DNA of 57,956 nt, taken from a virus. Lineage: Duplodnaviria; Caudoviricetes. Location: IMG/VR virus record IMGVR_UViG_3300038428_000087, positions 1 through 57,956 of that record. One strand, 5' to 3'. The position numbers were made by a program, and so were the translations under genes. Positions 1-57,956 of this stretch are shown piece after piece; positions within the stretch are counted from its first letter, which is position 1, and each line of letters begins with the position of its first letter. The notes beneath the pieces were generated by a model that worked only from the letters and a program-made list of their open reading frames with translations, was not told where the DNA came from and ran no database searches.

Positions 1-226
1 GCCGGTTGAAGATCAGGGAAATGAAGGTTCATGTACAGGCAACGCAGGCGACAACGCTTCTAAGATCCGAAGTTATACAGCAACAGGCAACTACTTCAAC
101 GGTGCCCGTCAGCAGATATACCAATGTGCCTTAGCGCACGATGGCAACCCACTACAAGATGTCGGTAGTTCATTAAGTACTATAGCGTGGGTTCTTGAGA
201 ACATCGGAGTTGCTGTTGAGTCTGAG
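1..226. repeat. Terminal direct repeat, copy 1 (circular overlap)
   Basis: 1-226 matches 57731-57956 except T127 vs C57857 (synonymous TGT/TGC Cys codon). An ORF reads straight through the junction. Confidence 0.97.
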
Positions 227-1036
227 TTTCCATACACAGGGGGGATGCAAGGGCCCGTTCCCGCAAACGTCTTAGCGGATGCAGCAAAAGATAAAACAAC
301 CAAAGCAACTCGTTTAGATGCAAGCGATGAAAATACTACAATAGCAAACATCAAAACAGCTATCGCTCCTAATTCAGTACTTCCTCCGTGTTACCCTGTA
401 ATGTACGGTTATACGGTATTTGAATCGTTCTTTAACACTGGTAGCGATGGCAACATGCCTGCACCATCGGGCGGCGTAGCAGGAGGGCATGCCAATGTTT
501 TCATTGCTTTCGACGACAACCACACAGGATGTTATGACGGAAGCAAAGGAGCGTTCCTGTCTAAAAACTCCTGGGGGACAGGATTCGGCTGTCAGAAAGA
601 CGGGACACCTTCAAGCGGTAACGGCGGGTACTGGTGGATGCCGTATTCGTACTTCCTAAACACAGACGATGGCGTAGGCGACTGTTGGGCCATAATCACG
701 GAGTCGGACTTTGTAACTCCAATTCCTACCCCAACACCAACACCCAATCCAGCGACACCGACTAGCTGCTTTCTCACGTGTGATACTGCTACTCCAAAAG
801 TGGGCCAGTTGGTTACGTTCACTGCTGAAGTAATCGCGAACGGAAAAGCGATTCCGGTGCCTGTGACGATCTACCATTATCTAAACGGAGTTAAATATGT
901 GGATAAGTTTGCGTATTCGACGCTTACTTTCCAGACAACATTTGAATCAGCAGCTCCGAGACCGTATTACGTGTCATTCGCAGGCAATTCAACGTACGGG
1001 AGCTCAAGCTCAGGACTTGCGATAAACGTAGCGTAG
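2..1036 (+). CDS. Papain-like C1 cysteine peptidase with PT linker and C-terminal Ig-like domain (3' part; gene starts at 57585 across the junction, 393 aa total)
   Basis: Frame is open from nt 2: DQGNEGSCT (Gln/Cys), GGHAN (His), KNSWG (Asn), GYWWMPY, then (PT)n and a ~90-aa Ig-like domain. Confidence 0.9.
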   Translation, partial: PVEDQGNEGSCTGNAGDNASKIRSYTATGNYFNGARQQIYQCALAHDGNPLQDVGSSLSTIAWVLENIGVAVESEFPYTGGMQGPVPANVLADAAKDKTTKATRLDASDENTTIANIKTAIAPNSVLPPCYPVMYGYTVFESFFNTGSDGNMPAPSGGVAGGHANVFIAFDDNHTGCYDGSKGAFLSKNSWGTGFGCQKDGTPSSGNGGYWWMPYSYFLNTDDGVGDCWAIITESDFVTPIPTPTPTPNPATPTSCFLTCDTATPKVGQLVTFTAEVIANGKAIPVPVTIYHYLNGVKYVDKFAYSTLTFQTTFESAAPRPYYVSFAGNSTYGSSSSGLAINVA

Positions 1037-1222
1037 GACGGATTTTGATAAGAGAAAAGCTATCAAGTGAATCAAAAAAGCTGCCATCTTTGGTGCTCAT
1101 TAAAGGACGAGTGGTGTTACAACTATATGTCGCAGGGTAAGGTAGTAGCTACGCATATCGTACAGGTGGAGAGAAAAGCCAGGTATTCAAGGGCAAGCGC
1201 ACAGGTTGAAACGTAACTGAAC

Positions 1223-2110
1223 ATGGCAACAGACATCGAAAAAGAAGTAAAAGGTCTAAGCGAAGACCAGATCAGAACTGTAGCTCTGGGTATCGACCCC
1301 GTAAACTTCGCACGGCAATTCGGCTTTAATCCCGTAGACTGGCAAGCGGACTTTTTGCATAACAAGCATCCCAGGATTATCATGAACTGCCCCCGAGGTG
1401 CAGGCAAAAGCCTTCTCACTGCAATACTAACCCTACACCACGCGCTTTACACGCCAAATGCATTAGTGCTCTTGTTCTCACCTGGCGATAGACAATCGAT
1501 GGAGCTATTTAAGAAAGTCACCGATTTTTATAAACTACTTGGTAAGGACGCATCAGTAGAATATTCCAAAGCGGAATCAGCACACAGACTTGAGTTAAAA
1601 AACGGGTCAAGAATAATCTCTTTGCCAAACTCACCAAGAACCGTCGTAGGCTATCACAACGTAACATTACTCGTCATAGACGAAGCCGCACTCATTGATA
1701 ATGAAGAGCTTTATACACGAGCCCGCCCGATGCTTGACCATAAAAACGGTCGCCTGTTCCTACTCTCAACTCCATTCGGAAAGAGTGGTTTCTTTTATCG
1801 AGAATGGAGTGATTGGGAGAAAAACAACAGAACCGTCTGGCGAGGCATTACGGTTACAACTAACGAATGTCCGTGGATGCTTCCTTCGTTTCTAGCAGAA
1901 GAACGGCAAAAACTAGGGGATCGCGGCTATCGCCAAGAGTATGAATGCTCTTTTGAAGAGAATATCGACAGCTACTTTTCACTTGAAGAGATAGAAAATG
2001 CGTATAGTAAAGACGTTAGGCCGTTATTTACCGCAGACGGTGAACTCGACATTCCATTACCCAGCGTGCAGAATAAACGCGGCATGGAAGGCTTAGGGTG
2101 GAGCATTTAA
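1223..2110 (+). CDS. Terminase large subunit, ATPase domain (split gene)
   Basis: Q motif (DWQ), Walker A CPRGAGKS, Walker B LLVIDEAA, coupling motif LSTPFG, QEYECSF. Confidence 0.92.
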   Translation: MATDIEKEVKGLSEDQIRTVALGIDPVNFARQFGFNPVDWQADFLHNKHPRIIMNCPRGAGKSLLTAILTLHHALYTPNALVLLFSPGDRQSMELFKKVTDFYKLLGKDASVEYSKAESAHRLELKNGSRIISLPNSPRTVVGYHNVTLLVIDEAALIDNEELYTRARPMLDHKNGRLFLLSTPFGKSGFFYREWSDWEKNNRTVWRGITVTTNECPWMLPSFLAEERQKLGDRGYRQEYECSFEENIDSYFSLEEIENAYSKDVRPLFTADGELDIPLPSVQNKRGMEGLGWSI

Positions 2111-2881
2111 GTGGAAACTGAAACACAGTTCACGTATTTTATAGGGCTAGACTTAGGTCAGGCAAGAGACTATACGGCGGTTGTTGTCTTAGAACACACA
2201 GAGACCTACGCAGTTCCACCACCCAAAACAGGTCGTGATGCTTTCGAGATGGTAGGTATCGGTGATTCTACCGGAAAGCCATCTAGACCAATATCATTTA
2301 CTCCAACAGCAGAAACGTACCATGTTCGGTACTGCCGCCGGTTTCCACTAGGTACACCATATCCAGAAATAGTGCGCTGGACTTCTACACAGGTCAGAAA
2401 TATAATGACTCGCGCGCGGGTTGGACTTATCATTGACGCTACCGGCGTAGGGCGCGCTATTTTAGATATGTTTCGTGACGCACAATTAAAAGTTGTTCCT
2501 GTTAACGTTACCAGCGGACAATACGACAACTTCGCAAAAGGAGTCTGGAACGTTCCTAAGAAAGACTTGGCGAGTGCAACTAAGTTTCTCTTAGACAAAA
2601 AAGTGCTCAAGATAGAAGATCCTACTGATAACACTCCAGGTGACAATGATCTCTACATCTCATCGGCGGAGCTGATAGAAGAAATCCAAAATTTTAGGAT
2701 AAAGATAAATGAGCGAACCAGACACGAAAGTTACGGGGCGTGGCGCGAAAATGATCACGACGACCTAGTCTTTGCTCTGTTTCTTACATGTTGGTGGTGC
2801 TTAAAAAGAAAAGAAAAGGCCGGAAAAGCATATACGCCGGTAATTGTCGGTGAAGACGAAGGAACCAAGCTGCCCGGATAA
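2111..2881 (+). CDS. Terminase large subunit, RNase H-like nuclease domain (split gene)
   Basis: IGLDLGQARDYTA, IDATGVG and HDDLVFAL. GTG start immediately follows the ATPase stop codon. Confidence 0.9.
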   Translation: METETQFTYFIGLDLGQARDYTAVVVLEHTETYAVPPPKTGRDAFEMVGIGDSTGKPSRPISFTPTAETYHVRYCRRFPLGTPYPEIVRWTSTQVRNIMTRARVGLIIDATGVGRAILDMFRDAQLKVVPVNVTSGQYDNFAKGVWNVPKKDLASATKFLLDKKVLKIEDPTDNTPGDNDLYISSAELIEEIQNFRIKINERTRHESYGAWRENDHDDLVFALFLTCWWCLKRKEKAGKAYTPVIVGEDEGTKLPG

Positions 2882-2904
2882 TTGAATATAGGAACAAGAC
2901 ATAA

Positions 2905-4689
2905 ATGCCCTCGAAAAAAGAAGAAACTAACGGTATAACGTCATTTAACGAGAACTCTTCACTTACTAATTTTACCAAAGCGAACCAAACTCCTGAAGAC
3001 GTAAAGAAATTAGTCGATCTCCAGGACCAGCCGTTTACGCCTCAAGGCTTGCCTACGCTGGGTTCAGGCGACTTAATGGGTGTCGGCCCATCCAGCCCAG
3101 GTCATCCTGCTCAAATTAATTACTTCGCAGAGTACGGCACTACCGGCCTGATGTACATACCTCCGTATGTATATGAAGAATGGCTGACTGAGCTCCAATA
3201 CACTCGCGGCGTCCGGATGTACAAAGAGATGTACACGATGGACGCTATTATTTCATCCATCTTTTACGCCGTGGAAATGAGCGTTAGAAGCGTTAATCTT
3301 TGGTGGGAAACCGCCGGAGCATCAGATGAGGACTTAAAAGCACTTCAATTTTACGAAGAGTGTTGGGAAGATATGAGCGTTAATCCACAAGACCTCGTAT
3401 CAGAAATTCTCAGCATGTTTATTTTCGGGTATCATCTCGCGGAGATAGTGTATAAAAAGAGAGAGGGCCCGCATCCTGAAGACAGCACGATAGATTCAAA
3501 TTATGACGATGGCCGCGTTGGGTGGAGAAAGTTTGCTACTAGGGCCCAAGAAACACTACTTAATTGGGACTTTGACGTTAACGGTGGAGTACGAGGCTTT
3601 AGGCAACTTGCGCCCCCGCATTTTATAATCACAGAGATACCGATAGAAAAACTGCTGCTTTTCAGAGTCAAACCGCGTAAATCCAATCCCGAAGGCGTCT
3701 CAATGCTTCGCGGGGCGTATCGGACGTATATGTTCAAAAAACTCGCTGAAGAAATAATGATGACGGGCATTGAGCGTGATTTGGCAGGCGTTCCGATCAT
3801 ACGGGCCCCAGGTGAAATAATAACCGGAGTAGATGCTAATTCTCAGTCTATGATGACCACGCTCACGCGCATCGTCAGGAACCTAAAACGAAACCAGGAC
3901 GAGGGCATTGTACTACCGTCTAACAACTATTCATCAGCAGACGGCGGCGGATTGATGTATGACGTCCAACTTATCGGCCCGCAATCGCAGAGGCAGTTCG
4001 ATATCGTTGGGATTATCCAGATGTTCTCTAAGTGGATAGCCATGACGATGTGTGCTGACTGGTTGATGCTCGGACAGGACGCTATAGGGTCATACGCGTT
4101 AGCGCAGACCAAGAACGATATGTTTGCGATGACGATTTCAACGATTCTCGATTCAATTTGTCAGGTCTTTAACTCATACGCAGTACCTCGCTTAGCGCAG
4201 CTTAATCCAGACGTAAACCCGGAAACGTTACCTAAACTCGTTCACGGCGATGTAAATACCGCACTGATAAGCGATGTCGGGATATTTTTAAACAACGTCG
4301 CGCGGGGCGGAGTTGAGATTCCAAACGACGTGCAATTTAGAAACGCCCTGTGGGATATGGTAGGACTTCCAAAAGAACCTGAACCTGAAGGCGAAACTGC
4401 TACGCCGGTGGATTCGTTATTACCTGGACAAACAGCCCAGAGATCAAGAGAACGAAACCAGAGGATAAACGAAGAGACGCCGTTCAGAGGAAAGCCACCA
4501 CGGGCGGTAGTTCAAACTCCTGGTCCAGTGAAACGGTCTGCTACAGTCGAAAAAATAACAAAACAACAGCCTAGTGTTTCAGACGTCCATGTAAAGCGGC
4601 CAAGTGAAGACATATCAGTTGCGTATCTACAGGGGACTAAACCAAAAAAGAAGCGAAAGAAAAATGGCAAAGGAACTGCTGGAAGTTAA
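2905..4689 (+). CDS. Portal protein (DUF935/Mu gp29-like)
   Basis: Follows the terminase; NPEGVSMLRGAY, IERDLAGVP, GSYALA motifs; 594 aa. Confidence 0.88.
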   Translation: MPSKKEETNGITSFNENSSLTNFTKANQTPEDVKKLVDLQDQPFTPQGLPTLGSGDLMGVGPSSPGHPAQINYFAEYGTTGLMYIPPYVYEEWLTELQYTRGVRMYKEMYTMDAIISSIFYAVEMSVRSVNLWWETAGASDEDLKALQFYEECWEDMSVNPQDLVSEILSMFIFGYHLAEIVYKKREGPHPEDSTIDSNYDDGRVGWRKFATRAQETLLNWDFDVNGGVRGFRQLAPPHFIITEIPIEKLLLFRVKPRKSNPEGVSMLRGAYRTYMFKKLAEEIMMTGIERDLAGVPIIRAPGEIITGVDANSQSMMTTLTRIVRNLKRNQDEGIVLPSNNYSSADGGGLMYDVQLIGPQSQRQFDIVGIIQMFSKWIAMTMCADWLMLGQDAIGSYALAQTKNDMFAMTISTILDSICQVFNSYAVPRLAQLNPDVNPETLPKLVHGDVNTALISDVGIFLNNVARGGVEIPNDVQFRNALWDMVGLPKEPEPEGETATPVDSLLPGQTAQRSRERNQRINEETPFRGKPPRAVVQTPGPVKRSATVEKITKQQPSVSDVHVKRPSEDISVAYLQGTKPKKKRKKNGKGTAGS

Positions 4690-4776
4690 GGTTGAGCGAC
4701 TTGAAAAAGAGATTACGGAACTAAAGCGCCAGCTCAAGATGCACATTAGTAATTGTCCATTTCGGGAGGTACGCGT

Positions 4777-5052
4777 ATGAGATATACTAATGAATGGGGG
4801 GACAAGGAAGACTTCGGTCTTGATGATCCTAAAGCTATCGTCGTTAAGAAGGAAGATTTACTCAATATGTCGGTAGTTCAGCAAGGCGATGATACACGGC
4901 CACTTACGAGAAAAGAAAAGAGAGAATTAAACGACGTGCTCAATCAGGCGGTAGGCAAGCCGTCACACAGAGAAGGAATTATCAACCTAGTCGTTCTCGT
5001 CAGTTGGACAATCTTCTGGATATTAGTCTCACATTATGTACTTCATTTCTAG
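4777..5052 (+). CDS. Hypothetical protein with C-terminal transmembrane helix
   Basis: GGAGGT before the ATG at 4777; hydrophobic C-terminus. Confidence 0.6.
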   Translation: MRYTNEWGDKEDFGLDDPKAIVVKKEDLLNMSVVQQGDDTRPLTRKEKRELNDVLNQAVGKPSHREGIINLVVLVSWTIFWILVSHYVLHF

Positions 5053-5063
5053 GAGGGGTAAAC

Positions 5064-5858
5064 ATGCCAAAGTCAGAAAAAAAGAAAGCTAAGAAGAAAA
5101 CCGTAAAGAAAGAAGAAATTAAAGGAGTTAGCACACCGAAAGAACCTGACGTGTACGCCGAAAAGATCGAAGCGCAGCCGGATAACTATAGCTGGCTCGC
5201 AATGTCTCGTGCGAAACCGGAAGAAACTGAATCATCTGAAGGTGCCATCGATCCATTCGCTGATCTGGGTAGCGATAGCGCATTAGACCTCCTTAAACAA
5301 GATCAAGAAAAACGAGAGGAAGCTGAGTTAAAGGTCATTGAAGACGCAATGAAAAAAAGCCAGAAGGCCGCAAAGCGCCTGAAACCAGTCACCATCAAAA
5401 TAACCGGAGAGAATCTAATCCATTGGTATGCAATGCTCGATGGAATACGAAGTTCATTGTTAACACGCAATGGAGTATCAGCGGCAGAGAAAGCGGTCTA
5501 TTCCGAACTCCCGATTTCTAATGAAACTGCCATCGTTTATCTTCTCATGCTGCACGATGAAGAGATGGAGCGGCATACTAGAACTGTTGCGCCACATCAG
5601 GAAGATATTGAACGAATAGAAAAGCAGATGGGAGAAAAAGCGAGAGCATACCAAGCTAGACGACCCGCACCTATCACATCATCTAACCCACATAGCATTC
5701 TAGCTGAAAAAGGCCCAGCGATGCCCGCGCCGAATCCATTAGGAGCAATGACTATAGACTCAGGCTTTACTATGGGCGGAGCGCAAATGTCTGAAGCTGA
5801 TTTTTTCAGGATGGCACAGGCTAAGAAAGTCCCGAGACCTGTTAAAAAGGGAATGTGA
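5064..5858 (+). CDS. Hypothetical protein
   Basis: AGGAGG before the ATG at 5064; long ORF within the operon. Confidence 0.65.
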   Translation: MPKSEKKKAKKKTVKKEEIKGVSTPKEPDVYAEKIEAQPDNYSWLAMSRAKPEETESSEGAIDPFADLGSDSALDLLKQDQEKREEAELKVIEDAMKKSQKAAKRLKPVTIKITGENLIHWYAMLDGIRSSLLTRNGVSAAEKAVYSELPISNETAIVYLLMLHDEEMERHTRTVAPHQEDIERIEKQMGEKARAYQARRPAPITSSNPHSILAEKGPAMPAPNPLGAMTIDSGFTMGGAQMSEADFFRMAQAKKVPRPVKKGM

Positions 5859-6015
5859 AAAATGAAAGAAACTAAAGCGTATGTGATATTTTCAATCGCC
5901 GCGCTTATAGCGGTCTGTTACATAACGACGTTAGCATATTTTTTAGCACGATAAGATAAAGAGGAAACAACCTACAAATGGAAAACCAAGCTGTTGAATC
6001 CTATGAGGATCAGCA

Positions 6016-6621
6016 ATGAAGTGTTCTAAATGCGGTCGAGAAGCTGAAGACGCGAAGTTTAAACAGTGTAGTGCATGCCGCGAGAGTTATCGCAATTATC
6101 GTAAGCAACCCAAATGGATAGAGTACAACAGAAATTACCAACGCGAATGGATACGCACGCATAGAAAAGTACCTCCAGAAGGATGCTGTATCAGATGTGG
6201 CAAGCCGTTAGAATCTAATCTATTCGCAAAATGTGAGCAATGCCTCCAAAGTTCACGAGATTGGTTCTCTTTAAATCCCGACAAGGCTCTGAAATATGCG
6301 CGTAAGTCACGTGAAGCGAATCATGATAGACATCTGAACTATATACATAACTACCGGGCCCGGAAAAAAGGTAATGGCGGCACATTCACCTTTAAAGAGC
6401 TAAACGAGTTATTTGAACAACAAGAAGGATTCTGTTATTATTGCGGTGAATTACTTTATGCATCATTTGACAGAGAGATTCACATAGAGCATAAGATTCC
6501 AATATCTCGCGGAGGTTCTAATGATATCACGAATATTGTACTAAGTTGCGCAAAATGCAATCTTAGTAAAGGCGCAAAGACCGATGTGGAATTTTTAAAA
6601 TTGGTAACAAAGCAAAAATGA
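6016..6621 (+). CDS. HNH endonuclease with N-terminal Zn-finger repeats
   Basis: CYYCG...HIEHKIPISRGGSN...N...CAKCN; two CxxC-CxxC units at the N-terminus. Confidence 0.9.
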   Translation: MKCSKCGREAEDAKFKQCSACRESYRNYRKQPKWIEYNRNYQREWIRTHRKVPPEGCCIRCGKPLESNLFAKCEQCLQSSRDWFSLNPDKALKYARKSREANHDRHLNYIHNYRARKKGNGGTFTFKELNELFEQQEGFCYYCGELLYASFDREIHIEHKIPISRGGSNDITNIVLSCAKCNLSKGAKTDVEFLKLVTKQK

Positions 6622-7970
6622 AAGAAGAAATCGCTGTTGAAAAGGAATCCAAACCTAAGCAATATTCCCAGGAATACATGGACGCACTTTTAGAAGGCGT
6701 CAGGCAGTATGTACCTCCGCACGTAATGGAAAATCTACACAGGCAAGCGTTACCTCGTGCCGGTGGCAAAGCAAGTGCCAATGCACGCGCAGCTCGAAAT
6801 GCTGCTCAGACCACTGAAGCTAGTCAAGCACAAAATACACAGGCCGAAGTAAACGCAGAGGTAGAGAAACAACCGATACCGGCAGACATAACACCAGTAC
6901 CGTTACCTACGAATGAAAAACCGTTAACACCTCCTGCACCACCGCAACTGCAACCGGAAACGTGTGCAGAGGGCGATGAAGCATGCGAGGCTTCTGGGTC
7001 AGGTCCAGAGCAATCTACACCCGTACAACAAGGTAAAAGTAAAATGGATAAGGAAGAAATAGATAAAGATGCACACGGTAAGCAGGGCGCACCCATAGCT
7101 GATACTAATGCATGGGATGCAGGTGCAGCTCAAAAGCGATTAGTGGCGTGGGCATCAGATAGTGATGGCAATATCAACTTTGGCAAACTCAAGCGAGGCT
7201 ATTTGTGGAGCGCACCGGGAGCAGATAAACTAGGAGATCTTAAATTCCCTGTCGCAGATATCATCAACGGACAGTTTAAGATAAGCGCAGCAGCTTTATC
7301 GGCAGCAGCAGGTCGTATTAACCAAAGTAAAGGAATACCACCCGATGAGCTCGCTTCAATGAAAGCCACGCTTAGAAGCTACTACAAAGACATAGGTGAA
7401 GACGCACCGGATAATATCTCAAAAGCAAGCGATGAGGACTTACATCCGGATTGTCAGAAGGTAGCGGACAACTGCATGAAACTGAAATCCGGCAAAGGCA
7501 TCTCTAAAGCAGATGTTCCGACCTACATAGGCAAACGTCCGATACTTACCTTCGTCGCTGCATCGCCAGGCATCATGGAGTCTATCAGGAAAACCGCTTT
7601 GGCAGGAGCTACAGGCAAGACATTCAACGATGAATACCTGACTCCTTTAGGCCTTACGAGAAACGACGTTGCGATTACCTATCTTGTCCCGAATCTGCTA
7701 AAAGACGAAGGCGGGAAAGTCAGAGAACCAACTGCCGAAGAAATAGAGAAGTGGCAACCCTGGTTCACCGAAGAAATCGAAAAGATTGAAAGCGGTAATA
7801 AGCTGCCAATAATCGCACTCGACCACACGGTGAAAAAAGCGTTAGATAGAGAAGTTGAATTTACACTGCCTCATCCAAACTCACTATATACTCCGCGAAC
7901 AAAGGATGAGCTGCAAAGGAAGAGATATCAGGTATCAAAGGCTCTCGAAGCTAGATACCGAAAAAACTGA
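6618..7970 (+). CDS. Prohead-associated multidomain protein with a C-terminal uracil-DNA-glycosylase-like domain
   Basis: Lies between portal and protease. C-terminal FVAASPG..E..AGATGK..GLTRNDVAITY..REPTAEEI..W..EEI..IIAL..LPHP resembles family-4 UDG. Confidence 0.7.
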   Translation: MKEEIAVEKESKPKQYSQEYMDALLEGVRQYVPPHVMENLHRQALPRAGGKASANARAARNAAQTTEASQAQNTQAEVNAEVEKQPIPADITPVPLPTNEKPLTPPAPPQLQPETCAEGDEACEASGSGPEQSTPVQQGKSKMDKEEIDKDAHGKQGAPIADTNAWDAGAAQKRLVAWASDSDGNINFGKLKRGYLWSAPGADKLGDLKFPVADIINGQFKISAAALSAAAGRINQSKGIPPDELASMKATLRSYYKDIGEDAPDNISKASDEDLHPDCQKVADNCMKLKSGKGISKADVPTYIGKRPILTFVAASPGIMESIRKTALAGATGKTFNDEYLTPLGLTRNDVAITYLVPNLLKDEGGKVREPTAEEIEKWQPWFTEEIEKIESGNKLPIIALDHTVKKALDREVEFTLPHPNSLYTPRTKDELQRKRYQVSKALEARYRKN

Positions 7971-8037
7971 TAAAACGTCCTGAGAAATTAAGCCAGATTA
8001 ACGTCAAAAAACAAGTAACGCTTAAATACTCTCAGGA
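7961..8037 (+). other. Putative -1 programmed frameshift signal (A AAA AAC plus downstream stem-loop)
   Basis: Heptamer 7961-7967 is in the correct phase just before the TGA. The -1 frame is open 7955-8452. TCCTGAGA (7978-7985) pairs with TCTCAGGA (8030-8037); TTAAGC (7988-7993) pairs with GCTTAA (8020-8025). Confidence 0.6.
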
Positions 8038-8092
8038 GAATTTTGAACCGATACAAAAGCAAGCAGCGGCCTGGCACTACACCGCGCGCCTG

Positions 8093-8452
8093 TTGAAAGG
8101 GACAGACCATCTAGTGTGGGGTGTTGTCTATGAACCGTGCAACGGACCTGTCTGCAAGACCGATACGCAGGGGGACTTTATACGTCCCGATGAACTGCGA
8201 AAGGTCGCGCAGAATTATCTCGCCAATGCCGGTAGAATAGGACTCCACCATCAGAAAGAACTGAGTCCGTCCGAGGCGACGCCTGTGGAGAGCTTCATCG
8301 CGCCCGTTGATATGGTCGTCGATGGTGAACACATCACGAAAGGCTCCTGGGTGCTGTTCACGAAACTAAACGATGCACTTTGGAAACGCGCACAGAGCGG
8401 AGAACTCGGCGCGTATAGCATCGACGGAACAGGTGTGCGCGTAAAAGCGTAA
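8093..8452 (+). CDS. XkdF-like prohead serine protease domain (frame open from 7955)
   Basis: LVWGVVYEP..DTQGD..H..VESFIAP..KGSW..LW..GELGAYSIDG. Only a weak TTG start is available. Confidence 0.85.
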   Translation: MKGTDHLVWGVVYEPCNGPVCKTDTQGDFIRPDELRKVAQNYLANAGRIGLHHQKELSPSEATPVESFIAPVDMVVDGEHITKGSWVLFTKLNDALWKRAQSGELGAYSIDGTGVRVKA

Positions 8453-8476
8453 CCTCTAAAGAGAACCAAGGCGCGA

Positions 8477-9472
8477 ATGGTAAACGACAAAGATTATTCA
8501 ACTGGCGTACCTAGCGTCGCTCTCGAAAAAGATACTGAACTTGTCGATACCGAAGTTAATTCCGTTCACCTCGTAACACGCGGGGCGAACCGTAAGAAAC
8601 TTCATTTGGTCAAGTCAGAATTAAAACGCGCACCAGGATCTAATTCTATGGCAGAAACACACGAACCAGCGTTCGCTATCGACGTCCTTAAAAATTATCA
8701 CGAGGAAGGACTGGCGGACAAAATAGAAAAAGGGATTCCTGGGCTACAACCTGAAGCGATGGAAGTAGGAGAGGCCATGGTCACTCTTGCCAAATCTGTT
8801 GCTGAAGAACTCCCCGCAAACTTCTTTGATGAGATCTCGTCTATCGCAGGTTTTCAGAAAGCCAGCACTAAGAAAGCGAAGCCTACTGAGGACGACGATG
8901 ACGATGATGATGACGGTTGCGATGGAGACGACGGAGCTCAGAAATCAAAGGCAACGAAAATGAAAAAGAGTATAGAAAAAACCCTCGAAAAGATCGAGAA
9001 AGAGGAAGACCTTGATCTTCTACCTGAAGATGTGCAGAAGGCCGTCCGTCCGATATGGAAGGCCCTCGTAGAGAAGGACGAGCGCATCGCCAAGATGGAA
9101 GAGCAAAAGCGTGAAGAGGTTTTTCTTGCGAAGGCAGCGCAGTACACCCGTATTGCCAAAGGTGCTGATTTCGTCAATTTGATGAAAGACGCAGCCGATT
9201 ACCTCCCAGAAAAGTCCTTCCAGGCATTTATTCATCTTCTCGACGCTCACGAGGAAATGCTTAGAAAAGGCGACCTGTTCGCAGAGTACGGCAGCTCGCT
9301 CGAAGGCGACGCATCGAACCCACTTGTTAGGTGGGATGCAGAAGCCAAAGCACTGCAGAAATCAGCAGGGATAACGTACGAACAAGCGTACACCGACGTT
9401 GTGCACGCAGACCCAGAAGGGTACAAGGAAGTCCTTAATCACAACCTAGCCGCATCACGAGGTGAGTTCTAA
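8477..9472 (+). CDS. Capsid scaffolding protein
   Basis: Between protease and capsid genes; acidic and helical; EVNSVHLVTRGAN near the N-terminus; many (I/L/V)xK motifs. Confidence 0.7.
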   Translation: MVNDKDYSTGVPSVALEKDTELVDTEVNSVHLVTRGANRKKLHLVKSELKRAPGSNSMAETHEPAFAIDVLKNYHEEGLADKIEKGIPGLQPEAMEVGEAMVTLAKSVAEELPANFFDEISSIAGFQKASTKKAKPTEDDDDDDDDGCDGDDGAQKSKATKMKKSIEKTLEKIEKEEDLDLLPEDVQKAVRPIWKALVEKDERIAKMEEQKREEVFLAKAAQYTRIAKGADFVNLMKDAADYLPEKSFQAFIHLLDAHEEMLRKGDLFAEYGSSLEGDASNPLVRWDAEAKALQKSAGITYEQAYTDVVHADPEGYKEVLNHNLAASRGEF

Positions 9473-10311
9473 TGGTCGGCGATACACCCGTCCTCGATAT
9501 GTCATATGTCGCGGGCATGGATCTGTCAAGTTACCAGTTCAGAGCGGTCACGATGGGAACTGACGGCAACATGTACCTTGCGAGTACCTCGGTACAGTCG
9601 TTGACCACGTCAACAGTACCCCCGGCACTTGATTCCGTAACCGTGCCTTCAAACCAGGTATGGGGCATACTCCAGAACGACCCGCCTATCGGCGATATTG
9701 CGGTTGTTCGTGAACTCGGACACAGCAAATGTGTCATGAGCGGAACTCCAGGGCCAGGCGTGGGTCTTAAGCTTGCTGACACGGCAGGTAGACTTACGAC
9801 GGGCTCAATAGGCTCAGACGTTATCGTCGCTATGATGTCGCAGGATAACTGCGGCGGGACTGGCGAGATACACGATGTCGCGCTTATGACTCGCGGATCG
9901 TCAGGAGCTACGTACAGAGCAGGCCAACTAGAATATGCGATCAAGCTGACGAACCTTGCTGGTACTAACAACGTCTATGCGGCGCTTCCGCTAGGCTTTA
10001 CTGGTACTATAGTAGGTTGGTACGGACTTTTCACGACTACATCTAGTGGCAGCTCGGGACAAGGATCACTTGACCTGATACTTACTACAGGCGCCTCGCC
10101 TAGAAGTCTTTACTCAGTAGGCACTACGAAGTCAACGCTGACAATTACTGAGGGATCGACAGTAGGAACAGTAGTCGCACCGAACGCAAATCCAACGATC
10201 AACAACACGTTCGCGTCAACGGACACGCTGACGATCCACTACACGCAAGTCGCTTCGGACGTATTCACAAGCGACCTCGGCGTTTTAGAGGTTCACATCA
10301 TTACAAACTAG
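9472..10311 (+). CDS. Head decoration/cement protein (DUF2190-like) with C-terminal extension
   Basis: Directly upstream of the MCP; AGMDLS.YQFRAV..WGILQNDP..G..AVV..G motif. Confidence 0.65.
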   Translation: MVGDTPVLDMSYVAGMDLSSYQFRAVTMGTDGNMYLASTSVQSLTTSTVPPALDSVTVPSNQVWGILQNDPPIGDIAVVRELGHSKCVMSGTPGPGVGLKLADTAGRLTTGSIGSDVIVAMMSQDNCGGTGEIHDVALMTRGSSGATYRAGQLEYAIKLTNLAGTNNVYAALPLGFTGTIVGWYGLFTTTSSGSSGQGSLDLILTTGASPRSLYSVGTTKSTLTITEGSTVGTVVAPNANPTINNTFASTDTLTIHYTQVASDVFTSDLGVLEVHIITN

Positions 10312-10324
10312 GAGAACTAAAAAG

Positions 10325-11491
10325 ATGGCAACAAATTCTCAAAGAAACTTCGCCTCGATCACGCCGAACTATGGACTCTACGGAGCTGCGAAACGTCTTA
10401 CCAAAGCGGGTCTTATCGAAAGCCCTGCCGAAGCATGGACAATGCCAAGTCACGTTTCGCTCACCAAGAGCCAGCCAAGCGTCTTCGATGTGCACGTTAA
10501 TGTGCCCAATACAATTTTTAGTATTGCGTACATCCAAAGCCAAACCAACTTCAGGGCAGCCGAGATCTTTCCACTCATCCCTGTGATGAAGAAATCTGAC
10601 TACTACGTCAGCTACACGAAAGACTACTGGTTCACGAATGAAGCTAAAGTTCGGCTAGACGGTTCAGAGACAGCAGGAACGGGCTACGGCCTCAACATGA
10701 AAAACGTCTATATGTGCGACGTTTGGGGCCTGCACGTTGACCTAGGCGACATGGTATCAGCTAACGCCGATGCACCGCTTAACATGCAGCGTGATATCTC
10801 CCTGTTCTTGACGCAGAAGCTCCTGCTCGCCAGGGAAATGCAGTTCGTCACCAACTACTTCACGAACGGAGTATGGACAACCACCGAAAACGGCGCAGCT
10901 AACGGCGGCGGCGGCCAGTTTGTGTTCTGGGATGACCAAACTAACAGTACGCCTATCGAAGATATACGAAAGTTCAGACTCAACATGGCGCAACAGACGG
11001 GCTTTGTTCCTAACACCCTCGTAATTGGACCACAAGCCTACGAAGCGCTCATTGTCCACCCAGAAATCCTCGAAAGGATTAAATTCGGTGGAACGCCAGG
11101 TGCGCCCGCAGTTATATCAGAACAGGCTCTTGCTCAGGTATTCAGCATCGACAGAGTGATTGTGCCTATGTGCGTGGTTAACTCCGCCGCAGAAGGTTCA
11201 GCATCGCCAAGCATGGGCTTTGCATACGGCAACGATGCGCTGCTCTGCTACAGCAACCCAACACCCTCGATACTTACTCCATCTGCCGGGTACACGTTCG
11301 GATGGAACGGATACCTCAGCTCCGGTGGGCCGTATCAGGATATAGTCGGTTCTGGCGGTGCAGGTTGGTTCGCTGTCCGGAACTTCCGCATGGAGTGGAG
11401 ACGCGCCATGAGAATGGAAGCAGAGATGGCGATGGGCATGGAAATCATAGCTCAAGACCTCGGATGCTTCCTGAACGGTGTAATTAGTTAA
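10325..11491 (+). CDS. Major capsid protein (HK97 fold)
   Basis: 388 aa; DVHVNVP.T.FSIAY.Q..F.A..IFP..PV.KKSD.Y; PNTLVIG; position in the head module. Confidence 0.88.
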   Translation: MATNSQRNFASITPNYGLYGAAKRLTKAGLIESPAEAWTMPSHVSLTKSQPSVFDVHVNVPNTIFSIAYIQSQTNFRAAEIFPLIPVMKKSDYYVSYTKDYWFTNEAKVRLDGSETAGTGYGLNMKNVYMCDVWGLHVDLGDMVSANADAPLNMQRDISLFLTQKLLLAREMQFVTNYFTNGVWTTTENGAANGGGGQFVFWDDQTNSTPIEDIRKFRLNMAQQTGFVPNTLVIGPQAYEALIVHPEILERIKFGGTPGAPAVISEQALAQVFSIDRVIVPMCVVNSAAEGSASPSMGFAYGNDALLCYSNPTPSILTPSAGYTFGWNGYLSSGGPYQDIVGSGGAGWFAVRNFRMEWRRAMRMEAEMAMGMEIIAQDLGCFLNGVIS

Positions 11492-11502
11492 GGGCAAACG
11501 AA

Positions 11503-11892
11503 ATGGCAACGTGGAGTTACAGCGGCGATCCTTCCAATTCTTCACTAGATGAGGTGCGGTTTCTTATCGGCGATACCGATGAGGACCACCAACTCTTGTG
11601 GGATGAAGAAATTATCTTCGTCACCGATCAGTACACAAATGCCTACTGGGCGGCAGGTGTTTTAGCGAACACATTAGCCGCTCGCTTTGCTCCTACCACT
11701 GAGGAAAAACTCGGTGACTGGAGCGGCGCGTATCAACAGAGATACGACCATTTCCTTCAACTATCCAAGGATATGAAAGAGATGGCTATACGGCAAGCTA
11801 AACCGTTCTTTGGCGGAACAGAACCACTAGAGGACGAGAAATGCACCCCGAAGCAAATTAAGGTAGGTATGTGGAGCGATAAGACGTGGTAA
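11503..11892 (+). CDS. Head-tail adaptor/connector protein
   Basis: WSYSGDP..DEVRFLIGDTD..LL.DEEI; follows the MCP. Confidence 0.75.
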   Translation: MATWSYSGDPSNSSLDEVRFLIGDTDEDHQLLWDEEIIFVTDQYTNAYWAAGVLANTLAARFAPTTEEKLGDWSGAYQQRYDHFLQLSKDMKEMAIRQAKPFFGGTEPLEDEKCTPKQIKVGMWSDKTW

Positions 11893-12146
11893 ACCGCTAA
11901 ACTCCAACACTTTATTTTTTAGGTATGAAGATGGCAGAAAAAAAGAAGGTTAATGGCAAATTAAAAGCAGAATCGACCGACGTACCGGCAGCGGTTGCAG
12001 CATTAAAAACCGCAGCAGGAGAGCTTAGATGTCAGACGGTGGGTTATCCGCTCACTCTTGAAGCAATGAGGCTCGCACGATTATACCGAAGTCACACATA
12101 ATTCAATTTTAAATATTCATTAAAAAAGGAGGTAGGAGGCCCAACT

Positions 12147-12926
12147 ATGGGATATAAGGATAACTTAGCGAGACTTTTTAGAGGCAGATGGTTTACCGGA
12201 GATTTACTCGCTACTAATACGATAACCGAGGACAATATCACCCCCGGAACGATAACCACCGCATCGATCAGCGAGACAGCGGGTATTACTTCAGAGCAGC
12301 TCGCAGCGGGTATTCTCACACAGGGAACGCGTACCCCTATAGGATTCGCTGAGATTACTGGATTACCGCTTACCGCTAGTAACCTCACACCTGGGACGTA
12401 TCCAATCTGCACCGTTCCTGGTGGTTCGCTTGTTATTGGTTGCATTGCGGTAGCGCGAATAGCGTTTGACGGTGATACTGCAATTACCGTGGGCAGAACC
12501 GCAGCACAAACGTCGCTTATGGCAGCTCCTACTTTGGCACCAATTAACTCAGTTACAGGGGATGACCCCGCCGTTCTAGGGACTGACCTATGGGTTACTG
12601 GCGGCCAGACAACGACCGCTGGAAACTGGACCGCAACGTTCCCGACGATTACAACCCCCGACAACTGGGAAGTAATTAATAAAGATACGGGTACTACGCT
12701 CACAGAAGCCGAACTCCCATTCACGCAAACAACGACTACTACAGTAATCAGTGCCGGGTCACAAACAAAAACTCCATCGAACTTCTCAGTAACGACGTGG
12801 GCGCATCCTAAATGGCATTGGTGCGCGAGCAATACAACGTATAACGCGTATCTAACGAGCACAACCGGCACAGTCGGCGCGTTGGATGTTTACATTTCAT
12901 ACATTCGCTACGTAATGGCGGGGTAA
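12147..12926 (+). CDS. Thr-rich putative virion structural protein
   Basis: GGAGG RBS; beta-rich composition; in the structural module. Confidence 0.55.
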   Translation: MGYKDNLARLFRGRWFTGDLLATNTITEDNITPGTITTASISETAGITSEQLAAGILTQGTRTPIGFAEITGLPLTASNLTPGTYPICTVPGGSLVIGCIAVARIAFDGDTAITVGRTAAQTSLMAAPTLAPINSVTGDDPAVLGTDLWVTGGQTTTAGNWTATFPTITTPDNWEVINKDTGTTLTEAELPFTQTTTTTVISAGSQTKTPSNFSVTTWAHPKWHWCASNTTYNAYLTSTTGTVGALDVYISYIRYVMAG

Positions 12927-12930
12927 GATC

Positions 12931-14091
12931 ATGGTACAAAATGTCAACATCGTTAAAGTAGGCCCGACTAAAAATGCTAACGGGGCCGATGAACTCACTC
13001 CACTTAATATAGATTCAAGTGGAAATCTTGGCGTTAATCTCGAAACTGATATTGCTATAGGCTCAGTCAAGGTTTCAGACGGCACAACGCCCACACAACT
13101 GCTCGCGGTAGACTCAAATGGTAAAATCGGCATTAATGCGTTACCAGGGATTACGGGGACAGTTACCGCAACATTATCAAGTCAGGCGTTCACGAATACG
13201 ATCCTGACGGCGATCGAAGACACTATCGCGCACACTATCGGCGTACAAACAAAAGGCGTGCGAAACACATCGGGAGCGGTGGCGCACCGATCATCTCTCA
13301 CTGCTGCTGATGTTGTAGGTGCGACGAACACAGCGCCAACAGTTCCCACAGTCGCAGACAGCGGCGTAGCAGAAGGCACTCTTACTCACGCGCCGACCAT
13401 ATGGTACGCGGCATATGTTGTCCGAAACGGCATGGGGGTCACGATGGCCTCCGCTGTTGGTTCAGTATCATTGTCCGCAGCACATTCTATTAGAATAACC
13501 ATACCCGCAGCGTGGGGTTCAAGTCTTGCTGACACGGACTTAGTATACGAAATATTCCTTTCTACTGACTCAGGCGCACCAAAGCACGTCTGTACATTCA
13601 CTGGCGCACAGCTTGCAGCTAGTGGGGGTGTAGGAACGGGGTGTATCTGTACGAGTGCAGAAACGCCGGTTACGAATTCAACAGCTAGAGCAGCGTGGGC
13701 GTGTGATATAGGCGTCACTGGAGCAAACGCGCAGACAACGGCAGCGCAATTTGTAACAAGTACGGCATTTTCTCAGGCTACGATAGCTGGTTTAACACCC
13801 GTTTCAACGGCAGGATACAATAACGCTGATGTGTTTATAGATGCACAACAGACGGCATATACGACTACAGCGCCTTCATTAACGCTTGTACCCCTGTTCC
13901 TTAACGATAAACAAGGAGCAAACTACCATATCGGTGCGCCGATATACGTAAGCCTTCTTAACGGCACAGCGCAATCGTTTAGGCAGATGTTTAACCTTAC
14001 CACAAACGGCGACAGTATGATGATTCTCGTCGCGTCAATTACGAACGTAACCATAAACAGGATAGACGTGACGCCAACCAGTGTGGTGTAA
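12931..14091 (+). CDS. Putative virion fibre/accessory structural protein
   Basis: Repeated (L)xVDSxG units at the N-terminus; Thr/Ala-rich beta composition. Confidence 0.55.
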   Translation: MVQNVNIVKVGPTKNANGADELTPLNIDSSGNLGVNLETDIAIGSVKVSDGTTPTQLLAVDSNGKIGINALPGITGTVTATLSSQAFTNTILTAIEDTIAHTIGVQTKGVRNTSGAVAHRSSLTAADVVGATNTAPTVPTVADSGVAEGTLTHAPTIWYAAYVVRNGMGVTMASAVGSVSLSAAHSIRITIPAAWGSSLADTDLVYEIFLSTDSGAPKHVCTFTGAQLAASGGVGTGCICTSAETPVTNSTARAAWACDIGVTGANAQTTAAQFVTSTAFSQATIAGLTPVSTAGYNNADVFIDAQQTAYTTTAPSLTLVPLFLNDKQGANYHIGAPIYVSLLNGTAQSFRQMFNLTTNGDSMMILVASITNVTINRIDVTPTSVV

Positions 14092-14220
14092 CCAATGGCC
14101 ACCAAGCAGAATACGCTCGTAACGGCAAACAGTGGTGGACTAACAGATAGGCGTCGCGGCTCTTTGTTCCCGCGTGTTGACTGCCGCAGCCTAAAGTATC
14201 TAAGAAAAGGAAGTGGTTAG

Positions 14221-15411
14221 ATGGGTGCAGAAGGTGTTAAATGGGTTACGAATAACTCAAGCCCCACCCTAACGCGTTACCACGGTGCATCAGGCAGCAA
14301 TACCCTTTATTCACCAGCCAACCAAGCGGCAGCGACGACCTACTTTAACAGTCTAGCTCCGTGGGGTGTTATGGGTCGTGTTTCATTACGACCGGACGGC
14401 TCAGTGTCGTCTCGCTGTAATGTCAATACCACTCCACTACAAACTGGCGACAACTGCTATTCCGACACCGACCAAACTGGTTTAGAACAGAAGATGGTGT
14501 ATATTCCGCAGTTCTGTTACGCAATTGACACGCTGACCGCAAATCAGGTGTGGTATTGGATTGGAAAAGTTGGCGACCAATTTGAGAAGTCAGATACCAG
14601 TGGTACGTATACATTCAGCGCATCAGATATTCATCCGGCGTTTATTGTAGACGGTGTCGCGAAGGCAGGTGTATATATTGGCGCGTATGAAGCCTACAAC
14701 AGTAGCAGCGTGCTCCAATCTGTGGCCGGTGTTGCGCCGACGGCGTCGACGACAAAAGCAAACTTCCGCGCGTATGCTGAAGCTATCGGCGCGGGGTGGG
14801 AGCTTATGACTATCCAAATCTATTCGGCGCTCCAGTACCTGTTTATAATCGAATATGGGTCGTTATATTCACGAAGCGTTCTTGGATACGGGGTCGGTTC
14901 TGGCTCAATGATAAACACTGGACATACTACATCCAACGGAAACGCATCATATGGTACAACAGCAAATACAACGACGCCGATGAGTTATAGGGGCGTTGAA
15001 AACCTTTATGGAAACCTTTACAAATACGCCGAAGGTATTAGGACTGACGCAAGTTACAATGTATGGATTCAACCGCAGACCGCCCTCCACACATATAGTG
15101 ACTCGTCAACGCTTGGGTCGCAGTCTTATTACGTAAACAGCAGTTTAACTACAATTTCGTCAAGTGGGTATATCACAGGCGTTAATACCGGCGCAGCACT
15201 TTCGTGGGGGTTTATTCCAAGTGCAGCATCAGGCGGCAGCGGTTCTACGTATTTCTGTGGGTGGGGAAACGTTGATGCTTCAAATACAGTATGGATGACG
15301 GGCGGGTCAGCAACCGGCGCACCGACATCGGCTGAAGGGGTATTCGGAATGAGAGAATACGCTGGCAATCAAGCGTATGTCGGCGCTAGAATCTGTTATC
15401 TACCATCATGA
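14221..15411 (+). CDS. Putative receptor-binding protein with a C-type-lectin/FGE-like fold
   Basis: MVYIPQF, HPAFIVDG, YIGAYEA, YRGVENLYGN, terminal GARICY. Confidence 0.65.
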   Translation: MGAEGVKWVTNNSSPTLTRYHGASGSNTLYSPANQAAATTYFNSLAPWGVMGRVSLRPDGSVSSRCNVNTTPLQTGDNCYSDTDQTGLEQKMVYIPQFCYAIDTLTANQVWYWIGKVGDQFEKSDTSGTYTFSASDIHPAFIVDGVAKAGVYIGAYEAYNSSSVLQSVAGVAPTASTTKANFRAYAEAIGAGWELMTIQIYSALQYLFIIEYGSLYSRSVLGYGVGSGSMINTGHTTSNGNASYGTTANTTTPMSYRGVENLYGNLYKYAEGIRTDASYNVWIQPQTALHTYSDSSTLGSQSYYVNSSLTTISSSGYITGVNTGAALSWGFIPSAASGGSGSTYFCGWGNVDASNTVWMTGGSATGAPTSAEGVFGMREYAGNQAYVGARICYLPS

Positions 15412-16427
15412 AACGAGTATTCGGCGGCACGCACTCTGATTATTCAGTAGGGTTATTAACTGACGATATGGATTGGCTCATTTCAGATGGGTGGGCAATA
15501 AACATATATCTCAATTACGCCGGTCTTAATTCCCTGTCCGACACTGAAGCATGTATAGCCACGGCCAATTATCTTATAGACTACGGCTTAACTGTTTATT
15601 TGGATATTGAACAGCCATTTGGCCACAGTGGGAGCGTTGTAGACCCAACAAATCTAGCTGAAATCCCGTTACAAACCCCCGATATTTGGAGTGGTGCAGA
15701 TGGGGCGTGCGGGTGGAACAACTTTAATGCCGCTAACCTGCCAGCGATGTATGCTCTCTTTAACTCCGTAACAGGACGTTATCCTACACTATGGTGGAAC
15801 ACGCCGCTTTCATATTATCATGATAGATTCGACGAGTGCTTTGAATTATTAGACGCCGTTGACTTTGCAGGTTATGGGTGGGAAGAGGGCTATGATACTG
15901 GTATCCAATGGCTTCGGTCAATGACAAGCAAACCGTTGATGCAGTATATTGCATCGGCGCCTCCTAGCGGCCCTGGCGGTGGAAACATGGTTCCGACGAG
16001 CTGGTATTACTTCGTAAACCCACTTTCAGAGCGCCTTAACATCGTTGATGCCGTGATGCTGGAAGTCTATTTTGACGGTGATACCCAAGGAGGCGGCAAT
16101 CAATTTCTTGCGGCTCTTGGACTTATCCCCACAATTCAAAGTGAATATCCGACCATGCCAATCGGAGTTACGACTACATACGATTCATCTACAGAGTGGT
16201 TCGGTTCGTATGACCCAGACGTGCAGAAGCGGTCAATAGCTACAGACCTATGGCAGCTTAAAGAAGCGATGGCTGGCGGGTATTTAGACACGATTGAAAC
16301 ATTGATTAAAATGGAGCCGGTAAGCGGGATTGACACAGTGCAAGCACGCACCGCGTTTTTAGACACTCTTAATATGACAACATCAGTTTCGCAGATTGAC
16401 CTTAAAAACATAGCGTACGCAACTTAG
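15408..16427 (+). CDS. Putative glycoside-hydrolase-like (TIM-barrel-like) virion protein
   Basis: Alternating beta/alpha pattern, VYLDIE, AGYGWEEG, VMLEVY; resembles the domain in 26280, 33648 and 56048. The fold is inferred. Confidence 0.4.
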   Translation: MKRVFGGTHSDYSVGLLTDDMDWLISDGWAINIYLNYAGLNSLSDTEACIATANYLIDYGLTVYLDIEQPFGHSGSVVDPTNLAEIPLQTPDIWSGADGACGWNNFNAANLPAMYALFNSVTGRYPTLWWNTPLSYYHDRFDECFELLDAVDFAGYGWEEGYDTGIQWLRSMTSKPLMQYIASAPPSGPGGGNMVPTSWYYFVNPLSERLNIVDAVMLEVYFDGDTQGGGNQFLAALGLIPTIQSEYPTMPIGVTTTYDSSTEWFGSYDPDVQKRSIATDLWQLKEAMAGGYLDTIETLIKMEPVSGIDTVQARTAFLDTLNMTTSVSQIDLKNIAYAT

Positions 16428-16437
16428 GAGAATCAAA

Positions 16438-17040
16438 ATGACAGTAGGACACTGGTACGCCAACGGAAGATTATTAATGGATGCTAGTCAGAGTACGCCT
16501 TTCAAATGGAACGGTTCGACCACTAACTATGCATTGTACGCTGCCCTTGTCAATAGTTCTATATACGGCCCCACAGGTTCTACAGTGCTTGATGACTATA
16601 ACGATACCTATTTGAGTACCGCAATAGCCAACTCAGCAGAACCAGCGCAGGCTACTGGCTACCAGCGGATGCCTATACACATGGCACCAGTTGTAAAGTT
16701 TCAAAAGACCAACCCCACTTCTAATTATATTATTTACCCAGTTAATGCTTCGTATCCATTATCATGGGCAGTAAGCGGTGGCCAAACGATGACAGCAGGG
16801 ATTATGATACTCTACTGGGATCTAAACGTGGCTAACTCATTAGTCCCCCCACTCACGGCATATTATCCATCTGGAACGAATAACACGTATGACTCTACAA
16901 GTCCGTTGTTAGGGTGGTTCCCGTTCATTGATGCTGTCACTGGAAATAACTATTGGGCCGGTGCTGCCACCGTTCCTTATACATGTGATGCCACCTCATT
17001 TACTGGTTATTCAACGTTATTATACTCTCAGGAACGATAG
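16438..17040 (+). CDS. Putative virion structural protein
   Basis: AGGAG RBS; beta-rich; in the structural operon. Confidence 0.5.
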   Translation: MTVGHWYANGRLLMDASQSTPFKWNGSTTNYALYAALVNSSIYGPTGSTVLDDYNDTYLSTAIANSAEPAQATGYQRMPIHMAPVVKFQKTNPTSNYIIYPVNASYPLSWAVSGGQTMTAGIMILYWDLNVANSLVPPLTAYYPSGTNNTYDSTSPLLGWFPFIDAVTGNNYWAGAATVPYTCDATSFTGYSTLLYSQER

Positions 17041-17688
17041 ATGACAAACAACGTTACAGGGGTTGCAGTGGGTACGCATGATGGATCAGCCTGTGGGTAC
17101 ATTATATTAGTCCATAATTATGTTATGGGGGTCGCAGTAGGTACGCATGAGGGATTACCATGTGGGCTTACGCTTGAAATATATCCAGATGCAAATATTA
17201 AACAAGGGAAGATAGACCTTATATTCGCAGTTTTTTCAGATAGCGGTGCACTTATACTTGATAATGCAAATGTGGAGTTTATTATCAGTGGCACTAAGGG
17301 CACAGTAACCAAAGCAACAAGTGATTATTCAGTACTTACCTTTGGAAACACGCTCGTCGTTCACATGAACGTTGGTGACTTTACCGCGAGCGAAACAGCG
17401 GACTACACTGCAACAATCACGACTGCATTAGAAAACACCTATACAATGAGTGGTGAGCTGATAATAGCTGTATTTAAGACTGTCGAACGGCTATATGGGA
17501 TGCTACAAAATCCCGAACCGCGCGTTTATGGCAAACTCCAAAATCCAGTGAGCCGTGTGATAGGTATACTCCCAAATCCAGAACTGAGAGTATATGGGAA
17601 ACTCCCCACCCCTGAAACTAGAGTTTATGGCACACTTCCCAACCCAACAACTAGGTTATACGGTATGCTTCAAGAGGTTGAATGTTGA
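17041..17688 (+). CDS. Structural protein with six C-terminal 11-aa repeats
   Basis: R(L/V)(Y/I)GxL(Q/P)xPxx repeated six times (about 17488-17673); GVAVGTHxG twice at the N-terminus. Confidence 0.65.
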   Translation: MTNNVTGVAVGTHDGSACGYIILVHNYVMGVAVGTHEGLPCGLTLEIYPDANIKQGKIDLIFAVFSDSGALILDNANVEFIISGTKGTVTKATSDYSVLTFGNTLVVHMNVGDFTASETADYTATITTALENTYTMSGELIIAVFKTVERLYGMLQNPEPRVYGKLQNPVSRVIGILPNPELRVYGKLPTPETRVYGTLPNPTTRLYGMLQEVEC

Positions 17689-17700
17689 TGAGGATACAAC

Positions 17701-18201
17701 ATGACAGATGATTTTACAATTTATCAGGGCGTAGATATTACGCCTTATGTAGCAGTCACGTCGAACGGACTAGCAAACGGGACACCTATAGACGTTTCAG
17801 GCTGGACAGCGGCAACGTGGGTGGCGTTTTCTATGCCATTAACAAGTTCTTCACAACTTCCACTCATCACAAAGCACAAAACAGACATGAGTGTAGGCAT
17901 TGATCCACAGGTTACACCTACACCAACAACGGAAAATAGTATATTTATCCCACTTAGTAACCAGGACTTAGGCAGCGTAGGCGCAATAGGGCAGTTCCGC
18001 CATGAGCTCAGGATCACGTTAGGCGGAAAAAATTACGTCGTGTATCCCTTAGTGGGCGTCCCTGCTACCTTTACGATTGACCAGAGCCTTTCGTGGACAA
18101 CTTCAACAACGCCACCAGCGCCGCGCAGTGAATTTGTCAGGCTGGGTGGGACGCTTGACAAAAAAACACAAGATAAACTATGGGGTGAAGAAAAGACATG
18201 A
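17701..18201 (+). CDS. BppU-N-like beta-sandwich structural protein
   Basis: FTIYQG..V..G.PIDVSG..A.W..; paralogous to 18198. Confidence 0.5.
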   Translation: MTDDFTIYQGVDITPYVAVTSNGLANGTPIDVSGWTAATWVAFSMPLTSSSQLPLITKHKTDMSVGIDPQVTPTPTTENSIFIPLSNQDLGSVGAIGQFRHELRITLGGKNYVVYPLVGVPATFTIDQSLSWTTSTTPPAPRSEFVRLGGTLDKKTQDKLWGEEKT

Positions 18202-18542
18202 CGCTTTCCACCGTTAACCCAGCCCCGTTCTATCAAGGCGATTATACTACGATTCCATTCGTCATAACTGATGATACCGATACCGCCGTAAACATCTTTA
18301 ATGCTACATTTACCTGGGCGCTCTGGAACGCGGGATTTGGGACGGTGCTTACGAAGACACTTGGGAACGGACTCTTGTTTGGTGACCCTACAAAAGGGCA
18401 GATAGCAGTAACGCTTGAGTATGTCGATACTGCAACTCTTGTAGCTACGCAATACGTTCACCAGCTTGAGATGGTATTGAGTAGTGAGAGTACGATCGAA
18501 GCAACTGGAACACTCACCATATTAAAAAATTATACACTATAG
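18198..18542 (+). CDS. BppU-N-like beta-sandwich structural protein
   Basis: FYQGD..F.ITD..AVNI..A..GQIAVTL..DT..L..Y.HQLE..TG.LTI. Confidence 0.55.
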   Translation: MTLSTVNPAPFYQGDYTTIPFVITDDTDTAVNIFNATFTWALWNAGFGTVLTKTLGNGLLFGDPTKGQIAVTLEYVDTATLVATQYVHQLEMVLSSESTIEATGTLTILKNYTL

Positions 18543-18557
18543 AGGAGAGGTGCGATA

Positions 18558-19148
18558 ATGAACGAAGACAGAAAGGAACCAATGGGAATGGACACAGAAC
18601 CGAAAAAAGAAAAGAAGATGCCAGTGGATAAGCTGGTAGACGAAACACGAGAACCTTTAAAAGAAAACCTCGGACTTGGTAGCGCACCGCTAACAAGCGG
18701 GCCGTTTACTCCTGAAAGGCCGTTAGGTGCTAAACAGCTAATCTACATCTGGGATATTTCAAATCTCGTATATGTTGGGTTAGATGGTCAGGACAAAGGA
18801 GATTTAAAGCGGAAGCAGGACTCGAAACCCGCCAAGGACAAAGACAGTTTCCCGTATATCGACAAGGCGACAGGCTTCCAGGACTGGACTATTGACTTCA
18901 GTGGGAACTGGATTATAGACGCAGTTACCGGAGCGCAAGCCCCAGGGATCCAGTTAATGGACTACTACTACGATAACTACATCAGTCCGATTAAGGTGAT
19001 GCTCGTAGAACCCGGCAATGCAGACATCCAACGTATCGGTAACATGATTATCACCCAGTGGGATCTAATGGGCCCTGTTGACGGTGTAGTTACCTACAGC
19101 GGGAATTTAGACGGGAAGATGGGTTACTCGACGGTAAACTTATTCTAA
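18558..19148 (+). CDS. Major tail tube protein
   Basis: KDKD..GFQDWTIDFSG..GNMIITQWDL.GPVDGVVTYSGNL.G resembles siphovirus tube proteins. Confidence 0.75.
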   Translation: MNEDRKEPMGMDTEPKKEKKMPVDKLVDETREPLKENLGLGSAPLTSGPFTPERPLGAKQLIYIWDISNLVYVGLDGQDKGDLKRKQDSKPAKDKDSFPYIDKATGFQDWTIDFSGNWIIDAVTGAQAPGIQLMDYYYDNYISPIKVMLVEPGNADIQRIGNMIITQWDLMGPVDGVVTYSGNLDGKMGYSTVNLF

Positions 19149-19164
19149 AGGAGAAAAAAGAAAC

Positions 19165-19533
19165 ATGGTTAATCCTACTTTATTTACGGCAATAACGCCG
19201 ACACAAAGCGGTGCTGCGTTAACATACACGGCGGCTTCCGCGAGTTCGACAGGCGACCTCGTGCCGGTGGCACTATTCGGCATGACGGTTGTTCTCATTA
19301 AGAACTCCGATGCCGGAAGTACGCACACGGTAACGTTCGCATCGCAGGCAGACCAATGGGGCAACGTGGTTAGTAAAACAGACACGGTTGGGGAAAGCGG
19401 CACGTTAGCAGTTCAGCTCTCGCCGCCTGCTCGATGGTGTAATACCGCAGCAGGAAACACCTGTGCAGTTACTTACGATGCATATGCTGACCTGTCTATT
19501 GCAGTGTTGAACGTTCCCTGGCAGTCCATATAA
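19165..19533 (+). CDS. Small virion structural protein
   Basis: AAGGAG RBS; beta-rich; in the neck/tail region. Confidence 0.5.
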   Translation: MVNPTLFTAITPTQSGAALTYTAASASSTGDLVPVALFGMTVVLIKNSDAGSTHTVTFASQADQWGNVVSKTDTVGESGTLAVQLSPPARWCNTAAGNTCAVTYDAYADLSIAVLNVPWQSI

Positions 19534-19539
19534 AACAAG

Positions 19540-19944
19540 ATGGGCAGATTAAGCGGATATCCACTCGACGCGGTAGAAGAAAGCAACCTTTACCCCTCGA
19601 CGTTTTCTATCTACCGCGCCTCAAGAACGTTAACGTCACATGGGGCAACACCTATGACGTGGAGCCTGGTAGATACCGCGCCCGGAAGAGTCCGCGAATT
19701 AAACGCCCACGAAAGACTACAGGACGATGTTAGAAAGGATAAGCTCACGCATAGATGCTACTGTGCTCCCAGCGCCGATATCGTTAGAAATGATGTAATT
19801 GTCGTATCTCCACCAGTCCAAGGCGGCGTGAATACCTTTCTCGTAGTGCACGCGCACCTCCCTGATAATATAATGCACCACTACGAGATAACCGCCAAGA
19901 CAATCGTTTCGGGATCGGCAGAATGGGCAGGATATATGATCTAA
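19540..19944 (+). CDS. Head closure (SPP1 gp16-like) protein
   Basis: Size and position; G...TW..V...GRV..THR.Y..DI..ND..HHYEI. Confidence 0.65.
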   Translation: MGRLSGYPLDAVEESNLYPSTFSIYRASRTLTSHGATPMTWSLVDTAPGRVRELNAHERLQDDVRKDKLTHRCYCAPSADIVRNDVIVVSPPVQGGVNTFLVVHAHLPDNIMHHYEITAKTIVSGSAEWAGYMI

Positions 19945-19948
19945 GAAT

Positions 19949-20299
19949 ATGAGCGGCCTTAACGTAACAGCAGACTTTGAATCGTCATTAGACCAGGAAG
20001 CAGTAGCAGGTGTAGCTCAGAAGACATTAGGGCCGTATTCAAAAGAAAAAGCTGAGAAGATACTTGAGATTTCACAAGGTCTTGTTCCAGTAGCAACAGG
20101 GACACTACAAGCTTCTGGTCATGTAGCGACCGTTGACGTGGCGCTTATTGCAGAAACAAACTATCAAATCGTCTATGATGCCCCAACTACAGACCAGAGT
20201 AAATGGAAAAGCTATGCGATATTTGTTGAAATGGGAACTGTAAAGATGTCCGCACAACCGTATCTCAGACCAGCGATAGACCAAGCATCTACTGAGTAA
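19949..20299 (+). CDS. HK97 gp10-like tail completion protein
   Basis: VPVATGTLQAS..YAIFVEMGT.KMSAQPYLRPA. Confidence 0.88.
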   Translation: MSGLNVTADFESSLDQEAVAGVAQKTLGPYSKEKAEKILEISQGLVPVATGTLQASGHVATVDVALIAETNYQIVYDAPTTDQSKWKSYAIFVEMGTVKMSAQPYLRPAIDQASTE

Positions 20300-20348
20300 T
20301 GTAGCGCACAAAGTTAATCTGGATTAATAAAAGAGGGTTAAGTATTGA

Positions 20349-20666
20349 ATGGAGAAACACCGCTCACCGCACTGGCCGGAAGTAAGAGCAGCCCATTTAA
20401 AAGACCATCCTACGTGTGAGGGCTGTGGTGGGAAAGTCAAGCTAAACGTACACCATATAGTCCCCTTTCACCTACATCCTGAGCTTGAACTTGTAGAGTC
20501 CAATCTAATAACACTGTGTGAATCCCGAAGCTATGGGGTAGAATGTCACAGGGCAATCGGGCATCTAGGTTCGTATTTCTCGTGGAATGATGATGTACGA
20601 AAAGACGCAGCCATATGTCTAAACAAGTTCAAGAATAGACCCAAGAAACTAAAGAGCACAAAATGA
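20349..20666 (+). CDS. Small HNH endonuclease
   Basis: W..VR..CEGCG..VHHIVP..NLITLC..CH; paralogue of 48615. Confidence 0.88.
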   Translation: MEKHRSPHWPEVRAAHLKDHPTCEGCGGKVKLNVHHIVPFHLHPELELVESNLITLCESRSYGVECHRAIGHLGSYFSWNDDVRKDAAICLNKFKNRPKKLKSTK

Positions 20667-21160
20667 ACGCCCTAAACTATGCGGTAGTTGGCATGATTCA
20701 AGCCGACCCAGTTATGCAGGCACTTCTTTATAGCTACGGTGGCTCTCCTGCGGTCTTTACGTTCATTCCGGTTCCAGAAGTAGACCCAGGCCCGCCACCT
20801 GTTTTACCTCTTCCATTTATCGTGACCGAGGACTCTGTAAGCGATGTCTTCGATGACACGACGACTACCGTTGGACATAAGATAAAAAAAGACATCCGGT
20901 GCTATGATTTAGAAACCAACGATCCTACGAAAATCCAGACGATAGCGATGCGGATTAAGGATATATTTCACCGGCAAGAGTCGACTATGACGAGGTATAT
21001 TCTTAATTCAGGAGACGCAGAGCTCTTTACGGTTACGCAATGCTGGGCGAACGGCCCGCGACCAGCGCCGCATCAGGTTGATGAATACGTGCAAGGCAGG
21101 ATTATCACGTTGAATATACGACTCACCAGAATACCTAGCTCGATGCCCTATGCAGTATAG
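20663..21160 (+). CDS. Tail terminator (DUF3168-like)
   Basis: Position after gp10; LPFIV..DIRCY..IA.RIKDIFH. Confidence 0.65.
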   Translation: MNALNYAVVGMIQADPVMQALLYSYGGSPAVFTFIPVPEVDPGPPPVLPLPFIVTEDSVSDVFDDTTTTVGHKIKKDIRCYDLETNDPTKIQTIAMRIKDIFHRQESTMTRYILNSGDAELFTVTQCWANGPRPAPHQVDEYVQGRIITLNIRLTRIPSSMPYAV

Positions 21161-22025
21161 CATTTCAGACATAGATAAGAAAACGAACGTGCATGAAGGA
21201 TGCTCGATTCTACCGTTTACTACTATCCTAGTCCCCGATAAAAGAAGACCAAATCAGGCAGAGATCCCGGTGAGTATCAGATACGATATAAAACACTTGC
21301 TTGAGATTGAGCAACTCCTGTGTAAACCGCTTTGGGAAGTCGTAGAATTGGGGCTGATACAGTTACTTGGTGAAGGTGATAACGTAACTGTAGTTTCGTT
21401 AGGCGTAAAATCACCACAATTAATTCAAGAACTATTGGATGAGTTAAACAGGGGCGAGGCACAGAGAGTTTACCGAATGGCGCATCTTGAAATAGCCAGG
21501 GCGATAGGTAACGATGTTGTCTATGACGACGAAGGAAACCCGATAAGCGTTACGCCTCGTAAAGCGGAAACGTATAAAAAAGCAGACGTTCAGGATTCAA
21601 GTGCGTTTTCTCAGCAGATAAAAGAACCTGACTCGTTTGCTCAGTGGTATGAACTCGCACTAAAACAATTATTCAAAAGTGATGTTATACTCCCGATTAA
21701 CGACCTGCTTTCACTTATGCCTATCGAACTTGAGACATACTTCACGGCACACGAATCAAGAAACGTGTATGCCCAGCAGATAGCCACACTTCAGTCGTGG
21801 CAAACGGCTAACTTTATGGGGTATGTGTGGAACGGAAAGAAGTTGCCTGACCTTACGCGCTTGCTTAAACACATAGAATTAGGGTCAGACAAACAGGCAA
21901 TTTCTAAATACGAACGATCAGAAGCACAGAAAGTCATTGACCAGAACATAAGAGACAGAGCAGCATTTGAAGAGAAACTACAGCGACATCAGCAGAAACA
22001 ACAAGCGAAACAGAGCGAAGCATGA
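21150..22025 (+). CDS. Tail assembly chaperone, long (gpGT-like) form
   Basis: IRYDIKHLLEIEQLL (chaperone-like) plus LMPIELETY..SWQTAN (gpT-like); upstream of the tape measure gene. Confidence 0.5.
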   Translation: MQYSISDIDKKTNVHEGCSILPFTTILVPDKRRPNQAEIPVSIRYDIKHLLEIEQLLCKPLWEVVELGLIQLLGEGDNVTVVSLGVKSPQLIQELLDELNRGEAQRVYRMAHLEIARAIGNDVVYDDEGNPISVTPRKAETYKKADVQDSSAFSQQIKEPDSFAQWYELALKQLFKSDVILPINDLLSLMPIELETYFTAHESRNVYAQQIATLQSWQTANFMGYVWNGKKLPDLTRLLKHIELGSDKQAISKYERSEAQKVIDQNIRDRAAFEEKLQRHQQKQQAKQSEA

Positions 22026-22038
22026 GAGGTAAAACCAA

Positions 22039-22482
22039 ATGTCAGACGAAAATGAAGGTTCTCGCCAGGCGCTTGACGCTGATAGGCGACAGTATAGGAT
22101 TGGTAAAAACGTAACTGAAGTTGTCGAAGTAAAGCTCGACCACGTCAGAAAGCTAACTTTTCGATCAAAAGCTCTTAGAGAGATGGAGCGGACGCTAAAT
22201 AAGAAGTCTATCCAGATAATAGCAGCGATAAACGAAGCGGACTGGAGCCACGAGGATACCCTTAACCTTATTTGGGCCGGGATGATAACTGAGGCTCCGG
22301 ATATATCGCTTGATGATTTGGATTTGATATGGGACGCTACCCCGATGATGGACAGGGTAAAAGCGTTCGCGGACGTTATCCACGCGGTATCCCGTGCGGT
22401 TGGGCTTCCCGTTGATGAAGAACGGTTTAAGAAGGCTATGGATCTGTGGAATAAGCAACAGGCAGCTACAAAAGGTGTTTAA
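22039..22482 (+). CDS. Tail assembly chaperone (gpG-like)
   Basis: RKLTF..ALREME..L..LIWAG..ISLDD. Confidence 0.65.
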   Translation: MSDENEGSRQALDADRRQYRIGKNVTEVVEVKLDHVRKLTFRSKALREMERTLNKKSIQIIAAINEADWSHEDTLNLIWAGMITEAPDISLDDLDLIWDATPMMDRVKAFADVIHAVSRAVGLPVDEERFKKAMDLWNKQQAATKGV

Positions 22483-22483
22483 G

Positions 22484-22846
22484 ATGGATACTGCAACCGA
22501 TGATTCAACTCTTGGATACGCTACTCGTGTTCCAGAACTCGAAAAAGAAGTTAAGGAATTAAAAGCTCGATTGGACGAAAGGGACTACTTCGACAGCCTC
22601 ACTAGAAAGATTAAGGTAAGTAAAGAAACCGAAGAGTTGCTTGACGATTGTCTACGCAAGGCAGGCACATATGAGTGTTATGATTGTGAGAAAGGAGAAA
22701 CCTATGATCAGGTCATAGCACGCCTCGCTCGAAAAGAGTTAGTAGGAACATACTTTGCCGAACTACACGACGTTGACAATTTGGGTATTAAAATCGGTTA
22801 CCAAGCTACTGACATAATGAGGAAAACGCAAATTTTGAAAGGTTAA
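22484..22846 (+). CDS. Coiled-coil plus ribbon-helix-helix-like protein
   Basis: IKVSKET...GETYDQVIARL resembles the 39381 protein. ATG at 22484 follows the upstream stop. Confidence 0.5.
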   Translation: MDTATDDSTLGYATRVPELEKEVKELKARLDERDYFDSLTRKIKVSKETEELLDDCLRKAGTYECYDCEKGETYDQVIARLARKELVGTYFAELHDVDNLGIKIGYQATDIMRKTQILKG

Positions 22847-22848
22847 GG

Positions 22849-23421
22849 ATGAAATACAAAGACCAGTTTGATAAAACCGTACCCGTTGAGATCGTAGACG
22901 CTTTGATCGGTAAAGAAGCGATTTTTAAAGAGGTATGCGAAACCACGAAAGCCAGTCCCGAAAAAGTAAGAGAGCTTCTTGATACGATACTTGACCAAGA
23001 AATTCCAGAGAACCTAATTAAAGACTATCAAAACGGCTTACTTACTGAAAAGTTCTGCGCCGGGTGCGGTGCTCAGTGTTGCATGATGAGCGACCCGATT
23101 GCGGTAAACTGGCCTGACGTGCAAAGACTCGCAAAAGGATTAGGTACGAACAATAAGAAAATAGTTAAAGAATATCTTGAACCACACACGCTCTCGGATT
23201 TCTCGCACTTGGAGTATAAGATAAAGAAAACAAAGCCCTGTCAGTGGTTGAATGAAAAGACAAAAAAATGTACGATTTACGAGTTACGGCCACACATTTG
23301 TCGTACATATCCAGTAATCCCGAATAGAGAAAATCCCCGTGAATCAAAACTAGACGCCCCGATATTCTGTAAAGTCACGGCGAGCATGATAAAACAGGAC
23401 ATAATAAACAGGTTAGCATAA
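22849..23421 (+). CDS. YkgJ-family CxxCxxCC metal/Fe-S cluster protein
   Basis: CAGCGAQCC..PCQWL..KCTIYELRPHICRTYP. Confidence 0.88.
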   Translation: MKYKDQFDKTVPVEIVDALIGKEAIFKEVCETTKASPEKVRELLDTILDQEIPENLIKDYQNGLLTEKFCAGCGAQCCMMSDPIAVNWPDVQRLAKGLGTNNKKIVKEYLEPHTLSDFSHLEYKIKKTKPCQWLNEKTKKCTIYELRPHICRTYPVIPNRENPRESKLDAPIFCKVTASMIKQDIINRLA

Positions 23422-23422
23422 A

Positions 23423-25726
23423 ATGGGCGGCGGCGATGTCGTAGGGACTGCGATAGTTAATCTTAAAAGTGATGCCACAAGCTTCCTCAGCGACTTAACA
23501 AGTGCGTTAGGTAAGGGTAAAGGCCTGTTCTCAGACTTCGGTAGCGATATCGCCGGCACAATGAAAGGCGCTGGCGGCATCATGACCGCAGGCATAACCG
23601 CGCCGATAGTAGCCGTCGGAGCGTTTGCCATTAAGAGTGGAGAGATTGTAGAAGATGCTACGTCGTCGATAGCCAAAGCCACCGGGCAACAGGGAGCGCA
23701 ACTTGCTTCTACGATGACGCAGTGGAAAAGCGTGTATGCCTCGGTTCCTTCTTCTGCTGCCGATGTGACAGCGGTTATCACAAAGCTTACGACTTCGTTA
23801 CACCTACAAGGCCAAGAACTTAAAGATACTGCAACAGACGTCCTTAATTATTCAATCGCTACAAAAACCAGCGCATCGTCTGACGCTGCTACGTTTGCGA
23901 CAATGACCAACGCCGCTCACTTGGCGGGCAATGCGTCATTAACTGCTGCACAACTTACCGATATGGCAACCGTAGCGTATCAAAAGACGGGCGTAACTAT
24001 GGACCAGATTTCACCTGCCTTTAACAAAGCAACGGCATCAATGACGGCGATGGGCCTATCTATACCGCAGCAAATTGCTATGTTGGATGGACTGACTCAG
24101 GCAGGGCTCAAGGCTAAACAGGTCACTACGATATTGATGGGAATCGGCCCAGCGGCTAAGGCGGCAGGTGAGAGCTCTAGTGCGTTCTGGCAGCACATGA
24201 TCCAAGACGCTAAAGACGGGGGTACGTACACCGCAGCCGAAACGAAACTGCTTGGCAAGAACGCTGATATGTTCACGGCGGCTGCGAAGTCAGGCAAACT
24301 CAGCAATGACCAGTTAGTCGCATCACTACAGAATAGCAAAGGAGCAGCAGATAAAGCAGGCGAAGCCTCAGAAACATTTGGTGAGAAGTTAACCAAATTC
24401 ACCCATCAAGGAGAGATGGCGCTTGCTCCGTTGGGTATCACGCTCATCAATATAGCAACGAAACTCCTTGATGCAGCAGGGCCGGTTATAGCATTTGTCG
24501 GAAAGTTATTAAGCCTCTTTTCTGAAATGCCTGAGCCTATCCAGCTTATCGTTATCGCCATTGCTGGAATAGCCGCAGCCATTGGGCCGGTGCTGATGTT
24601 AATAGGGATGATGGCACCTGCGATCGGACCAATAGTCACGATATTAGGTATGATGGGTATCGAGATAGACATGAGCGCACTCGCCGCTGGCGGTCTTACT
24701 GGGGCACTTGGCGGGGCGGCGGCGGCAGCGTGGGCGGTCAGCATCCCAATCATGGGGATGGAACTTCCGCTAATAGCTATTATCGCGGCGGTCGTAGTTA
24801 TCGGCGCAATCCTTTATCTATTATATACCCGATTCAAACCCTTCCACGATGCAGTGCAAGCAGTGTTGGGCTGGGCTAAAAACCTTGTCAGCACCCTTCA
24901 GAACCTTAATTGGGGCAGCGCATTTAGTGGGGTCGTGGCTACAGTAGAGAGCATAGGAGGTAAACTTTGGAACTCCATCGTGAGTGCAGTAGGTGGATTC
25001 GGCTCGTGGTTATGGAGTCTTATCTCAGACCTCCCATCAAAATTATGGTCTGCGTATATAGGTATTTGGACTCAGATAGGCTCTTGGTTATGGGGTGAGA
25101 TATCGGGACTTGCCGAGAAAGCGTGGAATACGTATATCGGTATCTGGACAGCAATAGGCTCATGGTTATGGGGTTTGATCTCACCGCTTCCTGGGGAGTT
25201 ATGGGGCGGACTACAGAGCGCCCTTGGTGGATTTGGAAACTGGCTTTGGAACCAACTCACTTCAATTCCAGGTAAGTTAGAAAGTGCGATTAATGCGATA
25301 TGGAGCGATGTCGCCAATGCGTTCGTTAATGCGCTCAAAGGGGCAGTATCAGGGGCAGCAAGCAGTATCGTTAGTCCTATACAAAACGCCATCTCTAGCC
25401 TACATCTTCCTGCATTACCAGCAGCTCAACACGGCGGTATCGTTACTAAACCCACATTATTAATCGCAGGCGAAGCAGGCCCGGAAGCGATTACACCATT
25501 AAGCAATGTTAGCGGTGGTGGCTTTTCGGTAAACCCAGGTAGTATAAGTCCGTATAGTCCGGGTGGAAGCGCTGGGCAAGGACAAGGCAACGTTATCATC
25601 TCAGCCGGAGCAATTCAGATTAACAACCCGATTTTAACTTCAAATTCAGCCATTGACACGCTAAGCACAAAAATCGGTTATAAAGTGAATAGCGAGATGC
25701 GGCGAGCAGGATTAAGCAAAGGATAA
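23423..25726 (+). CDS. Tape measure protein
   Basis: 767 aa; Ala/Gly-rich; GITAPIVA; periodic Trp repeats; GGIVTKPT..IAGEAGPEAI. Confidence 0.92.
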   Translation: MGGGDVVGTAIVNLKSDATSFLSDLTSALGKGKGLFSDFGSDIAGTMKGAGGIMTAGITAPIVAVGAFAIKSGEIVEDATSSIAKATGQQGAQLASTMTQWKSVYASVPSSAADVTAVITKLTTSLHLQGQELKDTATDVLNYSIATKTSASSDAATFATMTNAAHLAGNASLTAAQLTDMATVAYQKTGVTMDQISPAFNKATASMTAMGLSIPQQIAMLDGLTQAGLKAKQVTTILMGIGPAAKAAGESSSAFWQHMIQDAKDGGTYTAAETKLLGKNADMFTAAAKSGKLSNDQLVASLQNSKGAADKAGEASETFGEKLTKFTHQGEMALAPLGITLINIATKLLDAAGPVIAFVGKLLSLFSEMPEPIQLIVIAIAGIAAAIGPVLMLIGMMAPAIGPIVTILGMMGIEIDMSALAAGGLTGALGGAAAAAWAVSIPIMGMELPLIAIIAAVVVIGAILYLLYTRFKPFHDAVQAVLGWAKNLVSTLQNLNWGSAFSGVVATVESIGGKLWNSIVSAVGGFGSWLWSLISDLPSKLWSAYIGIWTQIGSWLWGEISGLAEKAWNTYIGIWTAIGSWLWGLISPLPGELWGGLQSALGGFGNWLWNQLTSIPGKLESAINAIWSDVANAFVNALKGAVSGAASSIVSPIQNAISSLHLPALPAAQHGGIVTKPTLLIAGEAGPEAITPLSNVSGGGFSVNPGSISPYSPGGSAGQGQGNVIISAGAIQINNPILTSNSAIDTLSTKIGYKVNSEMRRAGLSKG

Positions 25727-25876
25727 AACCATGAAAGCGAAATTAATTACTAAAGTAATACGAATCCCGATGGAACAGTACTGGGCCGGAGGGATGTATC
25801 GAGTAGGAGCATCGAGAACAACCGAAAGCGTACAGGAATTTGAATTTGATTTAGCAACTAAAGGAGGTGAATAACA

Positions 25877-26275
25877 ATGGCAATTACAAGTGGATTAACC
25901 ACCGCAGGAGCCGTTGCGCTTGCGAGTTTCTTGATTAACGACGGTGCAACATTACCGTTCAACAACTCAAATGCGTACCTCGGCGTCGGCAATGATAACA
26001 GCACAGCCTTTAACGTGAGTCAGACCGCTTTGATAGGCGCAAGTCAGCAGCTTAACCCTGTTGATACTGGATACCCTGTAAGGACGAGTAATTCAATTCT
26101 ATACCAGGCGACTTTTTACGCGGCAGATGCTATTTTTGATTGGTCAGAGTATGGCATCTTTAACGCGGCGAGTGCCGGGACAATGCTCGTGCGTGTTGCT
26201 GGCGATGACTTGGGAACTAAAACGGGAGCAGAGCAGATTGTCTTGCAGATAACCTTAGTAATTAGTACGTCGTGA
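25877..26275 (+). CDS. Baseplate/tail-fibre N-terminal-like structural protein
   Basis: LTTAG..YLGVG..A..SQTAL..ATF..A.FDW.EYGIFNA..G.ML.R. Confidence 0.65.
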   Translation: MAITSGLTTAGAVALASFLINDGATLPFNNSNAYLGVGNDNSTAFNVSQTALIGASQQLNPVDTGYPVRTSNSILYQATFYAADAIFDWSEYGIFNAASAGTMLVRVAGDDLGTKTGAEQIVLQITLVISTS

Positions 26276-26279
26276 ACAA

Positions 26280-29200
26280 ATGACCGTCGCTTCATACGTT
26301 GGAACCTTTAACACACCTACCAGCACAGGCAATCAGACGATTTCCTTACCTGCGGGTTTCACTCCGAGTGCTGTTATTATCTGGGGCGTTCCATTATCGT
26401 CAGCAGGATGGAGCAGCGTTGGCGACCAGTTTTCCATTGGCTTCTGTGCCGGTGCAGGTGGGGCATCTCAAGGATATATCTCAATCGCAGGAAAGGGCGG
26501 TGCAGATCCAAGCGCAGAGTACCGCAGGTATAGCGCCAGTGCCGCCATTGGCATGGTTCAGTATGATGGCACGTTACTGTACGAAGCGACGTTATACGGG
26601 CTTAATTCAGGCGATTTTATATTAAACTGGACTACGGTATCCGCAACATCATACGAGTTTAACTTCCTAGCATTAACCGGCGTACCTGCAAAAGTAGTAC
26701 ACTGGACCTCTAACACCTCAACGGGCAACCAGAGCATTACAGGCGCGGGCTTCCAACCGGACTGTGTTATCCATATCGGTGATGCGGATGCTGGTCATAC
26801 TGCGAATACGACGACTAGCTCTGTTTACAGTATCGGTGCGATGGATGCTAGCGGTAACCAGTGGTCAAAGTATGGCTTTGCGATGAGTGGTGTTACTACT
26901 ACAAGCACAGGACGTATCCAGCTTGCCGACTCGTGCATTGTCGATACCGGCGCCACTACCTCTGTACACACTAAAGCATCCTTTGTATCAATGGATGCAG
27001 ACGGCTTTACGATACACTGGGGGACATACAGCAGCGGCGGAGCGAGAGATTATTTAAGTTTGTGTCTTAATACGGGCGGCGGGAGTTTAGTTGGCAACTG
27101 GACTAAATCAACGGCAGCCGCTCCAACAACAGACACGATTTCAGTACTCACCATAACACCTACGGCGGTACTGGCAACAACCGACAGCTATCCGGCCAAT
27201 ACCTCAGAGCAATCTGGACATCGGATTATGGTAGGCGCGTCGGATGGCACGAATAACTTAGTGGCGGGGGCCACCGATAAAAACGGCATTGTACTAAGCG
27301 GCAGTTCTAAAACGGTTACGCATAGGTACTTAAACGAATCATACTCCCTTGCAGGAACCAATAACGACCTAGGGAGCTATGATTCACTAGGTACTATAGG
27401 TTCATATGCCACAGGTTCGTTCCAGGCATCGTGGCCAACCACAAACTCAAACATTGCGACGCAAATCTGTTTTGTGGCGTTTGGAAACCCACGAATCGTT
27501 ATAAGCCGCTCCATTGACGTTGTTCCTGTTTTATATCCTTCCACGTACATATCGGGTTTTCCCTCAGTTATTCCTGCTTCTGTTTCAATCGCCCCGGAGG
27601 TAGACCTTTCTGTTACCACACAGCTAAGTTCAGTCATAACACGCACGATTACCCACGCAACGCACGTAGTTCCTACGGTATCAAAATCGATCATTTATAA
27701 CGTAATCTCAAGAAGCGTGACCATAACACCGCATGCACACGCTACCACTACACAATACCCGACCACGGGAATTGGCATGATGACTTTCGGTGGCGTTGAT
27801 ATTACGCAACCACCGTACTATGCTCACCTTGCCGATGCAACAAAATACTGGTGGCTTGATGGTTTTGATTCTACACAATTTACAACCAGCCCACTATCAA
27901 CAATTTCAACACGACCATATCTAAAGGACTGGGTTATCTCTACAGTAATACGGCCTAAAGTTCCCGATAATAAGAGAACCACGATGATAGCCGCAATGAT
28001 AGCGCTTGGGGAGGTTTTCGATCCAACCAAAGGCGAACAACAGCTTTCTTTTGGTGAATACCCTGCGAGTTATTTTATAGCAAAACGTCAGAAATCAAAT
28101 CCCTCAAATGAGAACGTTACCCCTACGTTATTAGATTTAGATATTGACTTCGCGTGTACCGGGCCTGCATACTCTGTAGTAGAATCAGTTATATGGGCCA
28201 CGGCCAGCGGAGTCGAGACCTCGTATGCAACGTTTACCTCAAAAGGCGATACGCTGGCCTCTCCGCGATGGCGGTTTTATTCGGTGGGTTACTTTAACGG
28301 CACGCTTACCATCACCAACGTAACCACGGATGAGGCAATTTCGTGGACAGGTACATTGAACGTGGCGGATACCCTAGAATTTATCATGGATGCTGAATAC
28401 GGAACGCCGTATACGGTGTTCCTCAACAACGAACAATCGCTTTCCAGCTTTAACGGCCCAGCGTGGCCTCATCTACAACCAGGACTTAATGAAATAGAAC
28501 TTTCAGCGTCCACACCAATACACGGCATACTTGAGGCTAGGTGGCGGGATAGGTTCTTAATCGGTCAACAGGTCGCCCCTACCCCCTCAGCGGCAAGCGC
28601 AGTTATCCCTACTATCTTAGTACTCAATGGAAAAGACAGCACATCTCCGGGTTCCTATGTGCTCTCCGGGACGTTAAAAGACGTATTCGGGAATCCGGTC
28701 GTAGGCGCTACGGTTACATTAGCCTCTTCTACAGATACCGCTCACTGGAATAATTTACAGACGACAACTACCAACGCAAGCGGATCGTATACCTTCGCCG
28801 CGACTGCGGTTTATACTGGCCTGCAGGAGTTCAGGACAATGTACATCGGGGGTTCTGAGTACTTAGGGAGCACCAGTGAGATGTTACACACATACCCACC
28901 CGATCAGAGGATACCCGTAAAACTCTCCTTAAGCATGGACGCATCGGCGTCTCCATATTACACGTTCAGTGGCAGCCTCGTGCTTGCGAGCAATACAAAA
29001 GTGCCCATCCCGAATGCACCTATTCATTTAGAAGTAAAAGTCCCGGCGAGTCTTTATACAAACGTTCCCTTCACATTCGACGGGCAAACAAACTTCACGC
29101 TGGCTAATACCGACATTCACGGGAAGTATTCTTATACGTACTACGTCGGGCCTACAACTAACGGGATTTCGGGAAGTTATACGTGGAACCAATACTTTAC

Positions 29201-30806
29201 GACGCAATTTGCAGCGAACCTCTATTATAGAGCGGCCTCGCCGCCATCCGCGATGACGGTATCAAACCAAAACACTCCCTGGCCAGCTCAAAATCCTGGG
29301 CCGGTTACGTATATGATCTCAGTAAACCCCGAAATGATAGACGCTGGCATGTTGCAGTACTTCGCAGGGTGCGGCTTTACCGTTTGTTTCTTGATATGCA
29401 ACAATCCCGACATGTACACAAACACGCTCTATCAAAAAGAATATGATATGATAACGTCAGTGGGCATGGTCCCGATGCTCGATGTTGAAAAGGTGGACCA
29501 ATACGGCACGGGAACTCCTAGCGCACCCGGGCCTAACTCTGGATCATGGTCAAACTGTCAGACTATGACACAGGTCGGATACTTTGGGACATGGTTCGCA
29601 AACCTCGCGGCGGTCGGGTGGCAGGGGGTCTCTTCTGAAATGGGCGCTGCTGGTGCTGTTGAGTTTTGTAGAAAGTATTTCCCCAATTATACAAACTACA
29701 CCCCGCCTGAGCCGTTTAGTTGGTATGCCCCCGGGCAGTACTACGAACAGGCAGTGGACACGTCAACGACACAAAACAGCATTGAGGCGTACTATAACTC
29801 AGACCCGCCTTACATCTACACCGCAGCACTCCAATCAGCGGAGCTAGGCATACCGATGGGCATACTAGGCTACGTCGGCGGTTCAACATGGAACTCGATT
29901 TATGTACAAAGCCTAAACGATGAAACACCAAGCTATCAGTCTCTTTTCGATTGGTCATACGCCAATGGAGTAGGTTTCAACACGTTCCAGGTGTGGATAG
30001 ACCCCGGTTCGTGGAATATTCTACTTTACGGTGAGCCCCACCAGTATTTCTTAAACGGTTATCGCGCTGCTGGATATGACACGATAGTAGCGCAATTACA
30101 AGAATCGTACCCGCCCGCTGGTACTGAAGTGCTCAATATCACACAATTAGCAACCGAGTTAACTTTATACATAAACGAAAACTCAGACGGCACATATACC
30201 ATATCAGGGCAGCTTTATGAGGTTCTTTCTGGCAATCCAATACCAAGCGCGCAGATATTCCTGCAACTCTCTACGAATACTACCACGAACGGACTCCTTA
30301 GTACACACTGGAATAATACAAACTTAGGCAACGCTAACCCGACAACCACCGATCAATCAGGTTCGTGGACTTCTACGCCTATCACACTGACAAGCGGGAC
30401 GTATTACTTCAGGGCGTATTACACAGGTACAATTACGTACTTAGGTTCGTATTCAGGGGACTATTACTTCGGATTAGGAGTAACGAAGGGCGGACCTCCG
30501 TCTAGCCTGACCATCACCGCAGATGACACAACCCCTGCTATTAATCAGGTGGTTAACTTCACGGCTACATTAACAGGTGGTGGAAACCCGATAGTAGGCG
30601 ACACAGTAACGATTTACCATTACATAGGCACAGGTGGAACCAAGTACATTGATGGCAGCGGGGTAACAGATGCAAACGGCGACTTCACCATACCTGCTTC
30701 CTTTACAACCGCAGGGCTACGCACCTACTATGCGACATTTAGTGGGGACGATAACTTTGCAGGAACAACCAGTGCGGTGCTTGATATTACAGTCACGGGT
30801 GCATAA
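26280..30806 (+). CDS. Giant distal tail (Dit-like) protein with N-terminal triplicated domain, Ig-like domains and a GH-like domain
   Basis: Follows the tape measure gene. Central MTFGGVD..IDFAC..P.AYS..ITNVTT..WPHLQPGLNEI..WRDRFL is Dit-like (about 27777-28559). Confidence 0.7.
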   Translation: MTVASYVGTFNTPTSTGNQTISLPAGFTPSAVIIWGVPLSSAGWSSVGDQFSIGFCAGAGGASQGYISIAGKGGADPSAEYRRYSASAAIGMVQYDGTLLYEATLYGLNSGDFILNWTTVSATSYEFNFLALTGVPAKVVHWTSNTSTGNQSITGAGFQPDCVIHIGDADAGHTANTTTSSVYSIGAMDASGNQWSKYGFAMSGVTTTSTGRIQLADSCIVDTGATTSVHTKASFVSMDADGFTIHWGTYSSGGARDYLSLCLNTGGGSLVGNWTKSTAAAPTTDTISVLTITPTAVLATTDSYPANTSEQSGHRIMVGASDGTNNLVAGATDKNGIVLSGSSKTVTHRYLNESYSLAGTNNDLGSYDSLGTIGSYATGSFQASWPTTNSNIATQICFVAFGNPRIVISRSIDVVPVLYPSTYISGFPSVIPASVSIAPEVDLSVTTQLSSVITRTITHATHVVPTVSKSIIYNVISRSVTITPHAHATTTQYPTTGIGMMTFGGVDITQPPYYAHLADATKYWWLDGFDSTQFTTSPLSTISTRPYLKDWVISTVIRPKVPDNKRTTMIAAMIALGEVFDPTKGEQQLSFGEYPASYFIAKRQKSNPSNENVTPTLLDLDIDFACTGPAYSVVESVIWATASGVETSYATFTSKGDTLASPRWRFYSVGYFNGTLTITNVTTDEAISWTGTLNVADTLEFIMDAEYGTPYTVFLNNEQSLSSFNGPAWPHLQPGLNEIELSASTPIHGILEARWRDRFLIGQQVAPTPSAASAVIPTILVLNGKDSTSPGSYVLSGTLKDVFGNPVVGATVTLASSTDTAHWNNLQTTTTNASGSYTFAATAVYTGLQEFRTMYIGGSEYLGSTSEMLHTYPPDQRIPVKLSLSMDASASPYYTFSGSLVLASNTKVPIPNAPIHLEVKVPASLYTNVPFTFDGQTNFTLANTDIHGKYSYTYYVGPTTNGISGSYTWNQYFTTQFAANLYYRAASPPSAMTVSNQNTPWPAQNPGPVTYMISVNPEMIDAGMLQYFAGCGFTVCFLICNNPDMYTNTLYQKEYDMITSVGMVPMLDVEKVDQYGTGTPSAPGPNSGSWSNCQTMTQVGYFGTWFANLAAVGWQGVSSEMGAAGAVEFCRKYFPNYTNYTPPEPFSWYAPGQYYEQAVDTSTTQNSIEAYYNSDPPYIYTAALQSAELGIPMGILGYVGGSTWNSIYVQSLNDETPSYQSLFDWSYANGVGFNTFQVWIDPGSWNILLYGEPHQYFLNGYRAAGYDTIVAQLQESYPPAGTEVLNITQLATELTLYINENSDGTYTISGQLYEVLSGNPIPSAQIFLQLSTNTTTNGLLSTHWNNTNLGNANPTTTDQSGSWTSTPITLTSGTYYFRAYYTGTITYLGSYSGDYYFGLGVTKGGPPSSLTITADDTTPAINQVVNFTATLTGGGNPIVGDTVTIYHYIGTGGTKYIDGSGVTDANGDFTIPASFTTAGLRTYYATFSGDDNFAGTTSAVLDITVTGA

Positions 30807-30809
30807 GAC

Positions 30810-31868
30810 ATGACAACACCCTCACTGCTAACGTTTACCATATCCAACCCAAACCCCGCCATTAATCAGAGCTTCGTATTTGGGGGGGCGTTAACTGACA
30901 ACGAAGGCAATCCAGAGTGGGGAAGCCGGGTTATTACCATTTACAAAATAGTATCGGGCAGTAATGATGTAATAGGCACAGTTAGCACAGACTCAAATTC
31001 AAGCACGTACCAGTTTCTATGGAGTGAGTCAAGTTATGGAAACTTCACTTATTATGCCTACTTTGCAGGTGATGATGTATACGGAGCTGCGACGAGCGAA
31101 ACGATCTTAGTATCAATACCAGAGCCAGTTGTAGTACAAACAACCCCATTAATTTCAGATTATACATTCGAGCTCCATAGGTGGAACTGGACTAATAAAA
31201 GCACCGATAACCCATTTGGTACTGCTGAATACCTGGGAACGCTCGATAAACGCACAGTTCCGTACCTCTCGCGTGAGCTTGGACTTGCTGATTCTTTAAC
31301 GTTTAACCTACCCTTAGACGACCCGAAATACTTGTGGTTTTTAGACAACCCGCCTGGAAACACGATCGGACTAGAAGTATGGTATTATGGGCGCGATAAG
31401 AACCTAAAACAAATCTTTGTTCCCGTTTCAGATGAACCATATAGAGATTACGGAGCGACTTCTACAGGCTCAGGATCGGGTTCGTTAGGATCAGGGAGTG
31501 GTGATTGGGCGTTAATAACGTGCGACGGGCCGGAATCATATCTGACTCGTTATATCACTCAGAATTATAAAGTATCTCAAAGACTCGTAAGCGACATTCT
31601 ATTAGATATTACAGCCGAAATAAGGAAAGACGGCTTGATTTATTGGTGTAACGTTGACCCGTCGCTTAATATGCTGATTGATATTGACCTCTCATGGGAA
31701 AACCTACAGACCGCCGTTGGCAATGTGATAACACAAGTCGGCGGGTATATGCAAGTTCAAATGGAGTACGGCAACCCACTACACCGTGACCTTAACCTGA
31801 TGCCAATTCCAGGACAACTACCACAACCAACTGACACAGGAACAACCTCGGCGGTGTTGCCACAATGA
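30810..31868 (+). CDS. Tail tip (Tal-like) protein, N-terminal half, with an N-terminal Ig-like domain
   Basis: RELGLADSLTFNLPLDDPK..ITCDG..L resembles the N-terminus of prophage tail-spike proteins. Confidence 0.6.
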   Translation: MTTPSLLTFTISNPNPAINQSFVFGGALTDNEGNPEWGSRVITIYKIVSGSNDVIGTVSTDSNSSTYQFLWSESSYGNFTYYAYFAGDDVYGAATSETILVSIPEPVVVQTTPLISDYTFELHRWNWTNKSTDNPFGTAEYLGTLDKRTVPYLSRELGLADSLTFNLPLDDPKYLWFLDNPPGNTIGLEVWYYGRDKNLKQIFVPVSDEPYRDYGATSTGSGSGSLGSGSGDWALITCDGPESYLTRYITQNYKVSQRLVSDILLDITAEIRKDGLIYWCNVDPSLNMLIDIDLSWENLQTAVGNVITQVGGYMQVQMEYGNPLHRDLNLMPIPGQLPQPTDTGTTSAVLPQ

Positions 31869-33634
31869 GCGTACAGCCTCCGATAATGACTATCGGCAAG
31901 AACCTGAGCGGTATTGATATGAAGCGGGACAAATCCCAACTCGTGACTAAACTTTATCCAAGAGGCTCAGGTTCCACGCCTAGCGAACTTTGTTTGAATA
32001 ACCCTGCGTATTGGCCATCCGCACAAGAGCTTGAGTTATATGAAACAGACAACGGTTGGGCGTACTTCCATCTTCCTAAGATAAATGGTCAGTATGAATA
32101 TCAGGTCTATGATGGATGGACGGCTGTTGGTGCCGCGTTACCGAAGAAAGGAGCCGTAACGAGCAATGGTACAACAATTACTGATAACTTTGCGGTTGGC
32201 AAAGGTCTGGCAATGCCTTACACATTGCCGTCAACGGGCACCGACACTGCTGTTGAGGAAGTTATGGGAACTTCTTCAATGGCCATGGCTCAAATATTTT
32301 ATATGAGTAACTTGGTTACAGGAAACTCTACGCAATTTAGAATTTATGATGTAGCACTTCAGCTCCAGAGAGTGACACACACCGCTGTAGCGTGGCCTCT
32401 ACAGCCACGATTTATTGTTGGGTTATATTCGACTACTCCATCGGTAGCCGCCAACGGCGCAGTCGGGTATAGGGTGCCGTATCAAGGGCCTCTAGTTTGG
32501 TGCTATGGTAACCTATTTTCAATTTCTACTACACCCACTTGGTATCATTTTCCAATGCAGACCTCTGCATTTCCGTCTGGGTACTATGCTATTGTTATTA
32601 CTCCGTATGCCGGAACAGCATCTTGGGACAAAGTTAACCCCTCCCCCCAACATGTTAACGATGGCCTAGCGTTCGGTATTGGTCCCGCGAAAACATCTAA
32701 AACTGCTAGCTGTTATGCAGCCCAAAGTAGGGCAGGCATCACACAAGTATCGTGGTTACTTAACACTGCTGGGGGTCCTTATGCATCCCAATATGCTTTT
32801 CAAATTAGAACCATTGCAACCGACTTAACATCTAAATTCCAGCAGAGCGACGTGGTACACCCCGGAAGGCAGATAAAATGCCCACTCGCAGATTATGATT
32901 CAAGCGCACCTTACATTTTCCACTTCCAACACGCGCCGTATATGCAGGCGTGGGATGCCTATGATTCATATGGAAAATTTGAAGGGACGTTTAAAGACGA
33001 CGCATTAACGACGCAAAACGCTCTAATAAACGCGGGGGCACAGTATTTAACCGCAAACAGCCAACCGATGTACACGGTTAGCTTATCCGCTGCGGATCTC
33101 TACGATTTAGACCCAGTAAAGAATTGGGCGGAAGAGCTTACAATCGGCGGGGCGGTTACGGTGATTGACGATAGGATTCTTGATAACTACGGCAACCCTT
33201 TACAACTAACCGCGATAATCACTAAGATAGAGAAACAGGATTTAACACAGCCGCATACGTTAGATACGCTGACTTTAGATAATGTCCACCTCTCTGCACA
33301 TAAGATGATGGCGCAGTTGGGAAAGGCGTCGCAGCGAGGTCCTAAGTATTTACAAGGGCAAACCGTTGAAACGCCCTACCCCGGAGCAGTTGCAGCGACT
33401 TCTACTTCTCCAGGAACCATGAAGTTTTCGATCCGGGCGGGAACAACACTAACACAAGCGGTACGATTAACAGTTGATACACCGAGCGCGTTTACCCTAA
33501 AAGTCGATGGAACGGCGCTGGGGCAGACATTCTCAGGGTACTACAACGTTGATATTATGCAATACCTCACACAAAGCCACACCGGGCAACCTACACCCGG
33601 TGAGCACACCGTAGAAGTCTTGCCGACGTCATAA
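31865..33634 (+). CDS. Tail tip (Tal-like) protein, C-terminal half
   Basis: Begins GKNL.GI..RD.SQLVTKLYPRG; also YTVS..ADL..L.IG..V.VID and IITKIEK.DL. Confidence 0.7.
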   Translation: MSVQPPIMTIGKNLSGIDMKRDKSQLVTKLYPRGSGSTPSELCLNNPAYWPSAQELELYETDNGWAYFHLPKINGQYEYQVYDGWTAVGAALPKKGAVTSNGTTITDNFAVGKGLAMPYTLPSTGTDTAVEEVMGTSSMAMAQIFYMSNLVTGNSTQFRIYDVALQLQRVTHTAVAWPLQPRFIVGLYSTTPSVAANGAVGYRVPYQGPLVWCYGNLFSISTTPTWYHFPMQTSAFPSGYYAIVITPYAGTASWDKVNPSPQHVNDGLAFGIGPAKTSKTASCYAAQSRAGITQVSWLLNTAGGPYASQYAFQIRTIATDLTSKFQQSDVVHPGRQIKCPLADYDSSAPYIFHFQHAPYMQAWDAYDSYGKFEGTFKDDALTTQNALINAGAQYLTANSQPMYTVSLSAADLYDLDPVKNWAEELTIGGAVTVIDDRILDNYGNPLQLTAIITKIEKQDLTQPHTLDTLTLDNVHLSAHKMMAQLGKASQRGPKYLQGQTVETPYPGAVAATSTSPGTMKFSIRAGTTLTQAVRLTVDTPSAFTLKVDGTALGQTFSGYYNVDIMQYLTQSHTGQPTPGEHTVEVLPTS

Positions 33635-33647
33635 ATTGGGGGGCAGT

Positions 33648-34466
33648 ATGGCAAGCAAAGTATTTCAGCTATGTGCGGAATCATTCAGCAGCCCATCAGC
33701 TTTAAAGAGCGCAGGATTTATTGACCTCGTAGTCGAAGGGGGTTCCGGCTGTGTACAACCACCCGGCGGTTTTATATCTGCATGTCACTCGGCGGGTATG
33801 GGCGCACTTCTCCAAAACAGCGATTCAGGTTCAGGCGGCTGCAGCGATACTTCGTATCTTTCTGGATTGGCTAGTGCTGGCCTTGACGCAGTTGGCGGTG
33901 AGTCTGAAGGCGCTGCTGAAATAGACGCCATAATGGAATACCTTCCTTTTATGAACTATGGGGGAAGTGGGACAGGTGGTGGGACGTATGGTAATAATGA
34001 TGTATGGGCAAGTGGTGCGAAAGTTGGTAAATTCGGATGCTCAACATTCATGGAACCGTATGTTGGCAGCAGTCCGATGAGTGCCGATGAGATTGCATCA
34101 GAAGCCGCGATAAATAAAGATGCCGGGTGTTTTGAGGTTGGAATATTGGTAACTAATTATGATATCGGTCAAACGACAGACATGATGATCGGCTATGTTG
34201 ACGCAGCGGCGGATCAAGGCGTTACCATAGTAGGGTTCCAACAATGGTACGTGCTGGGCGATGGGTCTGGGTGGTCTGGGAATCCGGGGGGCAGTGTGAT
34301 AAGTGGGTTAATGAGTGAGTACGGTACGAATATGACTAATTTCTCCGACCGAAGGGGTGGAGTAACGCCAACACCTACACCCACTCCGACACCTACACCA
34401 GTAGGAACAGCACCCAACACAAACCTGTGCGTCAGAGTACGAGCGTACCAACCGGGGCAAGAATAG
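33648..34466 (+). CDS. Putative GH-like payload protein with PT linker and C-terminal tag
   Basis: Paralogue of 56048 (shared EAAINKDAGCFEVG); ends (PT)n-VGTAPNTNLCVRVRAYQPGQE. Confidence 0.7.
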   Translation: MASKVFQLCAESFSSPSALKSAGFIDLVVEGGSGCVQPPGGFISACHSAGMGALLQNSDSGSGGCSDTSYLSGLASAGLDAVGGESEGAAEIDAIMEYLPFMNYGGSGTGGGTYGNNDVWASGAKVGKFGCSTFMEPYVGSSPMSADEIASEAAINKDAGCFEVGILVTNYDIGQTTDMMIGYVDAAADQGVTIVGFQQWYVLGDGSGWSGNPGGSVISGLMSEYGTNMTNFSDRRGGVTPTPTPTPTPTPVGTAPNTNLCVRVRAYQPGQE

Positions 34467-36461
34467 ATGCCAATAGACCTTAGCAACTGGAAAGGCACGC
34501 GGGGCGCATTACCGAGCCCGTATGATCCGAGCGACCCCGTATTTCCCAATATCACCGCTGAACAGGCTGCGGCTCTGCCATCGTCAGTAGATCTCCGGCA
34601 CTATGACTCTCCAATCCGAAACCAAGATGGAGTGGGGTGCTGCGTGGCAGCAGCGTCGTGTGGCGTATTTGAATGGCTGGTACGTTATCTAGAACCGTCG
34701 GCGTGGTTTAAGACCAGCATGCTTGCTATTTATTATTGGGCTCGGGCGCTTGACGGCATGCAGAACACAGACGGCGGTACATATCCAAAATCAGCGATTG
34801 TAGCTATGACTAATACCGGGATGGCGCACGACTCGTTATGGCCGTTTGGGTCAGAAGTAAACTGCAACTCAGGCGTTGCGTATCCTAAACCTACGAATGT
34901 TAACACGGCACCCACTTCTGCTGTTACCACTGACGCAGCTAAGAATAAAGTAACGAAAAGCGTTAGCGTGGCGACGGGAACAACGATAGCAGGCAGCGGG
35001 GATAGTGTAATTACTGTGATGGGGCTAGACGATGCAAAAAACGCGATTGCTTCTGGCTACCCTGTCATGTTTATACTTTGTGCAGATGAATATGATGGCC
35101 TTATGAACACATCTATTAAATCAGGACAATCGTATGGGTTGATTCCAAACTTATCAGACTGGACAAAATCACCAGACCACGGGCAGATTGTAATGGGCTA
35201 CGATGATTCGATCACGAACCTTGATAGCTCAACAGGCGCGTTTATCGTAAAAAACTCGTGGTCTACTATGTGGGGCGATTGTGTATCCGGAGACACAAAA
35301 ATCCCGCTACTATCTGGAAAAGATGTACCCATCAGGTCTCTATTAAACGCTGCGCCGTTCTGGGTCTACGCGTATGATACTGACCGAAAGAAGATAGTCC
35401 CAGCGCAAGCGACCGCATGCAAACGTGCACATAAAAACGTTCCGACTGTAACCGTGTATCTCGACAACGATGAACATATCACATGCACGCCGGATCATCC
35501 TTTTTTGTTGCGAGACGGGACATATAAAAAAGCGGAAAAACTCAACGAGGGGGATTCTCTTATGCCGTTCTATCGTTCTTATGACAAAGACGGCTATACA
35601 AAAATCGCGTGTAACAGTACCTTCTCATGGGTACGCGCACACTGGATGATAGCCCGTGAGATGCGGATGTTTGAGGAACACAAAGGACGTGCAGTTATCC
35701 ACCATATTAATTTTGATAAAACAGATAACACACCAGAAAACCTTTTGGTAATGTCGCCAGAAGCACATTCAAGTTACCACTCACAACTCAAAGATAATAC
35801 ACCGATACTAGAAGCTTGGAACCGGAATTATGACAAATTGGTGAAAAATTCTATTAAAAACATCACCGGATATAACGAGCGCCTTAAAAACGGCGAAGTA
35901 GAGATTACAGAGCGGCAGCGGGAAGCGCGACGGAGAAATGCTATCACCCTAAACAAGAGTGGTACTCCAGAAGAAAGAAGTGAAAAAGCCGAACGTGCAG
36001 CGGTCACTAGGAAAAAGAGGGGGCCCGCTGCGTATGCTGGATGCGGGGTATACGAAAGAACTGAAGCACAGTCGAAACAAGCACGTGAAATGTGCTCGAA
36101 ACTTGCAGAGTATAGATGGTACAAAAATGCGGAGTCTGAACCACTATCATATAATGAGTGGGCCGCGACGTATAATCATAAAGTCTTGAAAGTAGAACGT
36201 CACGAGCGAATAGACACCTATGATATATGTGTGCCACGTTACCGCAACTTTGCTACTTCTGCGGGAGTATTCATACATAATTCCGGATACGGCTACCTTC
36301 CGTACGCGTACGCGAACAACAGTGCGATGTACGACGGGTGGATTATCACCGGAGAATCTGAGATCGTTGTACCGACACCTACACCTACGCCTGGTGGCGG
36401 GGGAGCTCCGAATGTAAACATCAACGTAGAGATACGAACCTATCAACCGGGGAATGAATAA
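34467..36461 (+). CDS. Papain-like C1 peptidase interrupted by an intein, with C-terminal tag
   Basis: LPSSVDLR, NQDGVGCC, DHGQ, KNSW..WGD|intein|SGYGYLPY; ends APNVNINVEIRTYQPGNE. Confidence 0.88.
   Translation: MPIDLSNWKGTRGALPSPYDPSDPVFPNITAEQAAALPSSVDLRHYDSPIRNQDGVGCCVAAASCGVFEWLVRYLEPSAWFKTSMLAIYYWARALDGMQNTDGGTYPKSAIVAMTNTGMAHDSLWPFGSEVNCNSGVAYPKPTNVNTAPTSAVTTDAAKNKVTKSVSVATGTTIAGSGDSVITVMGLDDAKNAIASGYPVMFILCADEYDGLMNTSIKSGQSYGLIPNLSDWTKSPDHGQIVMGYDDSITNLDSSTGAFIVKNSWSTMWGDCVSGDTKIPLLSGKDVPIRSLLNAAPFWVYAYDTDRKKIVPAQATACKRAHKNVPTVTVYLDNDEHITCTPDHPFLLRDGTYKKAEKLNEGDSLMPFYRSYDKDGYTKIACNSTFSWVRAHWMIAREMRMFEEHKGRAVIHHINFDKTDNTPENLLVMSPEAHSSYHSQLKDNTPILEAWNRNYDKLVKNSIKNITGYNERLKNGEVEITERQREARRRNAITLNKSGTPEERSEKAERAAVTRKKRGPAAYAGCGVYERTEAQSKQAREMCSKLAEYRWYKNAESEPLSYNEWAATYNHKVLKVERHERIDTYDICVPRYRNFATSAGVFIHNSGYGYLPYAYANNSAMYDGWIITGESEIVVPTPTPTPGGGGAPNVNINVEIRTYQPGNE
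35280..36281 (+). mobile_element. Intein (334 aa) with an HNH-type homing endonuclease domain
   Basis: Block A CVSGDTKI, block B TCTPDHPF, block F TYDICV, block G FIHN followed by Ser; internal HHINFDKTDN.PENL..H. Confidence 0.92.
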
Positions 36462-37384
36462 TGATCGGGGGACCAAGACCACCACCTGAGCAGGGCGGAG
36501 TGGGGGCTTCATCACAGTATCTAATCTACAAGTTTGCTCAAGACTCAACAACTATCACCAACTCGGGTAGTGGTGGAGACACATATAATGGAACGGCAGC
36601 ACGCGCTCAGTACCAAAAAGATTCTGTTGGGTATCCTATATGGGGACCCATGAACGCAAATACAGACGGGATACGGGTAGCGGGTGGAATTAATAACCCG
36701 TACCAGCACACATGGCAGGTTGGGCTTAATATAAACCAGTGGTGGCCCGGTCGCGGTCTAGGTTCGGATGGGTATCAGGATGGAAACGATGGGAAGTTAT
36801 TAGCTGCTGGGGGAAACCAATTCTATATGTATTTTCATGGTGTATCTGATGGCGTCCTCGGCGGCCCAAACTGTGCGCCCGCGACAGCAGGCACCTACAA
36901 TTTCACTGTCGAAGGCACTGGCATGAGCGGGGGTAACGATGCTGTTCAGTTGTGGCTTGGTGTAGAAGATGCAAAACCTGTTCAAATATCATGTTCAGGC
37001 CCAAACCCTGATGGCGCAAGGTTATATTGGGTGTTCGACTACAGCTTCCAGCTACATACCAACTATTATCTTCAGATTACAGTAAACAGCAGTGGAGTTG
37101 ACCTTTCTGCAGGATATTCTCTAAGTAACTGTATTGATACTGGTTCGCCGTGTTCGGACTCGTGTATAACTGGCTTTCCATCGGGCTGCTATTTTTATGT
37201 GTGGCGAGAGGATAACACAGTCTTAGATTTATCCAGTGGTGGTAACTGGGCTGATGATGTCGTTTTATGGAAAGGCGGGGGCCCTGGACCTAGCCCTACA
37301 CCAGGACCGACACCCACACCAGGCACAGCACCGAACGTAAACATGAACGTGAGTGTGAGAGAATGGCAACCAGGGAACGAATAA
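36461..37384 (+). CDS. Gly-rich beta-domain payload protein with C-terminal tag
   Basis: Ends (PT)n-GTAPNVNMNVSVREWQPGNE, the same tag as the two upstream genes. Confidence 0.7.
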   Translation: MIGGPRPPPEQGGVGASSQYLIYKFAQDSTTITNSGSGGDTYNGTAARAQYQKDSVGYPIWGPMNANTDGIRVAGGINNPYQHTWQVGLNINQWWPGRGLGSDGYQDGNDGKLLAAGGNQFYMYFHGVSDGVLGGPNCAPATAGTYNFTVEGTGMSGGNDAVQLWLGVEDAKPVQISCSGPNPDGARLYWVFDYSFQLHTNYYLQITVNSSGVDLSAGYSLSNCIDTGSPCSDSCITGFPSGCYFYVWREDNTVLDLSSGGNWADDVVLWKGGGPGPSPTPGPTPTPGTAPNVNMNVSVREWQPGNE

Positions 37385-37407
37385 AAAAGGGAGTTGAACA
37401 GTGAAAA

Positions 37408-37929
37408 ATGCCACAAGAAGAGATAACAAAACGCCTTGATGTTCATAGAGAAGAACTTACAGATCTGGAAAAATGTGTTAAAGAGTGTCAGATAAGCAAC
37501 GCTCAACACGATGAACGGATTAAAGCTGGCGAGGAGTACCGGAAAAAGCAAAACGGCATACTCGAATCACTGGAGCATGGAATACACCATATAGGGAAAC
37601 AAGTTGATGTGTTAAGTCTTAGTATGGCTAATAGGTTTGGCGAGATGGAACGGGGGGCAATAACACGTGAAACAGAACGCGATAGGTCAATAGCAGCGTC
37701 GCTCATCCTTGCAGATGCAAAGGTAGCAAAAGCCCTCCTCGAAGCAGACGAAAAGATTACGGAGGCTAAGGAGAAAGCCGATGATGATATTAATAAACTG
37801 CGCGTCGAGGTTCTAAATCGAAGAATCTTTCTTAACTGGAAGATCATCGGAGCCGTGTCATCCATCACATTTCTTTTCATACTCGTTTTTATCTCATATT
37901 CATTTCACGTTTTTGGGGGGCTTCCTTAA
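37408..37929 (+). CDS. Coiled-coil protein with C-terminal transmembrane helix (possible lysis gene)
   Basis: Heptad-rich region then a hydrophobic helix; follows the tail module. Confidence 0.55.
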   Translation: MPQEEITKRLDVHREELTDLEKCVKECQISNAQHDERIKAGEEYRKKQNGILESLEHGIHHIGKQVDVLSLSMANRFGEMERGAITRETERDRSIAASLILADAKVAKALLEADEKITEAKEKADDDINKLRVEVLNRRIFLNWKIIGAVSSITFLFILVFISYSFHVFGGLP

Positions 37930-37930
37930 T

Positions 37931-38185
37931 ATGGATGAGGACATAAACAAAATAAGAGACATAGCTCAAGAGGCCCATGACTGGTGTCTGATTGATAAAC
38001 AAAGGTTAGATACCATCGAAGACCACTTAGATAAACAGGACGCGAACGATGTAGTTATTCGAGATGAGCTGCTTAAAAAAATTGACGAGAACAAATCAAA
38101 GTTCAATGACGCAATGTGGGCTATCGCTATGCTTATTATCGGTGGACTTGTAGCAGGATTCGTTTATGCACTCATTTTGAGATAA
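37931..38185 (+). CDS. Small coiled-coil plus transmembrane protein (XhlA/holin-like)
   Basis: RLDTIED.. then a C-terminal hydrophobic helix. Confidence 0.5.
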   Translation: MDEDINKIRDIAQEAHDWCLIDKQRLDTIEDHLDKQDANDVVIRDELLKKIDENKSKFNDAMWAIAMLIIGGLVAGFVYALILR

Positions 38186-38204
38186 AACCTAAAGGAGGTG
38201 AAAC

Positions 38205-38534
38205 ATGACAACCTATACAGCAGCAACAAGCAACCTGGTTAACGTAGATGTCGTTGTTCCGTCAGTGGTTACGCAGCTCACCGCAGTTGCAAGCGTATCA
38301 ACGGCAAACGTAAATGAAGTATTTGAGGTTTCAGGCGTGCTCACGGCAGCCGACGGTTCTATACCAGTGAACCAGACTATTCAGTTGCAGATGCAGCAAA
38401 CGGATGGAACCTTTGCAGACGTAAGTGGTGCAACTGGCGCAACCGACGAGACCGGGGCATACACGATTCCGGTATCTGAGATAACCGCAGCCGTGTATGG
38501 ATTCCAAACTACCTACGCCGGAGGTTCAGCATGA
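38205..38534 (+). CDS. Circularly permuted Ig-like domain protein
   Basis: Strong GGAGGTG RBS; begins with the strand YTAATSNLVNVDV and ends at FQTTYAGGSA. Confidence 0.75.
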   Translation: MTTYTAATSNLVNVDVVVPSVVTQLTAVASVSTANVNEVFEVSGVLTAADGSIPVNQTIQLQMQQTDGTFADVSGATGATDETGAYTIPVSEITAAVYGFQTTYAGGSA

Positions 38535-38647
38535 ACGAAGAAGAGTGGCACCACCATCACCACAAGCATAAAAGATACTACGAACCTTCAACGAGTAGAA
38601 TCGTACGGGTGCTTGTAACCAAGAAGCACCATCACTGGAGAGAATAA
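38531..38647 (+). CDS. 38-aa His-rich peptide carrying an Ig terminal-strand motif
   Basis: ATGA overlap with the upstream stop and a GGAGG RBS. Translation: MNEEEWHHHHHKHKRYYEPSTSRIVRVLVTKKHHHWRE. Confidence 0.65.
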   Translation: MNEEEWHHHHHKHKRYYEPSTSRIVRVLVTKKHHHWRE

Positions 38648-38696
38648 AATTTAAGGAGGTGTTATAATAGACGCAAATACGATAAACTTTATTTCT

Positions 38697-38942
38697 GTGT
38701 TCGTCGGCGTCATATTGGGTATTGTCCTTACGCAGTTAATGGTCGATGTAAGTCCGATGATCCATAAGATAGTGATCTCTGTAATGGCCGTTCTCGCCGT
38801 TATGGGTTCGCTCGCAACCGGCGGATCGGTAGTAATTCCAGCGTTCTTCTCTTCGCTCATCGTCGGTTATGTTGCCGGTGTGACGTTTGAGACGAACGGA
38901 GCTATGGTCCAACTGCGTAAGCAGTTAGCAAAGAAAGAATAG
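38697..38942 (+). CDS. Multi-pass small membrane protein (holin-like); true start may be ATA at 38667
   Basis: About three hydrophobic segments and a basic C-terminus; GGAGGTG at 38655-38661. Confidence 0.6.
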   Translation: MFVGVILGIVLTQLMVDVSPMIHKIVISVMAVLAVMGSLATGGSVVIPAFFSSLIVGYVAGVTFETNGAMVQLRKQLAKKE

Positions 38943-38947
38943 CGATA

Positions 38948-38990
38948 TTCTTTCACTCTTTTTCTTTTTTAACCACCTTATTTTTTATAC
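38948..38990 (+). terminator. Archaeal-type T-tract terminator of the late operon
   Basis: Several T runs directly after the last structural/lysis gene. Confidence 0.55.
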
Positions 38991-39380
38991 TATTAAGTCA
39001 ATCCTTTAGTTTGCAGAAGGAACATCTGCTGGGCGCGCTGGCGGGGCGCGTGTAGGATTAACGGTATGATTCCAGCTTTGGAACGCCCTCTCTGGGTCCG
39101 GACGCGGGGCAGGCACCAGTTGGATAATGCCGCGAAGACTACAACCAGGTACCCCAAATCCTCGCCTACGCTCACTTTCTCACCTATCCTTTATACCACA
39201 ACTCTACCCCTTTCAGCGTTGCTTTTCAATTCAAGCCCACTGCGTAGAGTAAACGCGTTTTTAAACATCGTATATATACTTGAGGCCGCTCTTTAGTGGG
39301 TTGCTCGTATCTTTGTCGCGTTGACGCTACAATTTACGTACGATACCTATTAATAGTATTATAGTGTATTACATATTGTT

Positions 39381-39506
39381 ATGTTAACTAAGAGTGAAAA
39401 GACGATGATACAGGTAAGCAAGAAAACGAGGGAAGAGCTGCATGCGATTGGCAAGAAAGGCGAGTCGTATGATACTATTATCCGCCGTTTGCTAAGAGGT
39501 GAATGA
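39381..39506 (+). CDS. Small archaeal-type ribbon-helix-helix protein (41 aa)
   Basis: MLTKSEKTMIQVSKKTREELHAIGKKGESYDTIIRRLLRGE; TATA-like CTATTAATAG about 30 nt upstream. Confidence 0.7.
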   Translation: MLTKSEKTMIQVSKKTREELHAIGKKGESYDTIIRRLLRGE

Positions 39507-40063
39507 AAATGAAACAAATTGTAATCTTTGGAGTTATCGCACTCATCATCTGCGCCATAGGAATAGCTGGCTGCACAACCCAAATCCCCGCACCAAATAA
39601 CCAGTTGAACACGACTAATGTTACTACGACTTCCGCTGTTTCTAAAGCCGTTGTTACACCTACGCCTACTGTTGTAGCCACGCCAACGCCAACAGTGACA
39701 CCTTTACCTACTCCTATACCTACACCTATACCTTCGCCTTTACCTACCCCGATAACGCCTACCGTGATGGGAATAAGCATGATGCCCGTTGCAGTCATCC
39801 AAGGAGAACCGATCGCTTTTACTACCTGGGTAAACGCTAACGGCCACGCAGTTCCGAACCTACCAATCAACTGCTACGTGGATGGTGTGTTTATAGGAAC
39901 GGTATCTTCCGCTAATGGTTACGCACAATTTACCACGGGATCATTGAACGTGCCGCTTGGTACTGTTACGGTAACGGCGTCGTTCGCTGGAAATAGTCAG
40001 TACGGTGCATCAAGTCAAGGTGGAAGCTTTAAGTTGGTAGTAGATTTGAACGCCACCAGATGA
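39503..40063 (+). CDS. Lipoprotein with PT linker and Ig-like domain
   Basis: Signal peptide with lipobox-like IAGC, Thr/Pro linker, C-terminal SFAGNSQYGASS. Confidence 0.8.
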   Translation: MKMKQIVIFGVIALIICAIGIAGCTTQIPAPNNQLNTTNVTTTSAVSKAVVTPTPTVVATPTPTVTPLPTPIPTPIPSPLPTPITPTVMGISMMPVAVIQGEPIAFTTWVNANGHAVPNLPINCYVDGVFIGTVSSANGYAQFTTGSLNVPLGTVTVTASFAGNSQYGASSQGGSFKLVVDLNATR

Positions 40064-40157
40064 GTGAACAAAATTGTTTAACAGCGGAGGGCGTTACGGC
40101 GTTATCTAAGATACAAAAGAAGGGTTTTGTATTCTGAAGAAATGAGGGGTTTGAAAA

Positions 40158-40358
40158 ATGACCAACTTCGTGGACATTGATACACTCGATATGATTACGC
40201 AGCAAATCGTTTATGACGCTCAGATAGAAGCCTCAATTTGTGGGAATTGCGTACATAACCGAAGATACTACGACGACAGCCATCAGTGTGAACGCAGACC
40301 GTCAGTATGTGACATAGAGATGATTGAACTTAAAAAATGTGGGTGGAAGAAAAAATGA
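40158..40358 (+). CDS. Small Cys-rich hypothetical protein
   Basis: Motif-preceded ATG; CGNC..C..C..C. Confidence 0.6.
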   Translation: MTNFVDIDTLDMITQQIVYDAQIEASICGNCVHNRRYYDDSHQCERRPSVCDIEMIELKKCGWKKK

Positions 40359-40513
40359 CCATCAAATATCTTGAACACTACGATGATATAAACCAAACGG
40401 GCGAGGTAGTAATCCGATTTAATTATAAAGATTTAGACCAAGCAAGTGAAACGTGGCTCGGGAATTTGCGTCTTCAGTTAGATATAATTAAGGATATCAT
40501 AGAAGAAAAATGA

Positions 40514-40678
40514 GGTTTGAAAAATGACAGAAACAGGATACGAACACATTGGTGGTGAATCTGAAGAGCAACCAGAACCGGACGTGTTGTTAGATTATAT
40601 CACATATGGGTTCAGTGGTATGCCAGTTCCGAGAAAATGCGCCAAGAAAATATGGAAAAAATGAGGTTTGAAAAATGA
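40514..40678 (+). repeat. 165-bp exact direct repeat, copy 1 (contains 46-aa gene 40524-40664)
   Basis: Identical to 41111-41275; both ends lie inside the GGTTTGAAAAATGA motif. Confidence 0.92.
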
Positions 40679-40911
40679 ATGACGATGCTGATTTTGACCG
40701 AGCCGTGAAAGCATATAAACAGTCATTGAAAGGACGACGTATTATAATCCTCAACAAAACAACAAAGCGCCTTATTAAAAGTTGCACAGAGTACTGGGAT
40801 TATCCATCATACGACTATCTGTTAGTCGATTCAATAAATGCGTTGTTCGATAAGAAGCACGTAGAGGGACTGAAAAATGGCTATACATTATCCGCCGTGC
40901 TGCGACTGTAA
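40675..40911 (+). CDS. Hypothetical protein
   Basis: Motif-preceded ATG. Confidence 0.55.
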   Translation: MNDDADFDRAVKAYKQSLKGRRIIILNKTTKRLIKSCTEYWDYPSYDYLLVDSINALFDKKHVEGLKNGYTLSAVLRL

Positions 40912-41110
40912 GCATTTGCAACGCAGTAAAAAAACTCGAAAAGGAATTCAGATGTTTTGGGAGTGCGAAGCCGGTGAGAAGGTGAGGCACCCCACGACTA
41001 GTTGTAAAAGTTTCGAAGAAGGCTACGTGTCTTAAAAGATGTGACAAAATAGCTCTTACGTAGTGAGGATACAAAAGACATGTTTCGTATCTTAACGGAG
41101 AACGTAGGGG

Positions 41111-41275
41111 GGTTTGAAAAATGACAGAAACAGGATACGAACACATTGGTGGTGAATCTGAAGAGCAACCAGAACCGGACGTGTTGTTAGATTATATCAC
41201 ATATGGGTTCAGTGGTATGCCAGTTCCGAGAAAATGCGCCAAGAAAATATGGAAAAAATGAGGTTTGAAAAATGA
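41111..41275 (+). repeat. 165-bp exact direct repeat, copy 2 (contains 46-aa gene 41121-41261)
   Basis: Identical to 40514-40678, offset 597 nt. Confidence 0.92.
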
Positions 41276-41420
41276 CCAAGTGCATAGATTGCAAAATGGA
41301 GATATTTACTGGGGATGACGGCACGCATCTTTGCGCCGCATGCCACGCGGAACGCTGGAAAAACGCCCAACCATTAGTAACTATTTATGATTTAGGTAAA
41401 GAAAAAAAGAGGTCTGAAAA

Positions 41421-41666
41421 ATGACCGATAAAGAAAAATGGCTGGAGATATTAGCCAATTTATACTGGAGCATTGAGGACATAGAAGGCTCCGCGTATTG
41501 TGGTTCTATTGCATGCATCCAAAAAATCCTTGACGAATTAGATATAACCCGCGAAGAATTAGATTCATATATGAATGACGGTGATAGTGACTGTCACTGG
41601 TGGAACCCCTACTGCAATAAAAACTGGGTTTGTAAGTCATATGAAGAACAATATGAGAAGAAATGA
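41421..41666 (+). CDS. Hypothetical protein
   Basis: Motif-preceded ATG. Confidence 0.6.
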   Translation: MTDKEKWLEILANLYWSIEDIEGSAYCGSIACIQKILDELDITREELDSYMNDGDSDCHWWNPYCNKNWVCKSYEEQYEKK

Positions 41667-42014
41667 GAGGTTTGAAAAATGACTTTTATTTGTTGTGCGT
41701 ACACCTTGCACCTACTCTGGGAAGATGAAGTTGTGATTGTAAACGGAGTTCCTTACTGTAAAGAACACGCCAAAGATGTAACGTTTATTCCACGGATGGT
41801 AGAACTAGCAGAACGCCAGCGACAAGAGGCCGAACAATGAAACCTATCCCTATTTCAGAAGACTGGATTGATCCTAGAACCCTACCAGACAAAAAACTAA
41901 GTGGACTTGCGCGGGGAGCAATCATCGGGTTAATAGTGGTGTTTGTTTTCTGGGCCCTTGTTTTTATTATCGCTGGAGCAATGCTGGTGTTACATTAAAA
42001 AGGAGGTGAAATAC

Positions 42015-42218
42015 ATGGCTAATATATTCTTCACGCTGGGAGTCGCTATTATAGCTTTCCTAGTACTGCTCCTAATACTAGGATTCCTGGCGCTGTTTTT
42101 CTTTGCGCTGTTCGGACCTGTCGGCGTACTAGTGATAGTAGTATTCGTATTACTGCTGCTGTACGCGGTGGTTAAGGCGTCCAGGTCTAAGAAGCAGAAA
42201 GAAGATGTAGTCGCGTAG
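42015..42218 (+). CDS. Small two-helix membrane protein
   Basis: AGGAGGTG RBS before the ATG at 42015; very hydrophobic with a basic tail; followed by a T-tract. Confidence 0.7.
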   Translation: MANIFFTLGVAIIAFLVLLLILGFLALFFFALFGPVGVLVIVVFVLLLLYAVVKASRSKKQKEDVVA

Positions 42219-42355
42219 TATCTTCGGGTACTACTTTTCTTTTTTCCTAATTTAGGGGGTATATATAACTTTTTAATAATCTACCGTTTCTAAACTGACT
42301 AAATACAAACTTAAGATATTGTATAAAGTGGTTTATTAGGATAAGGAGGAATGAA

Positions 42356-42919
42356 ATGTTCTCAGTAATGGAACGCGCGTACTACAAAAAAATAGAAAAT
42401 ATGTTATTGGAGTGCTTAGTTTATGCTTCGCGACACCCCAACCCTTACACAGCGAGAACAGCAAAAGAACTTTGTGCATTTATGCATGACGGGTGTCCCG
42501 AAACAGAATACAAACCAAATATAGAGCTAATAGAAAAATGCTTAAGGCGACTTAAAGATGAGCGCTTAGTCTACTGTTACCGACAGAAAACGGTGAGTAA
42601 AGACTTAGCGTGGATGATCTCGCCGCGAGTATCCGCGTGCGACTGCGTTGAGCGTTTAGCGACTCTAGATTGTATACGTGGAGATTTTGAGATTGCGTGT
42701 GATCTATTAGCTGAGCTTTTAATCTACCATAATAAACACATGCAGTCTAAAAATTGGGTCGAAGGACACCTTAAAACCATATTGCCTGCTATCAAAAGAT
42801 ATTTCACACAGGAAGAATGGGAAGACCTAATGGGTAAGGGTAAGAACCGGACTGAGTACCTCGAAGAAATAGAAGAACAGTTAGCTAATAGAGGATTGAT
42901 AAGGGGTATAAACAAATGA
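42356..42919 (+). CDS. Hypothetical protein, possible winged-helix
   Basis: TAKEL..IEKCLRRLKDERLV..W pattern. Confidence 0.5.
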   Translation: MFSVMERAYYKKIENMLLECLVYASRHPNPYTARTAKELCAFMHDGCPETEYKPNIELIEKCLRRLKDERLVYCYRQKTVSKDLAWMISPRVSACDCVERLATLDCIRGDFEIACDLLAELLIYHNKHMQSKNWVEGHLKTILPAIKRYFTQEEWEDLMGKGKNRTEYLEEIEEQLANRGLIRGINK

Positions 42920-43671
42920 CACCAAATACATTGAGCGGAAGCTCACAAATGAGTCCGAACTGTGAAAAAGACAAACTGATCGAAGCCGCCAAGTATATGA
43001 AAGCTTGCGGATTGGGTGGGTCTAAATCAAGTTTGTATTATGGAATCCGAGCAATAGAACTTCGTGAGAAACTTAAAGGCGACGGGTTAGCCAAAGACGG
43101 CCGTCGGAAGGTCAATGATAAAACAGTTGCATTGGTATATGGTCGTAACACAAGTTTGGAGGACTCAGAACAGCTATACAACGTGGCACTTAAACACTTA
43201 AAGGACGATCCAAACATTAAATCCTCAGTTCTTAATGGGGTTATCAGGGGCGTCAAGCGCGAACTTGGACACAAACAGGAGGACCACAGCACACTAAAAG
43301 AGCGCTTCGTTGTAGCACTCAAAAAAGAGGGGTGGGTCTTAAAACTAAAGGAGGCGACGTTGGCTGGGCCTGTCGACATAGTGACGAACGATAAGACGAC
43401 GTTGTTTGAAGTAGAAGCGCATATAAGCAACCCCCGCACGGACACAGCTCGCATGGCTACGGCATTAGGCAAACTACTGATCCACAAAACATTTTATCCA
43501 AATGCTAAACTCTATATAGCGACTTCGGATAAGATCTCAGTTGCTTGGAGAAACGCGTTTAAAAAATTTGGAATCGGTAACGTGATTATACTGACAGGCG
43601 GGGGCCTACTCTACTACGACGCCGAATCGCGAAGCAATGAGGTGGTACAGTCGCAAGCATTAAAGGCTTGA
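42916..43671 (+). CDS. Protein with C-terminal PD-(D/E)XK nuclease-like domain
   Basis: E...GPVDIV....LFEVE...ALGKLL.H; ExE in place of ExK. Confidence 0.5.
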   Translation: MTPNTLSGSSQMSPNCEKDKLIEAAKYMKACGLGGSKSSLYYGIRAIELREKLKGDGLAKDGRRKVNDKTVALVYGRNTSLEDSEQLYNVALKHLKDDPNIKSSVLNGVIRGVKRELGHKQEDHSTLKERFVVALKKEGWVLKLKEATLAGPVDIVTNDKTTLFEVEAHISNPRTDTARMATALGKLLIHKTFYPNAKLYIATSDKISVAWRNAFKKFGIGNVIILTGGGLLYYDAESRSNEVVQSQALKA

Positions 43672-43788
43672 CTATTCTATCTCTGTCACGTTAAACACAA
43701 CAAAAGATATATTAGTTCAATACATAGAGAGTGAGTACCGTTATCCCTGCACAGGGCAAGCCGCTCTTAAGGCGGTCGCTTTTGACCG

Positions 43789-44106
43789 CTATTTCTTTTT
43801 TCTTTTGAATATCCTTTTCCACCATGGTTCTGCTGCTGGAAGCAACTTCGTAGTGACCAGGCTGTACTCACCTTTTAACCATTCAAAGTCCAATTTAAGC
43901 GCAGTATATTCTTCCTTTTGAATCTCAAGTAGTTTATCCTTGTGTTCAAGCTCTTTTTTAAGTATATCTATATCATGTGCCTCTGAACTGTAATATGCTT
44001 CAATCGCGTGCTGGATGACCTTCGCCCTAGAAGTTCCATTATCTAGAGTATCTCTCTCAATCTTCTCCGCGAGTTCGGTTGTGAGGTCCAGCTTTATTGA
44101 TGGCAT
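43789..44106 (-). CDS. CopG/ribbon-helix-helix regulator with coiled coil
   Basis: SIKLDL..EL..I..GTSRAKVIQHAIEAY; divergent from cdc6. Confidence 0.75.
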   Translation of the reverse strand: MPSIKLDLTTELAEKIERDTLDNGTSRAKVIQHAIEAYYSSEAHDIDILKKELEHKDKLLEIQKEEYTALKLDFEWLKGEYSLVTTKLLPAAEPWWKRIFKRKKK

Positions 44107-44188
44107 GGTCTAGGAATCACAAGGTGAGATAATAAAGATTGTGATGTGGACGTTAATCTAGATTAATTCTTAGAAACTCCCCTCACTT

Positions 44189-44371
44189 TAGGTGGGGGGG
44201 AGGGGTTGAACGACGTAACATAACCACGACACCGACCTGCCAAAAAGAGGATATGGGTAGTTATATATATCTCAAAGAACATAACACCACAACAAGACTT
44301 TTTTTAATAATCAAATCAATCATCCTAGACCTTTTTTAATAATACGTCGTTCAGGGGGTCCCCCCCACCTA
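44189..44371. other. Putative replication origin: inverted ORB-like repeats with G-strings around an AT-rich unwinding element
   Basis: TAGGTGGGGGGGAGGGGTTGAACGACGTA (44189-44217) has an inverted copy at 44343-44371; T-tract repeats lie between; cdc6 starts about 100 nt downstream. Confidence 0.75.
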
Positions 44372-44475
44372 GCCGTTTCTTTAAATATAAAATACGTTGC
44401 AAGGTGTGTTAAACAACGCAAACAACGAAAACGACGTATTTATATACAAGATATGCGTTCTCTCTAGCGAGCGTT

Positions 44476-45618
44476 ATGGACGATATCATGCGTGAACTAG
44501 TAGAAGAGGCCCCGGTCATATTCAAAGACGAACGCACCCTCACCCCACTATACGCTCCAAAGAAGATAGTCGAACGGGATGAGATGATTCGGGAGATAGG
44601 GAAGAACATACGAAAACTGGCACGCGCTCAATTACCACATCACATGTTAATCTTAGGTGGAAACGGCACGGGGAAGACCGTTACGGTCCAATACGTCATG
44701 CACCAGATCAGCGAGGTCGCGGCGTTTTATTACATCCACTTGCATGGCAGCGATGAGGTTCCATTGTATGAGACATTGCGGTATATAGCCGATGATTGTC
44801 TTTGTATGATCCAGGCTAAAGACATCTCTTGGGCTGCCGTTTATGATCAGTTCGCCGACTCTCTACGTCAGCAGAATAAACCACTTATCCTCGTGCTTGA
44901 CGAGTTTGATTATTTTATTACCGGTCCGATGTTCAAGTTGCTCAAGAAGTTGTCACGTAATCCAAACGTCTGTATGATAGGGATAAGCAATGATTATAAT
45001 GTTCTTGACATGGTAAACGACCCAAGCTTTCTTTCTGCCTTCAATCCGCAGCGTGTGGAGTTTCCAGAATACACAGGTGAAGAGCTTGAAACGATCCTAC
45101 AAGAGAGGGCTAAAGAGGCGTTACTCCCTAACACACTGGATGAAATTGTTATTAAGCTGATTGCCGCATTTACCTTAAATAAACGAAGCGGAGATGCTCG
45201 TTATGCGTTGGATCTTTTAAAATATTCTGCAGACAATAGTACCGATAACAACCGAGAAAAGATATTCGAAGAGGATGTGCGCACATCAGTTGAGCGTTTA
45301 GAGCTCGTTTATAATGTGAGCATCGTCACGCGTTTGCCTCCACAACTCAAGCGCATCGCTGCCCAGGTAGTGAAAAAAGAAGTAATCAAACGCAGTGAGG
45401 TGCTCGATGCGTATAACAAAGCAGCTAAGCGACATGGCTTTGCGACGCTTTCTAGAACTAAGTTTTCATTTTATTTAAGTTCACTTGAGCGGAAGGGTAT
45501 TATCGAGCGAACAAACAAAGGTGGGGGCAGAGGTAAAGGTATCGAGCGGCTTGTGCGGTTGTCTCCTAACCTTGACATTGATGAGACTAAGGAGGCATTA
45601 GTCGATTTTGCGGGATGA
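44476..45618 (+). CDS. cdc6: Orc1/Cdc6 family replication initiator
   Basis: IFKDE..L.P.Y.P..I..R, Walker A GGNGTGKT, Walker B LVLDEFD, F.EY..EL..IL.ER, SGDAR.ALDLL, C-terminal winged helix with GRG. Confidence 0.93.
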   Translation: MDDIMRELVEEAPVIFKDERTLTPLYAPKKIVERDEMIREIGKNIRKLARAQLPHHMLILGGNGTGKTVTVQYVMHQISEVAAFYYIHLHGSDEVPLYETLRYIADDCLCMIQAKDISWAAVYDQFADSLRQQNKPLILVLDEFDYFITGPMFKLLKKLSRNPNVCMIGISNDYNVLDMVNDPSFLSAFNPQRVEFPEYTGEELETILQERAKEALLPNTLDEIVIKLIAAFTLNKRSGDARYALDLLKYSADNSTDNNREKIFEEDVRTSVERLELVYNVSIVTRLPPQLKRIAAQVVKKEVIKRSEVLDAYNKAAKRHGFATLSRTKFSFYLSSLERKGIIERTNKGGGRGKGIERLVRLSPNLDIDETKEALVDFAG

Positions 45619-45630
45619 GGTAAGAAAAAA

Positions 45631-45843
45631 ATGAACGACACAGCAATTTTAGAGTTAGTTAAGCGGTCTTTGAGACAAGGCGAATGGTCCGACAAACGAT
45701 ATGGTGGTTCTTTTAACCCAAGCGATAAGCGAAATGATGGTCAAAGGCTATTAGAACTAATCGAACATGAGCAGTCGGAAGAAGAGCTCAATGAGCGGAT
45801 TAAGAAGGAAGTCAAAAGGCAACTGAGCTATAAACACCGTTAG
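45631..45843 (+). CDS. Hypothetical protein
   Basis: GAGGT RBS; directly after cdc6. Confidence 0.55.
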   Translation: MNDTAILELVKRSLRQGEWSDKRYGGSFNPSDKRNDGQRLLELIEHEQSEEELNERIKKEVKRQLSYKHR

Positions 45844-45970
45844 TTGCCATCTCCCCACAATATTGCCCTGTAACAGCAACTTGTCACACAGCTTTATTAT
45901 ACCACAAACCAATAAGCTTAATACTCAAGGCTGCATTGACCATTTCCCACTTATGGAGGGGTGAAGGAAC

Positions 45971-47029
45971 ATGGCAACCACAAAAGAAGAAAAAGAAACT
46001 GAAAGAAAATTACCACAAGAAACGAAACGGCTTTTTATCAGCACTAAGCTTATTCGTCCAAATCGGTTCAATCCACGGACCGAGATAGACAAAGAAAGCG
46101 ATTCAGAGTTACTACAAAGCATCGCGGTCCGCGGCGTAGAAACTGAAATACGCGTACGCCCTCTCGAAGAACCCGACGAAGAAGGGCATTACTATGAAGT
46201 CTTTGACGGGGACCGCAGGTTACAGGCTGCAATCAAGGCAAAGCATGCTACAGTACCGATTATCATACTATCCAAATCAGACGACGAAGTCCTGGAATAC
46301 GGCCTCGTATCAACAATCCGCCGAGGGCTGCGCGGCGTCGAGATGGGGAGGACTCTTTTAGAACTCCAGAAAAGGTTTAGTTCAAAGTACCCAAACCAGA
46401 GAGCAATGGCACGCAAGCTTGGCATCTCGACCGCCAGGATTAATCAATACATTAAACTCGTCACCGACCTGGACCCAGAAGTACAGGATTTAGTCGCACC
46501 GGCAGATCAGCGAGGGAATATACCAGAAGGCGCGATAACCGACCGAATAGCGTATGAGATATCCCACATTCCGGACAAGGAACGGCAACGCGAAGTAGCT
46601 AAAGAAATCGCAACACACCCAAAGCTTACCAGCGATAGGGCCAGGCTCCTTGTCTACGAGGCACGCGACGAACCTGAAACACCAGTACCGGAATTAACGC
46701 AACGAAGATTAGAACATATCACCCCGTACCGGCCTACGCTTGTAATGTCAGCAGAAGATTATGAAGCACTAAAGTCCGGGAAGAAAAGGGTCTTAATAGA
46801 GCGGAAACGCAGGCCGGGGATGCAAAAAGACGCGGTAGTCGAACCACTCATTAAAGCCGAATCGCTCGAGCTCGCAGACGTGTTCGACCGTCCGTTAGGC
46901 AGGTTCAAAGACCTCGACGCAAAGAGCGCAGGGTATCCTGACCTTGAAAGCTTTAAAGAAGCGTGGTTAGAACGGTTTGGTGGAGAGTGGAACCCGCAAG
47001 AAGTAGTCTACGTCCTGTTGTTTAAGTGA
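45971..47029 (+). CDS. ParB/Spo0J-like protein with C-terminal ASCH-like domain
   Basis: PNRFNPR, VFDGDRRLQA, HTH (NQRAMARKLGIS); C-terminal LKSGKK..DAKSAGY.DLESFK.AW..VYVLLF. Confidence 0.82.
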   Translation: MATTKEEKETERKLPQETKRLFISTKLIRPNRFNPRTEIDKESDSELLQSIAVRGVETEIRVRPLEEPDEEGHYYEVFDGDRRLQAAIKAKHATVPIIILSKSDDEVLEYGLVSTIRRGLRGVEMGRTLLELQKRFSSKYPNQRAMARKLGISTARINQYIKLVTDLDPEVQDLVAPADQRGNIPEGAITDRIAYEISHIPDKERQREVAKEIATHPKLTSDRARLLVYEARDEPETPVPELTQRRLEHITPYRPTLVMSAEDYEALKSGKKRVLIERKRRPGMQKDAVVEPLIKAESLELADVFDRPLGRFKDLDAKSAGYPDLESFKEAWLERFGGEWNPQEVVYVLLFK

Positions 47030-47030
47030 A

Positions 47031-47090
47031 GCAATCTTGTTAACTCAGGTTAACATTGCTTCCCTTTTTTACCTTCCTTTTTACTTTTAG
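47031..47090 (+). terminator. Hairpin plus T-tract terminator
   Basis: TGTTAAC-TCAG-GTTAACA stem followed by T runs, right after the parB stop. Confidence 0.6.
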
Positions 47091-47252
47091 AGTCAAATAG
47101 CAAGGTTTAAGTATTAAGCCTACATTGGGGTATATGCAGACGTCAAAAGTTAATCTGGCATTAACAAAAAATTAAGCTGGATTAACGTAGCCACCGTGGC
47201 GGCAGAAAGCTACGGCTTGCGTCTGCAAAAAAAAGAAAAGGACATGGTATAG

Positions 47253-47699
47253 ATGAACCAAATAGAACTTAAGTCTTCCGTTGTTGGTGTCGTAATGACC
47301 GACAAGGCGGACTATATTCTAAAGTCTCTAAGAAACTCTCGGAACAACATAAAAGTTCTTTCAGATCAAATAGCTGACAAAGAGTGCGGAGCTAAAGCGG
47401 TCGAGGACCAGCTCAAGATTGCACAGGCGGAGGCGTTTGTTAAGGCCGCTACTGCGACAAGGCAAGACGGTAAGCTCGTAAATCCTAATATCGACAGCCA
47501 AAAAGCAGCATCTGAGATTATACTCAAAGAGGTAGATGGTTACGACGCCACGCTCGACGCACATCGGGACATGCTTAAAGAAATCCAGATCAAGAAGAAC
47601 ACCATAGTCTGTGAGCACGAAAGAAGGGGCGATCTCAAGACAGAAGTGGAGCTCCTAACGCTGCTTAATGGCCGAGGCGATCTGAGATGGACGAAGTAG
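47253..47699 (+). CDS. Coiled-coil hypothetical protein
   Basis: First gene of an early-gene cluster; helical. Confidence 0.6.
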   Translation: MNQIELKSSVVGVVMTDKADYILKSLRNSRNNIKVLSDQIADKECGAKAVEDQLKIAQAEAFVKAATATRQDGKLVNPNIDSQKAASEIILKEVDGYDATLDAHRDMLKEIQIKKNTIVCEHERRGDLKTEVELLTLLNGRGDLRWTK

Positions 47700-48614
47700 A
47701 GTACGCAACAGAGAACGACGTGAGTTATCTGCTTAGTCTTATTGATGAGCTGCGGGAAGAGCTAGGAGTCGAACGATGACTAAGAAGCAATGCGATAACT
47801 GTATCAACGTGCGAGGGCTAGGAAAAAAGCATTTTTCTCCGCATCTTTGGTGTAACCCTGAGCACGCATACTTTGAACGCGATCACACGTGCTCTCGTTG
47901 GGAGGGAACGCAATGAACAACGGTAAAAAGCTCAAATTTAAATCACTTCCGTGGCTCTCTATACTAAAGGTTTACTGGGCCGTTGTTCTAAATCTATTGG
48001 CGACGGTGCTCGTAATATATGGGGTGATCTTAATCATTAATCATTAAAAAGGGAGGTAGGGCGGAATGGACGAAATGGTAAATAAAAACAACCTAGACGA
48101 ACACGACGCGCTTTGGGAAGCTATCTCACGAATTGAAGACGCACAGGCGAAACAACGGAAAGAGATTGAAGAACTTAGTAAGGGGGACGGCAACCACGCT
48201 GAAACGGCAGACATCAAAATACCGCGATAAGTGGGAAGCAAAGAACGGGCAGCTTGACCTCCTTGATAAAGGGATTATTCGTTGCCTCTACGACCGGCCT
48301 GGGTCCAGCATGGTACGGGTCCAGGCGTGTCTTAATTTTGCTGAGCGGTACGGTAGAATCAAATACGGCATAATACTCACCCGGATTCGTACGCTCGAAA
48401 AAGCGGGAATACTCAGTACTGAACGAATCAGGAACGAAAGAAGATGTTTCTTGTCACAAGCTGCTCGCGAGGCTTGGAGAAGTGGGCGTTATGGAACTCA
48501 AGAATAGGCACGGAAACCAGTGGAGAGAAGCCTTAGCATGGAAAACCTAGCCATACTTGATTCACCTCCTTTTGTCCACTGGCCGTATAGCCGATTTGTC
48601 GCGACAAGAGATAC

Positions 48615-48944
48615 ATGACAATTAAATCAGACAATCTGTTACTCTCTACATACAAGAGAAATGACGATTGGCCTAAACTACGACGGCGGTTTAAGAAAAG
48701 GCATCCTGAGTGTGCGGTATGCGGGGGAAGGTCAAAGGGAAACAACGTCGTTCACCATATTAAACCGTACCAGTGGTATCCAGAGCTAGAAATGGAAGAG
48801 TCAAATTTAATCACGCTTTGTAAGTCGCACCACCTTACATTCGGTCATTTACAGGACTATAAAAGTTGGAACCCCAGTGTTAGGGATGATGCTGCAATAT
48901 GGTTACAAAAAATTAAAAACCGCGAAAGATGGAGGCCCAAATGA
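48615..48944 (+). CDS. Small HNH endonuclease
   Basis: CAVCG..VHHIKP..NLITLC..HH; paralogue of 20349. Confidence 0.88.
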   Translation: MTIKSDNLLLSTYKRNDDWPKLRRRFKKRHPECAVCGGRSKGNNVVHHIKPYQWYPELEMEESNLITLCKSHHLTFGHLQDYKSWNPSVRDDAAIWLQKIKNRERWRPK

Positions 48945-49618
48945 CTGTTGATATTCAAGGGGACTGTTGGGATTGGCAGTGGGCAGTTAATCAATACACT
49001 GGTTATGGCGTCATAATAGATGAAGAGACAAAGAAAGCAGTCAGCGCACACAGATATTTCTACGGAAAGCTAGTAGGAGCCATTCCAGGGGGCATGTTCG
49101 TTCTGCATACCTGCGATCACCGAATATGTGTGAATCCAAGGCATCTCTATATCGGGACGGCTAAAGACAATAGTCAAGATGCCGTCAAAAGAGAGAGGTT
49201 CAATCCAAATAACCCACCAGGAGAACTTGCCAAGCACGCGCTGTTAACACAATCACAAGTTGATGCAATTCGTAAGCGATATTCAGAAGGCGAGTCAACT
49301 CAGAAGCAATTAGGCGAGGAATACGAAATTACAGAGTCCGCTATCAATAAAATCGTCAACAGCGGTAACTGGGGCGCCAACCCCTTCAGAGAGGTTTACA
49401 AGCGACGTGGAAATACAAAACTAACACAGAAACAGGTTGATGAAATCCGAGAGCGATACGCGAGAGGGGGTACAACCCATAGGCAGCTAGCCGAGGAATA
49501 TGGGGTTGTCCATTCTCAGATAGCGAATATATTACGATGTAAACACTGGTGCGTCGTAGAAGATGCGGCAGCATGGAATCATCGTATTAAGGAACGTCCT
49601 AAATGGATTAGGAGGTAA
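48929..49618 (+). CDS. Free-standing HNH homing endonuclease with two HTH repeats
   Basis: CWDW..GYG..AHR..VLHTCD..CVNPRHL.IGT.KDN; LTQ.QVD.IR.RY..QL.EEY repeated twice. Confidence 0.88.
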   Translation: MEAQMTVDIQGDCWDWQWAVNQYTGYGVIIDEETKKAVSAHRYFYGKLVGAIPGGMFVLHTCDHRICVNPRHLYIGTAKDNSQDAVKRERFNPNNPPGELAKHALLTQSQVDAIRKRYSEGESTQKQLGEEYEITESAINKIVNSGNWGANPFREVYKRRGNTKLTQKQVDEIRERYARGGTTHRQLAEEYGVVHSQIANILRCKHWCVVEDAAAWNHRIKERPKWIRR

Positions 49619-49620
49619 AA

Positions 49621-49812
49621 GTGTCAACTGATTCTGAAAACAGACACCATAAAGCGTGGGTAGCCAGGAGAAAAGAGGACGGCTGGAAAAAGCTTAGTAT
49701 CTGGCTACCGCCTGAGCTCGCACACCAAGTCGAACGGTACGCATCAAGAGAGATGATGCCCCAGGCTACGGTTATCGAGGTGATTTTAAAGGACGCGCTA
49801 TTAAAAACGTAA
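49621..49812 (+). CDS. Small ribbon-helix-helix-like protein
   Basis: GGAGGT RBS; RRKEDGWKKLSIWLP.EL..V. Confidence 0.55.
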   Translation: MSTDSENRHHKAWVARRKEDGWKKLSIWLPPELAHQVERYASREMMPQATVIEVILKDALLKT

Positions 49813-50177
49813 AAACCAGGCCGAAAACGTAGAAACACTAAAGATTGATTACGTTAATTTGAAAGGGGGGAAACTTCCGGTGAAACCGAGGGAGGAAGTT
49901 AAAAACTGTCCGTGCGGCAGGCAATTCATAAGAACCAACTGGAAGGTCGGGTCGCAGGGCGCACACGTCGAGAACGATGGCCGTCCGAGAGAATACTGTG
50001 ACTCGTGCCGTGAAGCACGTTCACACGGGCGCCGTTACGGGACTGCTTTAAAGGAGGTGAGCTGAATGTGGCCATTAATTGACTACATCTATGTCAGCTT
50101 AGTACTCGGTATTTTTATTATCGTCTACCTAGCTGTAAGTCTGCCGTTATACGCGATAGAACGTCTAAGCAGGAAAC

Positions 50178-50387
50178 ATGAAAACTAAACCAAATGAGTT
50201 TTACCAGTGTGCTATGGCGGTAATCGGGAAACCGTGCGCTCCTAAAGAACTTGCTGCGTTTACTGAGACAGGGGTAGTACAGACACTAAGGAACCTCAAA
50301 GAGCTTAATAAAAAAGGACTGGTTGGAATGGTACTATCACGCGAAGATGGCAGGAAAACGCTGTATTACCTAAAGGGGAAACAATGA
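50178..50387 (+). CDS. Small winged-helix protein
   Basis: PKELA..L.EL.KKGLV..DGRKTLYYL. Confidence 0.6.
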   Translation: MKTKPNEFYQCAMAVIGKPCAPKELAAFTETGVVQTLRNLKELNKKGLVGMVLSREDGRKTLYYLKGKQ

Positions 50388-50913
50388 ATCTACCGTGCGA
50401 TTGCTGCGCTCATGCTATTCGGAAAGATGGAAAGTATCACTGCGAAACCAGGGGCTTTGATATTCCTAACGTAGATGAAGCTCCGGCTATCTGTGATTTC
50501 TATTCTCGAAAAGCGAGCGACTAATGGATAGATGCGACACCTGCAAAAATAGTCGTGTAATGAATAACTTACGGGTTCGATGTCTTGAAACAGGCGAAAT
50601 CCTGAGTGCATTTACCGAAGCCTGCTCACTTTACGATTGTCATGCTAGTAAACATAATCGGGGCTGGGGCGTTATTAAAAAGCTAATGGGGGGTGTTTAG
50701 GTGGGTAATAGAATGAACAGGCAGAAAATAGAACGAAGAATAGAAAAGTACCTTAAAGAAGTCAGGGAAATCAGACTAAACAGACTGGTCCCGAAGGGGT
50801 ACAGGACCTACTGTTTCAGACACCGTAACGCCACGAAGGACCACGCAACCAACTTTGCTGTCGTAGGAATATGGCTTTTCTTTCTAATACTTGCGTTTGG
50901 GGTTTTGAGGTAG

Positions 50914-51729
50914 ATGCCGAAGCGGTCAAAGACAAACTACATCAATCGACATAAATTACTTATGCACGCTCTTGTCGGTCATGAGAACTCAAAAGGAACG
51001 TTCAAAGGCGGACAGAACTACCACATCGTCCGGGGCGTCTATAAAAGACAAAAGCCACTTATAATAAAATACGTATTCAACTCACACTCACACAAGACAG
51101 CATTAAAAAACCTACCTACTTTTTTCAAAACGGTTATTAAACCCCTATGGCTGCCCGCTCTTACGAAGGTATGGACTAACGGCGCGGAAGAGGCTGAGAA
51201 TTTCATTAAAGACTGGCACGGTACGGTTAAGAAGATAGCCAAAGCAGATTATCAGGATTATGCCGACCAGTTCCTAGCTGACCACGGTGCCAGCAAAATA
51301 GATGGAATTACGGATACTGACCAGCAATGGCTAGCCAATACCTTGAGAAGCGGCGTATCAGAAGGACTAAGCACGTCGGATATTGCTTCTAACTTAACTG
51401 ATGACTTTGACAATGTATCAGATTCGCGTGCGATGACTATAGTGCGTACCGAAACAAACGGTGCGTTTTCTTACGCGAGCAACGAAACGGCAAAGGATCT
51501 ACTTCCAGACGGATCAACTAAAACTTGGTGGACCACATCAGATAACCCACGTCCAAGTCATCAGGATATGGAAGGAACTGAAATCGACATTGATGATGTA
51601 TTCGAGTTTGACGACGGTGAGTGTGCATATCCTTGCGATCCCGATGGTCCAGATGCTGAAACCATAAATTGTATGTGTGTACTGGAATATTCAGCGGGGA
51701 GCACGGAAACAGAAGAAGAAAATGACTGA
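50914..51729 (+). CDS. MuF/SPP1 gp7-like minor head protein
   Basis: RAMTIVRTETN, KTWWT..RPSH..M.G, YP.DP.G..ETINCMC. Confidence 0.88.
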   Translation: MPKRSKTNYINRHKLLMHALVGHENSKGTFKGGQNYHIVRGVYKRQKPLIIKYVFNSHSHKTALKNLPTFFKTVIKPLWLPALTKVWTNGAEEAENFIKDWHGTVKKIAKADYQDYADQFLADHGASKIDGITDTDQQWLANTLRSGVSEGLSTSDIASNLTDDFDNVSDSRAMTIVRTETNGAFSYASNETAKDLLPDGSTKTWWTTSDNPRPSHQDMEGTEIDIDDVFEFDDGECAYPCDPDGPDAETINCMCVLEYSAGSTETEEEND

Positions 51730-52569
51730 ACTCACATTTGGAAGATGCACTCGTTGTAAAGAAAAAGTCTCAGGACACGCAGTGTACTACGATGGTGTCT
51801 TGTTCTGCGGATGGTGCGAACTTGACACATACTTCACACGACTTGAAGACATCTTAAAAGGAATCTCAGGTTGAGGTGAACACCGCAATCAAATGCCCCA
51901 ACTGCAACTGGCCCGTGCTCCCAAAGCAAAACTTAGCCTTTAACGGTGAGCGATGGTACTTACTCTGTCCGAAGTGTCAGGAACATATTACGGTCCCTAT
52001 ATCCAGCGAAGACGGAAATCCGTTGCTAAGAATCTGGAACCGAGGATGTGAAGAATAAATGAGCGAATCTAAAAAACAAATCCTGCTTCAAAGGGTAACG
52101 GCACTAAAGCGCCTCGCAAAAATGACGGCTGCTAAAGAAAAATCTCCTATGCTATCTGAAATAGATTCGTGGGCTGCCGAACTTGAGGGGTTTATTAAAA
52201 CGTCAGGACACTAGAAATGACACGAACATGCGAAAAGTGCGGAAATCCTATAGCCGATGGCGACCTGGCCGAAACCCTCTGGAAATCCCCCCAAAGGTGG
52301 CACCTGCACTCGTTTTGTACTAGGTGTCATGCCATAATCTACGCCGATTTCATATATCGGTATAACCTAAAACGAGCTCCGAAATGAGTAAAAAGGTCGT
52401 CGCGTGTCCGCTCACTCGTTCAACGGTTGAAGTCAAGTATTGTGAGACGTTCTGTGAACTTTACTGGGTTTGTGTAATCTATAAAAATGAATGGAAAAGA
52501 GCTGTTGATTGTTGCAAATTTAAAAATCAAAAAAGCTATATCTGGCCCAATTTAAATCACAAAGGAAAA

Positions 52570-53586
52570 ATGAACAACTGTCGCAACGTCGTAAGCTTTT
52601 TTTCCGGCTGCGGTGGCTTTGATCTCGGATTCAGAAAGGCCGGCTACCGTATTGTATTGGCCAACGACGTTTGGCCCCCCGCCGCCAAAACATACAAACT
52701 GAATTTTCCGCGAACGAAGCTCATTTTGAGAGACATCCGAGAGATCGAACAATCAATGTTGGACTCCATCCTCAAAGCTAAAAAGGTGGAAAAAGTTCAA
52801 GTGATCATAGGGGGGCCGCCGTGCCAATGCTACACGCGGATGAACAACAATAATCCCCACAAAATAAACGACGAAAGAGCGCAGCTATTCAAGAGCTACA
52901 TCAATATGGTAAACGTTGTTAAACCGGACTTCGTCGTAATGGAGAACGTCCCAGATCTCCTTATAAGAACAAACGGCGACGGTTGCTTTTACCAGGATTT
53001 AATTGCGAATGAATTTGCCAAAGCTGGTTACAGATCTTCATATGATATCCTCGAAGCGGAGCGGTACGGTGTTCCTCAACGAAGAAGGCGAGTGATATTC
53101 TTGGCGACGAATAGAGACGACGTTGAACTGTCCTTTCCTGCTCCCTCGTCAAAAACAGCAAAAGTCGGCGAATTCTTGAGGAAGATCAATGGATTACAAA
53201 AGCTTGACAATCACGAGTTTGTGCCGAATAATCGGGAAGTGCTCGAGCGCATCAAGCACGTTCCGCCAGGGGGCTATTATGAACAGTTGCCGGAGCATTT
53301 GAAAGTGAAGAAGTTCAGAGATGGCAAATGGGTCGTTGCAAAGCGCTATGGGAGTTACTATCGGAGACTGAAAAGCGATGAACCTGCGGTAACGATTACA
53401 GAGAATTACCTTATACACCCCGACGAAGACCGCTATCTGACTAACAGGGAATTGGCTTTGCTCCAAACGTTCCCTCTAGCCTTCAAATTTTTTGGCACCA
53501 GAAAGGAAGTAAGGCAACAGATCGCCAACGCTGTCCCTCCAAAGTTCGGGGAACGCATTGGAAAACACCTTTTGTCTTATTTGTGA
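52570..53586 (+). CDS. dcm: DNA (cytosine-5)-methyltransferase
   Basis: FSGCGG (motif I), GGPPCQ (IV), ENV (VI), QRRRR (VIII), QIANAVPP (X). ATG at 52570 after AAAGGA is more likely than 52384. Confidence 0.93.
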   Translation: MNNCRNVVSFFSGCGGFDLGFRKAGYRIVLANDVWPPAAKTYKLNFPRTKLILRDIREIEQSMLDSILKAKKVEKVQVIIGGPPCQCYTRMNNNNPHKINDERAQLFKSYINMVNVVKPDFVVMENVPDLLIRTNGDGCFYQDLIANEFAKAGYRSSYDILEAERYGVPQRRRRVIFLATNRDDVELSFPAPSSKTAKVGEFLRKINGLQKLDNHEFVPNNREVLERIKHVPPGGYYEQLPEHLKVKKFRDGKWVVAKRYGSYYRRLKSDEPAVTITENYLIHPDEDRYLTNRELALLQTFPLAFKFFGTRKEVRQQIANAVPPKFGERIGKHLLSYL

Positions 53587-53885
53587 CGCACAGCGCTTTT
53601 GACCTTCTGAACGCACATTTCGGGTTCGGATTTGATCTCGTGTTCCCAAAAACGGATCACTGTCCAGCCCAAGCCGTGCAATTGATTGTTGACTTTTTCG
53701 TCTCTCTCCATGTTGTACCGTATCTTGTTTCTCCAATAGTCATTTTTCAGTTTGCCTTCAAGGTTTTCCCAGTTGTAACCGTGCCAAAAATGACTGTCGA
53801 CAAAAACGGCGACCTTCTTGGTCGGAAACGCGATATCAGGCTTTCCAGGCATTTCCTTAAGGTGAATCCTGTAGCGAAGCCCGTT
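53577..53885 (-). pseudogene. vsr: 5'-truncated very-short-patch repair endonuclease
   Basis: GLRYR..MPGKPDI..VFVDSHFWHG..YW..KI..N.ERD..GWTVIRFWEHEI; the usual N-terminal RS..M..T.PE segment is missing. Confidence 0.75.
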
Positions 53886-54685
53886 ATTTAGAAGGCATTT
53901 ATGATAAATATACTCATGATGAATTAAAGGCGATAAGCAAAGGCAAAGGCGTCTATGAGTTTACCATAACACCTCCTAAAGTAAACATTGACCATACCGG
54001 GGAAGAAATACGCTTTGGGTTTTTTACTGATTCTCACATGGGAAGCATTTACTATCATGAAGCGTTTTTAGACGATTTTATAAAAACCTGCAAGGAAAAG
54101 AAAGCTCAGTTTTGCGTAGCCGCTGGCGACATCACACACGGCATGGATTCAAGGAAATACAATTTGCTCTACGAGTTAAAACACATCGGCTACGCGGCAC
54201 AAAAAGAATACGCCGAGGAACAACTATCAAAAATACCTTTTAGGACGTATTTAGTCTCTGGAAACCACGACAGGTGGTATGAATCAGTAGGCGCAAACAT
54301 CGTGAAAGATATATGCGAAATGGTTCCAAAGACAGAATATATCGGACGTGATGAAGGCGATATTGAAGTTGAAGGGATATCTATACGTGTTTTTCACGGT
54401 GAGGATTTTTCGAGCTATGCAACGAGCTATCGGGCTCAGAAGCTTATCGAGAGCTTCACTGGTGGAACAAAGCCCAATGTGCTTCTTTTAGGTCACGCAC
54501 ACAAACAAGGGTACTTCTTTGAACGCAATATTCACGCGGTAAGTGGCGGAGCGTTATCTACACAATCTAAATGGATGCGAAGTAAACGAATGGCTAATCA
54601 CGCCGGATATCATTTTATAACTATGCGGGTCGATGATGAGGGCGTCGCCGAGTTCACACTAACCTTTAGGCCATTCTATGTTTGA
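53882..54685 (+). CDS. Calcineurin-like metallophosphoesterase, 5' end apparently lost
   Basis: TDSH, AGDI, SGNHD, FHG, GHAH. The first motif lies upstream of the ATG at 54038, in a frame open from 53861 with no start codon. Confidence 0.8.
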   Translation, partial: RYLEGIYDKYTHDELKAISKGKGVYEFTITPPKVNIDHTGEEIRFGFFTDSHMGSIYYHEAFLDDFIKTCKEKKAQFCVAAGDITHGMDSRKYNLLYELKHIGYAAQKEYAEEQLSKIPFRTYLVSGNHDRWYESVGANIVKDICEMVPKTEYIGRDEGDIEVEGISIRVFHGEDFSSYATSYRAQKLIESFTGGTKPNVLLLGHAHKQGYFFERNIHAVSGGALSTQSKWMRSKRMANHAGYHFITMRVDDEGVAEFTLTFRPFYV

Positions 54686-54789
54686 AAAATGAGGTTTGAA
54701 AAATGACTCCTACTGACGCCATCATCTTGCTAGTCGGCGTGGCCGTGTTCTATACAATCATAATATACATCATCTTAACAACAACATAA

Positions 54790-54835
54790 AAATTAAGCCA
54801 GATTAACACCAAAAAACAAGAAAAAAGTATAAACT
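54790..54835 (+). promoter_or_regulatory. TTAA-N6-TTAA site plus TATA box (putative late promoter)
   Basis: AAATTAAGCCAGATTAAC..CAAAAAACAAG is nearly identical to 7985-8015; GTATAAA follows about 20 nt after the motif. Confidence 0.55.
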
Positions 54836-54894
54836 AGTAAATTAATTTTTCCCATGCACGGATAAGCCGCTCTTAAGGCGGTTGTGAGGTAAGA

Positions 54895-55356
54895 GTGTCA
54901 AGTTGCACCATGGTAGAAGACACAGACGGAATACGTGCCCGCCTCTACCCACTACAGAACGATATCGAAGACACTAGCAAGCGCACGCTGTTTACCAACA
55001 TCCTATTCAAGCTCAGCAAAATCGAAAGAGAAATAAAAGGAGTCTCAAGAACACAGCTCATTCATATATCCAGAGAAAAAGAAAAAATAGAAAAAGGCTT
55101 CCTTGAGACTCCCGAAGCTGAGGCCCAAGCCAAGGCGATAATCAAACACTGGTCCAGGGTACATGATGGACACTGGGAAAGCAATTTTGTATTCCTGAGC
55201 GAAGAGCTGGAAAGGGAAAAAACCAAAATCTTCGGCCTGAACGACCGCGTGTTAGAAGATACTCTGCTTTTAGAATATGAAATGCTCGATACCATGCTTG
55301 GGATACTGAAAGACGAATACGATGCAGTACAGGCTTTTAAGGTTAAAGTAGATTAG
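54895..55356 (+). CDS. Hypothetical protein
   Basis: GAGGT RBS; upstream of TerS. Confidence 0.55.
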   Translation: MSSCTMVEDTDGIRARLYPLQNDIEDTSKRTLFTNILFKLSKIEREIKGVSRTQLIHISREKEKIEKGFLETPEAEAQAKAIIKHWSRVHDGHWESNFVFLSEELEREKTKIFGLNDRVLEDTLLLEYEMLDTMLGILKDEYDAVQAFKVKVD

Positions 55357-55365
55357 GGGGTTTGT

Positions 55366-55938
55366 TTGCCAAAAACGAGAGAAGCTGAATTATGGGATAG
55401 AAGGCAAAACGAACGCTCTAAAGCATTTGATCTCTTTTGTATGTACCGTGATATGGGCCCAAGCCGTAGTCTTGAAAAGCTAGCGCGGAGTAGTGACGAG
55501 ACCGGCATGAGTTTTGGGAACCTCCGGTTGCATAGTAAACGTCACGATTGGGTCAAGCGTGCAGAAGCATACGATGACCACAGAGCCGCTCAAGATTTAA
55601 AAGACAACGAACAGCTCATTAAAAAGTTCAAAACGCAGCGGGCCCTGGAAGCATTAGCCATCGCCGATAAAGCATATTCCAGCATGAAAGATGACAAAAC
55701 AGGCTCGAAAGAAGCACGAAAACGCTGGGAGCTTGGCATTGATAAGTTCATGCAGATATTAGGATTAGACAAGACAAAAGTAGAACTGAGCGGCGAAGTT
55801 AAAACAAATGATTCTGATAAAGCACTTCATCTAATAGAAGCCATCAACGCTACAGTAACACCTGAGCAAAGGATGGAGCTTTCTAAGAAACTTATGGATA
55901 TTGCTGAAGGTTCTAAGGATAAAGAATCAGAGCAATAA
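55366..55938 (+). CDS. Probable terminase small subunit
   Basis: W.R..E..KAF..F..YRDMG..RSL.K.A..WV.RA.AYD HTH region, helical core and KVELSGEV; upstream of TerL on the circle. Confidence 0.65.
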   Translation: MPKTREAELWDRRQNERSKAFDLFCMYRDMGPSRSLEKLARSSDETGMSFGNLRLHSKRHDWVKRAEAYDDHRAAQDLKDNEQLIKKFKTQRALEALAIADKAYSSMKDDKTGSKEARKRWELGIDKFMQILGLDKTKVELSGEVKTNDSDKALHLIEAINATVTPEQRMELSKKLMDIAEGSKDKESEQ

Positions 55939-56047
55939 TGTCCGGCAAAGTAAGGAAACTAAGACCGTATCGGTCTTTGATATACCGAAATTGTCAAAAC
56001 AAGCTTGAATTATGAAACGGGGTAAATTGTCCGGTATAAGTTGTTAA

Positions 56048-57199
56048 ATGGAGGCTAAAATGGCTACACAAAAGATGGTCTACGGGGTTGCCGCTTCAAG
56101 CGACACAAACCCAACACCGTATAAACTAAAAAGGGTGTCAACGACGCCAGTACCGCAACCTACGCTGGCAAAGTCAATCGCGCCACTAAAAGCGCAAGGT
56201 ATAGAAGATTTCTTACAAGTCGTTGCTGACGGAGCGTATCCAGATTCATCGTTTATCTCAGACTGTAAAACAAATGGGGTAACGTGTGGAATAAACAACA
56301 GCAATGACGGAACTAGCTCAAACTGGTCTTTAGCATATTACCAAGCCCTTGCTGCTCAAGGCGTGCAGTGGGCAATCGGAGAATCAGAAAGTGGTGGCGA
56401 GATGTGCGCTATGATGCAGGCAGCGCCAGGGAAACTTGTAGCGGGTACGTATGGTGGCGAGGGGACCGGGGGGCCCACAGGTAATAATGACATCTGGAGT
56501 GGGAATAACCTCACGCCAACGTGTACTATTGCTAAAGGCACAATAAACGCTTGGCTCGAAACATACACAAGCAGTGCAATGCTCAGCGCAAGTGAAATAG
56601 GAACGGAGGCAGCTATCAATAAGGACGCTGGCTGCTTTGAGGTTGGTCTTTTACCCGGAACATGGTGCGAGGCCGACTATGGTGCTACAGCAGAGACGTA
56701 TCTTGAGATGGTCGATGCGATGAAATCACAAGGAGTTACCTGCGCTGGGGTTCAGATGTGGTACTATCAAGGTGGTTTCGCATATCCAGATATTTTCACA
56801 GGTTTGATGGCAGAATATCCAGCTAACATGACGCCCATACTACAAAGAGCGAGTGGGACACCGACACCGACACCCACACCACCGACGCCCGATCCAGCAG
56901 TAGCAACACAATGCTTCCTAACCGTAGACAATGCAAACCCGAAGGTAAACGCTCCGGTAACGTTTACTGCTACAGTAATGAGCAACGGCAAAGAGATTCC
57001 AGTCCCCGTTACAGTTTACCATTACCTCAACGGAATCAAATACATCGACGCTCCAAGTAAAGCGGTTCTAAACTCTTTCTCAACGCTGACCTTCCAGACA
57101 ACGTTTACGACAGCAGATCCGAGACCATACTATATGTCATTCGCCGGAAATGCTCAGTATAAAGCTTCAAACGCACCATTGGGTGTGAACGTGCAGTGA
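56048..57199 (+). CDS. Putative GH-like protein with PT linker and C-terminal Ig-like domain
   Basis: N-terminal domain is paralogous to 33648; the Ig domain is closely similar to that of the 57585-1036 peptidase. Confidence 0.7.
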   Translation: MEAKMATQKMVYGVAASSDTNPTPYKLKRVSTTPVPQPTLAKSIAPLKAQGIEDFLQVVADGAYPDSSFISDCKTNGVTCGINNSNDGTSSNWSLAYYQALAAQGVQWAIGESESGGEMCAMMQAAPGKLVAGTYGGEGTGGPTGNNDIWSGNNLTPTCTIAKGTINAWLETYTSSAMLSASEIGTEAAINKDAGCFEVGLLPGTWCEADYGATAETYLEMVDAMKSQGVTCAGVQMWYYQGGFAYPDIFTGLMAEYPANMTPILQRASGTPTPTPTPPTPDPAVATQCFLTVDNANPKVNAPVTFTATVMSNGKEIPVPVTVYHYLNGIKYIDAPSKAVLNSFSTLTFQTTFTTADPRPYYMSFAGNAQYKASNAPLGVNVQ

Positions 57200-57207
57200 G
57201 GTAGAAA

Positions 57208-57588
57208 ATGGATGAAGATGAGCAGAATACTGAGGGGTATATTCTACGTCGCGATGTCGAAGAATTAGATTCAATTATCGAAAATCTCTCTACAGTAACC
57301 GACAGTAAAGCACGAACGCTGTTTAGATTACGAAGGGTTCACGAAAGCCTGAAGATGATGGAAAATAGATTATCCAGACCAGGTAGACGGGAAGAACTAA
57401 GCAAAGAACATTGGGAACCTAAAACTGAAACGGTTTCAACTGCAACACCAAATTGTTGGACTCGACCATCTGAAACTGGTTCGACTACAGCACCAAATAC
57501 TCTTACATTTGGCCAGGTGCTAAGAAAAAAGTTTGTTGATAAAGATGACGATGAGGCGTTTATAGGTTTTATAGGAGATAAAAAATGA
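57208..57588 (+). CDS. Hypothetical protein
   Basis: GAGGT RBS; ATGA overlap with the next gene. Confidence 0.55.
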   Translation: MDEDEQNTEGYILRRDVEELDSIIENLSTVTDSKARTLFRLRRVHESLKMMENRLSRPGRREELSKEHWEPKTETVSTATPNCWTRPSETGSTTAPNTLTFGQVLRKKFVDKDDDEAFIGFIGDKK

Positions 57589-57956
57589 CTCAAGTATATT
57601 ACGACCACTCGAACGGCAAAAGATATTTTATGGGGTGCAATCGCGACCCACCACACGCCGATGCAAAGTTACTTTTAACTCGTAAACAACAGGCGGAACT
57701 ACCTAGTTCTTATACTATTATAGATGGCACGCCGGTTGAAGATCAGGGAAATGAAGGTTCATGTACAGGCAACGCAGGCGACAACGCTTCTAAGATCCGA
57801 AGTTATACAGCAACAGGCAACTACTTCAACGGTGCCCGTCAGCAGATATACCAATGCGCCTTAGCGCACGATGGCAACCCACTACAAGATGTCGGTAGTT
57901 CATTAAGTACTATAGCGTGGGTTCTTGAGAACATCGGAGTTGCTGTTGAGTCTGAG
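57585..57956 (+). CDS. C1 peptidase, 5' part (continues at the window start)
   Basis: MTQVYY..ELPSSY..PVEDQGNEGSCTG; AGGAG RBS; in frame with 245-1036 on the circle. Confidence 0.88.
   Translation, partial: MTQVYYDHSNGKRYFMGCNRDPPHADAKLLLTRKQQAELPSSYTIIDGTPVEDQGNEGSCTGNAGDNASKIRSYTATGNYFNGARQQIYQCALAHDGNPLQDVGSSLSTIAWVLENIGVAVESE
57731..57956. repeat. Terminal direct repeat, copy 2
   Basis: Matches 1-226 with one mismatch. Confidence 0.97.

Follow-up and report, generated by a model that had tools for sequence, protein, structure and literature searches.

Subunits of chaperone-usher pili (the pilins of type 1 and P pili, and Caf1) are Ig-like domains that lack the last strand of the fold, strand G, and carry a donor strand at the N terminus, with the open groove of each subunit filled in trans. 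Before the next subunit arrives, or instead of it, the groove is occupied by a donor-only partner. Donor-strand complementation has been described for secreted pili and for matrix fibers, in which the strand comes from a full-size chaperone or from a neighboring subunit. A fold divided at the same place has also been engineered: in the SpyTag/SpyCatcher pair, a split CnaB2, a domain without its C-terminal strand and a 13-residue peptide restore the fold in trans.

Donor strands also build filaments without chaperones. According to one study, the archaeal thread protein Saci_0406 assembles head to tail by donor-strand complementation with no known chaperone, and its co-transcribed neighbor Saci_0405 is proposed to be a strand donor that has no acceptor site and hence acts as a cap (PMC9715654). 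In Bacillus subtilis, as a second study describes it, the N-terminal strand of a TasA protomer intercalates into the next beta-sandwich, and TapA donates a strand by donor-strand complementation, a role for TapA beyond initiation being considered unlikely (PMC10151520).

Here we analyze a pair of overlapping genes, ORF1 and ORF2, in a 57,956-base stretch of viral DNA (hereafter the window; Table 1). An earlier note on this DNA had likened the pair to a chaperone-usher system. With respect to the G-less subunit and its N-terminal donor strand the likeness stands, but it does not extend to a chaperone, an usher, or a signal peptide. Searches for a PapD-like chaperone and usher (PF00345 and PF00577) gave no match in the complete 57,956-base record while matching the control genomes, and by inspection ORF1 has no hydrophobic leader or signal peptide, its strand coming first (MTTY...). 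For lack of both, ORF1 and ORF2 are not a chaperone-usher system, though they may act in a similar way, and for lack of a signal peptide any assembly would take place in the cytoplasm or after lysis. ORF1 and the pilins share an architecture and no sequence relation, as ORF1 belongs to the family of Big_3_5/Big_1 arrays, and the donor-only partner, a two-domain chaperone in chaperone-usher pili, is here a peptide of 38–47 amino acids. The comparison with SpyTag/SpyCatcher is an analogy only: that pair is a product of engineering and is fixed by an isopeptide bond, whereas the split between ORF1 and ORF2 is natural and gene-encoded, with no isopeptide triad evident.

Chaperone-free donor-strand filaments (archaeal threads, TasA, and cannulae) resemble our pair in that a donor-only partner is encoded beside the subunit, as ORF2 is in 13 of 13 records. 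There are also differences. Archaeal threads are secreted, glycosylated cell appendages with solved structures, and the proposed cap Saci_0405 is a full pilin-like protein made at a lower level (PMC9715654). The viral ORF2, by comparison, amounts to a bare strand between His tracts and is coupled in translation to ORF1. In the B. subtilis system, TapA is a complete, extracellular Ig-fold protein (PMC10151520), and TasA, unlike ORF1, is not a tandem-array unit in shifted phase; His tracts are absent. A limited literature search of titles and abstracts found no viral or peptide-only case of donor-strand complementation.

Table 1. Features at and around the ORF1–ORF2 locus, in window coordinates.
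Feature	Position	Strand	Remarks
Upstream 90-aa XhlA/'hemolysin'-like protein with C-terminal hydrophobic stretch	37913..38185	+	phrog_1193, E 1e-4
ORF1 Shine-Dalgarno, GGAGGTG	38194..38200	+	read from sequence; similar upstream site in 13/13 records
ORF1, 109 aa, phase-shifted repeat unit of a Big_3_5/Big_1-type Ig array (G′ plus strands A–F)	38205..38534	+	
Orphan N-terminal G-type strand, ORF1 residues 4–16 (YTAATSNLVNVDV)	38214..38252	+	27.4 bits on matrix
Ig core, strands A to F (about residues 20–109), ending YAGGSA	38262..38531	+	
ORF2 Shine-Dalgarno, GGAGGT, in the Gly-Gly codons of ORF1 (...YAGGSA), 5 nt before ATG	38520..38525	+	
ORF2, 38 aa, His/Lys/Arg-rich micropeptide, ATGA overlap on the ORF1 stop, −1 frame	38531..38647	+	
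N-terminal His tract of ORF2 (HHHHHKH)	38549..38569	+	
ORF2 strand, residues 17–29 (YEPSTSRIVRVLV), predicted trans G strand	38579..38617	+	14.7 bits
C-terminal His tract of ORF2 (HHH)	38627..38635	+	
Hydrophobic 81-aa protein downstream, resembling a holin on inspection only	38697..38942	+	

Homology of ORF1 to tandem Ig arrays

On re-reading the DNA we recovered exactly the coordinates and sequences that the earlier note had reported for both frames. ORF1 begins with MTT followed by YTAATSNLVNVDV and ends with ...TTYAGGSA. In the second of two AlphaFold2 runs, strands span residues 23–25, 28–29, 39–48, 58–64, 70–79, 85–91, and 100–104. The chain ends after strand F, which leaves the seven-strand sandwich incomplete. 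Pfam Big_1 matched weakly (15.8 bits against a cut-off of 34.9) over profile positions 3–84 of 93, a tail-fiber N-terminal beta-sandwich family was a second sub-threshold match, and Big_3_5 gave no match at E ≤ 0.1; the curated cut-off was thus reached for neither Big_3_5 nor Big_1 (PF16640 and PF02369). This shortfall fits the absence of the last strand.

Residues 23–107 of ORF1 share 32% identity with the C-terminal Ig (Big_3_5) domain of a 1508-amino-acid protein with Ig domains that is encoded in the same window. The end of ORF1 is equivalent to ...FSG in that domain, which in the larger protein runs on into its own G strand, ...FSGDDNFAGTTSAVLDITVTGA. This comparison, together with the Big_1 match that stops at position 84, bears out the earlier claim that ORF1 lacks the last strand. 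The reference motif on which that claim had been built (YFAGDDVYGAATSETILVSI in gene 30810) is real, but it closes the N-terminal domain of that protein and not the protein as a whole.

A profile of 22 ORF1 homologues, searched against 1.84 billion representative proteins, found 223 proteins at E ≤ 1e-3. It matched arrays with E values down to 1e-129, and Big_3_5 itself is found in two of the matched proteins at 4.2e-38 (P0021) and 3.6e-39 (P0109). ORF1 thus shares clear sequence homology with proven Big_3_5 arrays. Moreover, profile positions 2 or 3 to 108 recur head to tail in long proteins (nine stretches in P0021 and eight in P0022), and because of this periodic recurrence ORF1 corresponds to exactly one repeat period. 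Judged by homology, it is a single period of a tandem Ig array taken in shifted phase, with the cut in the F–G loop. In the tandem Big_3_5/CarboxypepD_reg/Big_1 surface arrays themselves (P0021, P0022, and others), every domain has a G strand in cis, unlike ORF1.

Two G-type strands outside a cis context

We derived a matrix for scoring G strands from the tandem-array homologues, which supplied 131 distinct cis examples. On this matrix the N-terminal 13-mer of ORF1 ranked first among the 32,220 13-mers of the window, as expected if ORF1 begins with a copy of the last strand, which the earlier note had proposed. The 13-mer of ORF2, which that note had taken for the missing strand set between His/Lys tracts, also scored well (Table 1): the two clear cis G strands of the window reached 16.1 and 13.5 bits, and the next best background 13-mer reached 8.5. 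A strict regular expression, written post hoc and run over all six frames, matched at three places only. Because the matrix scores exceed background, the resemblance of the ORF1 and ORF2 strands is beyond chance, and by this measure both are homologues of G strands.

In the lineages in which the ORF2 strand is altered (n = 2), the N-terminal strand of ORF1 is altered alike at the same positions (D-M versus E-M in L015, and S-T versus T-V in L014). These paired changes are an anecdotal hint that both strands are tuned to one groove. The C-terminal tails of genes 34467 and 36461, considered as alternative donor strands, scored about 1 bit on the matrix and are not G-like.

The ORF2 micro-gene

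We compared 13 records, namely the window and 12 related loci whose sequence continues beyond ORF1; one further locus that was cut short (L009) was left out. Over these records, across which ORF1 identity ranges from 52 to 100%, a small frame with the same overlap follows ORF1 in every case (ATGA, or GTGA in L015), and the frames encode seven distinct ORF2 peptides of 38–47 amino acids. Residues Y17, P19, S22, R23, R26, V27, and V29 are invariant, whereas the length of the His tract differs among relatives by whole codons. Window and L001 share an identical 11-residue stretch (PSTSRIVRVLV), yet over the 19-codon core 13.5 of 14.5 synonymous sites have changed, versus 9.5 of 42.5 non-synonymous sites. 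Between the window and L003, L007, and L008, ORF2 shows 1–4 synonymous changes and no non-synonymous ones. Judged from these comparisons, ORF2 is a real, conserved gene with its core under strong purifying selection, and the pair is conserved in related viruses, as the earlier note had asked of it.

A profile of ORF2, searched against 5.8 billion proteins, found only two matches, both on contigs of known ORF1 homologues. We saw no promoter-like or terminator-like sites between ORF1 and ORF2 on the + strand (scan counts were not above those of shuffled sequence), and Rfam gave no match. The ATGA coupling and the Shine-Dalgarno sequence that ORF2 has of its own suggest roughly stoichiometric synthesis of the two proteins, at about 1:1.

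Predicted structure of the complex

We predicted a complex of two ORF1 copies and one ORF2 from custom alignments; the contacts scored and reported were those of ORF2. The median score was 0.71 (0.81, 0.00, and 0.71 in the three runs), while the best of three controls scored 0.01. The pass mark used had admitted 58 of 80 solved complexes and 2 of 110 mismatched pairs, a calibration that holds only roughly for three chains and custom alignments. ORF2 was undocked in one of the three runs (the score of 0.00); the runs shared at least 2% of contacts, and partner pLDDT was at least 32 (32–65 for the peptide).

In the best run, residues 13–32 of ORF2 contact residues 18–29 and 94–109 of one ORF1 copy. 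The peptide runs antiparallel to strand F, with ORF1 residues 104, 102, 100, and 98 paired to ORF2 residues 19, 22, 25, and 27, and parallel to strand A, with ORF1 residues 23, 25, 27, and 29 paired to ORF2 residues 18, 20, 22, and 27. The predicted place of the ORF2 strand, between strands A and F of ORF1, is the canonical G position; with the groove filled in that orientation, the prediction came out as the earlier note had anticipated for ORF1 and its peptide. A passing score may partly reflect the likeness of the complex to strand-complemented Ig folds already in the PDB. Taken with the homology of the strand, the identification of ORF2 as a G strand supplied in trans is well supported.

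A wider family of open-ended Ig modules

We counted domain ends among the best 150 of the 223 profile matches, in which related proteins do not represent independent events. Strand F is the exact end point of 19 of these proteins, an orphan G′ strand opens 9, and 7 have both features. Those that stop at the end point of ORF1 include single units at 34–49% identity, and a G-like strand is absent from the last 25 residues of all listed proteins ending after strand F, as it is from those of P0009, the cluster representative of ORF1. The arrangement is found in longer proteins as well. A two-unit protein (P0139) has the orphan G′ strand at its start and ends after strand F, and a six-unit array (P0109), whose N terminus scores 12.1 bits as a G strand, ends there too. 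A module of G′ and strands A–F also stands behind a 300-amino-acid domain (P0108, P0115, P0125, and P0028) or a 115-amino-acid domain (P0057 and P0098). P0151 combines an orphan G′ strand with an Ig domain that is complete and with a C-terminal segment whose hydrophobic character, on inspection, resembles that of a membrane anchor.

The open ends carry a signature of their own. Among the same best 150 of 223 matches, GG fills the last two positions of the F–G loop in 12 of the 19 protein-terminal units versus 6 of 339 internal units, where the loop reads GD or GN in 237 of 339. In the distant members this signature suggests a GGAGG ribosome-binding site and thus a coupled downstream gene. By this GG/Shine-Dalgarno signature, ORF2-like genes may also accompany members below 52% identity.

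Genomic context and host

The window is a complete IMG/VR record and encodes a portal protein, an HK97-type major capsid protein, and a tape measure protein, as well as a papain-like protease split by an intein with an HNH endonuclease. Around the pair every gene lies on the + strand, and the neighbors of ORF1 and ORF2 are membrane and lysis-like genes (Table 1). The position of the pair is kept in L003 and L006–L008, behind genes for coiled-coil and XhlA-like membrane proteins, and in L003, L006, L007, and L008 the 81-amino-acid hydrophobic protein adjoins ORF2 too. In the type represented by L001 and L002 the pair lies elsewhere, behind small genes that appear helix-turn-helix-like by inspection, and the next gene encodes a membrane protein with the same His-rich head as ORF2.

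As to the host, we lean tentatively toward an archaeon. The array homologues finish in hydrophobic C-terminal tails, which may be archaeal-type anchors. The nearest major capsid proteins are those of bacterial siphoviruses, at 36–41% identity. One relative lies on a metagenome-assembled genome contig labelled Acidobacteriota, beside prophage capsid and portal genes, and among 401 Acidobacteriota genomes searched the module was found in one, the centre genome itself.

Proposed assembly and alternatives

We propose, with moderate confidence, that ORF1 and ORF2 constitute a translationally coupled split Ig module with a spare strand that is able to chain copies head to tail. Being an array period cut in the F–G loop, ORF1 carries the G strand of the 'previous' domain and is without its own. 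The 13-residue core of ORF2 would enter between strand A (parallel) and strand F (antiparallel) and so complete the ORF1 sandwich, leaving the cationic His/Lys/Arg tracts at both poles of the completed domain. The orphan N-terminal strand would in turn enter the open groove of another ORF1 copy, or of some other G-less protein, and strand donation from ORF1 to ORF1 would give head-to-tail, non-covalent 'tandem Ig' chains. Because it is a donor-only element, ORF2 would end or guard such a chain, either occupying the last open groove as a cap or holding a groove as a placeholder until exchange. We infer the donation between ORF1 copies, what the His tracts do, and where the module belongs in the viral cycle; from their composition, the tracts might bind metal, switch with pH in an acidic habitat, or offer a cationic binding surface.

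Head-to-tail polymerization through the N-terminal strand fits the architecture of ORF1 as read from its sequence, and the best argument for it, though an indirect one, is the architecture of the family. As for the part played by ORF2, the coupling of the two genes and the ribosome-binding site of the second favor a stoichiometric partner or placeholder over a rare cap. If the peptide bound tightly and the two proteins were made at about 1:1, all grooves would be filled and chains blocked.

One alternative is a simple 1:1 split domain, in which the G strand always comes from ORF2 and the two proteins form a heterodimer bearing His/Arg/Lys tracts, with no homopolymer. Such a heterodimer might, for instance, serve the lysis-like cassette in binding or as an adaptor, and its N-terminal strand might be left over from a junction, form a flexible tail, or donate to some different protein. 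We consider this account somewhat unlikely, while noting how much is consistent with it: the ATGA or GTGA coupling with a Shine-Dalgarno sequence for ORF2 in 13 of 13 records, the capture of the groove by ORF2 in two of three runs despite two competing N-terminal strands, and the structure of the window, in which no second Ig domain without a G strand was found (all seven Big_3_5 matches extend past strand F). In other family members, moreover, the strand follows a different N-terminal domain (P0057 and P0098) or non-Ig domains (P0108 and P0115), and so need not be a homotypic donor. A strand with no partner among its own kind is, however, hard to square with its conservation, which equals that of the core (Y4, A7, S9, V16, and P19 are invariant in 22 sequences), with the retention of the gene start directly before the strand in single-unit homologues down to 34% identity, or with the 1-, 2-, and 6-unit forms that retain both the orphan strand and the open end.

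Quite unlikely, in our judgment, is a circularly permuted monomer, in which the N-terminal strand would lie in the groove of its own chain, possibly reversed, and ORF2 would act elsewhere, in metal binding or regulation. The AlphaFold2 monomer predictions bear on this reading from both sides. A first run, with 19 close homologues, left residues 1–34 at pLDDT below 50. A second, with 33 more diverse rows, placed residues 1–22 at pLDDT 80–86 in its best model (86.9), and in the complex prediction the ORF1 copies kept a pLDDT of 86–87 even when unrelated peptides replaced ORF2; both results speak for this reading. Against it, neither run assigned a strand to residues 1–22, and the five models of the second run spread from 45.5 to 86.9. 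The earlier note had named a fold-back of the N-terminal strand as the result that would refute its filament; of this, beta pairing appears in neither run, though in the second the segment may be packed. A beta-paired fold-back is thus not predicted, and a packed N terminus may still occur. The linker from the N-terminal strand to strand A is about 2–6 residues long, like a normal inter-domain junction, and on geometric grounds it would be too short for canonical self-complementation parallel to strand A. Also against a permuted monomer, the strand of ORF2 is itself homologous to G strands and is predicted to dock in the groove.

A decayed gene, whether a two-domain Ig protein split by frameshift or one whose frames are rejoined by programmed −1 frameshifting, would place ORF2 in the −1 frame directly after ORF1, as found, but is very improbable given a split, start codon, and overlap that all 13 records share, even at 52% identity, a stop position conserved in 19 representatives among the best 150 of 223 matches, the absence of a conserved slippery heptamer at the ORF1/ORF2 junctions examined, and an ORF2 with its own Shine-Dalgarno sequence and purifying selection.

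Three features of the pair would be new. The last strand of an Ig domain would have a micro-gene to itself, coupled in translation to the rest of the fold, much as tag and catcher are separated in engineered pairs but by nature; the setting would be viral and leaderless, which leaves the cytoplasm, the virion, or the time after lysis for any assembly; and the arrangement would be spread over a family, as seen in the shared stop of 19 of the best 150 of 223 matches and in the GG signature. Genes of fewer than 50 amino acids, which annotation pipelines skip, can on this showing be structurally essential. Should polymerization prove true, the native His tracts of the peptide would also make the pair a ready-made protein-assembly module that purifies itself.

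A bolder extension, which we regard as unlikely, is that strand supply in trans is a family-wide mode of assembly in viruses and probably archaeal hosts. Phase-shifted arrays of one, two, or six units, some behind enzyme-sized domains, would polymerize head to tail by way of their orphan N-terminal strands, and a His-rich peptide of 38–47 amino acids would serve as a minimal chaperone or cap that guards the open groove while in the cytoplasm and then, depending on pH or metal, is exchanged or stays in place. In such a system donor-strand exchange would need only one peptide and no secretion machinery.

Additional searches

Fold searches of the PDB with both ORF1 monomer models returned nothing at E ≤ 0.001 and only generic beta-sandwiches, and a sequence search of the PDB gave a single match, at E 0.13. 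Among known phages there was no DNA match, and at the protein level there were only weak ones to the N-terminal region of Stx-phage tail-fiber genes (E 0.3). The Protein Atlas placed ORF1 with Ig-type clusters, viral and archaeal, which we treat as a lead only, and returned nothing usable for ORF2.

Single-protein scans of viral contigs with P0057 and P0111 found nothing. A DNA pattern that combined the ORF1/ORF2 junction with a His tract matched at least 119 stretches, and in the loci examined from L021 onward there was no HMM match. One of the pattern loci, L102, was recovered by tblastn as a close relative whose sequence begins within the module.

A tail common to the papain-like protease and its neighbour

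The papain-like (Peptidase_C1) protease and the 307-aa protein that follows it are unrelated, yet at the C-terminus of each a Pro/Thr-rich linker leads into almost the same tail sequence, APNVN[I/M]NV..R..QPG.E, which is kept in the related loci L007 and L008. Because this tail reaches only ~1 bit on the G-strand score (a matrix built from cis G strands of tandem-array homologues), we do not regard it as G-like; it could serve as a docking or sorting tail. The protease, which may be the lysin of the virus, is split by an HNH endonuclease-bearing intein (Pfam Intein_splicing, residues 283–605), and its L008 homologue is a 245-aa open frame at the locus start, apparently without the intein.

Coordinates of features in the window and in related loci
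Feature	Position	Remark
Protein with C-terminal Big_3_5-type domain	245-1036	near one end of linear record
Peptidase_C1 (papain-like) protein	34467-36461	window
307-aa protein	36461-37384	window; next after protease
C-terminal tails, protease / 307-aa protein	~36411-36458 / ~37334-37381	window
Intermodule stretch (probable)	38943-39380	~430 bases
Terminator-like hairpin	39241-39257	the only one in the stretch
41-aa ribbon-helix-helix-like gene	39381-39506	directly 5′ of lipoprotein-like gene
Lipoprotein-like protein	39503-40063	window; also L003, L008, L015
Protein with C-terminal Big_3_5-type domain	56048-57199	near opposite end of linear record
Gene directly after ORF2, L001/L002-type viruses	L001 6480-6812; L002 3322-3678

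Genes around the ORF1/ORF2 pair

In L001/L002-type viruses, the protein encoded directly after ORF2 (the His-rich micropeptide) begins with the same acidic and His/Arg-rich head as ORF2 (MTDEHHHH...), followed by a membrane helix, a long Pro/Thr-rich stretch and, at the C-terminus, ...PPIPWCPY. The His-rich head is therefore common to the micropeptide and a membrane protein.

For the 81-aa membrane gene of the window, the earliest canonical start is a GTG at 38697. A strong AAGGAGGTG site lies upstream, ending at 38661, and the ~10 in-frame codons 5′ of the GTG show protein-level conservation in L003 and L006–L008 (stretch 38655–38699); the gene may use a non-canonical ATA start at 38664 or 38667.

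Hexamers that resemble promoter elements occur on each strand of the ~430-base stretch listed in the table, in which we found neither a convincing ORF nor an Rfam match; the stretch probably marks the border between the late and the early/lysogeny modules.

The lipoprotein-like protein comprises a leader, a Cys lipobox-like site, a Pro/Thr linker and a Big_3_5 domain, and distant relatives also keep its gene close to the ORF1/ORF2 pair.

This genome is unusually rich in Ig domains (seven Big_3_5 matches). Complete Big_3_5-type domains close the proteins near the two record ends, terminating in ...SFAGNSTYGSSSSGLAINVA (245-1036) and ...SFAGNAQYKASNAPLGVNVQ (56048-57199).
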